DNA of 64,000 nt, from the NCBI GenBank assembly GCA_964346815.1, contig CAYFWF010000043.1, forward strand, positions 2,850-66,849, written 5' to 3'. The DNA is from an uncultured Eubacteriales bacterium (GTDB lineage Bacteria > Acidobacteriota > Aminicenantia > Aminicenantales > Aminicenantaceae). The translations under genes were made by a program, and so were the position numbers. Positions 1 to 64,000 of the stretch are shown piece after piece (position 1 is the stretch's first letter; every line of letters begins with the position of its first letter). The notes under the pieces are model-generated. The model was not told the origin of the DNA. It ran no database searches and worked only from the letters and a program-made list of their open reading frames with translations.

Positions 1-52
1 GATTTCAGCAAACTCCATTGCTCAAACGAATTATTGGCTTTAGCTTTTTTCC

Positions 53-457
53 TTATCTTTTATAAAAGTAGTTGATTTCCCATTCGGCTGTTTCAGAGGC
101 ATCAGATCCATGGACAGCATTGCGCTCCACAGAAAATCCAAACGTATGACGCAGTGTTCCGGGTTCAGCCAATGCAGGATCTGTTGCTCCCATTACACTG
201 CGCCAATGGGCTATCGCGTCCTCTCTTTCAAGAACCATAACGAAAATGTCCCTAGAAGACATGAAGTCTGTTAAGCTTTCGTAGAAATGTTTATCCTTGT
301 GAACGATATAGAAGCCCTTGGCATCTTCTTTTGTTAGATGGAGCTGTCTCGTCCCGGTAATCTTAAAACCTTCTTCCTCAATTCTTTGGATGATTTTTCC
401 TACAACCTTTTTCTTGACTGCATCTGGCTTGATGATAGCCAGCGTTTTTTCTGACAT
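53..457 (-). CDS. ndk: nucleoside diphosphate kinase
   Basis: 134 aa. N-terminal TLAIIKPDAV motif and NDK-typical length and sequence throughout. Confidence 0.95.
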   Translation of the reverse strand: MSEKTLAIIKPDAVKKKVVGKIIQRIEEEGFKITGTRQLHLTKEDAKGFYIVHKDKHFYESLTDFMSSRDIFVMVLEREDAIAHWRSVMGATDPALAEPGTLRHTFGFSVERNAVHGSDASETAEWEINYFYKR

Positions 458-512
458 TATGACTCCTTTATGATTATGAAATTATCGATCTCAAATTGAA
501 CAACATCAATCG

Positions 513-977
513 TTAAATGATTTTTCTCTCTTTTTTTGCTTTAGCCTCGAGTACAGCTCCAACAGCTGCTCCGAGACCAGCCCCGATTCCTATCCCAGCC
601 CCGACATTTCCCAGGGCAGCACCAATGGAAACGCCCAACGCAACTCCAATACCGTTCCCTATGGCCATATAAGCTCCTGAAGCAATCAGTTTATGGTTCT
701 TACGGAGATGTTTCACAATATCATTGATCTTGGTATTGTGATCCCTGCCTGCAGTGGGCGAGAGCTGAACGATCCCACCCAAATTCTGCAGAAGGTTCGA
801 GATGACTCCTTTGTATTGATAACATTCTCCACACGTCGATGAAAATTCATCGACCCTTTTACACACTTTTTCCAGTAATTCCAGCTTATATTTCCTTTCT
901 TCCTTTTTACTGAATTTTTTTTTAATCCGATCGATTTCTTCAGTTACATCCTCAAACCAGTCCTTAAAAGGAGGCAT
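513..977 (-). CDS. hypothetical protein with N-terminal Cys motif and C-terminal glycine-zipper membrane segment
   Basis: 154 aa. C-x9-C-x2-C in the N-terminal half. The C-terminus is a run of GxxxG/AxxxG repeats (GNGIGVALGVSIGAALGNVGAGIGIGAGLGAAVGAV). It lies directly upstream of ndk on the same strand. Confidence 0.5.
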   Translation of the reverse strand: MPPFKDWFEDVTEEIDRIKKKFSKKEERKYKLELLEKVCKRVDEFSSTCGECYQYKGVISNLLQNLGGIVQLSPTAGRDHNTKINDIVKHLRKNHKLIASGAYMAIGNGIGVALGVSIGAALGNVGAGIGIGAGLGAAVGAVLEAKAKKERKII

Positions 978-1215
978 TCTCTACCTCTTGTTTTTTTGAT
1001 GAGCTGTCTTCGATATCGGTCAGAAATCTTATAGCAAAGGGATTAAGACAAGTCAATTTATCAAAAATATTAAAAAATATTTTTGTATCCGTGACAGTTT
1101 GCTGGGTTAGTCAAACAATCTATATCTCGAGGCCTGCAGGAGTTGGAAACATATCAAATTTCAGTTGGTTTCAGATAATTGACGCTGTAGAAGTTGGACT
1201 GTACAATAGATTCTC

Positions 1216-1887
1216 ATGTCAGCAGACCAAAATCGAGAAAATCTTGAAAAATTAGCCACCGAGCATGGATTTTCGTTATTCGGTGTCGCAGATATAACGG
1301 AAGTTCGAAGAGATTTCTATCTCGACCTTGGCCTTGTAATCCAGTTCAATCGAGGGATTGCACTCGCAAAGAAACTTCTCGATCCCATCGTCGAGGATAT
1401 ACAGGATAAACCCACGCCTCTCTACTTCCACCATTACCGACAACTGAATTTTTTCCTCGACAGAGCAGCTTTCATGTTGTCGTCTTATATTCAAGAGCAG
1501 GGATATAAAGCCCTTCCCATTCCAGCCTCCCAAATCATAGATTGGGAAAGACACCTAGGTCATGTCTCACACAAAAGAGTCGGTCAATTAGCAGGGCTGG
1601 GATGGATAGGGCGGAATAATCTTCTCGTCAATTCCGAATTAGGATCACGGTTCAGGCTGGTCACAATCCTGACCGACCTGCCCATGGAACCAGATAAACC
1701 TTTGACTCGAGACTGCGGTGAGTGCAAAGCTTGCCTTCCGCTTTGCCCAGCGCGAGCTATTAAGGAGCATAGAGAGGACTTTGACCATTTGGCATGTTAT
1801 GATAAGCTCAGGGAGTTTCGAAGGCAGGGTCTTGTGGGACAGTACATCTGTGGTGTGTGTGTGAAAGCTTGCGGGGGCCCCAAGTAG
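1216..1887 (+). CDS. 4Fe-4S cluster protein, QueG (epoxyqueuosine reductase)-like C-terminal-type domain
   Basis: 223 aa. Has GLGWIGRNNLLVN and a CGECKACLPLCP ferredoxin-type Cys motif, plus a second Cys cluster near the C-terminus. It is shorter than full-length QueG. Confidence 0.5.
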   Translation: MSADQNRENLEKLATEHGFSLFGVADITEVRRDFYLDLGLVIQFNRGIALAKKLLDPIVEDIQDKPTPLYFHHYRQLNFFLDRAAFMLSSYIQEQGYKALPIPASQIIDWERHLGHVSHKRVGQLAGLGWIGRNNLLVNSELGSRFRLVTILTDLPMEPDKPLTRDCGECKACLPLCPARAIKEHREDFDHLACYDKLREFRRQGLVGQYICGVCVKACGGPK

Positions 1888-1891
1888 GGCG

Positions 1892-4800
1892 TTATTTTTT
1901 TGATTTTGGTTCTTGAGGGGCGGTTCGTGTCAGTTCGATCGCTAGTTTGGAGGAAACCGTTTTGTTTTTTCCGGCCTTTTTTGCGTCATAAAGAGCCTTA
2001 TCAGCCAGGTTGGTCAGTTCAGTAGCCGCTTTTTCGTAGTCTGGAGGAAAGATTGTTTTTTTGGGCCGTTTTTTCGCTTTTCCATCTAAATAATAACAGT
2101 GAGCGATGCCCAAGCTTACGGTTTTATTGATGGCCTTTCCTCTTGGGGAAAAGCTAATTTTCTGGAAAGCTTCTCTTATTCTTTCCGCTACGACGTTTGC
2201 ATTCTTTGAATCACCTCCTGGAAGAACAATAATGAACTCATCGCCGCCAAACCGGGCCGCCCAATCATTGATGGCATAATCCTCACTCCCGAATTTTGTT
2301 TTCCATCCATCTTCTTTATACGTCCTGATATTCTGATGGATGACTCGGGCGATCTCCTTGATGACTTTGTCCCCTTCCAAGTGATGGTATGTGTCATTAT
2401 AGGGCTTAAAGTCGTCGATATCCACCATTATGAGAGCCAGAGAACTCCGGAAGGTCTCGGTAGCCTTGATGATTAGGGGGAGTTTTTCATTGAAATATCT
2501 CCTATTATAGAGCCCGGATAGCTCATCGGTTACCGAAAGACGCTTCACTTCTTCTTGGAGCTTCTTCCGTTCTGTTATGTCTTCGACAACGGAATCGAAA
2601 TGAACGATTTTTCCTAACTCGTCCCTTACAGCGGTGGCCGTGACCGAAACCCAGAAAGTCCTCCCGTCTTCTTTTTTCATCAAGATATCTCTGTTCTGTA
2701 CAAAACCATTTTCTTCGATCTCTTTCATAAAAAAGCCGCTGTCATTCGGATTCTGATACAGATCTGCTATTTTGAGATCCAGGAATTTTTTCGCATCTTT
2801 TAAGCCGAACATGTCTACTACGGCAGGATTGGCTTCAAGAATCTTCCCTTCTGGGGTAGCACGGAGAACACCGATCTGAATATTGGTGATGAGTTCGCGA
2901 TATTTCTTCTCCGATTCCTTGATTTTTTTTGAAAGTATGCGTTTTTGGATAATTTCTGAAATCAAGTTGGCAAAGATCTCCAATGGTCTGACTGATTCTT
3001 CTGTAGGAAGTGATCCACTTTTTGAATCATCCACCGAGATCATCCCGATGACCTCACCTTTTGTATCCCTCATTGAAACGAGAAGATTGTCGTCTCTATT
3101 CCAGGAGTTTTCGTCTTCGGGATAAGTTCTTTCACTGGTTATCAAAGCGTTTCGATCCAAGATGTCTTTTTGATGATGGGGAATGAAACAGGATTGGTTT
3201 CCGAGCTTTATTCCTTTTTCGAAATAACTGAGATATTTGCGCTTAGGCATCTCAACGTTTTTGACTTTTTCAACAACTTCCTTCTTGACTCCCTTATGAG
3301 CGATGATCTCTCGATAGGGAAATTCGTCGATGAAGTAGGAAATAAGGACTCGACTGAAGTCAGAGATGTCAACCACAGCCTGAGCTATATACTCGAAGAG
3401 TTCTTTCTCATCCTCTATGGCGAGTATGGCGGCCGAGATTTTTGTGAATCTTTCGAGCTGCCGGCTCATTTTTTTCATCTTTTCTTCGGCGCTTTTTCGA
3501 TCAGTGATGTCCATATCCATAGCAACTGCGATGGGTTCTTGGCCGGCAATTATGATTGGAAAAATAGAGGCAAGGATATATTTTTCTTTTCCAGAATTTC
3601 TGTTATATGTCCATTCCAGAAGAGGCGAGGGCGTATTCGTCCGGATGACTTTTTCGAGAAGCTCTTTGAATTTTGCCTCCTCAGCCTCAGATATCAGGAT
3701 ACCTTTCAGGCTTTTTCCCTTAACTTGAGACTCGGATAATCCCAGAAGCTCCTCTGAATATTGATTCCAGAAGATGACTTCGCCGTTATTGTTAAAACCC
3801 TGTATGGCAATATTTGGTGCAAGGTCAATGATCGCTTTGAATTGTGCTCTCGAGTTTTCCACATCCTGACAAATCTGGTTGAGTTCCTCAAGAGCCTTTT
3901 TTTTCTCAGTGATGTCGGATGAGATCGCAAGGATCCCGTAGGGCTCTTTGCCCTCCATCATTTTGCAGGAAGAGATTTTAATGTGGCGAATTTTCCCATT
4001 CTTATCGAGAAGAGTGAGTTCTTGCTGTCGGTTATTGCCTTCGAGTAAGCTTGAGAAAATTTTCTCAAAACCTGGGGCGTACTCTGGTTGAACTATGGCA
4101 GAAAGATCTTTTCCGATGATATCTTCAGGCATATAGCCAAGTTGGTGCCGGATCGATGGACTGATAAAAGTAATTTTTCCTCCTGGATCCATCATGATTA
4201 TAATTTCGGTTATGTTGTCGATAAGAGTTTGGTATTTATCTTCTGTTCTTCGGAGGACCTTCTCGAGTTTTTTAATCTCCGAGATATCTTTGATAATCTC
4301 CATTTCAGCCGGACGGCCTTCGTACTGGATAATTGAAGAATGAATCTCCACATCCTTTGTAGATCCATCTTTACGTTGAATTTGAGTTTGAAAAGTCGAA
4401 GGAACATTTTCTTCTACCATCCGAATCTTTTGGCGCTGAGCCAGAGTTTCTTTATCTTTTGAAGGAAGCCAATCGAAAAAGCGTTTTCCTTTGTATTCTT
4501 CGTAGTCATATCCAAGTATTTCTGATGTGGAATCGTTGGCATATTTACAGATTCCGTCTTGAATGATAACAATCCCATCTTGCGCCTGCGCTGAGAGATC
4601 AGTGAACTTCTTTTCAGTGGCCTTCAGGGCAGCTTCGATCTTTTTCCTTTCCGTAATGTCTCGGGCGACTCCTCTTATGGCGCTTATTCTACCTTTTTTG
4701 TCTTTGACAGTTCTGAGATGGATTTCGAGAGGAATCCTGTTCCCGTTAGAAGAAATTACTTCGGCTTCGAAATAAGGATTCTTGAGTCCTTGGGGAGCTT

Positions 4801-5077
4801 CGTTGAGGATTCTATACACTGTATTTTGATGTTCGGGTGCAACAAGATTTTGTAAATCACTCTTCAATATAACAGACGGGGAATGGCCAGTGATCCTTTG
4901 GGCAGCCATATTGAGAAGGAGGAATTTCCCTTTTAGGTCGACAAGAAAAAATATATCCGGAGCATTTTCGACGAGGGTTCGATAATTCACATCGAAATCG
5001 CTCAAATCCACATCGGGAATTAACTCCTTTACATCATCACTCTCTGGACTAATTTGTGCATCTTCATGACTAGCCAT
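1892..5077 (-). CDS. multi-PAS/GAF sensor diguanylate cyclase (GGDEF)
   Basis: 1061 aa. Several PAS-like repeats (RDITERKK, EDITERKK and ITDRK boundaries) and a C-terminal GGDEF domain (RFGGDEFIIVLPG). Confidence 0.85.
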   Translation of the reverse strand: MASHEDAQISPESDDVKELIPDVDLSDFDVNYRTLVENAPDIFFLVDLKGKFLLLNMAAQRITGHSPSVILKSDLQNLVAPEHQNTVYRILNEAPQGLKNPYFEAEVISSNGNRIPLEIHLRTVKDKKGRISAIRGVARDITERKKIEAALKATEKKFTDLSAQAQDGIVIIQDGICKYANDSTSEILGYDYEEYKGKRFFDWLPSKDKETLAQRQKIRMVEENVPSTFQTQIQRKDGSTKDVEIHSSIIQYEGRPAEMEIIKDISEIKKLEKVLRRTEDKYQTLIDNITEIIIMMDPGGKITFISPSIRHQLGYMPEDIIGKDLSAIVQPEYAPGFEKIFSSLLEGNNRQQELTLLDKNGKIRHIKISSCKMMEGKEPYGILAISSDITEKKKALEELNQICQDVENSRAQFKAIIDLAPNIAIQGFNNNGEVIFWNQYSEELLGLSESQVKGKSLKGILISEAEEAKFKELLEKVIRTNTPSPLLEWTYNRNSGKEKYILASIFPIIIAGQEPIAVAMDMDITDRKSAEEKMKKMSRQLERFTKISAAILAIEDEKELFEYIAQAVVDISDFSRVLISYFIDEFPYREIIAHKGVKKEVVEKVKNVEMPKRKYLSYFEKGIKLGNQSCFIPHHQKDILDRNALITSERTYPEDENSWNRDDNLLVSMRDTKGEVIGMISVDDSKSGSLPTEESVRPLEIFANLISEIIQKRILSKKIKESEKKYRELITNIQIGVLRATPEGKILEANPAVVDMFGLKDAKKFLDLKIADLYQNPNDSGFFMKEIEENGFVQNRDILMKKEDGRTFWVSVTATAVRDELGKIVHFDSVVEDITERKKLQEEVKRLSVTDELSGLYNRRYFNEKLPLIIKATETFRSSLALIMVDIDDFKPYNDTYHHLEGDKVIKEIARVIHQNIRTYKEDGWKTKFGSEDYAINDWAARFGGDEFIIVLPGGDSKNANVVAERIREAFQKISFSPRGKAINKTVSLGIAHCYYLDGKAKKRPKKTIFPPDYEKAATELTNLADKALYDAKKAGKNKTVSSKLAIELTRTAPQEPKSKK

Positions 5078-5310
5078 ATTTTTTCCCTCTTATTTTTTTA
5101 AATACGCCTCGCTTCCAGAAGGATAGGAGAAGCAGAAGAAGATGTAAATCGCCTTGAAAGATGATATGGAGGATGTTTTTACAGAAAAGTTTTTAGCCTT
5201 TTAGGACGAAAGGGCTCACCTTCTGCGGCTAGTCAAACGGCACGCTGGCTTTGCACCATTTTTTAATGGAGAGTAGGGATTGCCATTTTCTCCAGGTCTC
5301 TTGCGAAAAA

Positions 5311-5904
5311 CTAAGGGCTCCTTTTTTTACAGGGGATCCAGATTTCTGTTTTTTTGGAGGACTGAGCATCTGGAGTTCCCGTTTCAAGGTATTTTTCTAA
5401 CACGGGTCCAACCTTGTCATAGCCATTGGCCTCCATCCATTCAAATATGTCTGTTATGGCTTCTCCAGTTTCCTCATAGGGTCCTGTGTGTATGGCCGTG
5501 GCTACAGTTGTGTAGTTCCATATATTTCTCTCCAAGGGTGCTTGGACAAGAGTTTGTTCGGTGATCGGAAATCCAATTTCCCATTCCATTTTCATATTTT
5601 CCTGGGGATTTGGTCCCGGAACAGTATGATATATTCCAAACATCGGCCCCTGAGGATGAACGTTTTGACTCCTCATGGTGGCGATGAGGTTCTTTATGAC
5701 CTGCTCGATTTCCGAGAATGGGCCTGTATGGCGGATGCTGCAGAAAACAAAGGGATCCACCTCCTTCACTTCTACGCCCATTTCTCCCGGAATGCCTCTT
5801 TCCGCTCTTGAATGTTGAGCGAAGATGAAAACCATTAGAGGTATCATGATTAAAAGGATGGTTTTTCTCACCGGTTGCCTCCTCTCTAGTTTGTGTCTTC
5901 CCAC
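5311..5904 (-). CDS. secreted GyrI-like small-molecule-binding domain protein
   Basis: 197 aa. N-terminal hydrophobic signal/TM segment. The C-terminal half resembles the GyrI-like/AraC effector-binding fold (GPYEETGEAITDIFEWMEANGY). Confidence 0.45.
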   Translation of the reverse strand: MGRHKLERRQPVRKTILLIMIPLMVFIFAQHSRAERGIPGEMGVEVKEVDPFVFCSIRHTGPFSEIEQVIKNLIATMRSQNVHPQGPMFGIYHTVPGPNPQENMKMEWEIGFPITEQTLVQAPLERNIWNYTTVATAIHTGPYEETGEAITDIFEWMEANGYDKVGPVLEKYLETGTPDAQSSKKTEIWIPCKKRSP

Positions 5905-5981
5905 ACCTGTTTTGTCGTACGAAGAAATGATAATACAACAGCGCTCCTAACGCAAGCTTATGAAATTGCCTTATTGTTTGT

Positions 5982-6659
5982 TTAGACGATGTTTCTGTGA
6001 TACCGGGTATAAAGGCTTATGAGAGGATTATGGCCCGTGAGGCGATCTTTTACGATGAGGGTAGTAACCGGGGCATGCGAGTGCTTGGTGAAGAGCATGT
6101 CATGTCCAACACAGAGCCCGACCAGAATGTTGAAACTGGTACCGGTTTTGTTCAAGAGTTCTGCTTGAAGGAGAGGGTTGCATGCTGCCTCGAAATTTTT
6201 CGGATCTCTAATTTTGTAGCTTTCTGGAATGCCCAGCTCTTCCTTGTCAACTGCCCCACATGAACAAATCACTGAAGCGATCTCGAGGCCTTTTTTCTCC
6301 AATATATCCTGGGCCCTGGAGGCTTCATCGCTCAGACCGCTGCAAAAGGCCATACCTAGTTTGGCTGCCCCGATCCTTTTGGCGAACTCGGCGATTTCTT
6401 TTATCCTGGGCCTGGTTGGAATTATCTCTCCCATTTCTCTCGCGGCCTTTTCCTCATAAGCCTCCTTCTCGATTAGAGCGGAATTTTGGAAAAAGCTTTT
6501 TATCTCTTCTCCGCCGTATTTCTGCTTTATCTCCTGGATCAGACTCTGAAAATTTTTCATAGGACAGAAAGAGGGGAGTTTCTCTTCATCTGTTATCCCT
6601 TTCTGACAATACATCGCCTTACAATGGCCGCATTTTGGATCTATCATTTTATCTTGCAT
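5982..6659 (-). CDS. Cys-rich putative metal-binding protein (DUF1847-like)
   Basis: 225 aa. CGHCKAMYCQ near the N-terminus, further Cys pairs, and a GLCVGHD motif. The family assignment is from memory only. Confidence 0.4.
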   Translation of the reverse strand: MQDKMIDPKCGHCKAMYCQKGITDEEKLPSFCPMKNFQSLIQEIKQKYGGEEIKSFFQNSALIEKEAYEEKAAREMGEIIPTRPRIKEIAEFAKRIGAAKLGMAFCSGLSDEASRAQDILEKKGLEIASVICSCGAVDKEELGIPESYKIRDPKNFEAACNPLLQAELLNKTGTSFNILVGLCVGHDMLFTKHSHAPVTTLIVKDRLTGHNPLISLYTRYHRNIV

Positions 6660-6699
6660 CCTAAAAAATTTAGTTGAATTCCTCGACAGATACTCCAGG

Positions 6700-9336
6700 T
6701 TACCTGTTGGGATAGAGACTGTACCACCATTCTGGCTGGTTCTTTAACCAACGGTCGAACCACGCTATGATTGTTTTTGTCCAGATTTTCCTCTTATTGA
6801 AATTCAAGATGTGATGATTTTGTTCATGTATTTGGATGTACTCCACTTCTCTTCCCAATATCTTCAGAGCTGTAAAAAGTTGGGTGCTCTCACCAGGTGG
6901 AACATTAGTGTCTTCAGAGCCATGAAGCAGCAGCAGAGGAGTTGTGATTTTGTCAGCACTAAAAAGAGCACTCTGGTTGATATAAATATCTTTACGATTC
7001 CAGGGATAGCTGTTGGCAGCAGCATAGGCGGAATACGAATATCCCCAGTATCCTTCACCCCAGTAGCTGGCAATGGAACTGATCCCAGCATGAGCCACTG
7101 CTGCGGAAAACATACTGGTTCGGGTTTGGATGAGCATGGTGATGAATCCTCCGTATGATGCGCCGATACACCCGACTTTTTTTGGATCGATAAAGGGATG
7201 TGCAGCTAGAAACTCCTTGACACCGTAGATGATGTCATCGGCCACGATGAAGCCCCAGTCGTTGACATGATGAGCTGAAAATCGCTGTCCGTAGCCTATA
7301 GCCCCGCTCGGCTGAAGAACATAGACCACATAGCCCTGCGCAGCCCAGAGATTTTTCGGATATCGTCCTCCGAATTCGCGGGTGACGGGAGTGGTGCCGC
7401 CGTAGTAATAGACAATACAGGGATATTTCTTGTTTGGATCGAAATCAGGAGGATAATAAATACGTCCCTCAATGAGGCGTCCTTGCTGGTTGTTAAAGGT
7501 CCAGCGTTGAACGTCGCCAAATTCCACATCGCCAAATTCCTCTTCCGCTGGGTCGCAGATCAGTCGAGATTTCGCGTTTTTAAGGTTGAGAAAATAGGCC
7601 TTAGGCGGTCGAGCAGCTCCTGATCCTATGAGTACTGCCAGAGCCTTGTCTTTGGCAAAATCGACGTGATCGATGACTTCTACTCCCGCAACAGAAATAT
7701 TGAGATACTCCTTCTTTTCCAGATCGAATCTGAAGAGACGGCGGTATGAATGATTAATCGTGAGAAAATATATGGCATTTTCTTTTTGGCTCCAGTAGGC
7801 CTGAGCTATCGCTGGACTGAAATCTTTCGATATCGGCTCTACCTGTTTCGTTTCAGGATCGAACAGATAGGCCTGGATATCGAACTCATTGGGAATCACA
7901 TTGGCTGGAACATTCTTGCCGACATCACCAAATGCCGAAGGCCCTCCGAGAATCAGAATTTTTGTCCCGTCTGGGCTCCACTGGGCTTGGCCCATCCACT
8001 TCCCTTCCCAGAGCAGTCTGTGTTTAAGGGTTATGAGATCGAGTGAATAGAGTTCGGTTTTTTCAAAAGGTCTCTCCGAATAGTCGATCAGTGTGCGGGT
8101 GAACAAAAGCTTTTTTCCGTCCTGACTTATGCTGTTGAGAGTTGTGGAGAAGTTACCCGCGGTCAATCTTTCTTTTGCTCCTTCAGGCACAGTTATTTTA
8201 TACAGGTAAGATTTGTTCCTCCACCAGGGCTGTCGATCGGAAAGATTCTGAAAGCGTTTGACTCCCTGAAGATTCGAGCTGCCTTTTTGGGCAATTGAAT
8301 AGATGATGAAATGACCGTCGGGAGACCACGTATGCGTGCCCATATTTGCCACATTTTCAAGGATTGGGACAGATGTGCCTTTTTCCAAATCGACAACCCA
8401 GAGGGTTGAACCTGATTTGTTCTGGGTTGTGTAAGAGAACTTTTTACCCGATGGGGCCCATTTAACTCTGGAGATAGAGGTTGCGCCTCGATAGGTATGG
8501 ATAAGGCGGTTTTCCGAGAGGTCATACAATTCCACCCAACTTTCGGCGTCATCACTAGGAGGAAGGGCCCTACGTAAGGATACAGCAGCCAAAGTTCCAT
8601 CTGGGGATACGGATATCCTTGAAAGTTCAGGTGTTTCGAGCAAGTGATAAATGGTCATGTGTCGACCGGGAGAAAGGGTGAGAAGGGGAGGAGGAGAAGC
8701 ATATTTTTCATCGAAGGAGAGCGTCCCTTTCATGGACCATTCCTCATTCCAATCAGGAACATATACGGACTTCACGAGAAGCAAATGTTTTCCTGTTTCT
8801 ATGCTCAAGTCTGAATGAATTTTTCCCCCACTCGGAGATTTATTCTTATCTTCTGAGTCATCAGCATTGATTTTGGTTCCAATGAGATCGCCATCAACAA
8901 AGAGGCGAAAAGGTTGTGTGCTGTGGAGGGTCACCCGTGCCCTTGTCCATCTTTTTACATCTATATAGACTCCAAAATAGGCAATATTGGGATATGAACC
9001 GCCTTCCAAGAGTATAACACCTTCTTCGTCGGACTGGATTTTTCTCCATTGATTTAGAGTTCCGTCGTGCCATTTTACAGTTTTTTTAGCTTTAGGCCTG
9101 AGTTCAGCTGGTTCGATCTGCTCGAATGCTACCAACTCTTTGATTGTGGATTCAGTTTTAATTTCTTCAACTGAAGCTGGAAGAGGATTGGAAAACGGTC
9201 CCAAAAACATCCATTCGGATATGGTCAGTTCCGTGGTTCTCTCCTGTTCCTCCTCAGGATCAGCCTGGCTGAGAAGGAAAAGCGGCATCACGAGAAGGAC
9301 AAAAATAGGAATCCATTGCCTAATTTTTTTGTTCAT
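6700..9336 (-). CDS. secreted S9 family serine peptidase (prolyl oligopeptidase/acylaminoacyl-peptidase type) with N-terminal beta-propeller
   Basis: 878 aa. Signal peptide, long WD40/TolB-like propeller region, and a C-terminal alpha/beta hydrolase with GASYGG nucleophile elbow. Confidence 0.85.
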   Translation of the reverse strand: MNKKIRQWIPIFVLLVMPLFLLSQADPEEEQERTTELTISEWMFLGPFSNPLPASVEEIKTESTIKELVAFEQIEPAELRPKAKKTVKWHDGTLNQWRKIQSDEEGVILLEGGSYPNIAYFGVYIDVKRWTRARVTLHSTQPFRLFVDGDLIGTKINADDSEDKNKSPSGGKIHSDLSIETGKHLLLVKSVYVPDWNEEWSMKGTLSFDEKYASPPPLLTLSPGRHMTIYHLLETPELSRISVSPDGTLAAVSLRRALPPSDDAESWVELYDLSENRLIHTYRGATSISRVKWAPSGKKFSYTTQNKSGSTLWVVDLEKGTSVPILENVANMGTHTWSPDGHFIIYSIAQKGSSNLQGVKRFQNLSDRQPWWRNKSYLYKITVPEGAKERLTAGNFSTTLNSISQDGKKLLFTRTLIDYSERPFEKTELYSLDLITLKHRLLWEGKWMGQAQWSPDGTKILILGGPSAFGDVGKNVPANVIPNEFDIQAYLFDPETKQVEPISKDFSPAIAQAYWSQKENAIYFLTINHSYRRLFRFDLEKKEYLNISVAGVEVIDHVDFAKDKALAVLIGSGAARPPKAYFLNLKNAKSRLICDPAEEEFGDVEFGDVQRWTFNNQQGRLIEGRIYYPPDFDPNKKYPCIVYYYGGTTPVTREFGGRYPKNLWAAQGYVVYVLQPSGAIGYGQRFSAHHVNDWGFIVADDIIYGVKEFLAAHPFIDPKKVGCIGASYGGFITMLIQTRTSMFSAAVAHAGISSIASYWGEGYWGYSYSAYAAANSYPWNRKDIYINQSALFSADKITTPLLLLHGSEDTNVPPGESTQLFTALKILGREVEYIQIHEQNHHILNFNKRKIWTKTIIAWFDRWLKNQPEWWYSLYPNR

Positions 9337-9635
9337 CTCAGAATCTTTGATTTCTTAGCTGTGACAAAAATAAGAGTGAGGAATACAGATAAAAAAACTT
9401 TTTTCATCGGTTCTCCATCCTTGTGTCATGGATTTATGCTTGAACGTTCCTGAACGCCGAAAAATCTAATATATCCGATTCAATCTTCGATTGCAATTAT
9501 TCCCGGTCGTACAGAAATCTCCATTTTCATTATTTGTCAGACTGGCTCAAGAAGAAGCCGCTCTGAGGTAAGTGGACAGAGTTCCTCGAAGAGAGAAATG
9601 ACCTCGGGGTGATGTATCAGCTTAACAGATTTTTT

Positions 9636-9923
9636 TTACATCATGTCTAGGAATTCTTGCCACTGGAAAGCTCTCAGAGTTTCTGTAGTCGAATGCCCGT
9701 AGGCGCGGATGATCATGGCAGCCTTAACTATTTGTTCGGGATCCTCGGATTCGACGATATCGATGACGTCAAACCTGCCCATAGTTGAATAGCTCTGCTT
9801 CCATTCAACATCTGGGCACTCGCTCTTGATTTTTTTTGCTACTCTCTCAGCGATTTTTTTGAATTCATAGGGATCACTGAAGGCTTCTGGTGAAATCCGG
9901 CTGAGAATGATGTATGTGTCCAT
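9636..9923 (-). CDS. GYD domain protein
   Basis: 95 aa. Typical GYD family length and sequence (SEDPEQIVKAAMIIRAYGHSTTETLRAF). Confidence 0.7.
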   Translation of the reverse strand: MDTYIILSRISPEAFSDPYEFKKIAERVAKKIKSECPDVEWKQSYSTMGRFDVIDIVESEDPEQIVKAAMIIRAYGHSTTETLRAFQWQEFLDMM

Positions 9924-9934
9924 AAAAAAACCTC

Positions 9935-10123
9935 CTATTTTCCTTCCAGAAAGGCGATCAAATCTTCTTCGTTAATCCACCATTGACGCCCAATCTTCTG
10001 GGCTTTGATCTTTCCTGAACTAAGAAGTTTGAGGGCAGTCACACGGCTGATCTGAAGCTTTTCTTGGATATCTTTCAAGTTATACTGCTGAATCACCTTA
10101 CTTCCCAACCAGATGGTTCTCAT
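9935..10123 (-). CDS. helix-turn-helix DNA-binding protein, excisionase/MerR-like HTH_17 type
   Basis: 62 aa. The pattern LQISRVTALKLLSSGKIKAQKIGRQWWINEEDLIAFL matches excisionase-family HTH proteins. Confidence 0.5.
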   Translation of the reverse strand: MRTIWLGSKVIQQYNLKDIQEKLQISRVTALKLLSSGKIKAQKIGRQWWINEEDLIAFLEGK

Positions 10124-10223
10124 TGTTCTTCGTTTCTAACTATTTTATTCATTTATTTCCTAAAATATACTTTAATTTACTCTAATTGACCTATATTGTC
10201 AAGGACATTTTAAATCTTTTTTC

Positions 10224-10252
10224 TTGACTTCGATAGGTAATTTCATTAATTT
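10224..10252 (+). promoter_or_regulatory. putative sigma70-type promoter (TTGACT-N17-TAATTT) upstream of the M14 peptidase gene
   Basis: Hexamers read directly in an AT-rich intergenic region about 50 nt upstream of the ATG at 10303. Confidence 0.25.
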
Positions 10253-10302
10253 TTTCTCGTTCATTGGAGGGAATGTCCAATAGAAACAGAAAGGAGAGCA
10301 AA

Positions 10303-12333
10303 ATGCGTAGAAGAATTATCGTTTTTTCCGCTGTTTGTCTTTTGGTTATATTTTCCTATTCGTTTGTTCAAAAAGGGGCAAAAAAAATCACTGCATTGGG
10401 TAAATATGACTTTTACCACTATTATGAATATGATGAATTAACCAACTTTTTAAAGGATATGAACAATGCTTATCCTGAGCTCACAGAACTCAGGTCGTTA
10501 TGTAAATCCGATATGGGACGAGATGTGTGGATGTTTGTAATAAACAATCCAGAGACAGGAAAAGAAGAGGACAAGCCGGGTCTGTTCTTGAATCAAATTC
10601 ATTCTAGTGAGGTGATTGCAGCCATGTCCTGCTGTTATACGATTTGGGATCTACTCGAGAACTATGGAAAAAGAGATGAAATCAGGGAGGCTTTAGACAA
10701 TCTAGTGTGGTACATTGTCCCCAGGCTTGATGTGGATGGCGCCGAAGCGTATTTGACCGGAAAGCCTGCGGGCGAAGATCCTGATCCAAGGGATGATGAT
10801 GGAGATTTCGAATTTGATGAAGATCCGCCCGAGGATATAGACGGAGATGGATTTATCGTGCAGATGAGACAGGAAGATCCGGAAGGGGAGTGGAAGATTT
10901 CAGAAAAAGATCCCAGACTTATGGTCAGAAAAGCGCCCGATGAGACGGGAGGAACATATTATAAGCTGTACTCGGAGGGATGGGACAATGACGGAGATGA
11001 AAAAATCAACGAGGACAGTTTCCGGATGAGATTTCTCTCCAACAGGAATTATCCTGGCAATTGGAGACCCGACAATATTCAACGTGGTGCAGGAAAATAT
11101 CCGATGGAAGAGAGAATCACCAGGGCTGAGGTGGATTTTGCTGCAGCTCATCCTAATATCGCTATTTATGTCCAGCATCACTGCTGCGGGAGAGTGATCC
11201 TGCGTCCTCCGACTACCAGGCCTGATAAGGACGTCAAACATCAAAGGGATCTCGAATTGTACAAAGTCGTCAGCGCTAGAAGTCTCGAGCATTCTGGATG
11301 GGATTTGGCCACCTCTGTGTACGATTGGAACTGGCCTTTCGGCACGCCAAACAGGAAATCGACCCAGATCTATCGGGATAAAGAAGGAAAAATCAAAAAT
11401 GCCCCAAGAGGGATGTACCCTGAGGAGGATGAAACAGAAACTCTGTATGATTTTGCAGGTTGGCAGAATGGGTGCGAATCTGAGCGCGGATATTATGCTT
11501 GGGGGAGTTCGATCGAGACCATGTATGATTTATTTGGAATCTTCTCGATGGGAGATGAACACTGGGCCAGCCCGGATTATGATAAAGACGGAAGAGTGAT
11601 AGAAAAGGAGCGTTTGAAGTGGAATGACGAAGAGCTGGATGGAATGCTTTACATCGATTGGCATAAATTTGACCATCCCACGCTAGGGAGGATCGAGATA
11701 GGTGGGTGGAAGCGGAGGAAATCGAGCCCGCCTGAGGGAGAGCTCATACAGAAGGAATGCGAGATGGGGAACCGTTTTGTGATTTATCTCGCAGGCCAAG
11801 CGCCTAAGATTATGATTGGTGATACCAAGATAACAGATAAAAAGGGCGGCGTTTATCAGATAGACATTAAAGTGAAAAACAGGGGACTCCTTCCCACAGG
11901 AACACAACAAGCGGTTGAGTTGGGTATGGTAGATCCTGTTCTCCTGGAGGTAGAGCCGAGCGAGAATGTCGAAATTCTCCTTGGAAAGGAAAAAGTCGAA
12001 CTAGGACAGATCGATGGATATTCTGAGAGCGAAAAGACAACCTATATCGTCAGAGTGAAGGATCCTGCTCAAAAGGCCGTTCTTAGGGTGTCTGTTGATA
12101 CGCAAAGAGCCGGAAAAGATTCTAAGGAAATCGTCATCAGCCAGCCGGGAGAAGTTATTGCTGAGCGGCGCATTGCCCCTGTATTTTATCGTTCTCTGAC
12201 TGACCCCAGTGATGAGATTGTTGATATTCCTGCGATGTTTCGACTCAAGGTGAAAGAGATAACAGCAGAGGGAGATAAGGATAGGAAGTCATCGTCGAGA
12301 TGTCTCGAAGGAACGGTCGATGGCAGAGGATAG
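10303..12333 (+). CDS. secreted M14 family zinc carboxypeptidase-like protein
   Basis: Start moved to the ATG preceded by AAGGAG. Signal peptide MRRRIIVFSAVCLLVIF and HSSE (HxxE) zinc motif. Asp/Glu-rich insert. The M14 assignment is moderate. Confidence 0.55.
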   Translation: MRRRIIVFSAVCLLVIFSYSFVQKGAKKITALGKYDFYHYYEYDELTNFLKDMNNAYPELTELRSLCKSDMGRDVWMFVINNPETGKEEDKPGLFLNQIHSSEVIAAMSCCYTIWDLLENYGKRDEIREALDNLVWYIVPRLDVDGAEAYLTGKPAGEDPDPRDDDGDFEFDEDPPEDIDGDGFIVQMRQEDPEGEWKISEKDPRLMVRKAPDETGGTYYKLYSEGWDNDGDEKINEDSFRMRFLSNRNYPGNWRPDNIQRGAGKYPMEERITRAEVDFAAAHPNIAIYVQHHCCGRVILRPPTTRPDKDVKHQRDLELYKVVSARSLEHSGWDLATSVYDWNWPFGTPNRKSTQIYRDKEGKIKNAPRGMYPEEDETETLYDFAGWQNGCESERGYYAWGSSIETMYDLFGIFSMGDEHWASPDYDKDGRVIEKERLKWNDEELDGMLYIDWHKFDHPTLGRIEIGGWKRRKSSPPEGELIQKECEMGNRFVIYLAGQAPKIMIGDTKITDKKGGVYQIDIKVKNRGLLPTGTQQAVELGMVDPVLLEVEPSENVEILLGKEKVELGQIDGYSESEKTTYIVRVKDPAQKAVLRVSVDTQRAGKDSKEIVISQPGEVIAERRIAPVFYRSLTDPSDEIVDIPAMFRLKVKEITAEGDKDRKSSSRCLEGTVDGRG

Positions 12334-12337
12334 GGAA

Positions 12338-12502
12338 TTACAGGCCTGGCGTAAATGTCATTTTTCTTAACTGCTCCTTCATTTTTCTCAACTCATCCTC
12401 TAGAGAAGAGACCCGAACTCTCAGCAGACTCACATCTTCTTTTAAATCCTTGACTTCTTGCTCTAAATCTTTGGCTTTTTCTTCTTGATCGAAATTTTCC
12501 AT
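12338..12502 (-). CDS. small coiled-coil protein
   Basis: About 54 aa from MENFDQEE, with heptad-like E/K/L-rich sequence. It lies immediately downstream of the bactofilin gene on the same strand. The upstream ATG of the 76-aa ORF overlaps bactofilin. Confidence 0.35.
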   Translation of the reverse strand: MENFDQEEKAKDLEQEVKDLKEDVSLLRVRVSSLEDELRKMKEQLRKMTFTPGL

Positions 12503-12524
12503 TTTCTTTCCTTTGACTCGTGAA

Positions 12525-12962
12525 TCAAGTGGATTTGGCAGAATTGTTATCTCGTCCTGAATTCTCACGTTTTTCTACAAACATTATGGGCTTGTCTTCT
12601 TTGCGAGGCATAATAATTTCTCCCTGGAAAAAACTGCCTTCAGCTATTGCGATTTTGGATGTCTGGATATTGCCGGTCACGTGGGCTTCAGACCTGAGCT
12701 CTACCTGTTCTGGAGAATTGATATTTCCTTTAAGCTTTCCTTCAATTATTACGGAACGGCTCTGGATGTTCCCCTCAATTTTTCCACCCTTCTGAATCCG
12801 CACCAAGCCTTCACTTTTGACATTTCCTTTGAGGTGACCGGAAATACGAACGCCTTCTGTACCGGATATGGTTCCTGTGAATCTGGTGCCTGGAGCAACC
12901 GAGGATTCTTCTGGGTCGACCTTGTCTTCGAGACGTCGTTTCATAAATCCTGATTTCTGCAT
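12525..12962 (-). CDS. bactofilin (polymer-forming cytoskeletal protein, DUF583)
   Basis: 145 aa. Repeated G-x-I/V-x-G beta-helix pattern (ISGHLKGNVKSEGLVRIQKGGKIEGNIQS). Confidence 0.8.
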   Translation of the reverse strand: MQKSGFMKRRLEDKVDPEESSVAPGTRFTGTISGTEGVRISGHLKGNVKSEGLVRIQKGGKIEGNIQSRSVIIEGKLKGNINSPEQVELRSEAHVTGNIQTSKIAIAEGSFFQGEIIMPRKEDKPIMFVEKRENSGRDNNSAKST

Positions 12963-13214
12963 TTTCCGTCCTATTTTACCTTCAGTCTTTTGTTTTGTCC
13001 ACCTATCTTTCTTAGACCCCTATCTTTTCTTGCGTTTTGTTGAGGAGTCATTAGTCACAGCAGCTCCTCGTTAACTTTTGTTAACTTGAATAGCCTTCGT
13101 TTCTTCAGAACTGTCTTCGAGTGTTTACACCTCGCTCCGGACCGTTAGCTTTCTTCGGGGGAGAAAGCAGTCTGGATATGGCACGGAGTGTGCATCGCCG
13201 AAAGTGAGGAAAAA

Positions 13215-13595
13215 ATGAGAAGCAGAGGATTCACCCTGATAGAACTCCTGATCTCTTTTGCAATAATTGTAATCTTGGTAATGGGAGCAGCTCAGCTGAC
13301 CATCCATTCTTTGTTTGTAAAGAGGAGAAGTGATGTTGCTGTACGATCGGCCGAACTCGCTTCTTCTAAATTGGAGTATTTAAAAGCACTTCCTTTTGAA
13401 GGCGAAGAACTTCAAGAAGGATTTTCAGTTGACAATCCTCAAGATACTTCAGGAAACGAAATCTATCAGAGAAAATGGGAGATTTATGATGTTTCTGCAC
13501 ACTTGAAACGTATCGAAATAGAGTGCAGCTCCGAGAGCTATCCCACCAAGGGAGCGCGAGTGGCTCTTTTTTATTCGGGAAAATTAGGATTTTAA
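13215..13595 (+). CDS. prepilin-type N-terminal cleavage/methylation domain protein (pseudopilin)
   Basis: Start at MRSRG|FTLIELLI, a class III signal peptide with Glu at +5, preceded by GTGAGGA. About 126 aa. Confidence 0.7.
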   Translation: MRSRGFTLIELLISFAIIVILVMGAAQLTIHSLFVKRRSDVAVRSAELASSKLEYLKALPFEGEELQEGFSVDNPQDTSGNEIYQRKWEIYDVSAHLKRIEIECSSESYPTKGARVALFYSGKLGF

Positions 13596-13619
13596 TCTGA
13601 GAGAAAGCCATAGAAGAAC

Positions 13620-14351
13620 ATGATTGATAAGAAATATAGGGATAGAGGTTTTTCCTTGATAGAGAGCTTGATCTGTCTGTTTTTGTTCCTTCTTATTATC
13701 CTTTTTAGCTTTGATTGTTTTAATGCAGTAAGGAGTCACTTTTTCGAGCTTAAAATATCGGAGGAACGGAGTACGGCTGTTTATGCGGCTCTGGATAGGC
13801 TGAAAAGAGATCTACAGGAAGCAGGTTGGGGACTTACTGAAGCGGCCAGAAATGCGGCAGTGGAGGCGATCAGTGAAGAAGGGGAAACTCTTATTTTACT
13901 CAGCAAAAATGAGTGTTTATCTCTCAATGGAAATTTGGTCATCGGACAGACAAAGATCGAGGTCAAAGATGCACGGGCTGTCAAGAGAGGACATCAGGTA
14001 TGTATTTTTGATTCATTCGGAGGAGAAGTGCATTCGGTGGCCTCCGCAGATAAGGACACCATAATCTTGATGTCTCCCTTGACTGGAGAATATGTGCAGA
14101 AGGATACAGATATAGTCTTATTGAGGAAGATTTCCCTTTTCCTCGATAACAGGAATGGGGTGATTAGAAGGAAGGTCAACTCCAGTCCAGCACAGCCTTT
14201 ATTGGAAGGTGTGATCCTTTTTGACTTTGAATATAAGAGGGATTCAAACCTGGTAAGCGCACATTTTAGACTGAAAATAGACGAGGAGAAAAATTATGAA
14301 GTCGTTGTGTTTCCTAAGAATACTGCCATGTCCGCTTCCAAAGAAAAATAG
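13620..14351 (+). CDS. minor pseudopilin (GspJ/PilW-like)
   Basis: 243 aa. N-terminal MIDKKYRDRG|FSLIESLI prepilin motif followed by a hydrophobic helix. Confidence 0.65.
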   Translation: MIDKKYRDRGFSLIESLICLFLFLLIILFSFDCFNAVRSHFFELKISEERSTAVYAALDRLKRDLQEAGWGLTEAARNAAVEAISEEGETLILLSKNECLSLNGNLVIGQTKIEVKDARAVKRGHQVCIFDSFGGEVHSVASADKDTIILMSPLTGEYVQKDTDIVLLRKISLFLDNRNGVIRRKVNSSPAQPLLEGVILFDFEYKRDSNLVSAHFRLKIDEEKNYEVVVFPKNTAMSASKEK

Positions 14352-15897
14352 TCTGCCCCGGAGAAAAGGGGCCTTGACGATTATTTCTGTGTTCATCTTT
14401 TTTTTGTTTTCAACTCTTGGACTAGGGATGCTCTATCTTACCCAAGTATACTTGAAGACCTCGGCATATAGAAGGAACTCCATGCTCCTCGAATATGCAT
14501 CAGAAAATGGGATTAAACAAGGATTCAATCAGTTTCATGGATTTCTGTCGAAAAGATCCTCACCAATGTCGTTAACAGAGGCAGAGACATTTGATTTCAT
14601 TCAGGATGCTGAGAACGGTGGAACGCGCCTTCTTGATCAGGCCCTGGGCTGCAGCCTTCCGCTGATATCAGAGGATAATTGGGAAAGAATGAGCTGGATA
14701 TGCCAGACTGATTTTGCGTTCGAACATCTCACCGAGGAAGAGGGATATTTTCAGCTTCGATATAAAGGCACGACAAACTCATCAGGTCAATTGGAACATT
14801 TCAAGCCTGCAAAAAATGCAAGTCTTGGTTACACTTTGGAGTTATCGGCAGGACACATCCCGCTTTCGCTCATACCTATACTCGTGGATAAAAAAATGAG
14901 TTCAGAAGAAAAAAAACAGATTATTGAGGAGAAGAAAATACAAATCCTTCCACTCGATCAAAGCGGTCTTCCAAGGCCAATAGCGTTTTCTGAAAATGAA
15001 ATCATCCCAGAGCAACCTCTCTCTCAATTGGCCGAGGCATTAAAGGTCGATATTTTTCATCCTCAGGATCTTTCAGCCTCAAAACTCCGGATAGCCCTTG
15101 GACTCGAGCCAACCGATGAGCCTGTCCCATCCGGCGTGTATCTGATAGAAGATGACCTGGGATTGGGAGGCATTTTTGTTCAGGGCGATTTGGACGAAAT
15201 GGTGCTCGCCGTCCAGGATAACTTTCAGATCATTAAGTTTGTTTCAGAACAAAAACAATGGACGTTGAAGTTCAATCCCCAAAGAAGAGAGACCACATTC
15301 AGAACCCCTAACACGGTAAGTTCCTACCAGCTGGTTCCGAGAGGTATAATCATCGTGAATGGAAAGATCCTTTCCCTGGGTGGAGGTTATGTGGACGGAG
15401 CAGGGGAGATCGTCATGAGTCAAGAAGAAGAAATTCCCTGTATTTTAAGAGGTGTCAACATCACGATTATATCATCTGATGAGGTGACTTTGTCTTCTCA
15501 TCTGATTTATCAGGGCCTGAAATGGGAAGAAGGGATTCCTTACATCAAAGACCCAGATACGCAGCTTTCCATCTTTTCTACTGGGAAGGATTTTTTGGAT
15601 GCCTCAGAGAACACAGGCCAGATCAATATCGCTGAAGATGCCCCGGATAAACTGAAAATTCAGGGATCACTTACAGCTACAGATAAGGGGATTAACGTTC
15701 TGGGCGAGGGGAAAGAGATTCAGGTGTTGGGAAGTATTCAGGCATCGGATTTTGTTTTGAACAACAATGAAATCAGTGTCAAGTTCGACGAAAGATTTTT
15801 GAAGGCAGGCGATCTTCTTCAGTATTCCCCCCGAGCGAAGAATCCTGTGCTTTTTATTTCTTCATTTAAAATCACAGGCTGGAGAGAAAATTTCTGA
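14296..15897 (+). CDS. GspK/PilX-like minor pseudopilin
   Basis: 533 aa. The N-terminal region RRKGALTIISVFIFFLF resembles the GspK-type non-cleaved pseudopilin N-terminus. The true start is uncertain, because this ORF overlaps the previous gene and a CTG lies at 14353. Confidence 0.45.
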   Translation: MKSLCFLRILPCPLPKKNSLPRRKGALTIISVFIFFLFSTLGLGMLYLTQVYLKTSAYRRNSMLLEYASENGIKQGFNQFHGFLSKRSSPMSLTEAETFDFIQDAENGGTRLLDQALGCSLPLISEDNWERMSWICQTDFAFEHLTEEEGYFQLRYKGTTNSSGQLEHFKPAKNASLGYTLELSAGHIPLSLIPILVDKKMSSEEKKQIIEEKKIQILPLDQSGLPRPIAFSENEIIPEQPLSQLAEALKVDIFHPQDLSASKLRIALGLEPTDEPVPSGVYLIEDDLGLGGIFVQGDLDEMVLAVQDNFQIIKFVSEQKQWTLKFNPQRRETTFRTPNTVSSYQLVPRGIIIVNGKILSLGGGYVDGAGEIVMSQEEEIPCILRGVNITIISSDEVTLSSHLIYQGLKWEEGIPYIKDPDTQLSIFSTGKDFLDASENTGQINIAEDAPDKLKIQGSLTATDKGINVLGEGKEIQVLGSIQASDFVLNNNEISVKFDERFLKAGDLLQYSPRAKNPVLFISSFKITGWRENF

Positions 15898-15907
15898 GGA
15901 AGAGGAA

Positions 15908-16348
15908 TTGGTGAAAAACAGAACAGGTTTACAGGGCTTCACGCTTTTGGAAGTTGTGATTTTTGTCTCCATTTTTGCTGTGCTTCTGGGTTTAGCCTCG
16001 GGTTCTTTTTTTCATGTTTCCCAAAAGTACAGACTCCAGAGAGCTGTATGGGAAATTCATTCTAAGATGAATTATTCTCGTTTCAAAGCCGTCTTTTGTG
16101 GAACGAAATTTCGGGTATCCTTCAATCCCCAGGGATACACCATAGAGAAATATGACGAAGAGGCCCACTCCTGGGAGACCGAGATGGAAAATATTCTGGA
16201 GGGAGTTCGTTTAGATGCCAATAACAGCCCCATTTTTCATCCAGGAGGCACCGTTTCAAATCTTGCTTCTGTAACCGTTTCGAACGGGTGGGGAAGTTAC
16301 AAAATAACCTTGGCTATCTCAGGAAGGATCAAAACGATTAAGCTTTAA
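15908..16348 (+). CDS. GspH/FimT-like pseudopilin
   Basis: 146 aa. GLQG|FTLLEVVI prepilin motif. TTG or GTG start, with a GAGGAAGAGGA RBS upstream. Confidence 0.65.
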   Translation: MVKNRTGLQGFTLLEVVIFVSIFAVLLGLASGSFFHVSQKYRLQRAVWEIHSKMNYSRFKAVFCGTKFRVSFNPQGYTIEKYDEEAHSWETEMENILEGVRLDANNSPIFHPGGTVSNLASVTVSNGWGSYKITLAISGRIKTIKL

Positions 16349-16420
16349 ATGCATAAATTTTAAAATTTTTTTATAAAACCTATTGAATAAATATTAATTA
16401 TTGTGTAGAATGATAATGCA

Positions 16421-16625
16421 CCTGCTGGGCTGGCTGGGCAGGTTCCCTTCCTATAAATCCCTAACCCCCTTTTTGCTGATTCCCCCAAACAGCCAGCACC
16501 TCAATTCCTTTCAATTTTTTCTCATTAGTCCGACTAAATATACGGCCCCGCTACGCTGGCTGGGCGGAGCTCCTGTCTCCTTTACCTTTCAAACCCGGCA
16601 AAATCCCCAAACAGCCAGCAATCTA
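16421..16625. repeat. imperfect tandem duplication (about 120-125 bp unit x2), each unit with an 8-bp inverted repeat GCTGGCTG...CAGCCAGC around a roughly 40-45 nt pyrimidine-rich loop
   Basis: GCTGGCTGGGC occurs at about 16429 and 16555, and CCCCAAACAGCCAGCA at about 16483 and 16605. It lies in the non-coding convergent gap between the pseudopilin cluster and the amidohydrolase gene. Confidence 0.5.
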
Positions 16626-16641
16626 TCTGAATGAACTGCCT

Positions 16642-18426
16642 CTACTTTTCGAAGATGACCTTTCCGTCTACAATTGTATATAAAACCTCAGCCTGGAGGA
16701 TCTCTTCTTCGGGGATCGTCAGCAGGTTTCTGTCGAATACCGTGATATCGGCCAACTTTCCTTCCTCGATTGGGCCACGGATGTCGTCCTCAAAGCAAGC
16801 ATAGGCATTGTTTATCGTATAGGCCTTAAGTGCTTCCTCTACTGAAATGCGTTGCTCGGGAAACCATCCATCTTCCGGCGTCCCCATGAGCGTTTTTCGT
16901 GTTACTGCAGCATAGATCAAATACTTGGGGTGCATATGGTAAAGAGCCGCACTCGTTCCTGGCCAGTCAGAACCGAAACTCAGAGTAGCCCCGTTGTCCA
17001 ACAGTGATTTAAAGGCATAAGCTCCCTTACATCGTTGGTCTCCGATTCTTTCCTCCATCCAGCGCATGTCATCGGAGATATGGTAGGGATTGACTTCGGC
17101 AATGACGTTCAACGTTTTAAATCGAGGAAAGTCCTGCGGTCTGATGACTTGAGCATGAATGACTCTAAATCCGATAAGATCCACTCCTTCATTTTTCAAA
17201 CGCTCATAGAGATCCAGCATTTCTGCAACCCCTCGTGTTCCTATGGCATGAACATTGGGAATGAATCCGGCATCCAGCCCGACTTTGATAAGGTTGTACA
17301 TTTTCTCCATATTCCCGATTTTGTAATCAGGATCGTCGGATGTGTGACGTCGCCAATGTCCATAATTATCTGGTTGATCGTCATAAGGTTCAAAGAAGAG
17401 CGCGCCATGGGTGCCCATGATCCCATCGATGTATCCTTTTAGAGCTCCATATCTCAGCCACATATCTTTTTGCTTTGTTTTGGGATGAAGCCCCATGGTC
17501 AGTCCTTTCTCTTTCAATTCTGCTCCGCGGGAAAGGTCTGGCCTTAGCCACACCCGGCAGGTCAGTTCGCCGTTTTCCTGAAGCTCGATGAAGCGCTCAG
17601 TCTGATCAGGAGCTGCAATATCGTGGATTTCAACGATACCCGCTTCTCGAAGTGCTCGGAGAGCTGCTCTGTTTTCGTCCAGAAGTCTTTTGTGAGATTT
17701 GGGCTTTCTGGCTTTTGCGATACGATCAAAGGCCGGCGAGGGGCGATGAATGATTCCTGTCGGTTTCCCATCACGACCGACTTCCATCCCTTCGAGTTTG
17801 GCATTCTCGAGTTTTGCCGACTTCAAGGCTGCTGTATTCGCCAACCATACTTTGTAATCGAACCGACAGAGAAAACAAGGATTATCAGGCGTTAGATCAT
17901 CGATCATAGATCTGTTCGGCTTCCATGGCTCCTTTTTTTCAGATCCTTTGTCTCCAGAATCTCCCAATGCCCACTGCTCATAGGCTCCCCAGAGTCCTTG
18001 AGTGATCCATTCCCCCTCATCCAATAATTCCACCACCCGTTTGATTTCCCTTCTCAATCCCTCTTCATCGGCAACAGTCATCAAATTCGCATCATTGATC
18101 AAAGCACCTGCATTATTGAAGTGGACATGGCCATCGATGATACCAGGTGTGACAAAATTCCCCTTGAGGTCGATGACCCTTGTTCCTTCTCCGATGTATT
18201 TCTTAGCTCTTCCATCATTCCTGAGCACTGCTGTTATTTTATTTCCGTTGATGATCAGTGCTTCTGCCGATGCATTGTCTGGATTGGCTGTGAAGATTTC
18301 GCCGTTCATCATGACGATATCCGCTGGGACAACCTCCGTCCGCGAACACGCGGCGCAAAGGCTTAATAGCAGAATGGCTAAGAATGAACCCAACAAAATG
18401 GAATGAAAACTTCTTGAATTTTTCAT
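16642..18426 (-). CDS. amidohydrolase family (Amidohydro_3-type) metal-dependent hydrolase, lipoprotein
   Basis: Start moved to MKNSRSF (ATG at 18426, preceded by GGAGG). Signal sequence with lipobox-like LSLCAAC. HxH motif GIIDGHVHF. Confidence 0.8.
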   Translation of the reverse strand: MKNSRSFHSILLGSFLAILLLSLCAACSRTEVVPADIVMMNGEIFTANPDNASAEALIINGNKITAVLRNDGRAKKYIGEGTRVIDLKGNFVTPGIIDGHVHFNNAGALINDANLMTVADEEGLRREIKRVVELLDEGEWITQGLWGAYEQWALGDSGDKGSEKKEPWKPNRSMIDDLTPDNPCFLCRFDYKVWLANTAALKSAKLENAKLEGMEVGRDGKPTGIIHRPSPAFDRIAKARKPKSHKRLLDENRAALRALREAGIVEIHDIAAPDQTERFIELQENGELTCRVWLRPDLSRGAELKEKGLTMGLHPKTKQKDMWLRYGALKGYIDGIMGTHGALFFEPYDDQPDNYGHWRRHTSDDPDYKIGNMEKMYNLIKVGLDAGFIPNVHAIGTRGVAEMLDLYERLKNEGVDLIGFRVIHAQVIRPQDFPRFKTLNVIAEVNPYHISDDMRWMEERIGDQRCKGAYAFKSLLDNGATLSFGSDWPGTSAALYHMHPKYLIYAAVTRKTLMGTPEDGWFPEQRISVEEALKAYTINNAYACFEDDIRGPIEEGKLADITVFDRNLLTIPEEEILQAEVLYTIVDGKVIFEK

Positions 18427-18699
18427 TACTCCTCCCTTGTCTATTCTAATGAGGTTATGTTTATTTCGGTCTCTTCCAAGCTTAAGAGGCACTCGGAGCC
18501 AGGAGCTTGCGGCCCACCATGAGCGGCAAATGGCGAAAACTGAGATAGGAAGCGGAGAAATCCCCATTTCCACTTTATTATGCCGATGTCCATTCCCATT
18601 AGAACCTGCCAAGTAAAAATTCAGGATACCTGTCCAATTCGAGAGAAGCTGATTATATTCTTTAATGAAAATAAAAGTCAAAATTGTCAGGAAGAGATG

Positions 18700-18730
18700 T
18701 TGACAGCCTGAGATGAAATGTTTGTAATAT
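18700..18730 (+). promoter_or_regulatory. putative sigma70-type promoter (TTGACA, about 19-nt spacer, TAATAT) facing the M24 peptidase gene
   Basis: Read directly. It would give a 5' UTR of about 190 nt. Confidence 0.25.
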
Positions 18731-18921
18731 AAAAAATAGACGAGGAGACCGCTTTGCTCTTAAATTTTGGAGGGGAAGGACAATAGGTTTGAGATTTATT
18801 AGAGTTATAACCTGAATCTAAATCAAATCTTTGCTGGTCTGTTCGGAATGGGTAAACCTTTCCTCTGTTTCCAATGATTTAAGATTAAGGCCTTTGGAGA
18901 ATTTCCTTAAGGAGGATCAAT

Positions 18922-20289
18922 ATGTCTCGAATGAATCTTTGGCAATTTTTTGGATTTGTCTGCCTCGCTTTTGTTCTCGTTCTGTCCTTGCCGGCCTTCT
19001 CCCAGGATTATGGGGTGCCCGCTGTTCAAGACAGCCAAAACATTTTGCCCGAAAACGAGAGAGCCGCTGTGAGGAATGAATGGTTGAAATGGAGGCTGGA
19101 GAATATCATCCCAGAATTGATGAGAAGAGAAGGGATAGACATGTGGCTTATCATCAACAGAGAATATAACGAAGACCCTGTCTATATGAGTCTCGTACCA
19201 GAACCTGTGATGTACGCACGAAGAACCTCCATCCTCCTCTTTCATGACAGGGGAGAGGAGCGCGGTGTCGAAAGACTGAGCGGAAGTTATTATGGAATGG
19301 GAGAATGGTACAAACCTATATGGATCGATAAAAAGAAGCCTCAATTCGAGAGCCTGGCAGAGTTTATGAAACGGAGGAATCCCAAGCGGATTGGAATCAA
19401 TGTGTCATCCAAATGGGCTTTTGGAGATGGCCTGACGGTGAGTCTGAAGGAAAAACTCGAAGCGGCTTTAGGCCCTGATCTTTCCTCTCGGTTTGTGCCG
19501 GCAGAAAATCTTTGTATAGGCTGGCTCGAAACGCGAAGCCCGATGGAATTGAGTGCCTATCGGCATATCTGTGGAATTGCCCACGATATCATCGCTGAGT
19601 TTTTTTCAAATAAGGTCATCTTGCCGGATGTTACGACGACTGAGCAGGTTGTCTGGTGGATTCGACAGAAGTTCAGAGATTTGGAAGTAGACACCTGGTT
19701 CCAGCCTTCCATATCGATTCAGAGACATAAGAAGGATATGGAAAAGCTTGACGATAACTCAACAACTATTCGCAGAGGTGATCTCCTGCACTGCGATGTG
19801 GGGATCAATTACCTCGGGCTCTGTACGGATATGCAGTGGCAGGCCTACGTGTGCAAGATCGGAGAAGACGACGCCCCTGACGGTATAAAGGAAGCCTTGC
19901 GAAGGGCCAATCGCCTGGGAGAAATTTTCATGGGAGAGTTCCTATATGGAAGGACAGGGAAGCAAATTACGGAGGAAGCGATGCGGAAAGCTGAAGCAGA
20001 AGGTCTGAGACCTCTAATATATACGCATCCTATAGGATTCCATGGACACGCAGCAGGTTGCCAGATGGATGCCCGTCCTTTGGGAAGAGCGCCTGAAGGT
20101 ATCGAGAAACAAATGGAGTATCCTTTGTACTACAATACGGTTTACGCCGTTGAATTCAGCAGCAGCTCAAATGTACCCGAATGGGACGGCCAGGACGTAA
20201 GGATAGGCTTTGAAGAAAATGCTGTGTTTACCAGAGAAGGATGCGAGTGGGTGGACGGGCATCAAACAAGACTGTATTTGATTAGATAG
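18922..20289 (+). CDS. secreted M24 family metallopeptidase (Xaa-Pro aminopeptidase/prolidase-like)
   Basis: 455 aa. Signal peptide and AAGGAGG RBS. Metal-ligand pattern RGDLLHCDVGINYLGLCTDMQ and HPIGFHGHAAG. Confidence 0.7.
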   Translation: MSRMNLWQFFGFVCLAFVLVLSLPAFSQDYGVPAVQDSQNILPENERAAVRNEWLKWRLENIIPELMRREGIDMWLIINREYNEDPVYMSLVPEPVMYARRTSILLFHDRGEERGVERLSGSYYGMGEWYKPIWIDKKKPQFESLAEFMKRRNPKRIGINVSSKWAFGDGLTVSLKEKLEAALGPDLSSRFVPAENLCIGWLETRSPMELSAYRHICGIAHDIIAEFFSNKVILPDVTTTEQVVWWIRQKFRDLEVDTWFQPSISIQRHKKDMEKLDDNSTTIRRGDLLHCDVGINYLGLCTDMQWQAYVCKIGEDDAPDGIKEALRRANRLGEIFMGEFLYGRTGKQITEEAMRKAEAEGLRPLIYTHPIGFHGHAAGCQMDARPLGRAPEGIEKQMEYPLYYNTVYAVEFSSSSNVPEWDGQDVRIGFEENAVFTREGCEWVDGHQTRLYLIR

Positions 20290-20300
20290 AATAATTCTGG

Positions 20301-22454
20301 TTAAAAGCCCAATTCCTTTATTACGTGATCGGCTCTCAAGAATTTTTCTGTGATGAACAGAACGTATCGGATATCGACGCTGATCGTGCGCTGGAGCTCA
20401 GGTATGACATAGTAATCTCCTGTCACACTCTCATAGGTCATGTCGAATATGATACCGGTTTGTTCTCCTTTGGCATTGAATGTGGGCGATCCGGAGTTTC
20501 CACCTGTGACATTGGTGGTGTTCAGAAAACAGACAGGAATATCCTTGAGGTTTTCATCCTCATATTCTCCGTAATCTTTGTTTTCATGAAGCTCTTTGAG
20601 CTCAGGAGGGACCCGGAAAGGAAACACTCCTGTATCTTTTTCGATGACTCCAGATAATGTTGTTTGAGGAAGATAATAGACGGCATCTCTGGGAGTGTAC
20701 CCTTTGATAAAACCATAGGTAAAGCGGATAGTGGAGTTAGCATCTGGAGCGATCCTTCCTTCTCGCTGTTTGATAAGGGAGTCGAGGTAGACTTTCTTGA
20801 GATCGAGACGTTCTTGGTCTAAAGCCTTGTTTTCTTCCCTGAGGATCTTCATTTCTTTTTCCAGCTCGGCGGCAAGGATTATGAGAGGATCGTTGAGCCC
20901 CAGGAGCTGGTCTGGTGTCTTTTCGATCAGCTCGAGGCGCACCTCTGTATCAGCCAGAGAGGTTTCATCGAAAAGAGAATCCACGTAATCTTCGATGGCT
21001 TGGTTTGAGGGCTTTGATAAAAGTTCATGAAAGGCTTCAGGGATTTGTGCTTGGGGATAATCTACCAGGCCTTTCAAGCGGAACTTTAAAAAAGCCTTGT
21101 CGGTGTCGAGATCATATCCTCTATCGGCAAGCTGAATGCGCTCTTTTATGTAGGGCAAATCCCTCTCTTGATAGCCTGGTTCTCTATCCATATCGGGCTT
21201 CTGGAGTTCTTCAGATGTTCTGTATATCGTGTAGGCCTGGGAGAGCAGCGCCGAACCGAAGTAGGGGCTGACAAGCTGATTGAGAAGGGTGGTTTTTGCC
21301 TGATGAGTTTCGTATCTATTCATGAAAGCTTCGATATCCTGAAGAACTGTTCCATATTTTTGCTGTCTTTCCGGATCTTGATTGATCCAATCCATGAATC
21401 GCTTTTCCTGATTCTTTTTCTTTTCCACCAGAGCGATCTTTTCCATCCCTTCGATTTTCCCCTGGTAGTTTTTCAAAGAATTATTGAGTCCCCGGACGAC
21501 TCTTGCATATTTGATCTGGATATCCCGGCTGTTCTCTGCTGCTTTTTCAAAGAAAGCGATGATGTCTTCATAAAGAGCCATCCTTTTCTTCATGTTTTTG
21601 ATATCAGATTCCAGCTCCGAGAGGGTGTAGTTTCTGTATGTTCTTCCAGGATAACCCATAACAAAGGAAAAGTCCCCCTCTTCAAAGCCTTCTAAAGATA
21701 TTTTCAAAATAGATTTTGGTTTGTAGGGGATATTATCCAAGCTGTAGTCAGAACCGATATTATCTGGTGATACGTAGGCTCTCAAAAAAGTAAAATCGCA
21801 AGTGTGACGGGGCCACATCCAGTTATCGATATCTCCTCCATAATTTCCGAGATCTTGGGGAGGAGCACAGACGATCCTTAAGTCTTTGATTCTCTTGAAA
21901 CGAAACAGATAATACTGATTCCCGCTGTACATATTTGCCACTCTTGCGCGAATATCCTCACCCTGTTTTTCAGTTTCAGCGACGATCTTTTTCATGGCCT
22001 TTTCGATACCATCATATTTCTGGCGGTATGTCATATCGGGTTGAACGACAGAAAGGATCTGGTCTGTGATTTCCTCATAACCAAGAAGAACATCTGCTAT
22101 ATATCCCTTTGCGGGGATCTCCTCGTCTCTTGTCCAGGCTATAAATCCGTTTTGGATATAGTCATTCTCAGTTGTCGAAGCTCTCTGGAGAGCACCGAAA
22201 GCCACATGATGATTGGTCAAAATCAGGCCGTCAGAGCTGACGAATTCTCCTGTTCCTCCGCCCAGGTAAACCACAGCACTCATCAGCCCGGTCCCGTCTT
22301 TTTTATACAGATCTTCGGGATTCATTTGGAGTCCCAGAGTACTGAGATCAAGGTCAATCATCTGATGCGGCATCCACATCCCTTCGTCCGAGGGGGAGTG
22401 AATGGCCAAGCTTAAAACCAGAAGGCTGAACACGAGCCCTTTTAAAAGCTTCAT
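20301..22454 (-). CDS. S46 family dipeptidyl-peptidase (DPP7/DPP11-like)
   Basis: 717 aa. Signal peptide followed by the DEGMWMP signature at the mature N-terminus. C-terminal GGNSGSP serine region. Confidence 0.85.
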   Translation of the reverse strand: MKLLKGLVFSLLVLSLAIHSPSDEGMWMPHQMIDLDLSTLGLQMNPEDLYKKDGTGLMSAVVYLGGGTGEFVSSDGLILTNHHVAFGALQRASTTENDYIQNGFIAWTRDEEIPAKGYIADVLLGYEEITDQILSVVQPDMTYRQKYDGIEKAMKKIVAETEKQGEDIRARVANMYSGNQYYLFRFKRIKDLRIVCAPPQDLGNYGGDIDNWMWPRHTCDFTFLRAYVSPDNIGSDYSLDNIPYKPKSILKISLEGFEEGDFSFVMGYPGRTYRNYTLSELESDIKNMKKRMALYEDIIAFFEKAAENSRDIQIKYARVVRGLNNSLKNYQGKIEGMEKIALVEKKKNQEKRFMDWINQDPERQQKYGTVLQDIEAFMNRYETHQAKTTLLNQLVSPYFGSALLSQAYTIYRTSEELQKPDMDREPGYQERDLPYIKERIQLADRGYDLDTDKAFLKFRLKGLVDYPQAQIPEAFHELLSKPSNQAIEDYVDSLFDETSLADTEVRLELIEKTPDQLLGLNDPLIILAAELEKEMKILREENKALDQERLDLKKVYLDSLIKQREGRIAPDANSTIRFTYGFIKGYTPRDAVYYLPQTTLSGVIEKDTGVFPFRVPPELKELHENKDYGEYEDENLKDIPVCFLNTTNVTGGNSGSPTFNAKGEQTGIIFDMTYESVTGDYYVIPELQRTISVDIRYVLFITEKFLRADHVIKELGF

Positions 22455-22581
22455 TTCTTTGCGCTCCTTTCCTTGATTCGGTTTTAGCGAACAAGAAGTA
22501 AGAAAAATTCAATAAGAAAAGTAATATAATAAATTAGCAGAAATTAGGCAACATCGATCATAAGATTCAATGACAGCTGGA

Positions 22582-23313
22582 TTATTTTAGAAACCGAAGA
22601 CTTTTGGGCTCTTTTTCCATGTGATAGGTAAGGATATTCTGGAGTACCTTTCGAATTGATTTCAGCTTTTCTCTTGGGAAAGGAAGATCCGGATGATGAG
22701 GGGGAGGATTTTTTTTGGCCCAGTCGATGAATCTGTTCAGCTCCGGAGGGATCTCTTCTTTTTTTTGGAAGGAACATTCGGGACAGTACGCACCCTCTTT
22801 TTTAGGCGATAGCCAGGATGAATCAATGATATTTCTATGACATTTTCGACATGTTTTAAAGCTGGGCAGAATTCCGTTCAGCTTGAGAATCCAAGTCTCG
22901 AAATAAGCACCCAAAATATCGATGTCACCTCCAGCTTCGAGGGATAAGAGAACCGATGAGAGAAGGCGAAAGAGATGCTCGTCCTTAGAGTGAGAGGGAG
23001 AAAATTCTTCGATGAGTTCGGAAAAATAACTGAGAGTAAATCCTCGATCCAGATCCCTCTGAAGTTCGAAATAGGATTCGACTATGTCACAATTGTTTAC
23101 GACAACCAGATCTTTATGCTCTTTTTCATAATAAAAAATTTTGACATGGGTTAAAGGTTCAAGGCCGCTTCCAAAGCGGTTGCCGAATTTTCGGGCTCCC
23201 TTTGCGATTCCCTTGACGATTCCTTTATCTTTGGAGAAGAAAACCACGATCTTATCCTGTTCACCGACATTAAAGGTTCTCAGGATAAAGGCTTCTGATT
23301 GTTCAAGGGACAT
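22582..23313 (-). CDS. recO: DNA repair protein RecO
   Basis: Start moved to MSLEQSEAFILRT. RecO-like N-terminal OB region and a C-terminal Cys4 zinc motif (CRKC...CPEC). Confidence 0.8.
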   Translation of the reverse strand: MSLEQSEAFILRTFNVGEQDKIVVFFSKDKGIVKGIAKGARKFGNRFGSGLEPLTHVKIFYYEKEHKDLVVVNNCDIVESYFELQRDLDRGFTLSYFSELIEEFSPSHSKDEHLFRLLSSVLLSLEAGGDIDILGAYFETWILKLNGILPSFKTCRKCHRNIIDSSWLSPKKEGAYCPECSFQKKEEIPPELNRFIDWAKKNPPPHHPDLPFPREKLKSIRKVLQNILTYHMEKEPKSLRFLK

Positions 23314-23318
23314 CGAGG

Positions 23319-24680
23319 TTATGTGAGATAGGCGAGGAAAAGGGTGCCGAGTCCGAGGAATGTCAGAATGCTGATGGAATCTGTACACATGGTCAGCAGG
23401 TTGACCGAACCAAGAGCCGGATCCAAGCGTAGAAGTTTCAGAATGAGGGGGATAAGAGTTCCTGCCATAGCAGCAATGAAAAAAGTGACGATACATGCCA
23501 GGCCTAAAACCAGGCCAAAAAAAGGATTCTTCATAATGACCAAGGTGGCTGCAGACAAAATCAAACCGATGATAACGCCATTTCCGATCCCTACCATGAT
23601 TTCTTTGAACAAGGCCTTCTTAGCGGAAATCCAGTCGGTTTGACCGATAGCGATTTCGCGAACGATGATGGCTATGGTCTGGTTTCCTGCTATTCCCCCC
23701 AAGGCAGCAACTAAAGGCATGAACACAGCAAGTTCGACAACCTTCTCTATGGTACCGGTGAAATTCCTGACCACGAATGGGGCTACGGATGCTGTCAGGA
23801 GGCTGAAGAGAAGAAACGGAAGTCTTTTTTTTATAGACGTTAATGGATTGTCTTGGATCCTGTCTGTGGTATCCAAAGACACCATTTTATACATATCTTC
23901 TGTGGCCTCTTTGTCGATCACATCGATGATGTCATCTACGGTAACCACCCCCACGAGTTTCTCTTCCGAATCAACAACCGGAATCGCCACAAGGTTATAA
24001 TCTGCGACACTGCGAGCCACTTCCTCCTGGTCGGTCTCTGTATGGACACTTATGACTTCTTTGGTCATAATCGCTTTCAGTGGTGTGTTAGGGCGGGCAA
24101 AGAGAAGTTGCCGTAGGGAGGCTACTCCAACCAGTCGATTTTCGTCGTCTACGACGTAAAGATAGAATGCAGACTCCACGTCTCCTTCAAGTTGCATGGC
24201 CGTGATGGTATCGGAGACGTTGGTGTTGTGGTTGAGCGCATAGAAATTAGGAGACATGATTCGGCCGGCCGTTTCCTCCTCATACAGGAGGAGTTCTTTG
24301 ACCTCTTCGGACGGCTTTTCCTCCATCGCTGTGAGAATGTTTCCCTGAAGATCTTCTGGCAGCAGTTGAAGGATCGGGGCGATGTCGTCAGAAGGGATCT
24401 CTTGAAAGATCTTGGAAATCTGAGACACTGGAAGGGCCTTCATCATCTCGGCAGCATCTTCCGGATCGAGCTCTCTAATGACTTCTCCAGCTTTCTCTTT
24501 GTCCTTCTCGTAAATGACATTGAAAAGTGTGAGTTTTTCCCTGACAATCAGATGATTCATGAGTGAGGAGATGTCGGCAGCATGGAAGTTCTTCACGAGA
24601 TTCCATAAACGTGTGAGGGAACCGATATTGATAAATTTCCTCGCAGAACTGATGACCAACCTGAGTGCTTCAACCTTCAT
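23319..24680 (-). CDS. mgtE: magnesium transporter MgtE
   Basis: 453 aa. MgtE N domain, tandem CBS domains and a C-terminal TM domain. Confidence 0.9.
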   Translation of the reverse strand: MKVEALRLVISSARKFINIGSLTRLWNLVKNFHAADISSLMNHLIVREKLTLFNVIYEKDKEKAGEVIRELDPEDAAEMMKALPVSQISKIFQEIPSDDIAPILQLLPEDLQGNILTAMEEKPSEEVKELLLYEEETAGRIMSPNFYALNHNTNVSDTITAMQLEGDVESAFYLYVVDDENRLVGVASLRQLLFARPNTPLKAIMTKEVISVHTETDQEEVARSVADYNLVAIPVVDSEEKLVGVVTVDDIIDVIDKEATEDMYKMVSLDTTDRIQDNPLTSIKKRLPFLLFSLLTASVAPFVVRNFTGTIEKVVELAVFMPLVAALGGIAGNQTIAIIVREIAIGQTDWISAKKALFKEIMVGIGNGVIIGLILSAATLVIMKNPFFGLVLGLACIVTFFIAAMAGTLIPLILKLLRLDPALGSVNLLTMCTDSISILTFLGLGTLFLAYLT

Positions 24681-24781
24681 TTGTCTACCCTGTGAATTTC
24701 GTTTTTCACCATAACATAAAAGATTTCAACTGTAAAACAAAAATACCGAATGGATGGATAATCTCCCTCAGACAGGAACAG

Positions 24782-26143
24782 CTATCCTCTTTTATAGAAA
24801 TACTTGTTGGTTTCGGAAGCGATGATCCCGCTGAGCCCTATCAAGCCGACAAGATTTGGGAGAGCCATGAGTCCATTCATGATATCGGACACTCTCCAGA
24901 CGATCTCGAGTTTCAGCATCGCTCCTACTGCCACAAAGATAACAAACACGATACGGTAACCTTTCACCCATCTCTCTGAGAACAGATATTCGATGGATTT
25001 TTCTCCGTAGTAGCACCATCCTAAGATTGTGGAGTAAGCGAAAAAGATAAGGCCTACGGTGACGATGAATTCTCCGATTCCCCCAGGCAGAGAGATGTCA
25101 AAGGCCAAAGCTGTGAGCTCGGCCCCTGTGTAACCAGAAGTCCAGAGTCCGCTTGAGATAATCACAAGTCCCGTCAAAGTGCAAACTACAAGGGTATCGA
25201 TAAAGGTTTGAGTCATCGATACCAAAGCCTGCTTAACGGGATTAGGGGTTTTGGCTGCGGCCGCTGCTATGGGAGCAGAACCAAGACCAGACTCATTGGA
25301 AAAGACACCTTTGGAAACGCCCATCCTGATCGTGTGCATGAGCGAAGCCCCGAGAAATCCCCCTGCGGCAGCAGTCGGAGAGAATGCCGATCTGAAGATG
25401 AGCGCAAAAATTTTTGGGATAACTGTAATCTTCATGACCAAAATGAAGAATGCGCCAGTGAAATAGATGATGATCATCAGAGGGACCAAGACCTGTGTGA
25501 CTCTCGCTATGCTCTTAATTCCACCAAGAACAACCATAGCAGTGAAGGTGGCAAGAATCAGTCCTGTGATCCAATAAGGTATTCCGAATGAAGCGTTGGC
25601 CGCATCTGCTACAGAGTTCGATTGGACCATATTTCCTATGCCGAAGGCAGCTATCGAAGCGAAAATGGCGAAGAGCACTCCGAGCCATTTCCATCCCAAT
25701 CCTTTCGATATGTAATACATCGGGCCGCCGCTCATGGTTCCGAATTCATCCGTCTCTCTATATTTTATGGCGAGCACAGCTTCGGCATATTTTGTGGCCA
25801 TTCCAAAAAGACCGGTTATCCACATCCAGAATAAAGCCCCAGGACCTCCAGTGAAGATAGCGATGGCGACTCCGGCGATATTTCCCGTCCCAACCGTGGC
25901 GGCCAGAGCTGTCATGAGAGCCTGGAAATGAGAAATATCTCCTTTTTCCTGGTCATCTTCTTTCCGTTTGATAAAAGCTAGATACAAGGAGTAAAAAAGT
26001 CCCCTCAATTGAAGTCCTTTGAGACGTATTGTGAGGAAAATTCCTGTCCCTACGAGAAGAATAATCAGGGGGAGGCCCCAGATGTTATCCCTGATTTGGG
26101 TCAGAACATCAAGCAACTGGCTCTCCATTTTTCGCCATATCAT
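24782..26143 (-). CDS. sodium:alanine (amino acid) symporter, AGCS family
   Basis: 453 aa. [22 protein letters not shown] signature and multiple TM helices. Confidence 0.85.
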
Positions 26144-26318
26144 TAATTCATAAAATTTTCACTATTATAACAACCCCGAATTTTCCGGTCTATCTCTTTT
26201 TTTTCAATCTAAAATCGTCTCAGAATCCGCAAAGGAGGGATATTGAGGAGCCGGATGGGAAGGCAGATGCTATTGAAAGTTTATGGAAATACCGGGAGAT
26301 ATATCCAAGATGTCCGGA

Positions 26319-27680
26319 TCAGCCAAGAAATGAGATTCCCAGACTTTTTATTTTTTCCTGAAGGAGATGCTCTTCGATTTTGAGTTCAGAAGCGGTTTTT
26401 GGAATGTCCCAGTGGTGTCTGAGCAGAATTTTATGAATGTATTCTTTTTCAAACTGTTTTTTTGCCTGAGGTAAGGATTGAATTTCATCCACTGTAGAGA
26501 TGAACTGTGACTCTATAGGTTCTACGAGGAGAGAGAGATGAGAGGATTTGATTTCCCTTTCCGGCACCATGATGACGAATCTTTCGATCACATTGATGAG
26601 CTCGCTCACATTTCCCGGCCAAGAATAATTGATGAACGCCTGAAGGGCCTCTTCATTCATTGTTTTCTGCTTCTTTCCATATTCCTTGGCGAAATATGTT
26701 AAGAAATACTCGATAAGGAGAGGGATGTCCTCCTTCCTCTCTCTCAGGGGAGGGAGTGCCATTGGAATGATATTGAGTTTGAAAAACAAATCCTCCCTGA
26801 AATTCCCTCCGTTAATGATCTCCCTTAAATTTTTGGTTGTCGATGCTATCAACCTCACATCGGCGCCTATGGTCTCGGATGAACCCGGGGGCTTGAATGT
26901 CTTTTCCTCGATGAATCTGACAAGCTTAGCCTGAGTCTTCAGGCTCATATCTCCGATCTCATCTAAAAAGAGTATCCCCCCATCTGCCAGTAAAATTTTC
27001 CCTTTTTTCTGTCTCTCTGAACCAGGTTCATCTCCTTCGGCATATCCGAACAGTTCGTTTTCGATAATATCATCCGGGATGGCCGCAGAATTGATTTGAA
27101 TAAATCTCTTGTTCCTCCTTGGACTCTGTTGATGAATCAACCGTGCAACCAGCTCTTTGCCCGTACCGGTCTCTCCATAGATAAGCACACGACCATTTGT
27201 GGGTGCCGCTAATTTGATCTCATCTTTGAGCTTTAGAATCGCTGGGCTTTCTCCGATCAGATGGTATTTAGCCTTTATTCTCGCTCTCAATTGGATGTTT
27301 TCTTCTTCGAGTTTCCTCTGCCGCAGTGCGTTTTTTGCAGTGAGAATGACTTTTTCCAATGTCAGGGGTTTTTCCAGAAAATCATAAGCTCCCAGTTTTG
27401 TGGCTTTGACAGCAGTTGCAATGGACCCATGTCCCGAGATCATCACCACTTGTAAACTTTCTTCCGATTTTTTTGCTTTTTCGAGAACATCGAGACCACT
27501 CATTTTTGGCAGCCAGATATCGAGGAGTACGAGGTCAAAATTTTCCCTTTTCAGGAAATCAAGGCCTTTTTCTCCCGTATCCGTTGTTTTGACAATGTAG
27601 CCTTCGTCCTCGAGTATCCCCTTCAGGGAGGATCGGATCCCAGCTTCATCATCGATGACTAGAATTTTATCTTTGATCAT
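26319..27680 (-). CDS. sigma-54-dependent response regulator (NtrC/NtrX-like)
   Basis: 453 aa. REC domain (VIDDE), AAA+ sigma-54 activator (GETGTGKE; the GAFTGA region is implied) and a C-terminal HTH. Confidence 0.85.
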   Translation of the reverse strand: MIKDKILVIDDEAGIRSSLKGILEDEGYIVKTTDTGEKGLDFLKRENFDLVLLDIWLPKMSGLDVLEKAKKSEESLQVVMISGHGSIATAVKATKLGAYDFLEKPLTLEKVILTAKNALRQRKLEEENIQLRARIKAKYHLIGESPAILKLKDEIKLAAPTNGRVLIYGETGTGKELVARLIHQQSPRRNKRFIQINSAAIPDDIIENELFGYAEGDEPGSERQKKGKILLADGGILFLDEIGDMSLKTQAKLVRFIEEKTFKPPGSSETIGADVRLIASTTKNLREIINGGNFREDLFFKLNIIPMALPPLRERKEDIPLLIEYFLTYFAKEYGKKQKTMNEEALQAFINYSWPGNVSELINVIERFVIMVPEREIKSSHLSLLVEPIESQFISTVDEIQSLPQAKKQFEKEYIHKILLRHHWDIPKTASELKIEEHLLQEKIKSLGISFLG

Positions 27681-29842
27681 GATGGAATCTGAATGATGAA
27701 CATCGCTCCATTTGGTTTATTATCTTCAATCTCGATGGAGCCGTTGTGTTCGCTGATGACTTGGTTAACTATGGCTAAACCCAAACCTGTCCCTCTTTTT
27801 TTCGTTGAATAGTGAGGATGGAAGAGTTTGTCCCGTTCCTCTTGAGGAATACCTGGTCCAAAGTCTGCGATTTCTATTCTGACCCTCTGCTGGGTTTTGT
27901 CAAAGGATGTGCGAATTCTGATTTTCCCAGTTTTGTTCATTGCGTCAATTGCATTGTCAATGAGATTTATAAAAACACGCCTCATTTGATCGGGATCGAT
28001 CAAAAGGGGGGAAGGAATCTCTGCCGAAAATTGAGTCTCAAACTCAATCTCTGAGAAGATTCCGGTAAAGAGAGATATTGTTTGTTTGATAATATCATGC
28101 AGGTCGGCCGAGCGAAGACGAATAGTCGGCATCCGAGCAAAACTCGAGAATTCGTCCACTAGGGATTTGATGGTACGGGCTTCCTGAACGATGGTATTGG
28201 CGCCTTCCTCGATAATTTCACTGGATTTTCTCTTGTTCATCCTCAAGTTCTTGATGATCCTTTCGGCAGAGAGCTGGATCGGAGTCAGAGGATTTTTAAT
28301 CTCATGGGCGACACGCTGTGCTATCTCCTTCCAGGCTGCGATCTTTTGGGCCTTGATGAGCTGAGTCAGGTTGTCCAGAACAACGATCATTCCCGAAAAT
28401 TCGCTGTTTGTTTGATACAATGGAGAGAGAGTAAGAGCCACTGTGACACTCTGGCCGTCGAGATTTATATTTATTTCTTTATCAGAAAGTTTATGTCTTT
28501 TCTGAAGTCCGCGCATGATGTACTCCAGTATTTCTCCATATTGATCGCCATTAAGCACCTCTTCATAACTTTTTCCTATAAGATTTTTTTCTTCCAGATC
28601 GAGCATTGCCAGGGCAGATGGATTGACTGTTGTGATGACTCCATCAGCATCCAAAGTGATAACACCGGTGGTGATGTTATTCAAGATAGTCTCGATGTAC
28701 TGCTTTCTTGCCTCTAACTCTGAGGTCTTTTGTGCAATGTTGTGTTGGCTGTCCTTGAGATCAGAGATCATCTGATTGAAAGAATCGATCAGAATTCCCA
28801 GCTCATCGGAAGCAGGATCTTCTACCCGGACATTCAAGTTTCCTTTTGAGACTTCCTTGGTTGCATGAGCCAACTTTTCTATCGGCACGGTTATTCCTTT
28901 GGCCAGGTGAAAGCCGATCCAGCTGGCTGCGAAGATGATCAGAAGAGTGATGAAAATGAGCGTGATAAAATAGAATGCCTTGACTGGGTTTTTCTGAATT
29001 TTCAGTTGACTGTATCTCTGAACATAGGCCGAGATATTGTTGATCTTTTCTGCGTAATTTTGAGGAAGAAATTTGCCCGTTAGTACTAAAACTTTCCCTC
29101 CCTCCGGGATGGTGAACGAGATGCCACGACGGATCATCTCTCCATTGCCCATGGGATCGATGCTTCTGAATGTTTCTCCCAGATGAGCAATCCTGACACG
29201 GTTCTTTCTGACATCGCTATAATCTTGAAAAGGAAGGTCTGGATTTAGATAGGTAAACAATTCCTCGTCATCTAAAAATATTCCGATTTCATCCAACTTG
29301 TATTCTGTCAGCTTGTTGCGGACAAACTCCATCAATGGAAGCCTGTGGTCGAGGTCTATCAGGTCTTGATTTTGTATAGCCCGACTGAGCTGCTTCGCGT
29401 AATGGAGAGTGACCTCCTCGCTGCTGATGTAAAATCCATCTGCGAGGCTTTTGGTATCATCCAAGATTCGATCGATGGGAGTCTTGAACCAGGTTTCGAT
29501 GTTTCGGCTGATCAGGTCGCTCGCGAAAAAGAAAAGAAGAAGAGTCGGGATGAGAGAGAGGGCAATGAAGAAGAGGAGAAGCTTGGTTTTGAAGCGCGCT
29601 CCAAGGACTTTTCTTTTTCTCTCCAGATAGAGTTTTGCCAAATTTCTCCCCAGGACGAAGAGAAGGATAAGAAACATCAAAAGAACGATGATTTGGAGGA
29701 ATGTCAAGAGTATATTCGTGAAGGAAGTGGGAGAGAATTCTTGGGCTTCTCTGATAAAGAATTCTATGGTGAAAAACAGGATAATAAGAAAGATGATGAG
29801 AGCAGCGACAACGCGCGGCCCTTTCTTTTTTGGATCTGCCAT
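27677..29842 (-). CDS. sensor histidine kinase (NtrY-like: TM, HAMP, PAS, HisKA, HATPase)
   Basis: 721 aa. N-terminal TM helices, H-box AHEIKNPLTPI and a C-terminal ATPase domain. ATGA overlap with the downstream regulator. Confidence 0.8.
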   Translation of the reverse strand: MADPKKKGPRVVAALIIFLIILFFTIEFFIREAQEFSPTSFTNILLTFLQIIVLLMFLILLFVLGRNLAKLYLERKRKVLGARFKTKLLLFFIALSLIPTLLLFFFASDLISRNIETWFKTPIDRILDDTKSLADGFYISSEEVTLHYAKQLSRAIQNQDLIDLDHRLPLMEFVRNKLTEYKLDEIGIFLDDEELFTYLNPDLPFQDYSDVRKNRVRIAHLGETFRSIDPMGNGEMIRRGISFTIPEGGKVLVLTGKFLPQNYAEKINNISAYVQRYSQLKIQKNPVKAFYFITLIFITLLIIFAASWIGFHLAKGITVPIEKLAHATKEVSKGNLNVRVEDPASDELGILIDSFNQMISDLKDSQHNIAQKTSELEARKQYIETILNNITTGVITLDADGVITTVNPSALAMLDLEEKNLIGKSYEEVLNGDQYGEILEYIMRGLQKRHKLSDKEININLDGQSVTVALTLSPLYQTNSEFSGMIVVLDNLTQLIKAQKIAAWKEIAQRVAHEIKNPLTPIQLSAERIIKNLRMNKRKSSEIIEEGANTIVQEARTIKSLVDEFSSFARMPTIRLRSADLHDIIKQTISLFTGIFSEIEFETQFSAEIPSPLLIDPDQMRRVFINLIDNAIDAMNKTGKIRIRTSFDKTQQRVRIEIADFGPGIPQEERDKLFHPHYSTKKRGTGLGLAIVNQVISEHNGSIEIEDNKPNGAMFIIQIPS

Positions 29843-29857
29843 GTTTATTAGTGATAG

Positions 29858-30637
29858 CTATTCGTCTTCTTCCTCTGTTTCTGATTGGCCCGTGTCTTGA
29901 AGAAATTCATGAAAGTTATCGAGGTTTATCAGAATATCTTTTACTACGGCGCCAGTATCCCCCAGCTTTTTTCCTTCTTTTCCATTTATGGAATAAACGA
30001 TCCCTCCAGCGTTACCGAAATGGAGCAGGAATCCTTCGAGAGCCTTGAACTCAAGATGGGTTCCTGGAGATTTGATTCCGGAGTACTGGAGTTCTCCATC
30101 TGCATAGATCTCCATCCACGTTTCTTGTTGAACTGTGATGTCGAGGATCAATTCATCTTGTTTTTTTTCCGTCTCATCCTGAGTGATGGGAGGAGAGACG
30201 GCAGTTTTTTTTGGAACTTGAAGTTGGGGTTTTTGGCTCGGCAGAGAGGGAGAGGTTTCTCTATTTTGAAGAATAAAATAAAGAACTATGATCAATGTTA
30301 CTGTGAAAACTAAAATCAATACAGCGATCAGCAGAAAATTTTTCTTTCTGGGGGCTTCTTCCTCTTCGATTCTCTCTTTTTTCTCTTCTTGTCCCTCCTC
30401 CTGTGCCTGAAGACTTTCCAGATAGGTGTTTAGAATGCTTTGTTCATCTAAACCCAAATATTTTGCATAAGACCGTATGATTCCTCGGGTGAAAAATTTC
30501 TCCGGCATCATATCGAGCCGGTCTTCCTCTAAAGCCCTTAAAAACCTCATGTTTATTTTGGTCTGATCTGCGATTTCCTTGAGGGAAATGCTTCTCAGTT
30601 CGCGTTCTCTCTTGAGTTCCTGCCCGATGGAAGCCAT
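29858..30637 (-). CDS. RodZ-like HTH (XRE-type) membrane protein
   Basis: 259 aa. N-terminal HTH LKRERELRSISLKEIADQTKINMRFLRALEE, one TM helix and a C-terminal DUF4115-like domain. Confidence 0.55.
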   Translation of the reverse strand: MASIGQELKRERELRSISLKEIADQTKINMRFLRALEEDRLDMMPEKFFTRGIIRSYAKYLGLDEQSILNTYLESLQAQEEGQEEKKERIEEEEAPRKKNFLLIAVLILVFTVTLIIVLYFILQNRETSPSLPSQKPQLQVPKKTAVSPPITQDETEKKQDELILDITVQQETWMEIYADGELQYSGIKSPGTHLEFKALEGFLLHFGNAGGIVYSINGKEGKKLGDTGAVVKDILINLDNFHEFLQDTGQSETEEEDE

Positions 30638-30754
30638 TTTCTCGAATTGTAGGATAAGAAGTCTTTAAAGTCAATCTGACAGAACTCTACTGCCCTCTGG
30701 AGCCGTTGCCTTTAAGACTGATTAATCGCTCCAATCGGTTGATAGAACCCTGCC

Positions 30755-31513
30755 TTGTTTGGACGGGCGTTAAGGCGAGCTCTATTGGAAGGCAGGCGAG
30801 GCGGTTCTCCTCCCAGGTTGACCCTTGGCAGATCAGCCTATATATTGAATGAAGTGGGAAGCATATTCGATTTAAAAAAGGCAGCAAGATTCCAGCAAGT
30901 GTTGTCTCAACGAGTGAGCCTCACATCTGACTTAGACAGAATCCAAACCATAGGAGGGGCAGATTCCAATTACGATAGGGTGAGAGGTCTCATCGGTGTG
31001 GTTGTGGCAGTCTTAAGTTTTCCGGAATTTGAACTGATCGAGATGGTCAGAGAGATACAGAAGGTATGTATTCCTTACATGCCCGGATATCTATGCTACA
31101 GAGAAGGGCCTGCAATTATCAAGGCCTTTCGAAAGCTGGAGATGGAACCCGATGTCACCCTTATTGATGGGAATGGTATCGCTCATCCGAGAAGAATGGG
31201 CTTGGCCTCTTACGTCGGTGTCCTCCTGGATATCCCGACCATCGGATGTGCAAAATCCCCATGTTTTTCCTATCAGCTTCCCTATTTTGAGAGAGGTTCC
31301 TTCAGTCTTTACAATAATGACGAAGGTGAAAAAGTGGGATACTGCCTCCGAACGCGCTTTTCAGTCAAGCCAATTTTTGTATCTCCGGGACACAGGATGG
31401 ATTTTGATTACGCCCGGAATCTAGTGCTGGAATGCTCCAGGTACAGAATTCCTGAGCCGTTAAGGATAGCCCATCGTCTGGCAAAGGACATCTTCTCGTC
31501 AGAAGACCGTTAG
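30755..31513 (+). CDS. nfi: endonuclease V
   Basis: GADSNYD and IDGNGIAHPRRMGLASYVGV motifs. The start is uncertain: the ATG at 30755, or downstream TTG/GTG at 30845 or 30854. Confidence 0.8.
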   Translation: MFGRALRRALLEGRRGGSPPRLTLGRSAYILNEVGSIFDLKKAARFQQVLSQRVSLTSDLDRIQTIGGADSNYDRVRGLIGVVVAVLSFPEFELIEMVREIQKVCIPYMPGYLCYREGPAIIKAFRKLEMEPDVTLIDGNGIAHPRRMGLASYVGVLLDIPTIGCAKSPCFSYQLPYFERGSFSLYNNDEGEKVGYCLRTRFSVKPIFVSPGHRMDFDYARNLVLECSRYRIPEPLRIAHRLAKDIFSSEDR

Positions 31514-32409
31514 GCTTTCAAGAATTTCGCGAGCGAACTCATGCTCCCAAAAAAGCCGATGACCGCTCCTGATAAAATGAGAGCGATACTTTGAGAGAGC
31601 GAGAGATAGCGGAAGCTGATGAGTTCACTAAGGATACCCAAAGATGAACCAAGATATATCGGAAAGAGCTTTATGACGATGAACAAGAAAAGGAGGGAGA
31701 GAATTCCCCCCAAAGCTCCCAAGAGAATTCCTTCCGCCAGAAAAGGCACTCTTATGAATGTGTTCGTTCCCCCCACCAGCCGCAGGATTTCAATCTCTTC
31801 TTTCCGGGCGAGAACGTTAAGTTTAATAACATTGGAAACGATGAAAAAGGAAGCGAGGACAAGAATGCCTCCAAGAAAGAAACCCACAGCCCTAGCTAAT
31901 CTGCTCAGGCTCTGCATTCTTTCCACCCAATCCTTGTTGAACTGAACGTCTTCGATGCCTTTCATCTCCTTCATTTTATCGAGAAAGGGTTGGGTTTCTG
32001 CGTAAGTAAAATCCTTTTCACTCAGAGTGACTTCAAAAGAGGTCGGAAAGGGATTGGTCTTAAGATTATCAACAATTTCTTCGAGCTCAGGAAATTTATT
32101 TAGGAAGTTTTGCATTGCCTGATCTGAGCTGACAAATTTGACTCCGGTCACAAGAGAAAACTTTTTTATTTCTTGTTCAATGGTCGCTCTATCGGATCCT
32201 TCCAGATTTTTTTCTAGGAAAAAAACCACTACCATGTCTTTCGAGAGCTGTCGGGCTGTGTACTGAAGATTATTTGAAAGAGAAACAAAAATCCCGACAA
32301 TGAGGAAAGAGAGGCATATAATCGTAATTGAAAAGATATTCCGTGCTCTGAACTGCCAAAGGTTGTTCAAAGTTTCTTTCTGAAAATATTTGATTTTTTG
32401 AAAAATCAA
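31510..32409 (-). CDS. ftsX: cell division permease-like protein FtsX
   Basis: 299 aa. Four-TM FtsX topology with a large periplasmic loop. Coupled to ftsE. Confidence 0.8.
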   Translation of the reverse strand: MIFQKIKYFQKETLNNLWQFRARNIFSITIICLSFLIVGIFVSLSNNLQYTARQLSKDMVVVFFLEKNLEGSDRATIEQEIKKFSLVTGVKFVSSDQAMQNFLNKFPELEEIVDNLKTNPFPTSFEVTLSEKDFTYAETQPFLDKMKEMKGIEDVQFNKDWVERMQSLSRLARAVGFFLGGILVLASFFIVSNVIKLNVLARKEEIEILRLVGGTNTFIRVPFLAEGILLGALGGILSLLFLFIVIKLFPIYLGSSLGILSELISFRYLSLSQSIALILSGAVIGFFGSMSSLAKFLKA

Positions 32410-33071
32410 ATGGTTTCCTCTCTTAAAAGCTTTCCTTTGTAAAGGAAGAATATTTTTTTTCCGAAGTGTCGGATCAGTTCTCTATCGTGAGTGCATATGA
32501 TAACAGTTGCCCCTTTTTTGTTTATCTCAGTGAAAAGACTCATAATTTCGAAGGCGAGTTCAGTATCAAGGTTTCCTGTCGGTTCATCAGCGAGAATGAT
32601 CTTTGGATTGTTGACCACAGCGCGCGCTATAGCGACCCTCTGTTGTTCTCCGTAGGAAAGATGAGAAGGATATTCCCACATCTTGTGGTTGAGATTGACC
32701 ATTCTCAGTGCGTTAAAAACCCTCCTTCGCACTTCTTTTCTGGAGAATCCTAACACCTGAAGTACGACTGCGACGTTATCGAAAACCCGTTTGTGGAAGA
32801 GCAGGCGGAAATCCTGGAACACGATGCCCATAGTTCGTCGCAACCGGAATATTTTATGATCGGAGATTCGCAGAATATTTCTGCCGTCAACGATGATCTG
32901 GCCATGAGTGGGAAAGATTTGACGAAATATTATTTTCAGGAGGGTTGTTTTTCCAGACCCGCTCGGGCCCGTGACGAAACAAAAATCTCCTTGATTGACA
33001 TCGAGAGTGATGTCTTTCAGTGCCCAATCAGGCTTCTGGTACTGTTTCCAAATATGATAGAGCTCGATCAT
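32406..33071 (-). CDS. ftsE: cell division ATP-binding protein FtsE
   Basis: 221 aa. Walker A GPSGSGKTT, ABC signature and FtsE length. Confidence 0.9.
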   Translation of the reverse strand: MIELYHIWKQYQKPDWALKDITLDVNQGDFCFVTGPSGSGKTTLLKIIFRQIFPTHGQIIVDGRNILRISDHKIFRLRRTMGIVFQDFRLLFHKRVFDNVAVVLQVLGFSRKEVRRRVFNALRMVNLNHKMWEYPSHLSYGEQQRVAIARAVVNNPKIILADEPTGNLDTELAFEIMSLFTEINKKGATVIICTHDRELIRHFGKKIFFLYKGKLLREETI

Positions 33072-33475
33072 CCATTTCTCCTTTTCAGCTCTCCATGCTC
33101 TTCCAGGGAGTTATCATCATAAGCTGTTCCACTGCCTTCCGACCCGACATTCTGCATACATCCTGGAAGATATGAAAACAGAGAGAAGTGGAGGAATGGA
33201 GATGTGTCAAAAAGGAAACCACTGGACAACCAGAGCCTCATATCTTTATCCTGACGTGCATTGAAGTCCACTCGTGTCGTGGTTTTAAAGGCCTCGGATT
33301 TCATCAGTTGAGGGAAAATTATAGCACATCGATATCTGCAATCAAACACAGCGAAGGTGGGACAACGACACCTTCTAATAAGGGATATCGCCATTCGTAA
33401 ATGATCATATTGCCCAATTTATTAGGATTGTTTTATTCACAAAGAATGTGAGAGAAGTCGGAACATCATGAAAGA

Positions 33476-33655
33476 TTAAGGAATAAAAAGGTACATGAAC
33501 CATCCGAAAAGCAGAGCGCCAACGACCATAATTAGGAAAAGAGAGATGAAATATCGGATCCTGGCTTTTCGCTCGGTTCTGCGGATAAGAGAAAGCACAA
33601 GGCAAACAAACACGGAATAGACGATCAAAGAAACAAGATGACTCTTTAAAATCAT
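33476..33655 (-). CDS. small two-TM membrane protein (59 aa)
   Basis: Hand-translated as MILKSHLVSLIVYSVFVCLVLSLIRRTERKARIRYFISLFLIMVVGALLFGWFMYLFIP. The ATG overlaps the stop of the upstream gene (ATGA). It falls below the 60-aa ORF cutoff. Confidence 0.4.
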   Translation of the reverse strand: MILKSHLVSLIVYSVFVCLVLSLIRRTERKARIRYFISLFLIMVVGALLFGWFMYLFIP

Positions 33656-34020
33656 TTTTTCTTTCCCAAGGCGATATCCAGAGCGTCAAGGGCGACGAGA
33701 TAATTCAAAAGTCCGGCTCCGGCGATATACGCGGTGCCAAATTCAAAGGTTGTGCTTTTTAGGTTGCCTAAACCGAAACTGAATATTTTGGCAAGGAAGT
33801 AATAGGCGCCTATTCCGAGATCAGAGAAAAAGGCAAGAATGGTCAGTGGGTTTTCAGTCTGGAAAGAGTAGATTCTTCCCTCCAAAAAAAGTCCGAGAAG
33901 AAACATGCAGGTTATACTGAGAAAAAAAATGAGCCCTCTCCAGTATTTTTTTAGAAAGACATGTCCCAGGCCAGGAAGGAACCATCCCAGAACAAGACTT
34001 ATGTATGATCTCAGCGTCAT
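33652..34020 (-). CDS. hypothetical polytopic membrane protein (TM2-like PGLGH motif)
   Basis: 122 aa. Three or four hydrophobic helices and a WFLPGLGHVFLKKYWRG motif. Confidence 0.5.
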   Translation of the reverse strand: MTLRSYISLVLGWFLPGLGHVFLKKYWRGLIFFLSITCMFLLGLFLEGRIYSFQTENPLTILAFFSDLGIGAYYFLAKIFSFGLGNLKSTTFEFGTAYIAGAGLLNYLVALDALDIALGKKK

Positions 34021-34132
34021 TTTTTTGATTAAGAATAATAATTGAAAAGATGAACCAAATCAAGTAAAAAGCTCAAAAAATCCCTTCATATACAGGTTTA
34101 TTTATTAAATTGTTTTCATTATCATGGTTGCT

Positions 34133-34966
34133 ATGCCAGAGCTGCCTGAAGTGGAGACTATTGTTAGGCATCTTTCTAAACAACTCAACGGCCTAAAAAT
34201 CATTTCCGGAAAACTCCTCAACTCACAGATATGTAAGGATGAAAAAGCCGCGGATCCAGGAGCTATTGAAGGATTTAGAGTCAAAGGTATCCGTCGACGG
34301 GGAAAGGTGATACTGATCGACTTGGAGGGAAATGTAACCATTCTTTTCCATTTGGGTATGACCGGTCAACTTTTCCTCACTTCGCCATGCGGTCCCATAG
34401 ACCGACACACCCATTTCAAGCTCAGCTTTTTAAGCTACCCATATGAGCTACGTTTCCGGGATGTCCGGAGGTTTGGTTGTCTTGCATTTGTACCAACCGA
34501 TGAATTTTTACTGAATCGAAGGCTCAAGCGATTAGGTCCTGAGCCTCTTGAGGTGAAGTTTCCAGAATTTGTTTCTCAATTTTATGGACGCCGGGCAAGG
34601 TTGAAGAGCCTTCTTTTGGACCAGAGTGTTCTTGCAGGGATTGGTAACATCTATGCAGATGAGATTCTCTTTCGAGCTAAGCTTCATCCCAGTTTTCCAG
34701 CTTATTTGCTTCAAAAATCACATCTAGAGCGTTTGTGGAAAGCTGTAAGGGAAGTTCTGCTACAAGCCATAAAATATAAAGGCTCGACAATCCGCAATTA
34801 TGTGAATGCAGAAAACCTTCCGGGAGAATTCCAATCCTTTCATCGGGTTTACGGAAAAGAGAACCAACCCTGTTCGATATGCGAGACAAGGATCGAACGC
34901 ATCAAGATAGACGCAAGAAGCACCTATTTTTGTCCCCATTGTCAGGACCTTGGGATAAAAGACTGA
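34133..34966 (+). CDS. mutM: formamidopyrimidine-DNA glycosylase
   Basis: Starts MPELPEVE, with catalytic Pro2 and Glu3. C-terminal zinc finger CSICETRIERIKIDARSTYFCPHCQ. Confidence 0.9.
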   Translation: MPELPEVETIVRHLSKQLNGLKIISGKLLNSQICKDEKAADPGAIEGFRVKGIRRRGKVILIDLEGNVTILFHLGMTGQLFLTSPCGPIDRHTHFKLSFLSYPYELRFRDVRRFGCLAFVPTDEFLLNRRLKRLGPEPLEVKFPEFVSQFYGRRARLKSLLLDQSVLAGIGNIYADEILFRAKLHPSFPAYLLQKSHLERLWKAVREVLLQAIKYKGSTIRNYVNAENLPGEFQSFHRVYGKENQPCSICETRIERIKIDARSTYFCPHCQDLGIKD

Positions 34967-35080
34967 TCCTGGAATATACAGGCTGAAAAATAAAGTTTTC
35001 CCCTGCTTCTGAGCCTGGCGGGCCAGCTGTCAGGTGACAGTAAACAAGCGCGAAAAGAAAAGTTTTGACACGCAGATGAT

Positions 35081-36364
35081 TTAAGGAAAAACTCCCCTGT
35101 ACCTGTAGACCTCAGCTATTCGATCGATGGCCACAATATAAGCTGCACAACGGAAACTGACATTTCTCTCTGTGGCCTCTGCCCAGACTTCTTTGAAGGC
35201 CTTGACCATCTTTCGTTCCAATTCTGCATTGACCTGTTCTGCTTCCCAATAGAGACCGCTTATAGCTTGAACCCATTCCAGGTGGCTCACTACTACGCCT
35301 CCAGCATTGGCCAAAATATCAGGAACGACGCGGATTTTTCTTGACCGCAAAATGTCGTCTGCTTCTGGGGTAGTGGGCCCGTTAGCCCCTTCTATTACAT
35401 ATCTGGCTTTAATTTTGTCAGCGTTTTTTCGGTGGATTTGATTTTCCAGGGCTGCAGGGATCAAGACATCGACATCTTGAAAAAGAACGTCATCTCTTTC
35501 GATCTGCTTGCCAGGATGTTTGATGACACATGCGTGCTTTTCTACGCAATCGATAAGGCCGGGAATGTCCAGTCCATCTGGATCGACCAAAGCCCCGGAT
35601 TCGTCAGAGGCAGCAACGATCTTGGCACCCATTTGAGAGAGGAACAGGGCAGCGTGTCCCCCCACATTTCCAAAACCCTGAATGGCGATTTTGGCTCCAT
35701 TCAGACTCTTATTCTCTGCTTTAAACAATTCTCTGACGATAAGTGAAACTCCTTTGCCTGTCGCTTCTTTTCTTCCCTTCGAACCGCCGAGAATCTCCGG
35801 CTTTCCGGTGACGATGCTCGGCTCTGTATAGCCTTTGAACATGGAAAAGGTGTCCATGATCCAAGCCATGGTCTTTGAAGTGGTGTAGACATCTGGAGCG
35901 GGAATATCGATATGGGGACCCAAAATAGGCATTATCTCGCTCGTGTATCTTCGGGTAAGCCTTTCCAATTCGCCTTCGCTCATATCTTTCGGGCTGCAGA
36001 CTATGCCCCCCTTAGCTCCTCCATAAGGAAGATCCAGGAGGGAACATTTCCATGTCATCCAGGCTGCGAGTGCAGTGACTTCATCCTCTGTGACTCCAGG
36101 ATGATATCGAACTCCTCCCTTGGCCGGACCCTTTGCGTTGTTGTACTGACATCTATATCCAGTGAAGACCTTTACCCGCCCACTATCCATTTTGATGGGA
36201 ATGGATACCTTTAAAATTCTCATGGGCTTGTCCAATATTTTTAGCAGGTTAGGATCCAACTGTATTTCCTTTGCCGCTTTATAGAGCTGTTTTCGGGCTT
36301 TTTGTGCAATCGATTCTTCAATCATCTTCCCTCCTGATCTGTGAAGGAGATAGATTTTCTCCAT
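35081..36364 (-). CDS. gdhA: glutamate dehydrogenase
   Basis: Glu/Leu/Phe/Val dehydrogenase signature KGPAKGGVRYH...LDLPYGGAKGG and a GFGNVG NAD(P)-binding motif. The start is either the ATG at 36364 or the ATG at 36325. Confidence 0.9.
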   Translation of the reverse strand: MEKIYLLHRSGGKMIEESIAQKARKQLYKAAKEIQLDPNLLKILDKPMRILKVSIPIKMDSGRVKVFTGYRCQYNNAKGPAKGGVRYHPGVTEDEVTALAAWMTWKCSLLDLPYGGAKGGIVCSPKDMSEGELERLTRRYTSEIMPILGPHIDIPAPDVYTTSKTMAWIMDTFSMFKGYTEPSIVTGKPEILGGSKGRKEATGKGVSLIVRELFKAENKSLNGAKIAIQGFGNVGGHAALFLSQMGAKIVAASDESGALVDPDGLDIPGLIDCVEKHACVIKHPGKQIERDDVLFQDVDVLIPAALENQIHRKNADKIKARYVIEGANGPTTPEADDILRSRKIRVVPDILANAGGVVVSHLEWVQAISGLYWEAEQVNAELERKMVKAFKEVWAEATERNVSFRCAAYIVAIDRIAEVYRYRGVFP

Positions 36365-36574
36365 CGCAGAGCTCCTCTCTCCTCGCTTGTATGCCTCTGA
36401 AGGGCTTCATCCTCGGCCTGCCTCACGCTCTCGAAACTGCCGTTAAGAGAGAGTCCCTTATTCTTGTCACGAAATGATTGCAAGTCAATGACGGTTTCAT
36501 TATAATGAGAAATCGCGTCGAAAGACAATCTTTTGCCCAATAAAGAAAGGTGACTCAAGAAAGGAGGAAAACTC

Positions 36575-36694
36575 ATGGCCGAAGAGAGAAAGACCTATGT
36601 CTGCAATCTGTGTGGTCAAGAAGTGGTTGTGACTAAGGCAGGAGTCGGAACATTGGTTTGCTGTGATCAACCTATGGAAATCAAAGAAGAGTAG
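36575..36694 (+). CDS. desulforedoxin
   Basis: 39-aa ORF absent from the >=60-aa track: MAEERKTYVCNLCGQEVVVTKAGVGTLVCCDQPMEIKEE. It matches the Dx pattern YxCxLCGQxVxV...GxGTLVCC...M. AAGGAGGA RBS 7 nt upstream. Confidence 0.8.
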   Translation: MAEERKTYVCNLCGQEVVVTKAGVGTLVCCDQPMEIKEE

Positions 36695-36722
36695 CGATTG
36701 TTTTTTAGAAGGGAGAGAGAAA

Positions 36723-37169
36723 ATGAAAAGTTATGATGACATCATCGAGTTCGCTATCCAGAGGGAAGAAGCAGCCATAAAAGCTTATGGAGACTTGAGC
36801 AAGTCAGCAAAGACTCCAGGCTTGAAGGACATGCTTCTCGAGCTTCAAAATGAGGAGAAAAATCATAAAAAGCTTCTCCAGGACATCACGGAGGAGCAGA
36901 TCGCGTCCTTTCCAAAAGAAGAGGTGATTGATTTAAAAATATCTGATTATTTGACCGAAGAGCCGCCGGGCGAGGATATGAACTTTCAGGATCTTCTCAT
37001 TTTTGCTGCGAAAAAAGAACAGAACGCTGTGGACCTCTATACCAAACTAAGAGAAGATGCCGAGAGCAACGAGCTGAAGGAACTTTTTGATTTTTTAATC
37101 ATACAGGAAAAATCTCATAAATTGAAGCTGGAGAAAGAATACGAAAAACATGTTTTGGAGGAGGATTGA
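36723..37169 (+). CDS. rubrerythrin-like (ferritin-like diiron) protein without rubredoxin domain
   Basis: Start at MKSYDDIIEF. Two E..E..H-type helix pairs (ELQNEEKNHKKL and FLIIQEKSHKLKLE). Confidence 0.6.
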   Translation: MKSYDDIIEFAIQREEAAIKAYGDLSKSAKTPGLKDMLLELQNEEKNHKKLLQDITEEQIASFPKEEVIDLKISDYLTEEPPGEDMNFQDLLIFAAKKEQNAVDLYTKLREDAESNELKELFDFLIIQEKSHKLKLEKEYEKHVLEED

Positions 37170-37264
37170 TCCTGGACGGATTGTCAAAGGAAGGTGAGTT
37201 CTTTTCAGACTTAACGGCTGATAGGACGCGATAAAATTCAGGAGCTTAAATAAGGAGAATAAAG

Positions 37265-37426
37265 ATGGAAAAATGGGAATGTACAGCCTGCGGATATATT
37301 TATGATCCCGAACAGGGCGATCCCGAAAATGGAATCGAACCTGGAACTCCGTTCGAGAAGTTGCCTGATGATTGGGTTTGTCCCCAGTGCGGAGTGGGTA
37401 AAGAGTATTTTCAAAAAATGTCCTGA
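37265..37426 (+). CDS. rubredoxin
   Basis: 53-aa ORF absent from the track: [53 protein letters not shown]. Classic CxxCG...CPxCG motif. Confidence 0.9.
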
Positions 37427-37450
37427 GAAAGAATTGGGATAAAACTTACC

Positions 37451-38653
37451 ATGCATGTCATTGTGGTTGGTAACGGCCTAGCAGGAACGATTTCGTCGAA
37501 GACTATCCGTGAGCTGGATTCCGAGGCAGAAATCGACGTTTATGCTGCAGAACCGTACCCATACTATCCTCGTCCTAATCTTATTGAATTCTTAGCTGGT
37601 CTTATTTCCAAAGAAAAGCTTTTTGCTTTCTCGGAAGAGTGGTACAAGAATCAGAATATTAGTCTTCACCTCAGTACTCCGGTAATATCACTCTATCCGG
37701 AAGCCGGGCAGGTCGAACTGGAGGACGCAAGAAAAGTCGGATATGATGCCCTGCTTCTGACCAATGGCGCTCATTCCTTTATTCCTCCTTTCGAAGGGAC
37801 AAAAAAACGAGGGGTTTTTGCGCTGAGAACGCTGGATGATGCGCTCGCTATCTTGGATTGGATCAAAAATCATAACAAGGTGGCGATCATCGGGGGCGGA
37901 CTTTTGGGGCTGGAGATCGCCAAAGCCCTGCGGTCTGGGGGGGCTGAGATCCAGGTAGTAGAATTTTTTGAGCGTCTCCTGCCACGGCAGCTCGATACTC
38001 AGGGCGCCTCAGTGCTGAAAGCCCAGGTCGAGAATATGGGAATCAGTATCCGTCTCGGTGTGGCCACCGAAGAAATCTTGGGGGAGGATGAGGTCACAGG
38101 GCTCCGCTTCAAAGATGGAGATGAAATTGAGGCAGGAGCTGCTGTAGTGGCTGCGGGTGTGAGACCGAATATCGGCTTGGCCAAAGAGGCGGGACTTGTG
38201 ACAGATAAAGGAATCGTCGTTGATGATCATCTCCAGACAAGCCACCCGGATATATTCGCTGCTGGAGATAATGTTCAGCACAGGGAAAAACTTTACGGAA
38301 TCATTCCCGCTTCTTTCAACCAGGCCCGGACTGCCGCCTTCAACATTGCCGGACAGAAAAAGAAGTATGAAGGGACAATTCCTTCCAATACCCTCAAGGT
38401 CATTGGCCTCGATGTAACTTCCATCGGAGAAGTCAATCCTGAAGAAGGAACCTGCGAGGAGTTTCGGGAGGTAAGGGAAGAAAAAGGAATCTATAAAAAG
38501 GTCGTTATCAAGGACGGAAAGATAATTGGTGCCATATGGATAGGGACCAAAGACAAGGTTAATGATATCAATCGTCTCATCCTCCAACAGATTGAAGTCG
38601 AAAAATGGAAGAGCTCGCTTTTAGAGGATGATTTCGATTTCTCAATCTTATGA
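37451..38653 (+). CDS. FAD-dependent NAD(P)H:rubredoxin oxidoreductase-like pyridine nucleotide-disulfide oxidoreductase
   Basis: 400 aa. N-terminal VVVGNGLAG FAD motif, a second GGGLLG NAD motif, and the operon context with rubredoxin. Confidence 0.7.
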   Translation: MHVIVVGNGLAGTISSKTIRELDSEAEIDVYAAEPYPYYPRPNLIEFLAGLISKEKLFAFSEEWYKNQNISLHLSTPVISLYPEAGQVELEDARKVGYDALLLTNGAHSFIPPFEGTKKRGVFALRTLDDALAILDWIKNHNKVAIIGGGLLGLEIAKALRSGGAEIQVVEFFERLLPRQLDTQGASVLKAQVENMGISIRLGVATEEILGEDEVTGLRFKDGDEIEAGAAVVAAGVRPNIGLAKEAGLVTDKGIVVDDHLQTSHPDIFAAGDNVQHREKLYGIIPASFNQARTAAFNIAGQKKKYEGTIPSNTLKVIGLDVTSIGEVNPEEGTCEEFREVREEKGIYKKVVIKDGKIIGAIWIGTKDKVNDINRLILQQIEVEKWKSSLLEDDFDFSIL

Positions 38654-39657
38654 AGCTAAAAATTTCGACACTCTTCTTTTTCCTCATGATTTTGGTCACC
38701 CGTGCTTTTGGAGATATCACTGGATACCTTTCATCCAGTTTTTTGAAGAGCCAGGAAAAGGGAGAATATAACAGAGGAACGTTCACGAATCCGTTATTCG
38801 GGCTGAGTTTTTCGGGAGACGTCTCGCCCGATATAAATTATGAGGCCGAATTCAGGATTGTGGATGTCACACAGCTTGAAATCGATCAAGCATGGATTGG
38901 AGTGGGCCGTGCACAATCGTTTCAGCTCAAACTGGGTCTCTATCTGGTGCCTTTTGGAAGATACAACCGAATCAACAGGCCTCACCAAACATTCCTGATC
39001 CAATCCCCTCTCCACGTCGAATTTTGTTATCCCCATCGGTGGAGGGATATCGGTATCCTCGTCGAGGGAAGTTTCAGCGGCATTTTCTACTCAGGGTATC
39101 TCGGAAATGGGCTCAGAGAAGGTCAGGATTTGAGGGACGGTCAGCAATTCGAGGATAATAACAAGAATAAAGGAAAAGGGGGGAGGTTTGGATTATCGCT
39201 CGGACAGGGAGTCGAGGTGGCTTACTCCATCCACAGCAGTAAGTATGATGACCAGGACAGTCGGAATCTCGTCCTTCATGGAGTGGATTTGACCTGGATA
39301 ACTCAGGATTGGCAGGTATTCGGCGAATACACTCTTGGCAAAATTGACAATCCAGAGGGTTTTGTCCAGGGGGAGGCCGAAGGCTATTTTGTTTCGGTTT
39401 CGATCAATTTCGGGAACTTCATTCCTTTAGCGAGCTATCAGAAACTGAAGTATTCTGATCCCTACCATGGACCCGGTTTCCTGGAGGAGATGGAAACAGG
39501 AGAGGGGATTTCCATTGATAGGAGCCGGTGGGCTTTGGGTTTGATGTATATTCCCGTTCAAAATGTTTTTTTTAAGTTAGAATATGATTTCAACCGGGAA
39601 GAGGGGGAAGCACCAAAGGATGATCTTTGGGCCATACAAGTGGCGGTCAGTTTCTGA
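38650..39657 (+). CDS. putative outer-membrane beta-barrel protein
   Basis: 335 aa. Signal peptide, alternating amphipathic pattern and a C-terminal aromatic residue (…VAVSF). Confidence 0.45.
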   Translation: MKLKISTLFFFLMILVTRAFGDITGYLSSSFLKSQEKGEYNRGTFTNPLFGLSFSGDVSPDINYEAEFRIVDVTQLEIDQAWIGVGRAQSFQLKLGLYLVPFGRYNRINRPHQTFLIQSPLHVEFCYPHRWRDIGILVEGSFSGIFYSGYLGNGLREGQDLRDGQQFEDNNKNKGKGGRFGLSLGQGVEVAYSIHSSKYDDQDSRNLVLHGVDLTWITQDWQVFGEYTLGKIDNPEGFVQGEAEGYFVSVSINFGNFIPLASYQKLKYSDPYHGPGFLEEMETGEGISIDRSRWALGLMYIPVQNVFFKLEYDFNREEGEAPKDDLWAIQVAVSF

Positions 39658-39739
39658 ACTTGTTTCGCTTCTCGACTTTTGATAGAATTCCTGGTCCGCA
39701 GGCTGCATATAAAATCTGGTCGCTATCAAGAGGAGATTT

Positions 39740-41062
39740 ATGGCCAATATTGTTGTGTTAGGTACTCAATGGGGGGATGAAGGAAAAGGCAAGATCATTG
39801 ACCTAATTGCTCCGGCTTTCGATGTTGTCGCTCGGTTTCAAGGAGGTCATAATGCCGGACATACCGTTTATATAAACGGCAAAAAAATCGTACTTCATCT
39901 GATTCCCTCCGGGATTCTTCGCCGGGGCAAGCTTTGTATCATCGGAAATGGCGTCGTGATCAATCCGCAGGCATTTCTCGATGAGATCTCGGAGTTGAAA
40001 AAATTCGGGGTTGAGATAGATAAGAACATCGTAATGAGTGATAAGGCTCACCTCATTCTTCCCTATCATTCATCGGCGGAAAAGGTCAGCGAAAAGTCAA
40101 GAGGTGCAAAGAAAATAGGAACCACATCCAGGGGAATCGGCCCTTCTTATCAAGATAAGGCCGGCCGCCTGGGAATCAGGACTGGAGATCTCCTCGATCT
40201 CGATGTTCTTCGGGAAAAAATTGAACAGAATGTCACAGAAAAAAATATCTATTTGAGACATTATGGAGCCGAAATCTTTGATCCAGAGAAGATCTTTGAG
40301 GCTTATGCTGATTATGGACAGCATTTGAAAACATACCTGGCAGATGTTTCTCTTATACTGGATGACAAAATCAAGGAAGGAAGAACCGTACTTTTCGAGG
40401 GAGCACAGGGTACTCTTCTGGATGTCGATCATGGGACATATCCTTTCGTGACATCCTCCAATTCCACCATAGGCGGTGTTTGTACGGGACTGGGTATTGG
40501 CCCGAACAAAATTGATGCTGTATGGGGGGTATCCAAGGCCTACACGACTCGAGTCGGAGGAGGCCCATTCCCAACAGAAATTGCAGATGATACGGGACGG
40601 TTGCTCCTGGAGAGAGGCAATGAATTCGGAGCGACAACGGGGAGGCCTCGGAGATGCGGATGGTTGGATGCTGTGGCTGTAGCCTTCTCTTGTCGGATCA
40701 ATGGGATTAGTCATATGATCTTGACAAAGCCGGATGTGTTGGATGGATTGGAAGAGATAAAGGTATGTGTCGAGTACAGATATAAGGGGGATCGTTTACG
40801 AAGTTTCCCTTCAGAGAGCTGGATTTTGGACAAGGTTGAGCCCCGCTACAAAAAAATCCGAGGCTGGAAGAAACCTGTCCATGGCATCCGAGATTATTCA
40901 AAACTCCCTCAGGCTTTTAAGGATTATGTGAAATTTATCGAGGACTTCATCCAGGCCAAAATCTCGCTCATTTCCACAGGGATGGAGAGGAAAGATTCTG
41001 TTTTAATCGAAGAAGACCTGAAACATGCGATGAATCTTGAAAAAATAAGAGCTGAGCTTTGA
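39740..41062 (+). CDS. purA: adenylosuccinate synthetase
   Basis: N-terminal QWGDEGKGK and GGHNAGHTV motifs. 440 aa. Confidence 0.95.
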   Translation: MANIVVLGTQWGDEGKGKIIDLIAPAFDVVARFQGGHNAGHTVYINGKKIVLHLIPSGILRRGKLCIIGNGVVINPQAFLDEISELKKFGVEIDKNIVMSDKAHLILPYHSSAEKVSEKSRGAKKIGTTSRGIGPSYQDKAGRLGIRTGDLLDLDVLREKIEQNVTEKNIYLRHYGAEIFDPEKIFEAYADYGQHLKTYLADVSLILDDKIKEGRTVLFEGAQGTLLDVDHGTYPFVTSSNSTIGGVCTGLGIGPNKIDAVWGVSKAYTTRVGGGPFPTEIADDTGRLLLERGNEFGATTGRPRRCGWLDAVAVAFSCRINGISHMILTKPDVLDGLEEIKVCVEYRYKGDRLRSFPSESWILDKVEPRYKKIRGWKKPVHGIRDYSKLPQAFKDYVKFIEDFIQAKISLISTGMERKDSVLIEEDLKHAMNLEKIRAEL

Positions 41063-41075
41063 CCATCCTTTTGGC

Positions 41076-42221
41076 ATGAAAAAGAGATTTTTACAGTGGG
41101 TTGAGATTGATCGGGAAGCCATCAGACACAACCTCAGTGAATTTCGACGCCTGATCGGAAAAAGGAGGTTGTTGTTAGCCACCGTGAAAGCCAATGCCTA
41201 TGGACACGGACTCGAAAAAGTCTCAGCAGCTGCTCTAGAGTCTGGTGCGGATTGGCTTGGTGTCCATTCTCTCGAGGAAGGGATACAGCTTCGCCGGTCG
41301 GGGCTCGATTGCCCAATTCTTGTACTGGGCTATGTTCCTCTCGATGACCTGGAGAGCGCAGTCAAGCACGACCTGAGACTCACGGTGTATCAAATAAAAA
41401 CAGTACAACGGTTGGCCCACATCGAACCAGCCCAAGGAAAGGAAATACCTCTTCACGTCAAGATAGAAACTGGAACTCACCGCCAGGGGATTCGAAGGGA
41501 GGACGTCCTTTCCTTTATAAAGGAAGTCAACTCATATCCTACTCTTAAAGTGGAAGGAGTTTCTTCGCATTTTGCCAATATAGAAGATACGACAGACCAT
41601 TCTTATGCCCGTTACCAGCTCGATAATTTCCAGGAAGTCTGCAATCTCCTTGAAAAAGAAGGATTCGTGATTCCGATCAAACACATCGCTTGTACTGCCG
41701 CAGTGATTCTTTTCCCGGAAACGTTTTTTGATATGGTGCGTGTGGGCATTGGTATGTACGGACTCTGGCCATCCAAAGAGACTTATGTGTCTTGTTTGCT
41801 TCAGAACAGAGAACCCCTGCATCTCAAGCCGGTTCTTTCTTGGAAAACCAGAATCGCTCAACTTAAAAAAGTCCCAAAAGGTGGATATATTGGATACGGC
41901 TGTACATATAGAACCACCAGAGAGACATGGCTGGGAGTGCTTCCCGTGGGCTATTACGATGGTTACTCTCGAGCCTTTTCTAATGTTTCACATGTTCTCA
42001 TCCGGGGACAAAGAGCCCCGGTTCGAGGAAGGGTTGCGATGGATTTCACAATGGTCGATGTGACAGATATTACCAGTGTGGAAGAGGAGGATGAAGCCGT
42101 ACTTCTAGGAAGAAGTGGAGAGGAGAGAATCACAGCCGATACGCTGGCTTTCTTGGTGGGGACCATCAATTATGAAATAGTCACACGTATCAATCCTTTG
42201 ATTCCTCGAATAATTTTGTAG
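41076..42221 (+). CDS. alr: alanine racemase
   Basis: PLP-binding motif VKANAYGHG. 381 aa. Confidence 0.9.
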   Translation: MKKRFLQWVEIDREAIRHNLSEFRRLIGKRRLLLATVKANAYGHGLEKVSAAALESGADWLGVHSLEEGIQLRRSGLDCPILVLGYVPLDDLESAVKHDLRLTVYQIKTVQRLAHIEPAQGKEIPLHVKIETGTHRQGIRREDVLSFIKEVNSYPTLKVEGVSSHFANIEDTTDHSYARYQLDNFQEVCNLLEKEGFVIPIKHIACTAAVILFPETFFDMVRVGIGMYGLWPSKETYVSCLLQNREPLHLKPVLSWKTRIAQLKKVPKGGYIGYGCTYRTTRETWLGVLPVGYYDGYSRAFSNVSHVLIRGQRAPVRGRVAMDFTMVDVTDITSVEEEDEAVLLGRSGEERITADTLAFLVGTINYEIVTRINPLIPRIIL

Positions 42222-42377
42222 CGATCCTAGGAATGTCTTTCATCTACAGGAAGAAAAGGAAGAAAAGGCGTGGATTCATCTCTCCCCGAAAAGGGGAGGC
42301 AGGAAGCTTGGACATATTTTGGTCGGCCGTGAACGCAAGCTTTGCCGGCAGGTATGCGAAGCGGTTCCCTCCTCATG

Positions 42378-42406
42378 TTGACTTGAGATTCTATTGGTGA
42401 TAAAAA
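42378..42406 (+). promoter_or_regulatory. putative sigma70 promoter TTGACT-N17-TAAAAA(T) for the Lys-rich Dx-like gene
   Basis: Hexamers read directly about 40 nt upstream of a GGAGGTGA RBS and the ATG at 42447. Confidence 0.35.
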
Positions 42407-42446
42407 TATCAGGGAATGAAAGTCCGTCTTGAATGGGAGGTGACGA

Positions 42447-42755
42447 ATGCCGGTAAAAAAAACGACAAAAAAAGAGGTGAAAAAAACGGCCAAAAAAACT
42501 GCGAAGAAAGCCACTAAAACTGAGGCCAGGCCAAAAAAGGGCAAAAAGATCAAAAAAGGACAAACCTATGAATGCGGCCTCTGTGGATTTCGCTTCATGG
42601 TCGATGATTGTGGAGGAGTAGAGGAACACTATTTCATCTGCTGCTCTGAACCGATGAAACAGAAAAGAGCCAAAAAGGGATCCAAAAAAACAGAGAAAAA
42701 AACTGCAAAAAAGGCACCCAAGAGGACGGCAAAAAAAACCACAAAGAAGAAATAG
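42447..42755 (+). CDS. Lys-rich small protein with desulforedoxin-like Cys4 core and histone-H1-like KKTAKK tails
   Basis: 102 aa. Core TYECGLCGFRFMVDDCGGVEEHYFICCSEPM parallels the Dx pattern CxLCG...CC..M. The flanks are about 35 aa each of K/A/T repeats. It has its own RBS and promoter. Confidence 0.6.
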   Translation: MPVKKTTKKEVKKTAKKTAKKATKTEARPKKGKKIKKGQTYECGLCGFRFMVDDCGGVEEHYFICCSEPMKQKRAKKGSKKTEKKTAKKAPKRTAKKTTKKK

Positions 42756-42965
42756 TCTTTCACCTTAAATCAGGTATGTATCATAATCGGCAGGGGGGAA
42801 CTTTCCTTTTTATTCCTCTTTATTCCTCTGCCGGATTCGATAGAAATTCCTCGATTCTCTACCTGGTGGGATAGCGGAGCTGGACAGAGAATAGAAAGGC
42901 CTTTGTTGCCCGAGCTTTCAGGGGCAAAACGCTCAATCGGCAAAGTATTATTTTTCCGCTATGTT

Positions 42966-42974
42966 TGGTATAAT
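42966..42974 (+). promoter_or_regulatory. extended -10 element (TGgTATAAT) upstream of korA
   Basis: Read directly, about 50 nt upstream of the korA ATG at 43026. No convincing -35 hexamer found. Confidence 0.3.
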
Positions 42975-43025
42975 TTATTGTCTTTAGATTCAAGAAATGA
43001 ATAACTGGAATTGTTGAGAGACAAA

Positions 43026-44771
43026 ATGAGAACCGATATTTCCGTTATGATCGCAGGTAAGGCAGGTGATGGTGTGCTGTTTACGGGGAATGTTCTCGCA
43101 AAGATATTGAAAAAACAGGGATGGGAGATTGTAACCTACAGAAATTTCCCTTCCAACATAAGAGGCGAGGCCACGAACTACACCATAAGGGCGAGCCAGA
43201 AAAAAATTCATGGGAGCGCAGATGAAATTGATGTGCTGATGGCTTTTGATTGTGATTCCATCTTAGAGCACATTGAGACTCTTGCTGAAGGGGGAGTGGT
43301 ATTGTGCGAAGGAAAAGAATTGTACCGGCTTAAGCCTGCACAAAGAGCGGGGAGAACATTCCACACTTTTCCGATGAGGGATTTGGCCCGAGAGAAATTG
43401 GGGCATGAGATTTTCAAAAATATGATTCTTTTAGGAGGATTATGCTACATCCTCGATCTTGATTTTCAGATCCTCACAGAGACCATCTCCGATACCTTCC
43501 TTGAAAAGAAGGGAAAGGATGTTGTAAGGAAGAATGTTCAGGCTATTCACCTCGGCTGCGAAGAGGCAAAAAAGATTGTGTTGGAGAAAGAAAGACACAG
43601 GCTGAAGAGCAAGAAGGATTTGAAAAGATTGCTTATTTCTGGTGACGAGGCCATTGCTTTCGGGGCGCTGGTTGCTGGATGCCGTTTTTTTGCTGCTTAT
43701 CCTATCTGTCCAGCCACTGAGATCTGGCAGTGGTTAACACTCCATTTCCCTCGCTATAAAGGTCTTGTCGTTCAGACAGAAGATGAGTTAGCAGCCATAA
43801 ACATGGCTTTGGGAGCTTCCTATGCGGGAATGAGGGCGATGACATCTACTTCCGGTCCCGGAGCTTCCTTAATGATGGAAGGGTTTAGCCTTGCTGGCAT
43901 GGCCGAAATCCCGATTGTCGTCGTTCATGTCCAGAGAGTTGGTCCGAGCACCGGATTGCCGACTAAGTCTGAACAAGCAGAGCTGACCCAGTGGATTCAC
44001 GGCGCTCATGGGGATTTCCCCCGAATTATCCTTTCTCCCGGGACGGTTAGAGAATGTTACGAATTTACTATCAGGGCATTCCACCTTGCCGATAAATACC
44101 AGTGTCCGGTGGTCCTTCTCACCGAGCAGGATTATGGGCAAAATTACAGGACGGTAAAAAGTTTTGGTTTTTCGGAGATTCCTATAGACAGGGGTAAAAT
44201 GCTGAGCCAGAAAGAGCTTCTCGGTATAGAGGATTATCGCCGCTACAAGTTCGTCCGTGACGGCATCTCCCCAAGAGTCCTCCCATCGATGAGAAATGGG
44301 ATTCATATGGTTGAGAGCAACGAGCATGATGAAAGAGGCTATCGAGATGAATCCACCCAAAACAGAAAGAGGATGATGGAGAAAAGGATGAAGAAGCTCA
44401 TATCAGCACGGAAGGATCTCATCCATTCCAGAGTTAGGGGAAACAAAACGGCTGATATCGGTCTAATAGGCTGCGGCTCAACACTAGGCCCTATCCGAGA
44501 AGCCATGGATCAACTTCTCGATGCTGGGATAGAGGCCAAATTCATGCAGATCCGTACTCTCTGGCCCTTTTTCAGAACAGAAGTTGAAAATTTCATCGAC
44601 AGTTGTGAGCGGATTTTTGTGGTGGATAATAATTTTGAGGCACAGTTAGCCCATCTCATACAGAGTCAAGTGAAGAATAAGAATGAAATAGAGAATATAT
44701 TGAAATACTCAGGAGAGACATTCCGTCCGCGCGATATTTCAGATTTTATCAAAGAGGCTTTGAAGCGATGA
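43026..44771 (+). CDS. korA: 2-oxoacid:ferredoxin oxidoreductase alpha subunit (fused gamma+alpha domains, two-subunit OFOR type)
   Basis: The N-terminal gamma-like domain (GKAGDGVLFTGNVLA) is fused to the alpha domain. The ATG at 43026 is preferred over the TTG at 43011. ATGA coupling to the beta subunit. Confidence 0.85.
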   Translation: MRTDISVMIAGKAGDGVLFTGNVLAKILKKQGWEIVTYRNFPSNIRGEATNYTIRASQKKIHGSADEIDVLMAFDCDSILEHIETLAEGGVVLCEGKELYRLKPAQRAGRTFHTFPMRDLAREKLGHEIFKNMILLGGLCYILDLDFQILTETISDTFLEKKGKDVVRKNVQAIHLGCEEAKKIVLEKERHRLKSKKDLKRLLISGDEAIAFGALVAGCRFFAAYPICPATEIWQWLTLHFPRYKGLVVQTEDELAAINMALGASYAGMRAMTSTSGPGASLMMEGFSLAGMAEIPIVVVHVQRVGPSTGLPTKSEQAELTQWIHGAHGDFPRIILSPGTVRECYEFTIRAFHLADKYQCPVVLLTEQDYGQNYRTVKSFGFSEIPIDRGKMLSQKELLGIEDYRRYKFVRDGISPRVLPSMRNGIHMVESNEHDERGYRDESTQNRKRMMEKRMKKLISARKDLIHSRVRGNKTADIGLIGCGSTLGPIREAMDQLLDAGIEAKFMQIRTLWPFFRTEVENFIDSCERIFVVDNNFEAQLAHLIQSQVKNKNEIENILKYSGETFRPRDISDFIKEALKR

Positions 44772-45622
44772 AGGCAAAGGATTATCATCTTCATGATCCC
44801 ACATGGTGTCTTGGATGTGGTATCTACGGGTTGTTTTCCAGCCTCAAAGCGGCCGCTGCCTCACTGCAATTGAAGCCAGAAGAGACCGTGATTGTCACTG
44901 GGATTGGCTGTCATGGGAGATTGAACAACTATTTCAAGGCCTACGGCTTTCACAGTCTGCATGGGAGGGCATTGCCGGTGGCTACAGGGGTGAAACTCGC
45001 CAATGTCCAGCTTTCTGTGATCACAGTGAGTGGAGATGGAGATGCCTATTCCATTGGCCTCAACCATTTTATTCACGCGGTGAGAAGAAATGCGGATTTA
45101 ACCTACATAGTTATCAACAATATGATTTATGCCCTCACTCAGGGTCAAACATCGCCTACGAGTCCATTGGGCTTCGTCTCCGGTTCCACACCACAGGGTT
45201 CAAAAGAAGTTCCTCTTGATGGACCGCGGATGGCCTTTGTATCGGGAGGGACTTTTATTGCCAGAGGATTTTCTGGCTCCCCTAAGCAGCTCAGCGGTCT
45301 TATCGAACAGGGGATCCGGCATAAAGGATTTTCTCTTATCGACGTTCTGAGTCCCTGCGTAACCCACAACAAGGTCAACACGTACGATTGGTACAAAAAA
45401 AACACCTATGATATCAGCCAAAGACAAGGATATGATTCAGGAAACAGGGACTCGGCCTGGGAAGTTCTCAAAGATGAGGAAAGGATGGCTTTGGGGCTTC
45501 TCTTTAAAGACGCGAGGGCTTCTTATGAGGAGCTTGTGCTTCCCGATAAGAGACCTTTGTTTCAGAGCCGAATGACCATCGACCGGAAGGAATGGGAAAG
45601 AATTTTGGAAAAATTTGAATGA
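44768..45622 (+). CDS. korB: 2-oxoacid:ferredoxin oxidoreductase beta subunit (TPP-binding)
   Basis: WCLGCG...GIGCHGR and TPP-binding GDGD motifs. 284 aa. Confidence 0.85.
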   Translation: MKAKDYHLHDPTWCLGCGIYGLFSSLKAAAASLQLKPEETVIVTGIGCHGRLNNYFKAYGFHSLHGRALPVATGVKLANVQLSVITVSGDGDAYSIGLNHFIHAVRRNADLTYIVINNMIYALTQGQTSPTSPLGFVSGSTPQGSKEVPLDGPRMAFVSGGTFIARGFSGSPKQLSGLIEQGIRHKGFSLIDVLSPCVTHNKVNTYDWYKKNTYDISQRQGYDSGNRDSAWEVLKDEERMALGLLFKDARASYEELVLPDKRPLFQSRMTIDRKEWERILEKFE

Positions 45623-45646
45623 AAAGATGATCAAACAATTCACGTA

Positions 45647-45886
45647 ATGAAAAAGGAGGAATATACAATGAAACAAAAAGTAGAGAAAGTATTGGATAAG
45701 ATCCGCCCTTCACTCATGGCCGACGGAGGGAATGTCGAACTCGTAGATGTCGAAGATGGAAAGGTAAAAGTCCGGCTGACAGGAGCCTGTGGAGGCTGTC
45801 CGATGTCTCAGATGACTCTTAAGATGGGGATCGAAAGGCTTCTCAAGCAAGAAATCCCTGAGATCAAAGAGGTTATCGCAGTATAA
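45647..45886 (+). CDS. NifU C-terminal domain (Nfu-type) Fe-S cluster carrier protein
   Basis: [18 protein letters not shown] motif. Alternative start at 45668 (MKQKVEKVL). Confidence 0.8.
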
Positions 45887-45936
45887 TGGAAAGAACATGA
45901 ACTGTATGCCAGATTAAAGAAAGAAAAAGAAAGAAA

Positions 45937-47118
45937 ATGAAAAGGATTTATCTGGATCATATCGCAGGCACTCCTTTGCATCCCACTGTGTTGAATGCCA
46001 TGCTTCCTTATTTAAAGGAGAAATTCGGAAATCCGCAGAGCCTTCACTCATTGGGTCAGGAAGCGCTGCAGGCCATCGAGGAGTCGCGGGAAAAAGTCGC
46101 TCATCTGATCAATGCCAAACCTTCCGAGATTATCTTCACCTCAAGCGGCTCCGAGGCGAATAATTTTGCCTTAAAAGGACTCGCTCTGGCCCATCAGGGG
46201 CGCGGAAAACATATCATTCTCTCCTTGATAGAGCATCAATCTGTCTTGCATTCGGCAAAGAACCTGGAGAAATTCGGGTTTCATTTCACTCATATTCCTG
46301 TCGATAAATACGGAAGGGTGGATCCGAAGGATGTCGATAAAGCCATCACCGGTGAAACCATTCTTGTGGCCATCATGTTCGCCAACGGGGAAGTCGGAAC
46401 CATAGAGCCCGTCGGGGAGATAGCCGGCATCTGCCATGAGAAAGATGTCCTTTTTTTTACCGATGCCGTCGATGCCGTCGGAAACATTTCAGTGGACGTC
46501 AATACCCTCGATATAGATGTGTTAAGCTTGGCGGGGGATCAATTCTACGGGCCCAAGGGAAGCGCTGCCTTGTATTTGAAAAAGGGTATCAGAATCCTCC
46601 CCTTTATCGATGGAGGCATCCAGGAGAATGGAAGGCGAGCAGGAACCGAAAACGTGCCCGCCATCGTTGGTTTAGGAACAGCAGCGGAACTCGCTTTGGA
46701 AAAGATGGAATCTCGGGAGAAGAAGTTGAAAACACTGAGGGATAAGTTGATTGGGAAGCTTCCCCAAGAGGTGGAGCATGTGTTTGTCACCGGACATCCC
46801 GAAGAACGTCTTCCCCACCACTGTAGTTTTTGTGTTGAATTTGTGGAGGGAGAAGCCATGCTTTTGAACCTGGATATGCAGGGCATCTCGGCCTCAAGCG
46901 GATCAGCCTGCACATCACGAGCCCTGAAGGCATCCCATGTTCTTTTGGCCATGGGAATAGATCATGCGCGTGCTCAAGGTTCTTTGGTGTTCAGCCTTAT
47001 AGAGGAGACAACCTCAGGAGACATCGATTATCTTTTAGAGGTTTTCCCTCCTATAATAGAGAGACTCAGAAAAATGTCTCCACTTTATACCCAATATCTC
47101 GAGGAGAAAAAGAAATGA
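45937..47118 (+). CDS. cysteine desulfurase (NifS/IscS group I)
   Basis: 393 aa. PLP-dependent class V aminotransferase fold and SSGSACTS active-site loop. Confidence 0.9.
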   Translation: MKRIYLDHIAGTPLHPTVLNAMLPYLKEKFGNPQSLHSLGQEALQAIEESREKVAHLINAKPSEIIFTSSGSEANNFALKGLALAHQGRGKHIILSLIEHQSVLHSAKNLEKFGFHFTHIPVDKYGRVDPKDVDKAITGETILVAIMFANGEVGTIEPVGEIAGICHEKDVLFFTDAVDAVGNISVDVNTLDIDVLSLAGDQFYGPKGSAALYLKKGIRILPFIDGGIQENGRRAGTENVPAIVGLGTAAELALEKMESREKKLKTLRDKLIGKLPQEVEHVFVTGHPEERLPHHCSFCVEFVEGEAMLLNLDMQGISASSGSACTSRALKASHVLLAMGIDHARAQGSLVFSLIEETTSGDIDYLLEVFPPIIERLRKMSPLYTQYLEEKKK

Positions 47119-47681
47119 TTTATAGCGAAAAAGTCATGGATCATTTCCAGAATCCCCGCAATGTCGGAACGATAGAAGATGCAGATGGAGTGGGCCAGGT
47201 CGGAAATCCGGTTTGTGGCGATATGATGACCTTCTACATAAAGGTCAAGGATAATCGTATCGAGGATGTGAAATTCCAGACATTCGGCTGTGGAGCTGCC
47301 ATTGCTGTCTCCAGTATGGTCAGCGAAATGGCCATCGGAAAAACGATCGAAGAGGCCCTGAAAATCACGAACAAAAGCGTAGCAGAGGAACTCGGCGGTC
47401 TTCCCAAAAACAAATTGCATTGTTCCAATCTTGGAGCTGATGCCCTTCATAAGGCGATCGAAAACTACCAAGAAAAGCAGAGAGCCGAAGAGAATCTTCC
47501 AAAAGAATTGAAGGATGATAATTCGTGTTTCTGTCCTTACTGCGAGGGACCTATTGAAGGCATGGAGGATTACTGTGAGGTGTGTAAAGTAGAATTGGTA
47601 GATTGTCCTGAGTGCAGCATGCCGATGAACAAAAAAGCAGACAAGTGTCCTCACTGTGGAGCGACAAAAGTCAGGGTCTAG
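47115..47681 (+). CDS. Fe-S cluster scaffold IscU/NifU N-domain with C-terminal Cys-rich (double zinc-ribbon-like) extension
   Basis: IscU motifs NPVCGDMMTF...GCGAAIA...LHCS, then about 55 aa containing four CxxC pairs. Confidence 0.85.
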   Translation: MIYSEKVMDHFQNPRNVGTIEDADGVGQVGNPVCGDMMTFYIKVKDNRIEDVKFQTFGCGAAIAVSSMVSEMAIGKTIEEALKITNKSVAEELGGLPKNKLHCSNLGADALHKAIENYQEKQRAEENLPKELKDDNSCFCPYCEGPIEGMEDYCEVCKVELVDCPECSMPMNKKADKCPHCGATKVRV

Positions 47682-47709
47682 GGATTTCGCAGAAGAGAAG
47701 ACCGGAAAA

Positions 47710-47943
47710 ATGAGGGCCGATCGAACCTTAGATTGTTATGGATTGCTGTGTCCTGTGCCGATCATACAGACAGCGAAAGCGATTAAGGAAATGAACAAAG
47801 GAGAAGTGCTGGAGGTTGTCTCCACAGATAAAGGGATCAAGGAAGATATGCCGGCTTGGTGCAGACAGACTGGCCAAAAATTTTTGGGGGTGGAAGAGCA
47901 TGGGGATGTGTTCAAGGCCTATGTCAAGAAAATCAAAGACTAG
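47710..47943 (+). CDS. TusA-like sulfurtransferase
   Basis: Start at MRADRTLDCYGLLCPVP, the TusA motif LDxxGLxCPxP. 77 aa. Confidence 0.75.
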   Translation: MRADRTLDCYGLLCPVPIIQTAKAIKEMNKGEVLEVVSTDKGIKEDMPAWCRQTGQKFLGVEEHGDVFKAYVKKIKD

Positions 47944-48013
47944 AGGATTGAGTTGTGGCACATAGCTGAAAAAAATAGAGTGACAAAAACAAAAACATAT
48001 TCAGGGAAGGAAA

Positions 48014-48919
48014 ATGAACCAAAAAGACATCCAGGAAAGAATCAAGAAGTTGCGGGAAGAACGCCATGCCGCTATCCTCGCTCATAATTATCAGATTGGC
48101 GAGGTGCAGGATGTGGCCGACTTCATCGGCGATTCGCTTGAATTGAGCCAAAAAGCCGCTGAGCTAGAAGCTGAGGTTATCGTTTTTTGTGGGGTCCATT
48201 TTATGGCTGAAACGGCCGCCATTCTCTCTCCTCAAAAGACTGTTCTGATGCCGGATATCCAAGCGGGATGTCCCATGGCAGACATGATCACTGCTAGAGA
48301 ACTGATCGAATGGAAGCAGCAGTACCCCGGAAGAAAAGTCGTGTGCTATGTGAATACTTCTGCTGAGGTAAAGGCAGAATGCGATATCTGTTGCACGTCC
48401 TCCAATGCTCTTCGGGTTGTTGAGTCCGTAGAGGGAGATGAGATCCTGTTTGCACCGGATAAAAATCTGGCTGCCTATGTCGCTCGTTTTACCGAAAAGA
48501 AGATCATCCCATGGGATGGATACTGTTATGTTCATCATAACATTTCGGCCCGGGATGTCAGATTGAAAAAAGAGATGTTTCCAGAGGCTGAGGTATGGGT
48601 TCATCCAGAGTGCCGTCCTGAGGTCATCGATCTGGCTGATAAGGTACTTTCTACTGGAAAAATGATCAGAGAAGCAAGCAATACGGCAAAAGCCGATATC
48701 TTAATTGGAACCGAAACGGGAATTATTTACAGGATGAAAAAAGAAAATCCTGAGAAAAATTTTCATCCAATCAAAGACTTAGCTGTGTGTGCGAATATGA
48801 AAAAAATCAATCTGAAAAAGGTATTGAGATCTTTAGAAGAAATGAAACATAGAGTCGAGGTTCCTCTTGAAATAAGCCAGAGAGCAAGAGGATCTATTGA
48901 AAAAATGGTAAAGATTTAG
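48014..48919 (+). CDS. nadA: quinolinate synthase
   Basis: 301 aa. NadA-typical ILAHNYQ, FCGVHFMAET and CPMA motifs. Confidence 0.9.
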   Translation: MNQKDIQERIKKLREERHAAILAHNYQIGEVQDVADFIGDSLELSQKAAELEAEVIVFCGVHFMAETAAILSPQKTVLMPDIQAGCPMADMITARELIEWKQQYPGRKVVCYVNTSAEVKAECDICCTSSNALRVVESVEGDEILFAPDKNLAAYVARFTEKKIIPWDGYCYVHHNISARDVRLKKEMFPEAEVWVHPECRPEVIDLADKVLSTGKMIREASNTAKADILIGTETGIIYRMKKENPEKNFHPIKDLAVCANMKKINLKKVLRSLEEMKHRVEVPLEISQRARGSIEKMVKI

Positions 48920-49047
48920 GAAGTTCTTATCCCTATTTTTTTGATGGGGTGGACACAGTGGGGATCAAGGGTCAGCCCAAGGAGCTTCATCTTGTACCGA
49001 GGAATACGGTCCAAAGGGGTACATTTGGCGCTTAAGGAGATTTCACG

Positions 49048-51168
49048 GTGAAACTTCCTCCCAAGATTCGGAAACGGGACGGTAATCTGGTTGATTTTGA
49101 TGAGCAGAAAATCGTTCGTGCTGTGCAGAGAGCAGCTTTCGAGGTGCTTATGGATGAGGAGAAATCTGAGGAAATTGCGCGAACAGCCTCCCGAGGTGTC
49201 CTCACGAAGATCGCTTCATCCTATATTGAAGAGATCCCTACTGTGGAGAACATTCAAGATATCGTGGAGGAAGTCTTGATGGATATGGGATACCGCTCGA
49301 TTGCCAGGAGCTACATTCTCTATAGGCAGGAGCATCAGTATATCCGTCGTGTCAAGGTGATCTATGGGGTAAGGGATGATCTCAAACTGCCTCTGAACAC
49401 CTTGCTTGTCCTGAAAAAAAGATATCTGCTGAAGGATGAGAAACAGAATGTGATAGAAAGCCCCAGAGAACTGTTTTTTCGAGTAGCCAAGGCAGTAAGC
49501 GAAGCCGAGGATGATTTTCCATCTAAAATGAGGAAACAGGAGGTGGAGGAGAAATTTTTACGGATGATGAGCAGGCTGGAATTTATGCCAAATTCGCCAA
49601 CACTTATGAACGCAGGAACATCCTTGGGACAATTATCTGCTTGCTTCGTTCTCCCTGTTGAGGATTCTATCGAGGGGATCTTCGATTCATTGAAGAGTAT
49701 GGCTCTGATTCATCAGACAGGAGGAGGAACGGGCTTTGATTTCTCCCGCCTCAGACCGGCAGGTGACCTGGTCTCGACGACAAAAGGGAGCGCTTCTGGC
49801 CCGGTTTCTTTCATGAGCATATTCAATCAGGCAACAGGCGTTATTGTTCAGGGGGGGAGGCGCAGGGGAGCGAATATGGGAATCCTGCGCTGCGACCATC
49901 CTGATATCGAGAGCTTTATCGAAGGCAAACTCGAAGAAGGAGCCTTTTCAAACTTCAATCTTTCTGTGGGAATAACCGACAGGTTTATGGAAGCAGCGAA
50001 CAAGAATGAAAAATTTGATCTGATCAATCCACGGACAAAAGAAAAGGCGAAATCTCTCAAGGCAAAATCTCTGTTCGACCTGATTGTTTATTCTGCCTGG
50101 CGCTCAGGAGATCCGGGATTGGTATTTTTGGATGAAATCAACCGGTATAATCCAACGCCTCATCTGGGTCGAATCCAAGCGACTAATCCCTGCGGGGAGA
50201 TTCCTCTTCTTCCTTATGAGAGCTGCAATCTGGCCTCTCTTGACATATCAAAATTCATGAAAAACGGAGCAGTGGATTGGGATAAGCTGGAGGAGGCTGT
50301 CCAATGGGGAGTCCGTTTTCTGGACGATGTCATCGAAATCAACAATTATCCTTTGCCTCAGATCCAAGAGATGACCCTGGCTAACCGGAAAATTGGCCTT
50401 GGAATCATGGGATTCGCTGATATCCTTATAAAATTGGGGATTCCCTACACCAGCACAGAGGCTGTCTCTATGGCTTCCAAACTCATGAGTTTTATTCGGC
50501 AGGCTTCACTCAAAGCTTCGGCAGAACTGGCTGAAGAAAGAGGACCATTTCCTAATTATGAACGCTCGATTTATCCTCAAAAAAAACTTCGGCTTCGGAA
50601 TGCCACGGTCAATACAATCGCCCCGACCGGAACGATCAGCATCATCGCGGGATGTTCTAGTGGAATCGAGCCTTTGTTCGCATTGAGTTATGTCCGTAAT
50701 GTTCTATCTGGAGCAAGGTTGTTCGAAACACATCCCTTGTTCGAAATGGAGCTTCGGCAGAGGGGGTTGTATTCCAAGGAACTCATGGCCGAGATCGGGA
50801 GGACGGGATCTCTCCAGGACATCGATGTCATTCCAGATGATTTGAAAAAGATTTTCATCACATCCTTTGATGTCCCCCCAGAAGCTCACATCCAGATACA
50901 AGCTGCTTTTCAGGAACATACTGATAATTCTGTTTCAAAGACAATTAATCTCCCTTCGGATGGGACTGTGGAGGATGTCAGAAACATTTTTGCCCTTGCA
51001 CATGAATTGAAATGCAAAGGCATCACTGTCTACCGGTACGGAACGAAAAGGGGACAGGTCTTATCCTTCGATTCAAGATCCGAAGGAGAGCGGGAGGAGG
51101 ATCTGAACTTCATCACTGCCGCATCCGAATACTCAGGAGGCTGTCATTCCGGCCAATGCCTTTTCTAA
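49048..51168 (+). CDS. nrdJ: adenosylcobalamin-dependent (class II) ribonucleotide reductase with N-terminal ATP-cone
   Basis: 706 aa. GTG start with AAGGAG RBS. ATP-cone at the N-terminus. NPCGEIPL active-site motif. Confidence 0.9.
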   Translation: MKLPPKIRKRDGNLVDFDEQKIVRAVQRAAFEVLMDEEKSEEIARTASRGVLTKIASSYIEEIPTVENIQDIVEEVLMDMGYRSIARSYILYRQEHQYIRRVKVIYGVRDDLKLPLNTLLVLKKRYLLKDEKQNVIESPRELFFRVAKAVSEAEDDFPSKMRKQEVEEKFLRMMSRLEFMPNSPTLMNAGTSLGQLSACFVLPVEDSIEGIFDSLKSMALIHQTGGGTGFDFSRLRPAGDLVSTTKGSASGPVSFMSIFNQATGVIVQGGRRRGANMGILRCDHPDIESFIEGKLEEGAFSNFNLSVGITDRFMEAANKNEKFDLINPRTKEKAKSLKAKSLFDLIVYSAWRSGDPGLVFLDEINRYNPTPHLGRIQATNPCGEIPLLPYESCNLASLDISKFMKNGAVDWDKLEEAVQWGVRFLDDVIEINNYPLPQIQEMTLANRKIGLGIMGFADILIKLGIPYTSTEAVSMASKLMSFIRQASLKASAELAEERGPFPNYERSIYPQKKLRLRNATVNTIAPTGTISIIAGCSSGIEPLFALSYVRNVLSGARLFETHPLFEMELRQRGLYSKELMAEIGRTGSLQDIDVIPDDLKKIFITSFDVPPEAHIQIQAAFQEHTDNSVSKTINLPSDGTVEDVRNIFALAHELKCKGITVYRYGTKRGQVLSFDSRSEGEREEDLNFITAASEYSGGCHSGQCLF

Positions 51169-51180
51169 ATGAGGAGAAAA

Positions 51181-51843
51181 ATGGAAAAAGCTGAGAGAAG
51201 AATTAGAGAAATCATTGATCTCTTGACAAAAGCCTATCCAAAGAGCCGGACAGCACTGAGGTTCGAAACACCCCTCCAGATTCTTGTTGCGACGATTTTG
51301 TCTGCTCAATGCACGGATGAAAAGGTCAACCAGGTCACACCGTTCCTTTTTCGTAAGTATCCGGCAGCTTTGGATTTTGCTCAGGCTGATCCCAAGACTC
51401 TAGAAGATGAGATTCGAGCCACAGGATTTTTCCGGAATAAAGCCAGAAACATCATAAATGCGTCAAAGAAGATAGTTGCGGACTTCGGTGGAGAAGTCCC
51501 CGATAATATGGCGTCTTTGATTACACTGCCAGGCGTCGCGAGGAAAACAGCAAACATCGTGCTCTCGAGTGCATATAAAAAATCTGAAGGGATTGCCGTG
51601 GATACTCATGTTAAAAGGCTCTCCCATAGGTTAGGTTTGAGTAATCATAAGAATCCAGATAAGATCGAACAGGATCTCATGGCAATTATTCCCAAGAAAG
51701 ACTGGATCGATTTCAACTATATGCTGGTCAATCATGGGAGAAAGGTTTGTCAAGCACGTAAGCCAAATTGTCCCGAATGCGTATTGAAACATCTTTGCCC
51801 TTCGGCAAAAGAATATTTTCCTGACCTGGAATTGCCTCGTTGA
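51181..51843 (+). CDS. nth: endonuclease III
   Basis: HhH-GPD motif (LPGVARKTANIVL) and a C-terminal 4Fe-4S loop CQARKPNCPECVLKHLC. The ATG at 51181 with a GAGGAG RBS is preferred over the overlapping ATG at 51169. Confidence 0.9.
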   Translation: MEKAERRIREIIDLLTKAYPKSRTALRFETPLQILVATILSAQCTDEKVNQVTPFLFRKYPAALDFAQADPKTLEDEIRATGFFRNKARNIINASKKIVADFGGEVPDNMASLITLPGVARKTANIVLSSAYKKSEGIAVDTHVKRLSHRLGLSNHKNPDKIEQDLMAIIPKKDWIDFNYMLVNHGRKVCQARKPNCPECVLKHLCPSAKEYFPDLELPR

Positions 51844-51942
51844 GCCGGGATTTTTCTCGAGGTTCTACATTTTTGTTTAACATCCAGAAAATCATGGGAA
51901 CATTTTGATAAGAAAGTTCATGAGATGTCGGTTGCTTGATGT

Positions 51943-51971
51943 TTGATTTGTCGACTGCCGCAAGTTATATA
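51943..51971 (+). promoter_or_regulatory. putative sigma70 promoter TTGATT-N17-TATATA upstream of the radical SAM gene
   Basis: Hexamers read directly about 70 nt upstream of the ATG at 52043. Confidence 0.3.
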
Positions 51972-52042
51972 TAATAAGGAATGTAGCGGTGATGGAATGA
52001 CTCAGCGGAAGCCGGCAAAATAAGCAGGGAAAAGGAATCAAC

Positions 52043-53062
52043 ATGGAAAAAGAAGCCATGCTTTATCGCACCTCAGAGGGGCAGAAAGTATCCTGCTTCC
52101 TCTGCCACCACAATTGCGAGATTGCGCCTTCTAAATTCGGTGTCTGTAGAGTCAGACAAAACAGAGGAGGAATACTTTATACCCAGGTCTACGGAGATGT
52201 CATTGCAGCCCATGTAGATCCCATAGAGAAAAAACCCCTCTACCATTTTTTACCAGGCACCCGGTCCTTCTCGATTGCGACTATGGGGTGCAATTTTCGA
52301 TGTCCCTTTTGTCAGAACTGGCAGATTTCTCAAGTGTCGAAAAGAAAAGAATCTCTGGCTGCGGGTCAGGAGTTGCTACCGGAGGAAGTTATCCAGGCGG
52401 CAAAAAAACATGGCTGCCAAAGCATTTCCTATACTTACACCGAACCCACAATTTATTTCGAGTACGCTTACGATGCAGCGAAGTTAGCCGAAAAGGATGG
52501 ATTGGCCAATGTATTTGTTACCAACGGGTACATGAGCCGAGACGCCCTGGAGACGATAAGGCCTTATCTCAGCGCCTGCAATGTAGACCTTAAGGCTTTC
52601 AGCGAAAGCTTCTATAAGAAAATGTGCGGGGCTCGTCTGCAGCCGGTGCTGGATTCCATCCGTCGGATGAAAGACATGGATATATGGGTGGAAATCACCA
52701 CTCTCATTGTCCCCGGCCAGAATGACAGTGAAGAAGAGCTCGCCCGGATAGCCCGGTTCATTTCAGAACTGGACCCGGATATTCCCTGGCATATCAGCCG
52801 CTTCCATCCCGATTATAAATACACCGACGCCCCCGCAACCTCTTTAGATTCGTTACGCCAGGCATACACCATCGGAAAAAAGGAAGGCATTCATTATATA
52901 TATATCGGGAATGTCATTGGAGAATCTGAAGGAACAGTGTGCCCCAAATGCAAAAAAAATCTGATCCGCAGGCAGGGATTTTACCTCTCTGAGAATAAAA
53001 TCAGAAATGGACGGTGTCCCTTCTGTCAGACTTCGATAGCAGGAATTTTTTCAGATGTATGA
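52043..53062 (+). CDS. radical SAM enzyme of the AmmeMemoRadiSam (AmrS) type
   Basis: 339 aa. N-terminal region LYRTSEGQKVSCFLCHHNCEIAPSKFGVCRVRQNRGGILYT, CNFRCPFCQNW radical SAM motif and a C-terminal CxxC...CxxC. Confidence 0.7.
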   Translation: MEKEAMLYRTSEGQKVSCFLCHHNCEIAPSKFGVCRVRQNRGGILYTQVYGDVIAAHVDPIEKKPLYHFLPGTRSFSIATMGCNFRCPFCQNWQISQVSKRKESLAAGQELLPEEVIQAAKKHGCQSISYTYTEPTIYFEYAYDAAKLAEKDGLANVFVTNGYMSRDALETIRPYLSACNVDLKAFSESFYKKMCGARLQPVLDSIRRMKDMDIWVEITTLIVPGQNDSEEELARIARFISELDPDIPWHISRFHPDYKYTDAPATSLDSLRQAYTIGKKEGIHYIYIGNVIGESEGTVCPKCKKNLIRRQGFYLSENKIRNGRCPFCQTSIAGIFSDV

Positions 53063-53082
53063 TTAGAGGATGGTTGAGATCG

Positions 53083-54441
53083 ATGAAAAACCTGGCTTTG
53101 TTCACAGACCTATATGAATTGACCATGGCCGCTTCTTATTTCGACCACGGGATGGATGAATCCGCCAGCTTCAGTCTTTTTGTTCGCAACTACCCTCCTT
53201 TTCGGAGCTATTTTGTCTGTGCCGGTTTGGATGAAGCTCTTCATTTTCTGGAGGATCTCAGATTTTCCTCTGACGATTTGGATTATTTAAAGGAGTCAGG
53301 CCTTTTCAAGGCAAGCTTTTTGTCCTATCTGAAGAAGTTCCGGTTCACCGGCGAAGTCCATGCCATCCCTGAGGGCCGCCTCTTTTTTGTAAACGAGCCC
53401 ATCTTGGAAGTGAGGGCGCCTCTTATAGAAGCGCAAATCGTTGAGACTTTTCTCATCAATGCCGTCGGTCTTCAAACCCTGATCGCAACCAAAGCCTCTC
53501 GCTGTGTTCATGCAGCCGGTTCCAGGAAATTGGTGGATTTCTCTTTGCGGCGCACCCAGGGAACTGACGCGGGAATGAAGGTCGCCCGGGCAAGTTATAT
53601 CGGAGGATTTACCGGAACGAGCAACGTTTTAGCGGGAAAGGTTTTCGGACTGCCCACATTCGGGACCATGGCCCATTCTTATGTCACCAGCTTCGAGAAC
53701 GAAATGGAGGCATTCCGTGCTTTTGCCCGCAGCTTTCCTGACAACGTCATCCTTCTCATTGATACCTATGATACTCTATCCGGTGCGAAGAAAGCTGTAG
53801 AAGCTGCAAAGGAGATGGCCCAGGAAGGAGTAAACCTTAAAGGAGTGAGGTTGGACAGCGGAGATATGGCTCAACTCAGCAAGGAGGTTCGTAAAATCCT
53901 GAAAAAAGACGGACTTGGAAAGACAATAATTTTTGCCAGCGGCGGTTTCGACGAATTCAAAATCAAGAAAGTCCTGGAAGAAGGCGGAGACATCGACTCC
54001 TTCGGAGTGGGGACAAAGATGGGGGTATCGGCAGATGCCCCTTATTTGGATATGGCCTATAAACTTGTCAAATACGATGGCCACCCTGTTCTCAAACTGA
54101 GTCCTGGGAAACAAACCCTTGCCGCCGATAAGCAAGTCTTCCGTTTCACCACCTCTGAAGGGAAACTGAAAAAAGATATCATTGCCCTGAGAGAAGAGAG
54201 ATTAAAGGGAGGTGAGCCTTTACTCAAGAGAGTGATGAGGGGAGGGAAGATCGTCAAAAGATCTCCTTCTTTATCCCGTATCCAAAGAATCTTTCGAGAT
54301 GAATTTTCAAAATTGGATGAGCGATTCAAATCCATCGAAAAGAAGAAATGTGAATATCCGGTTCTCCTGTCTCCAAAGTTGAAGTCACTCCAATCGCAAG
54401 TGATCAAGAAGTACAAACGGAAGGAACTAGGAGAAAGTTGA
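53083..54441 (+). CDS. pncB: nicotinate phosphoribosyltransferase
   Basis: Start at MKNLALFTDLYELTMA, the typical PncB N-terminus. 452 aa. Confidence 0.85.
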   Translation: MKNLALFTDLYELTMAASYFDHGMDESASFSLFVRNYPPFRSYFVCAGLDEALHFLEDLRFSSDDLDYLKESGLFKASFLSYLKKFRFTGEVHAIPEGRLFFVNEPILEVRAPLIEAQIVETFLINAVGLQTLIATKASRCVHAAGSRKLVDFSLRRTQGTDAGMKVARASYIGGFTGTSNVLAGKVFGLPTFGTMAHSYVTSFENEMEAFRAFARSFPDNVILLIDTYDTLSGAKKAVEAAKEMAQEGVNLKGVRLDSGDMAQLSKEVRKILKKDGLGKTIIFASGGFDEFKIKKVLEEGGDIDSFGVGTKMGVSADAPYLDMAYKLVKYDGHPVLKLSPGKQTLAADKQVFRFTTSEGKLKKDIIALREERLKGGEPLLKRVMRGGKIVKRSPSLSRIQRIFRDEFSKLDERFKSIEKKKCEYPVLLSPKLKSLQSQVIKKYKRKELGES

Positions 54442-54864
54442 ATGAAAAAATACAAGTTTCTTCGTCATACGGCCGATGCAAAGTTTCAAGCCTTCGGGGA
54501 TACTCTGGAAGAGGCGTTTCAGCACGCAGCTTTGGCCTTGGTCTCTTTGATGTGGGATTGGGAAAAAGTCGACGACAAGATAAAGTTCCCAGTCAAGGTA
54601 AAGGGCCAAGATATGAAACAGCTTCTGGTCAATTATTTGGAAGAGATACTGTATTTGTTTGATACGAGGAGATTTCTGCTGCATCAGGTCGATGATATCT
54701 CCATCCAAAAGAAAAAGGGTCAATATGTCCTTAGGGCTCTCTTTAGAGGCGGTGAATATTCTAGCGATACCGAAATCTTTGGAGATGTGAAAGCCATAAC
54801 TTATAATGAAATGGAAATCAAGAGAACCGCGCCATTTAAGATTCAAGTTGTGGCAGATGTGTGA
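54442..54864 (+). CDS. archease
   Basis: 140 aa. N-terminal FLRHTADAKFQAFG archease signature. Confidence 0.85.
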   Translation: MKKYKFLRHTADAKFQAFGDTLEEAFQHAALALVSLMWDWEKVDDKIKFPVKVKGQDMKQLLVNYLEEILYLFDTRRFLLHQVDDISIQKKKGQYVLRALFRGGEYSSDTEIFGDVKAITYNEMEIKRTAPFKIQVVADV

Positions 54865-54873
54865 GGTGATACC

Positions 54874-56295
54874 ATGGAATTGAAAAAAATAAACGAATTC
54901 AGTTGGGAAATCCCCAAACACGATGATATGAACGTTCCGGCTATCATATACGCTTCTGATAAGCTGCTCCAGGGGGTAAAGCAGGACCGGACCTTACAGC
55001 AGGCAAAGAATGTAGCCTGTTTACGAGGCATTCAGAGGAGAGCCTTTGTTATGCCAGATGCGCACCAGGGCTATGGTTTTCCGATAGGAGGGGTTGCCGC
55101 TTTTGATCTTGATGAAGGGATCATCTCTCCCGGAGGAGTAGGCTATGATATCAACTGTGGCGTTCGTTTGCTGCGGACCGATTTTACAGAGGAACAAGTG
55201 CTTAAAGAGAGAACCCAGCTTCTGTTGGAGATTTTTAAGGAAGTGCCAGCAGGGGTTGGGAAGGGAGGGACGATCCGATTGAGCAAGAGAGTGCTTGAGG
55301 AGGTCTGTGCCAAAGGAGCCGAGTGGGCGGTAGAAAATGGATACGGGAGAAAGGATGATTTGTTGAAGACGGAAGAAAACGGAAGGATGAAAGAAGCAGA
55401 CCCGAGTTTTCTATCCAAGCGAGCAGTAGAAAGGGGGATTCCCCAATTGGGAACACTCGGTGCCGGAAATCATTTCTTAGAGATCCAAAAGGTCCAAGAA
55501 ATTTTTGATGGAGACGTTGCCGGTACCTTTGGGATTCAGTCTCCAGGCCAAATCATGGTCATGATTCACTGTGGAAGCCGTGGACTTGGACATCAGGTGG
55601 CTTCTGATTACATAAGGTCTATGGAAAACAAATTTGGATCCAGAGGCTTGCCCGATAGAGAACTCATCAATGCTCCCATTCGTTCGGACTTAGGGACTCA
55701 ATACTACAAATCCATGAGTTCTGCCGTGAATTTTGCCTTTGCCAACCGTCAGATGATAGCCCATTGGGTCAGAGATGTCTTTTCCAAAATCATGGGCAGC
55801 GCAGAAGGGATGGATCAAGTTTATGATGTTTGTCATAATGTGGCCAAATTCGAGGAGCATGATATCGATGGAAAGATGAAAAAGGTCTGCATCCACAGAA
55901 AAGGGGCAACCAGAAGTTTTGGTCCTGGAAGGAAGGAAATACCACAGGTTTACAGGGATGTAGGACAGCCTGTTCTTATCCCAGGGAGTATGGGCACGGC
56001 TTCTTATATCCTCGTTGGTACTTCAGAAGCTGAAAAACTCAGTTTTGGATCTACAGCCCATGGTGCAGGACGAGTGATGTCCAGACACGAGGCTCTTCGC
56101 AGGTTCAGAGGCGAGAAGATCAAACAAGAACTGGAGAAGAAAGGGATTGAGCTTCGGTCCACCAGCTGGAAGGGGGTAGCAGAGGAGGCCGCCCAGGCCT
56201 ACAAGGATGTGGATGAAGTGGTAAGGATTTCCGATCAAGCGGGGATCGGGCGCCTCGTTGCGAAGGTCGTTCCTCTTGGTGTAATGAAGGGCTAG
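54874..56295 (+). CDS. rtcB: RNA-splicing ligase RtcB
   Basis: 473 aa. GVGYDINCGVRL, GAGNHF and His-rich metal-site motifs. Confidence 0.95.
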   Translation: MELKKINEFSWEIPKHDDMNVPAIIYASDKLLQGVKQDRTLQQAKNVACLRGIQRRAFVMPDAHQGYGFPIGGVAAFDLDEGIISPGGVGYDINCGVRLLRTDFTEEQVLKERTQLLLEIFKEVPAGVGKGGTIRLSKRVLEEVCAKGAEWAVENGYGRKDDLLKTEENGRMKEADPSFLSKRAVERGIPQLGTLGAGNHFLEIQKVQEIFDGDVAGTFGIQSPGQIMVMIHCGSRGLGHQVASDYIRSMENKFGSRGLPDRELINAPIRSDLGTQYYKSMSSAVNFAFANRQMIAHWVRDVFSKIMGSAEGMDQVYDVCHNVAKFEEHDIDGKMKKVCIHRKGATRSFGPGRKEIPQVYRDVGQPVLIPGSMGTASYILVGTSEAEKLSFGSTAHGAGRVMSRHEALRRFRGEKIKQELEKKGIELRSTSWKGVAEEAAQAYKDVDEVVRISDQAGIGRLVAKVVPLGVMKG

Positions 56296-56298
56296 ATT

Positions 56299-56790
56299 TC
56301 AGGTGATAATCTTATCGATATCTTTTTCAGCATAATCCTCGAAATCCTGCACCGCATCGTATTCGCTTTTCAGCATGACATAATGGCTGTGTTCGACCTT
56401 GCTTAAATAAAGAAGCAGCCTTTTTTTCTCTTTTTCTATCCTTTCTGAAAGTCGGGCATAAAACTCTTCAGCAGATTTCTCTGATTCCATCGCTTGGTAC
56501 AGAATATCTAATAAGGACGATGACGGGGTGATTTCAATACGTTTAAGGAGCTCTTCGCTCGGTTCGTCCGGTATTTGGACTTTCTGCCCTGAAAAGAGAG
56601 CTTCATGCAGCTTCATCAAAACCTGTTTATGATTGTTTTCCTCAAAAGCCAGCCATTGGAATTTTTCTTTGAGCAGGGGATTCGACACCCTGTCGACGAG
56701 ATCACTATATGCCTTATTCGAGTCCATCTCAGACCGAATGGCATAGGCTAAAAGGTCTTTTAGCGATGAGGTCGACACATCTAACATCAT
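56299..56790 (-). CDS. rubrerythrin-like/ferritin-like diiron-fold protein
   Basis: 163 aa. Two E..E..H-type motifs (FEENNHKQ and SKVEHSHYVM). It looks like a paralog of the gene at 36723-37169. Confidence 0.5.
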   Translation of the reverse strand: MMLDVSTSSLKDLLAYAIRSEMDSNKAYSDLVDRVSNPLLKEKFQWLAFEENNHKQVLMKLHEALFSGQKVQIPDEPSEELLKRIEITPSSSLLDILYQAMESEKSAEEFYARLSERIEKEKKRLLLYLSKVEHSHYVMLKSEYDAVQDFEDYAEKDIDKIIT

Positions 56791-57071
56791 TTTCTCCTTT
56801 ATTCAGCACGAAGATAGAATCCTCTCCGGCAAATTTTTTCTTTAACAAATCATTCTAATCTTTTATGGGAAAGTCGTAAAGTAAAAATGGAATTTTTCAT
56901 TTCTCAATCATCACTCATGAGAGGCTCCTTACCGATTGGATCGGGAAGAGGTGCCTGACTCGCTTCATCTCCTGTCTTTTTTTCTGACCGGTCTAGGGCT
57001 TGACTTGATGCCGACCCGACGAGGTTTTGCCTTAGAGCGAGTTGACTTTTTTTTCTTCAATTTCTATTGTA

Positions 57072-58559
57072 ATGGCCATGAAGGTCATTCTTGCGGGATA
57101 CAATGTCGATAGCACGGTCATCGAGGAACTCAAGAAGACAAGCCCTCCGCGGAATGACATAACACCGGAGACTCTCTCTGCCAGCTATGCGCGTATCTCC
57201 CGCGATCCCCGTCCGATCGACAAACTCCGTGCTGAGGCCAGAGCCGAAGTAGAGAGAGCGCGGAGATCGAATCAGAACATCATCTTTAGGATGGGCCATC
57301 ACTCTGTAGCCGAGCATGCTGTTTTTAATTTTGATATTCTGGGAGTTAGCCGACTGGCTTTGGAGGAGATAGAAAAATTCCGGCTTTGCTCCTATACGGA
57401 AAAATCTCAGCGTTATATCAAGTTGAAGAATGATTTTGTGATCCCGGAAGAAATAGAGAAGGCAGGTTTGAAGAGAATATTTGTAGAGACAGTCAGGGCA
57501 CAAAATTCGCTTTATCATAAGCTTTACCAGAAATTGAAGCCACATATTTTTGCGAAACACAAAGACCTGGCTGAAGATCCGAGAAAACACTCCTTGCTGA
57601 ACGGTTGGGCTAAGGAGGATGCCCGGTATGTGGTCAGCCTAGCCACCCAGGGGCAGGTGGGCTTGACTTTGAATGGACGTAATCTGGAATTTTTTATCCG
57701 CCGATTCTCCGCTAAAAAATTGGCCGAACTCAAGGAACTGAATCAAAAGATCTATGCGCTTGCCAAAGAAGTAGCCCCATCGATTATTCTCTTCACCGGG
57801 GCCAGCGATTTTGATACAGAAACCTATGGCCGGTTAGAAGCGAGAGCGAACGAATTCATTGGTTTTAAAAATGAAGCCGAAAAAAATACAGTCCAGCTTA
57901 TGACATTTACGCCAGATGCAGATGACCGCATCGTGGCCTCCCTTTTGCATACATCGTCCTCTCTCTCTTATGATGCCTGTCTCAAAAATTCCAAGCGATT
58001 GAGCTTCGAGAGAAAAAAGGAATTTATTGAATTGGCCTTCCAACAAATGGAATTTTATGACAGTGTACTCCGAGAATTCGAGTACGTAGATCTTACCTTC
58101 GATTTGATCATCTCTGCCACCTGTTTTGCCCAGCTCAAGCGCCATAGAATGGCTACGATAACGACTCAGAAATACAATCCTGTGCTCGGAGTGACCGTTC
58201 CCCCTTCCGTCGAAGAAGTGGGGGATAAAAATGGATACCTCGAGTTGATTGCCAGGACGAATGATGTGCATTCACTCCTTAGGAACAGATTAGGACAAGG
58301 AGCGGAATATGTGCTGACAAATGCCCACCGGAAGAGAGTATTGATCAAGGTCAATGCGCGGGAGCTGTATCATATTTCCCGCCTGCGAGAAGACAGGACT
58401 GCCCAATGGGACATCTGTCAGGTCGTAGGAAAAATGACTGAACTGGCTAGACAGGTCATGCCTCTAACCTTTCTCCTTATCGGCGGTAAAGACAATTATT
58501 CCGACGTCTATAAGAAGGTATTCGGAAGGAACCCGAAATTCGATCCCCCGAACCTGTAG
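57072..58559 (+). CDS. thyX: flavin-dependent thymidylate synthase ThyX, tandem two-domain form
   Basis: The N-half has a ThyX-like HHSVAEHAVFNF...SQRY motif but lacks RHR. The C-half has KRHRMAT but TQKY in place of SQRY. No RBS lies before the ATG at 57072 or 57078. Confidence 0.7.
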   Translation: MAMKVILAGYNVDSTVIEELKKTSPPRNDITPETLSASYARISRDPRPIDKLRAEARAEVERARRSNQNIIFRMGHHSVAEHAVFNFDILGVSRLALEEIEKFRLCSYTEKSQRYIKLKNDFVIPEEIEKAGLKRIFVETVRAQNSLYHKLYQKLKPHIFAKHKDLAEDPRKHSLLNGWAKEDARYVVSLATQGQVGLTLNGRNLEFFIRRFSAKKLAELKELNQKIYALAKEVAPSIILFTGASDFDTETYGRLEARANEFIGFKNEAEKNTVQLMTFTPDADDRIVASLLHTSSSLSYDACLKNSKRLSFERKKEFIELAFQQMEFYDSVLREFEYVDLTFDLIISATCFAQLKRHRMATITTQKYNPVLGVTVPPSVEEVGDKNGYLELIARTNDVHSLLRNRLGQGAEYVLTNAHRKRVLIKVNARELYHISRLREDRTAQWDICQVVGKMTELARQVMPLTFLLIGGKDNYSDVYKKVFGRNPKFDPPNL

Positions 58560-58570
58560 AATGATAGACT

Positions 58571-59842
58571 CTAGTTCTTCTTCTTGATTTCTTCTATGTC
58601 AAGTTTATAAAATTTCTTTTTTCCAATTTTTATAGTGAATGTGTTCTTCTTGCTTAAATCTTTTTTAGTTTCGAGATCTTCGACTCTTTGACCCTCGATA
58701 TAGAATCCTCCTTGACGGAGTATTCTTTTTGCCTCACCACGAGAAGGAAAAATATTTCGCTTTACCAGGAAATCAATAAGTTCTCGAATTTCTACTTTTG
58801 AGGAATCAGAAACCTTTAATGTTTCAGAAACAGGTATGGCCAAATCTTCGGGAGCTTTTTTTTGTTTAAACACTCTTTCGAATTCTTGAGCGACTCTTTC
58901 TGCCTCTTTCTTGCTCCAGAAATCGGTAACGATCAATTTCGCCAGCTTCGATTTGAGATCCTTGGGATTGATCTTTTCCTGCCGAATCTCTTTGCGCCAC
59001 GCTTCAATCTGGGGAAGCGAGATATCGGTGAGGAGTTCATAGTAACGGAACATCAGCGGATCTGAAATAGACATGATTTTTCCATAAATCGCATTCGGGG
59101 GCTCGGTTATCCCCACATAGTTGTTCAGGGATTTACTCATTTTTTCTGCGCCGTCCAGACCTTCGAGCAGGGGCATCGTCATAACAATTTGGGGGTCTTG
59201 TCGAAACTCTCTTTGAATATCTCGGCCCACAAGAAGATTGAATTTTTGGTCTGTGCCCCCGAGCTCAACATCAGCCTTGAGGGCTACGGAGTCGTAGGCT
59301 TGCATAATGGGATAAAGGATTTCATGGAGCGATATGGGCTGCCCGCTTTTCAAACGGTTGGAAAAATCGTCCCTTTCGAGAATCCTGGCTACGGTGTACT
59401 TGGAGGTCAGTTTGATTATATCGAAGCTGGTTAGCTTCCCAAGCCAGCGAGAGTTAAAATCTATGAGGGTTTTATCTGGATCCAGGATTTTAAAAATCTG
59501 GCTTTTATATGTTTCGGCATTCCTGTTGATCTGCTCTCTGGTCATTGCGGGGCGGGTTGTCGATTGTCCTGAAGGATCGCCGATAAGACCTGTGAAGTCA
59601 CCAATCAAGAAAATGACATCATGCCCCATGTCTTGAAAATGCTTCATCTTGCGAATGAGGACCGTGTGTCCAAGATGGATATCAGGAGCAGTGGGATCGA
59701 ATCCAGCTTTGATTCGTAGAGGCGTTCCATCTCTGAGCGAATGCTCGAGTTTGGACTTGAGTTCGTCCTCTTGGATAATTTCCATGCAGCCTTTTCTGAG
59801 ATATTCGAATTGGCCTTCGACCGATCTTCTGGTCCTTTCCAT
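58571..59842 (-). CDS. tyrS: tyrosine--tRNA ligase
   Basis: HLGH (HIGH) and KMSKS motifs. GDFTGLIGDPSG motif. C-terminal S4-like domain. 423 aa. Confidence 0.9.
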   Translation of the reverse strand: MERTRRSVEGQFEYLRKGCMEIIQEDELKSKLEHSLRDGTPLRIKAGFDPTAPDIHLGHTVLIRKMKHFQDMGHDVIFLIGDFTGLIGDPSGQSTTRPAMTREQINRNAETYKSQIFKILDPDKTLIDFNSRWLGKLTSFDIIKLTSKYTVARILERDDFSNRLKSGQPISLHEILYPIMQAYDSVALKADVELGGTDQKFNLLVGRDIQREFRQDPQIVMTMPLLEGLDGAEKMSKSLNNYVGITEPPNAIYGKIMSISDPLMFRYYELLTDISLPQIEAWRKEIRQEKINPKDLKSKLAKLIVTDFWSKKEAERVAQEFERVFKQKKAPEDLAIPVSETLKVSDSSKVEIRELIDFLVKRNIFPSRGEAKRILRQGGFYIEGQRVEDLETKKDLSKKNTFTIKIGKKKFYKLDIEEIKKKN

Positions 59843-59857
59843 CTTTAATAGACACCT

Positions 59858-60508
59858 TTATTTGATGATAACCCGTCTTCCTCTGACTTCCAAGCGGCCC
59901 TCGAAATAGAGCCTCACTGCTTCGGGATAGATTATGTGCTCTTCTTTGAGGATGCGTTCGCTCAGAGATTCCTCAGTGTCGTCCTGAAGCACAGGTACCA
60001 CAGCCTGCAGAATGATAGGACCCATATCCACATCTGCAGTGACAAGGTGGACTGTTGCTCCCGAATACCTGACTCCCCAGTCAATGGCTTTCTGCTGGAC
60101 GTGAAGTCCCGGGAAGGAGGGAAGAAGTGCAGGGTGGATGTTCATGATTCTATTTTTGAATTCATTGCAGAAAAGAGGAGTCAGGATTTTCATGTACCCA
60201 GCCAGACAGATCAGGTCGACGTCTCTTTTTTTGACTTCATGGATGACTGCTCGATCATACGCTTCGCGGGATTCATATTTTTTTGGATTCAAATAAAGTG
60301 TTTCGAGATTTTTTTCTTGGGCGATTTTTAACCCCAAGGCTTCCTTTTTGTTGCTGAAGACCAGGACAATTTCGCCGTTGATGGTTCCTGAAAGGATGGC
60401 GTCATGGATGGCTTTGAAATTCGAGCCACGACCAGAAAGAAATACGGCAATCCTCCCTTTTTTATTGGGACTTTGAAAAACTTCTTCTGTCATTTTGTTA
60501 TCCTGCAT
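59858..60508 (-). CDS. purN: phosphoribosylglycinamide formyltransferase
   Basis: 216 aa. FLSGRGSNF N-terminal motif, and a formyltransferase core with HPALLPSFPG. Confidence 0.85.
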   Translation of the reverse strand: MQDNKMTEEVFQSPNKKGRIAVFLSGRGSNFKAIHDAILSGTINGEIVLVFSNKKEALGLKIAQEKNLETLYLNPKKYESREAYDRAVIHEVKKRDVDLICLAGYMKILTPLFCNEFKNRIMNIHPALLPSFPGLHVQQKAIDWGVRYSGATVHLVTADVDMGPIILQAVVPVLQDDTEESLSERILKEEHIIYPEAVRLYFEGRLEVRGRRVIIK

Positions 60509-60516
60509 ATGAAATT

Positions 60517-61383
60517 TTAAAATCTGATCATGAATCCTATTTTAGCGGAAAAACCGCTGAAATCAACACAGGCTTCGGAAACAGAGCGAAAATTAGTGCC
60601 AGACGGCTTTTCAGCCAGGGTTTTGATTTTGGCCTGCCAAAATTCCAGGTCAGGATGATACTCCTCGAAATAATAGAGTGTGCCCTTTGTGCCCTGCTCG
60701 TTTTCGACGGAAAATTCTCGAATCTTGGCATTTCTGGCGATGCCTTCGACAAAAAAACGCACACTCGTACCTGAATCGTACATAAGGCCGAGGCCTCCGA
60801 GCAGAATCGAACCCGATGCAGAAGCTTTGTGCAGCTCAGAATAGTTGAAGTTGTTCGCTGCTAAGAACTTGCTGCCTTCCCTGTTTACATATTTGGCCCA
60901 CACCAGTCCAAACCCTCCTCTAAAGAACATTCTGAGATTGCCTGCCAAGGGAATGAAGTAGTAGCCGGATAAGGTGACAGGATAAGCGGCTACAGTCAGG
61001 GGGAAAACTTCACTGAGGGTTCCGCCTGGCCTCTCGACTTTCACCTCTGCCTTGGCTTCGTTCATGTCACTGTAGATATATCCTGCTCCTAATCCCAAGC
61101 TCATATGAGGTGCGAAAGAAAAGTGGAGCTCTCCTTCAAGATCGACGCCTGAGTGCAGGGTCCCGACATTCTTTCCGAGGAACTCCCAATTTTGTTTTTC
61201 CTGTGCTTCGACCTTTTTCCACTCAGCCCAGGAATCTAACGAACGGTGAACTTCAGAGAGTTTGAGATAAGCATAACCTCCCGATATCTTGAAGTGAAGG
61301 TCCAAGCCCTGCGCAGAATCCAAAAAGGCCAACAGAAAAATCAGGATGCGGAAGATCCCCGGTGAGGCGAGTTTTTTCTTCAT
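60517..61383 (-). CDS. putative outer-membrane beta-barrel protein
   Basis: Start at MKKKLASPG, with signal peptide. Alternating beta-strand pattern. C-terminal …GFMIRF ends with an aromatic residue, as in the BAM targeting signature. Confidence 0.5.
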   Translation of the reverse strand: MKKKLASPGIFRILIFLLAFLDSAQGLDLHFKISGGYAYLKLSEVHRSLDSWAEWKKVEAQEKQNWEFLGKNVGTLHSGVDLEGELHFSFAPHMSLGLGAGYIYSDMNEAKAEVKVERPGGTLSEVFPLTVAAYPVTLSGYYFIPLAGNLRMFFRGGFGLVWAKYVNREGSKFLAANNFNYSELHKASASGSILLGGLGLMYDSGTSVRFFVEGIARNAKIREFSVENEQGTKGTLYYFEEYHPDLEFWQAKIKTLAEKPSGTNFRSVSEACVDFSGFSAKIGFMIRF

Positions 61384-61412
61384 GCGAGGAGTCTCATGCA
61401 TGGGTTTTCGGT

Positions 61413-63620
61413 TTACTCGACCTTGAAAACATCTGGAATGGCCTGTTTCCAAGCCTTGAATGCGACATGGACCGGGAGGTCAATTATCTTTTTCTCACGG
61501 ATGTGAATCACCATCTCTCTACCCGTAGTTTTTCCGATTTCAGAAACGGAGACATTCCGGCTCTCGGCGAGTGCGAGGAATTTGCCCTTATTTTTTGGCT
61601 CAACCGTAACGACGATCCTTGATTGCGATTCTCCGAAGAGCAAAGCATCCTCGCGAATCTGTTCCTTCAAATGCAGGTGCCAGCCGATTTTGTTTTCGCT
61701 CAAAAAGGAACACTCGGCCAGACATACTGCCAATCCTCCCTCAGAAACATCATGGGCCGAACACAAAAGCTTCCCATCAATGGCTTCCAGGCACACCTCG
61801 TGAACCTTTTTTTCCTTCTCCAGGTTGATTTGGGGTGGCAGTCCTCTTTCCATATTCCATATAGACTTTAGGTATTCAGAGCCGCCAATTTCATCTTTGT
61901 TTTGTCCTATAAGAAAGATCAAATCTTCTTCTCGTTTGAAACCTGGGCTGATGGCTTTCTCTATGTCTTTGACCAATCCCACTATCCCCAGCACTGGAGT
62001 TGGATAAATGGATTCGCCTTCCGTATCATTGTAAAAGCTCACGTTTCCACCGGTAACGGGTATCCCGAATGCTTGGCAGGCCGATGAGATACCTTCTATC
62101 GCTTCTTTGAACTGCCACATGATTCCGGGTTTTTCTGGATTCCCAAAATTCAGGCAGTTGGTGACTCCAATCGGACGAGCTCCAACGCAGGCCAGATTTC
62201 TGCAAGCTTCTGCAACCGCTAATTTTCCCCCTGTTCGAGGATCGAGATAAGTATAAAGGGAATTCCCATCCAATGTGATAGCGAGGGCCATTTTTTTATT
62301 TTTCAATCTCAGGAGTGCTGCGTCGGCACCGGGCAGGAAGACTGTATTGATTTGAACCATATGGTCATACTGACGAAACACCCATTGTTTGTCTGCAAGA
62401 GAAGGGGTGGAGAGCAAATCGAGGAATGTTTGATTCCAATCCTCTGGAAGAGGGACCTTTCCCAGTTGAGCCGCTGATTCGAGGTAGGGAGGGACAGCGC
62501 TCTCCCTTTTGTACACTGGACAAAGATCAACGACTGCCTTTACAGGAATATCCACTACGATTTCACCTTTGAATTTGACTTTGAGCTTCTCGTCTGCAGT
62601 CACGCGGCCGATAATGACCGCATCCAGATCCCATTTCGTAAAAATGTTCTGCACCTCCTTAACCTTATCTTTCCTGGCCACTAACAACATCCTTTCCTGC
62701 GACTCTGAAAGCATGATTTCGTAAGGGCTCATGCCTTCTTCTCTTTGAGGGACAAGGTCCAGATCTATTTCGATTCCAGAATTTGCGTTTGAGGCCATTT
62801 CGGTGGAAGAACAGGTCAGCCCCGCAGCCCCCATGTCTTGAATGCCCACGATCAAATCCTTACTCATGACTTCCAGACAGGCTTCCAGTAAGAGCTTTTC
62901 TTTGAACGGGTCTCCCACCTGTACATTTGGCCTTTTCTGTTCTAGATCCTCGCCAAACTCGGCCGAGGCCATGGTGGCTCCATGAATACCGTCTCTTCCG
63001 GTTTTGGACCCCATATAGAGCACGGGATTTCCCTCGCCCTCCGCCTTGGCATAGAAAATCGCGTCTTTCTCGCATATGCCAAGACAAAAGACATTCACGA
63101 GAGGATTGAGAGAATAACACGAATTAAAAGTCATCTCCCCCCCGACTGTTGGGACACCCATGCAGTTTCCGTACCCTGCTATTCCCGATATGACGCCTTC
63201 TGTGATGGACCTGTTCCTTGGGCCGGTCAAAGGTCCGAAACGGAGCGAGTCCATCAGGGCGATGGGTCTTGCTCCCATGGTGAAGATATCTCTCAGGATC
63301 CCCCCGACTCCTGTAGCTGCTCCCTGGTATGGTTCAATAAATGAGGGATGGTTGTGGGATTCAATTTTGAAGACAGCTGCAAGACCTTTTCCTATATCCA
63401 GGATGCCTGCATTTTCCCCGGGCCCTTGGATGACATTCTTACCAGAAGTAGGAAGTTTTTGCAGGTGAACTTTGGAGCTTTTATAACTGCAGTGTTCAGA
63501 CCACATGAGTGAAAAAATACCCAGTTCCGTAATATTGGGTTCCCTTCCGATAAGCTCGACAATCTTTTCAAATTCCCGCTCTGTGAGGTTGTGTTTTTCC
63601 AAAATTTTCTTATCGATCAT
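61413..63620 (-). CDS. purL: phosphoribosylformylglycinamidine synthase subunit PurL
   Basis: 735 aa. PurL/AIRS-domain motifs and typical N-terminus. Confidence 0.95.
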
Positions 63621-63711
63621 GTTTGGTCTGCTCCAACAATACGATACATCCTGAAAGTTGCGAATAACCGAGCGCCGACTTTAAGCCCGCGCCATCTTAT
63701 TTTCATTTTTT

Positions 63712-64000
63712 TCAAGCTTGTTGAAAGTGATGAATGATCGATTCGAAGATAATCTGTCCATCATTGCTTCCAAGAAGTGATTCGGATGCTCTTTCAGGAT
63801 GAGGCATCACTCCCAAAACGTTTCTCTGTTCATTGGCCAGGCCTGCTATGTTCTCGATTGAACCGTTGACATTTGCCTCTTCTGTGATTCGGCCCTCCTG
63901 GTTTGCATATCGGAAGACAATTTGTCCATTCTTTTTGATCTTCTCAACCGTTTCAGGAGGAGCATAGTAGTTGCCGTCAAAATGAGCGACCGGCATTTTG
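63712..64000 (-). CDS. purQ: phosphoribosylformylglycinamidine synthase glutaminase subunit PurQ (C-terminal part; gene continues beyond the window)
   Basis: The C-terminal sequence …VLGVMPHPERA… is the conserved PurQ His-Glu region. The 5' end is truncated by the window edge. Confidence 0.8.
   Translation of the reverse strand, partial: KMPVAHFDGNYYAPPETVEKIKKNGQIVFRYANQEGRITEEANVNGSIENIAGLANEQRNVLGVMPHPERASESLLGSNDGQIIFESIIHHFQQA

Follow-up and report, generated by a model that had tools for sequence, protein, structure and literature searches.

Desulforedoxin (Dx) is one of the smallest metalloprotein folds; the Dx of D. gigas (PDB 1DXG/1CFW) is an obligate 2 x 36-aa homodimer, and together with the N-terminal domain of desulfoferrodoxin / 2Fe-SOR it defines a superfamily (PF06397, TIGR00319) with the canonical cysteine motif CXXCX15CC (PMC3116461). 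Histone-H1-like proteins of bacteria, among them chlamydial Hc1/Hc2 (PF07382), Pseudomonas AlgP, and the C-tail of mycobacterial HupB/MDP1, carry Lys/Ala/Thr/Pro-rich tails with repeats such as KKTAKK and AKKA. In Streptomyces DdbA, an H1-like polycationic region is joined to a second, folded, DksA-like domain that targets RNA polymerase (PMC3643593); the HTH-Dx-SOR class of superoxide reductases was the only described architecture found here that links a Dx domain to a DNA-binding module, in this case a folded helix-turn-helix in a protein that also carries the catalytic SOR domain (PMC3116461).

A gene combining a Dx-type core with H1-like tails was examined in a stretch of 64,000 nucleotides from an uncultured Eubacteriales bacterium (GenBank assembly GCA_964346815.1, contig CAYFWF010000043.1; the whole stretch is termed the window). 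The initial annotation had described a 102-aa protein in which a desulforedoxin-like Cys4 knuckle is flanked by histone-H1-like tails, preceded by its own promoter and ribosome binding site; the observation is confirmed, except that the start coordinate given there, 42378, is the first base of the -35 hexamer and not of the ORF. The features of the locus, and of the comparator used below, are as follows.

42378..42383 (+), -35 hexamer TTGACT
42398..42406 (+), extended -10, TGaTAAAAA, with TG at 42398-42399 and the hexamer at 42401-42406, 17 nt after the -35; promoter function is inferred
42436..42440 (+), Shine-Dalgarno GGAGG, 6 nt before the ATG
42447..42755 (+), coding sequence with ATG start, 102 aa plus stop
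42447..42557 (+), N-terminal Lys-rich tail (residues 1-37, net +16), modelled at low confidence
42558..42656 (+), acidic core (residues 38-70) with predicted desulforedoxin fold; ligand codons C43 42573-42575, C46 42582-42584, C65 42639-42641 and C66 42642-42644; insert residues C55 42609-42611 and H61 42627-42629; M70 42654-42656
42657..42752 (+), C-terminal Lys-rich tail (residues 71-102, net +17)
36575..36694 (+), canonical 39-aa desulforedoxin, a comparator and paralogous domain that is not part of the same unit

The protein contains 33 Lys in 102 residues (net charge +28, pI 10.2); the N-terminal tail has 17 K + 1 R and the C-terminal tail 16 K + 2 R, whereas the core is net -5, and the tail DNA contains 12/24-nt tandem repeats. 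The locus is a real gene. The identical protein is called on an NCBI MAG contig (GCA_012974985.1, JABAOH010002764.1) and on a Logan contig, and three orthologs of 84-90 aa (P0001-P0003; P and L numbers denote the proteins and loci compared here) sit in the same purA-alr-X neighborhood, where X is the gene described here. Among the four orthologs, dN/dS is 0.05-0.08 over an ungapped 55-codon block, with dS of 0.86-1.37, and all tail indels are in frame. The promoter-like hexamers are not significant by themselves, since 2 sites were found in 1 kb against 1.4 +/- 1.3 in shuffled sequence; however, in an alignment of the four orthologous upstream spacers, TTGACT, the 17-nt spacing, TGnTAAAA (within the invariant block TATTnnTGnTAAAA) and GGAGGT are invariant while the rest has diverged, especially in locus L003. 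No convincing intrinsic terminator was found downstream (the only hairpin has a long loop and no U-run, z -1.39), and the window has no Rfam or tRNA features. Two long antisense ORFs (42227..42553 and 42276..42629, minus strand; 108 and 117 aa) overlap the gene; they are Phe-rich, look like mirror images of the A-rich Lys codons, and could mislead gene callers.

The comparator at 36575..36694 is a genuine desulforedoxin (TIGR00319, E 2.3e-12, 46.4 bits against a cut-off of 36.05), and BLASTP of the two window proteins gives 13/34 identities (E 7e-6 for that single comparison) with all four ligand Cys aligned. It opens an oxygen-defence cluster that lies about 3-6 kb upstream of the gene on the same strand and marks the host as an anaerobe or microaerophile; by coordinates transferred from locus L001, desulforedoxin is followed by a rubrerythrin-family protein (36723-37169), rubredoxin (37265-37426), a Pyr_redox_2/Rubredoxin_C oxidoreductase of NADH:rubredoxin oxidoreductase type (37451-38653), and a Porin_4-like gene (38686-39657).

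On its own, the 102-aa protein gives only sub-threshold hits: PF06397 at 15.7-16.8 bits against a cut-off of 23, TIGR00320 at E 0.013, and no hit to TIGR00319 or to HC2 models. A word-indexed search recovered only 3 close relatives, but an exhaustive HMMER search of 1.84 billion representatives with the four-sequence core profile returned 124 hits at E<=1e-3. Five of these are long proteins that each matched as 5-34 short repeated stretches confined to the knuckle half of the profile, like C2H2 arrays, and were set aside as false positives; the remaining 119 are proteins of 37-133 aa, of which 118, together with the window protein, made up the 119-sequence alignments. In these, C43, C46, G47, C65 and C66 are invariant and M70 is at least 90% conserved, which is the Dx signature C-x-x-C-G...C-C-x-x-x-M. 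Of the 119 members, 51 hit PF06397 at E<0.01 (best 1.9e-7). The five best PDB hits of the family profile are D. gigas desulforedoxin (E 8.6e-7, residues 2-35 of 36) and four desulfoferrodoxin sequence groups (about 6e-5), and hhalign against a small Dx / desulfoferrodoxin N-domain alignment gives 98.1% probability, E 1.2e-13. Nothing else in PDB matches the profile beyond the first knuckle: rubredoxins (PF00301), which have two CxxC knuckles where the second ligand pair is here an adjacent CC, match only this part, at E 0.01 or worse, and C2H2 zinc-finger hits are likewise confined to it (Y-x-C-x-x-C-G-x-x-F). AF2 on the 119-sequence core alignment models the core as the Dx knuckle (pLDDT 86.9). 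The structural interpretation of the initial annotation is therefore supported, with the corrections that the protein is not a plain Cys4 Dx, and that it is one member of a large family rather than an isolated oddity.

Two departures from canonical Dx set this family apart. First, the spacing between the cysteine pairs is 18 residues in the window protein and 18-19 in 109 of 120 members, and HMMER and hhalign place a 3-4 residue insert relative to Dx. Second, the insert carries conserved ligand-type residues: of 258 distinct members, 199 (77%) carry C-x-C-x3-(H or C)-x3-CC, with His in 104 and Cys in 95 at the position of H61. An interchange of this kind at one column is typical of a metal ligand, and most members probably have a second metal or cluster site; where the third position is Cys, for example in a Dehalococcoidia MAG (L014, 415-744), the ~30-residue core contains seven Cys (CGCVDVCEITCC), which may indicate a binuclear site or an Fe-S cluster rather than a mononuclear center. 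As a caveat, 25 of 258 members scored as lacking the whole triad, although a few of these are indel misregistrations, and the triad therefore cannot be essential to the core role of the family. The window subtype (C55, G57, H61) is rare, with 5 of 258 members; its lineage has lost one Cys of the insert (C-G-G instead of C-G-C), which the sister orthologs P0002 and P0003 retain, so that the putative second site may be impaired or dispensable here. Since most members also fall below the curated cut-offs, the family is best regarded as a new subfamily or variant within the Dx / desulfoferrodoxin N-domain group and not as desulforedoxin proper; it has no SOR domain.

The basic tails are a family trait. 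Of 258 members, 251 have a combined tail charge of at least +6 and 224 have basic tails on both sides; the median core charge is -5 and the median pI is 9.5. Pooled tail composition in the first 120-member set is K 28%, A 22%, T 9% and P 6%. Six of 119 members hit Pfam HC2 (PF07382) and four hit NCBIfam histone_lik_HC2 (NF038052), but these hits may reflect amino-acid composition only, and the similarity to H1-like proteins is compositional and not shown to be homology. In a full-length AF2 model of the window protein, built from only 4 sequences and of low overall confidence (pLDDT 48.8), most tail residues have pLDDT below 50. Tail length drifts quickly, with total lengths of 84-102 aa among close orthologs; Aminicenantes MAGs (L007, 5698-6165, also L008-L010) encode a long form of about 150 aa with a ~110-residue PAKK/TAAK-rich N tail and a poly-Lys C tail (KKKKKSKKKKGKKKK). 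This pattern fits a constraint on composition and charge rather than a fixed structural contact. A few members (P0055, P0093, P0109) have no basic tails, though some may be fragments; another, P0076 (122 aa), carries a C-terminal DUF2795 domain instead (PF11387, E 2.6e-16), a domain swap that could hint at what the tails do if the function of DUF2795 were known, which the titles and abstracts of the two papers found to mention this domain do not address.

The family comprises at least 118 clusters at 50% identity; a profile search of a 5.8-billion-protein collection gave 368 clusters at 90% identity, out of only 449 word-index candidates. The named clusters are almost all annotated as "hypothetical protein" (two JGI entries say "rubrerythrin"), all but one have no precomputed Pfam domain, and no dedicated Pfam or NCBIfam model and no paper describing the family were found. 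The organism labels seen are Candidatus Aminicenantes/Aminicenantales, Deltaproteobacteria, Chloroflexota/Dehalococcoidia, Nitrospirae and "Eubacteriales" MAGs; no isolate was found, although only GTDB representatives were scanned, with narrow patterns, and a scan of viral contigs found no relatives. Among the loci inspected, a match in Nocardia (L015) proved to be a spurious pattern match, and L016 and L017 are true desulfoferrodoxins rather than family members.

No operon partner is conserved, as expected for a stand-alone housekeeping protein. The window and L024 share the order purA-alr-X-korA-korB-nifU-nifS, whereas in L003 and L025 a sigma-54 activator is inserted after X; in the P0003 lineage (L003-L006, about 8656-9177, orthologous to window korA/korB, 43026-45622), the two 2-oxoacid:ferredoxin oxidoreductase genes are collapsed by an apparent internal deletion into one 173-aa ORF that joins the first ~80 residues of KorA to the last ~95 of KorB. 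The nearest syntenic relative is an Aminicenantales MAG (L023) with the order purA-hemerythrin/PAS-X-PhzF-korAB-NifU; its purA is 63% identical to that of the window, and most of the linkage to korAB, NifU and NifS is inherited synteny within one lineage that is absent elsewhere. Independent loci place the gene after rpsD-rpoA-rplQ on the same strand (Aminicenantes L007; L010 shares the downstream genes but is cut at the contig start), between M16 peptidases and rsmI (Deltaproteobacteria L011, L018), beside rubrerythrin and RidA (Nitrospirae L012), after a secretin (L013), beside FeThRed_B, glutaredoxin, Rieske and korAB genes (L020), beside ferritin/rubrerythrin, HSP20 and a 50-aa Dx gene (L021), and among unrelated genes (L022). 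In L021, the family member (4001-4195) sits 250 bp upstream of the separate Desulfoferrod_N gene (4441-4593), whose sequence after the CC pair (CCVTKRW...) lacks the usual x-x-P-M. Redox and oxygen-defence genes recur as neighbors, which fits anaerobic hosts, but the linkage is loose and does not name a partner.

The best-supported interpretation, held with moderate confidence, is that the gene encodes a small, probably abundant, metal-folded and probably dimeric protein that binds a polyanion; this function is inferred from sequence and predicted structure, without experimental or expression data. C43, C46, C65 and C66 would hold one metal ion, Fe as in Dx or Zn, in a distorted tetrahedral site, without which the core would not fold. 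By analogy with D. gigas Dx, the core most likely dimerises, and one particle would then project four Lys/Ala/Thr-rich tails with about +66 charge in total, which would bind a polyanion without sequence specificity, as H1, Hc1/Hc2, AlgP or the HupB tail do. DNA is the leading candidate because of the H1/Hc2-like composition and the rapid drift in tail length, although no direct evidence distinguishes it from RNA, the ribosome or polyphosphate. The insert probably forms a second metal or cluster site; oxidation or metal loss at either site would unfold or split the particle and so change binding. The suggestion in the initial annotation of a redox- or metal-responsive nucleoid or ribosome-associated protein remains plausible, although the present analyses do not test it. 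A more far-reaching and doubtful possibility is that the family represents a previously unrecognised, widespread class of metal-dependent chromatin proteins of anaerobic bacteria, in which a Dx-type Fe(Cys)4 knuckle, in most members beside a second Cys2-His/Cys site or cluster, would dimerise four H1-like tails; oxygen, oxidants or iron limitation would then directly dissolve or reshape nucleoid compaction, in the manner of a redox-gated bacterial linker histone.

Among the alternatives, it is possible, though unlikely, that the protein is a soluble Dx-type one-electron carrier or oxidative-stress component, with cationic tails that only steer it to an anionic partner, the membrane surface or a polyphosphate granule; AlgP, an H1-like protein, localises to polyP granules (PMC9239181). 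The homology of the core to redox-active Dx, the redox or oxygen-defence genes in several neighborhoods (korAB in the window, L023 and L020, and the genes noted above in L020, L021 and L012), and a few members that consist of the core alone are consistent with this view; yet no redox partner is conserved across lineages, the kor linkage shared by the window, L024 and L023 is inherited synteny, a charge of +33 per monomer is far more than electrostatic steering needs, and canonical Dx, including the one in this window, has no tails. An accessory ribosomal protein or RNA chaperone is similarly unlikely; many small basic metal-knuckle proteins are ribosomal (bL31, bL32, bL33, bL36, bS14, bS18), and the placement after rplQ in L007 supports this reading, but elsewhere the neighbors are unrelated, no ribosomal-protein family is hit, the adjacent-CC site is the Dx signature and not a zinc ribbon, and the tails change quickly in length and sequence, in a way that would not be expected of ribosomal-protein extensions threading through rRNA. 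A spurious ORF in A-rich low-complexity DNA, or a degenerating duplicate of the nearby desulforedoxin gene, might be suspected from the poly-A-rich tandem repeats of the tail DNA, the sub-threshold Pfam score and the chance-level promoter hexamers, but is effectively excluded by the dN/dS values, the in-frame indels, the conserved promoter and RBS, the confident core model, and hundreds of homologs across phyla with invariant Cys.

These results add to the Dx fold a large, phylogenetically broad and unannotated branch with two new features, an inserted, conserved Cys/His triad and polycationic H1-like tails on both sides. Even if the target is RNA or polyphosphate, the family provides a compact, testable and easily synthesised module of about 60-100 aa, and a reason to add a dedicated family model to the databases, because current cut-offs miss most members. 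If the tails bind DNA, these would be metal- and possibly redox-dependent nucleoid proteins in little-studied, mostly uncultured lineages such as Aminicenantes, Chloroflexota, Deltaproteobacteria and Nitrospirae.
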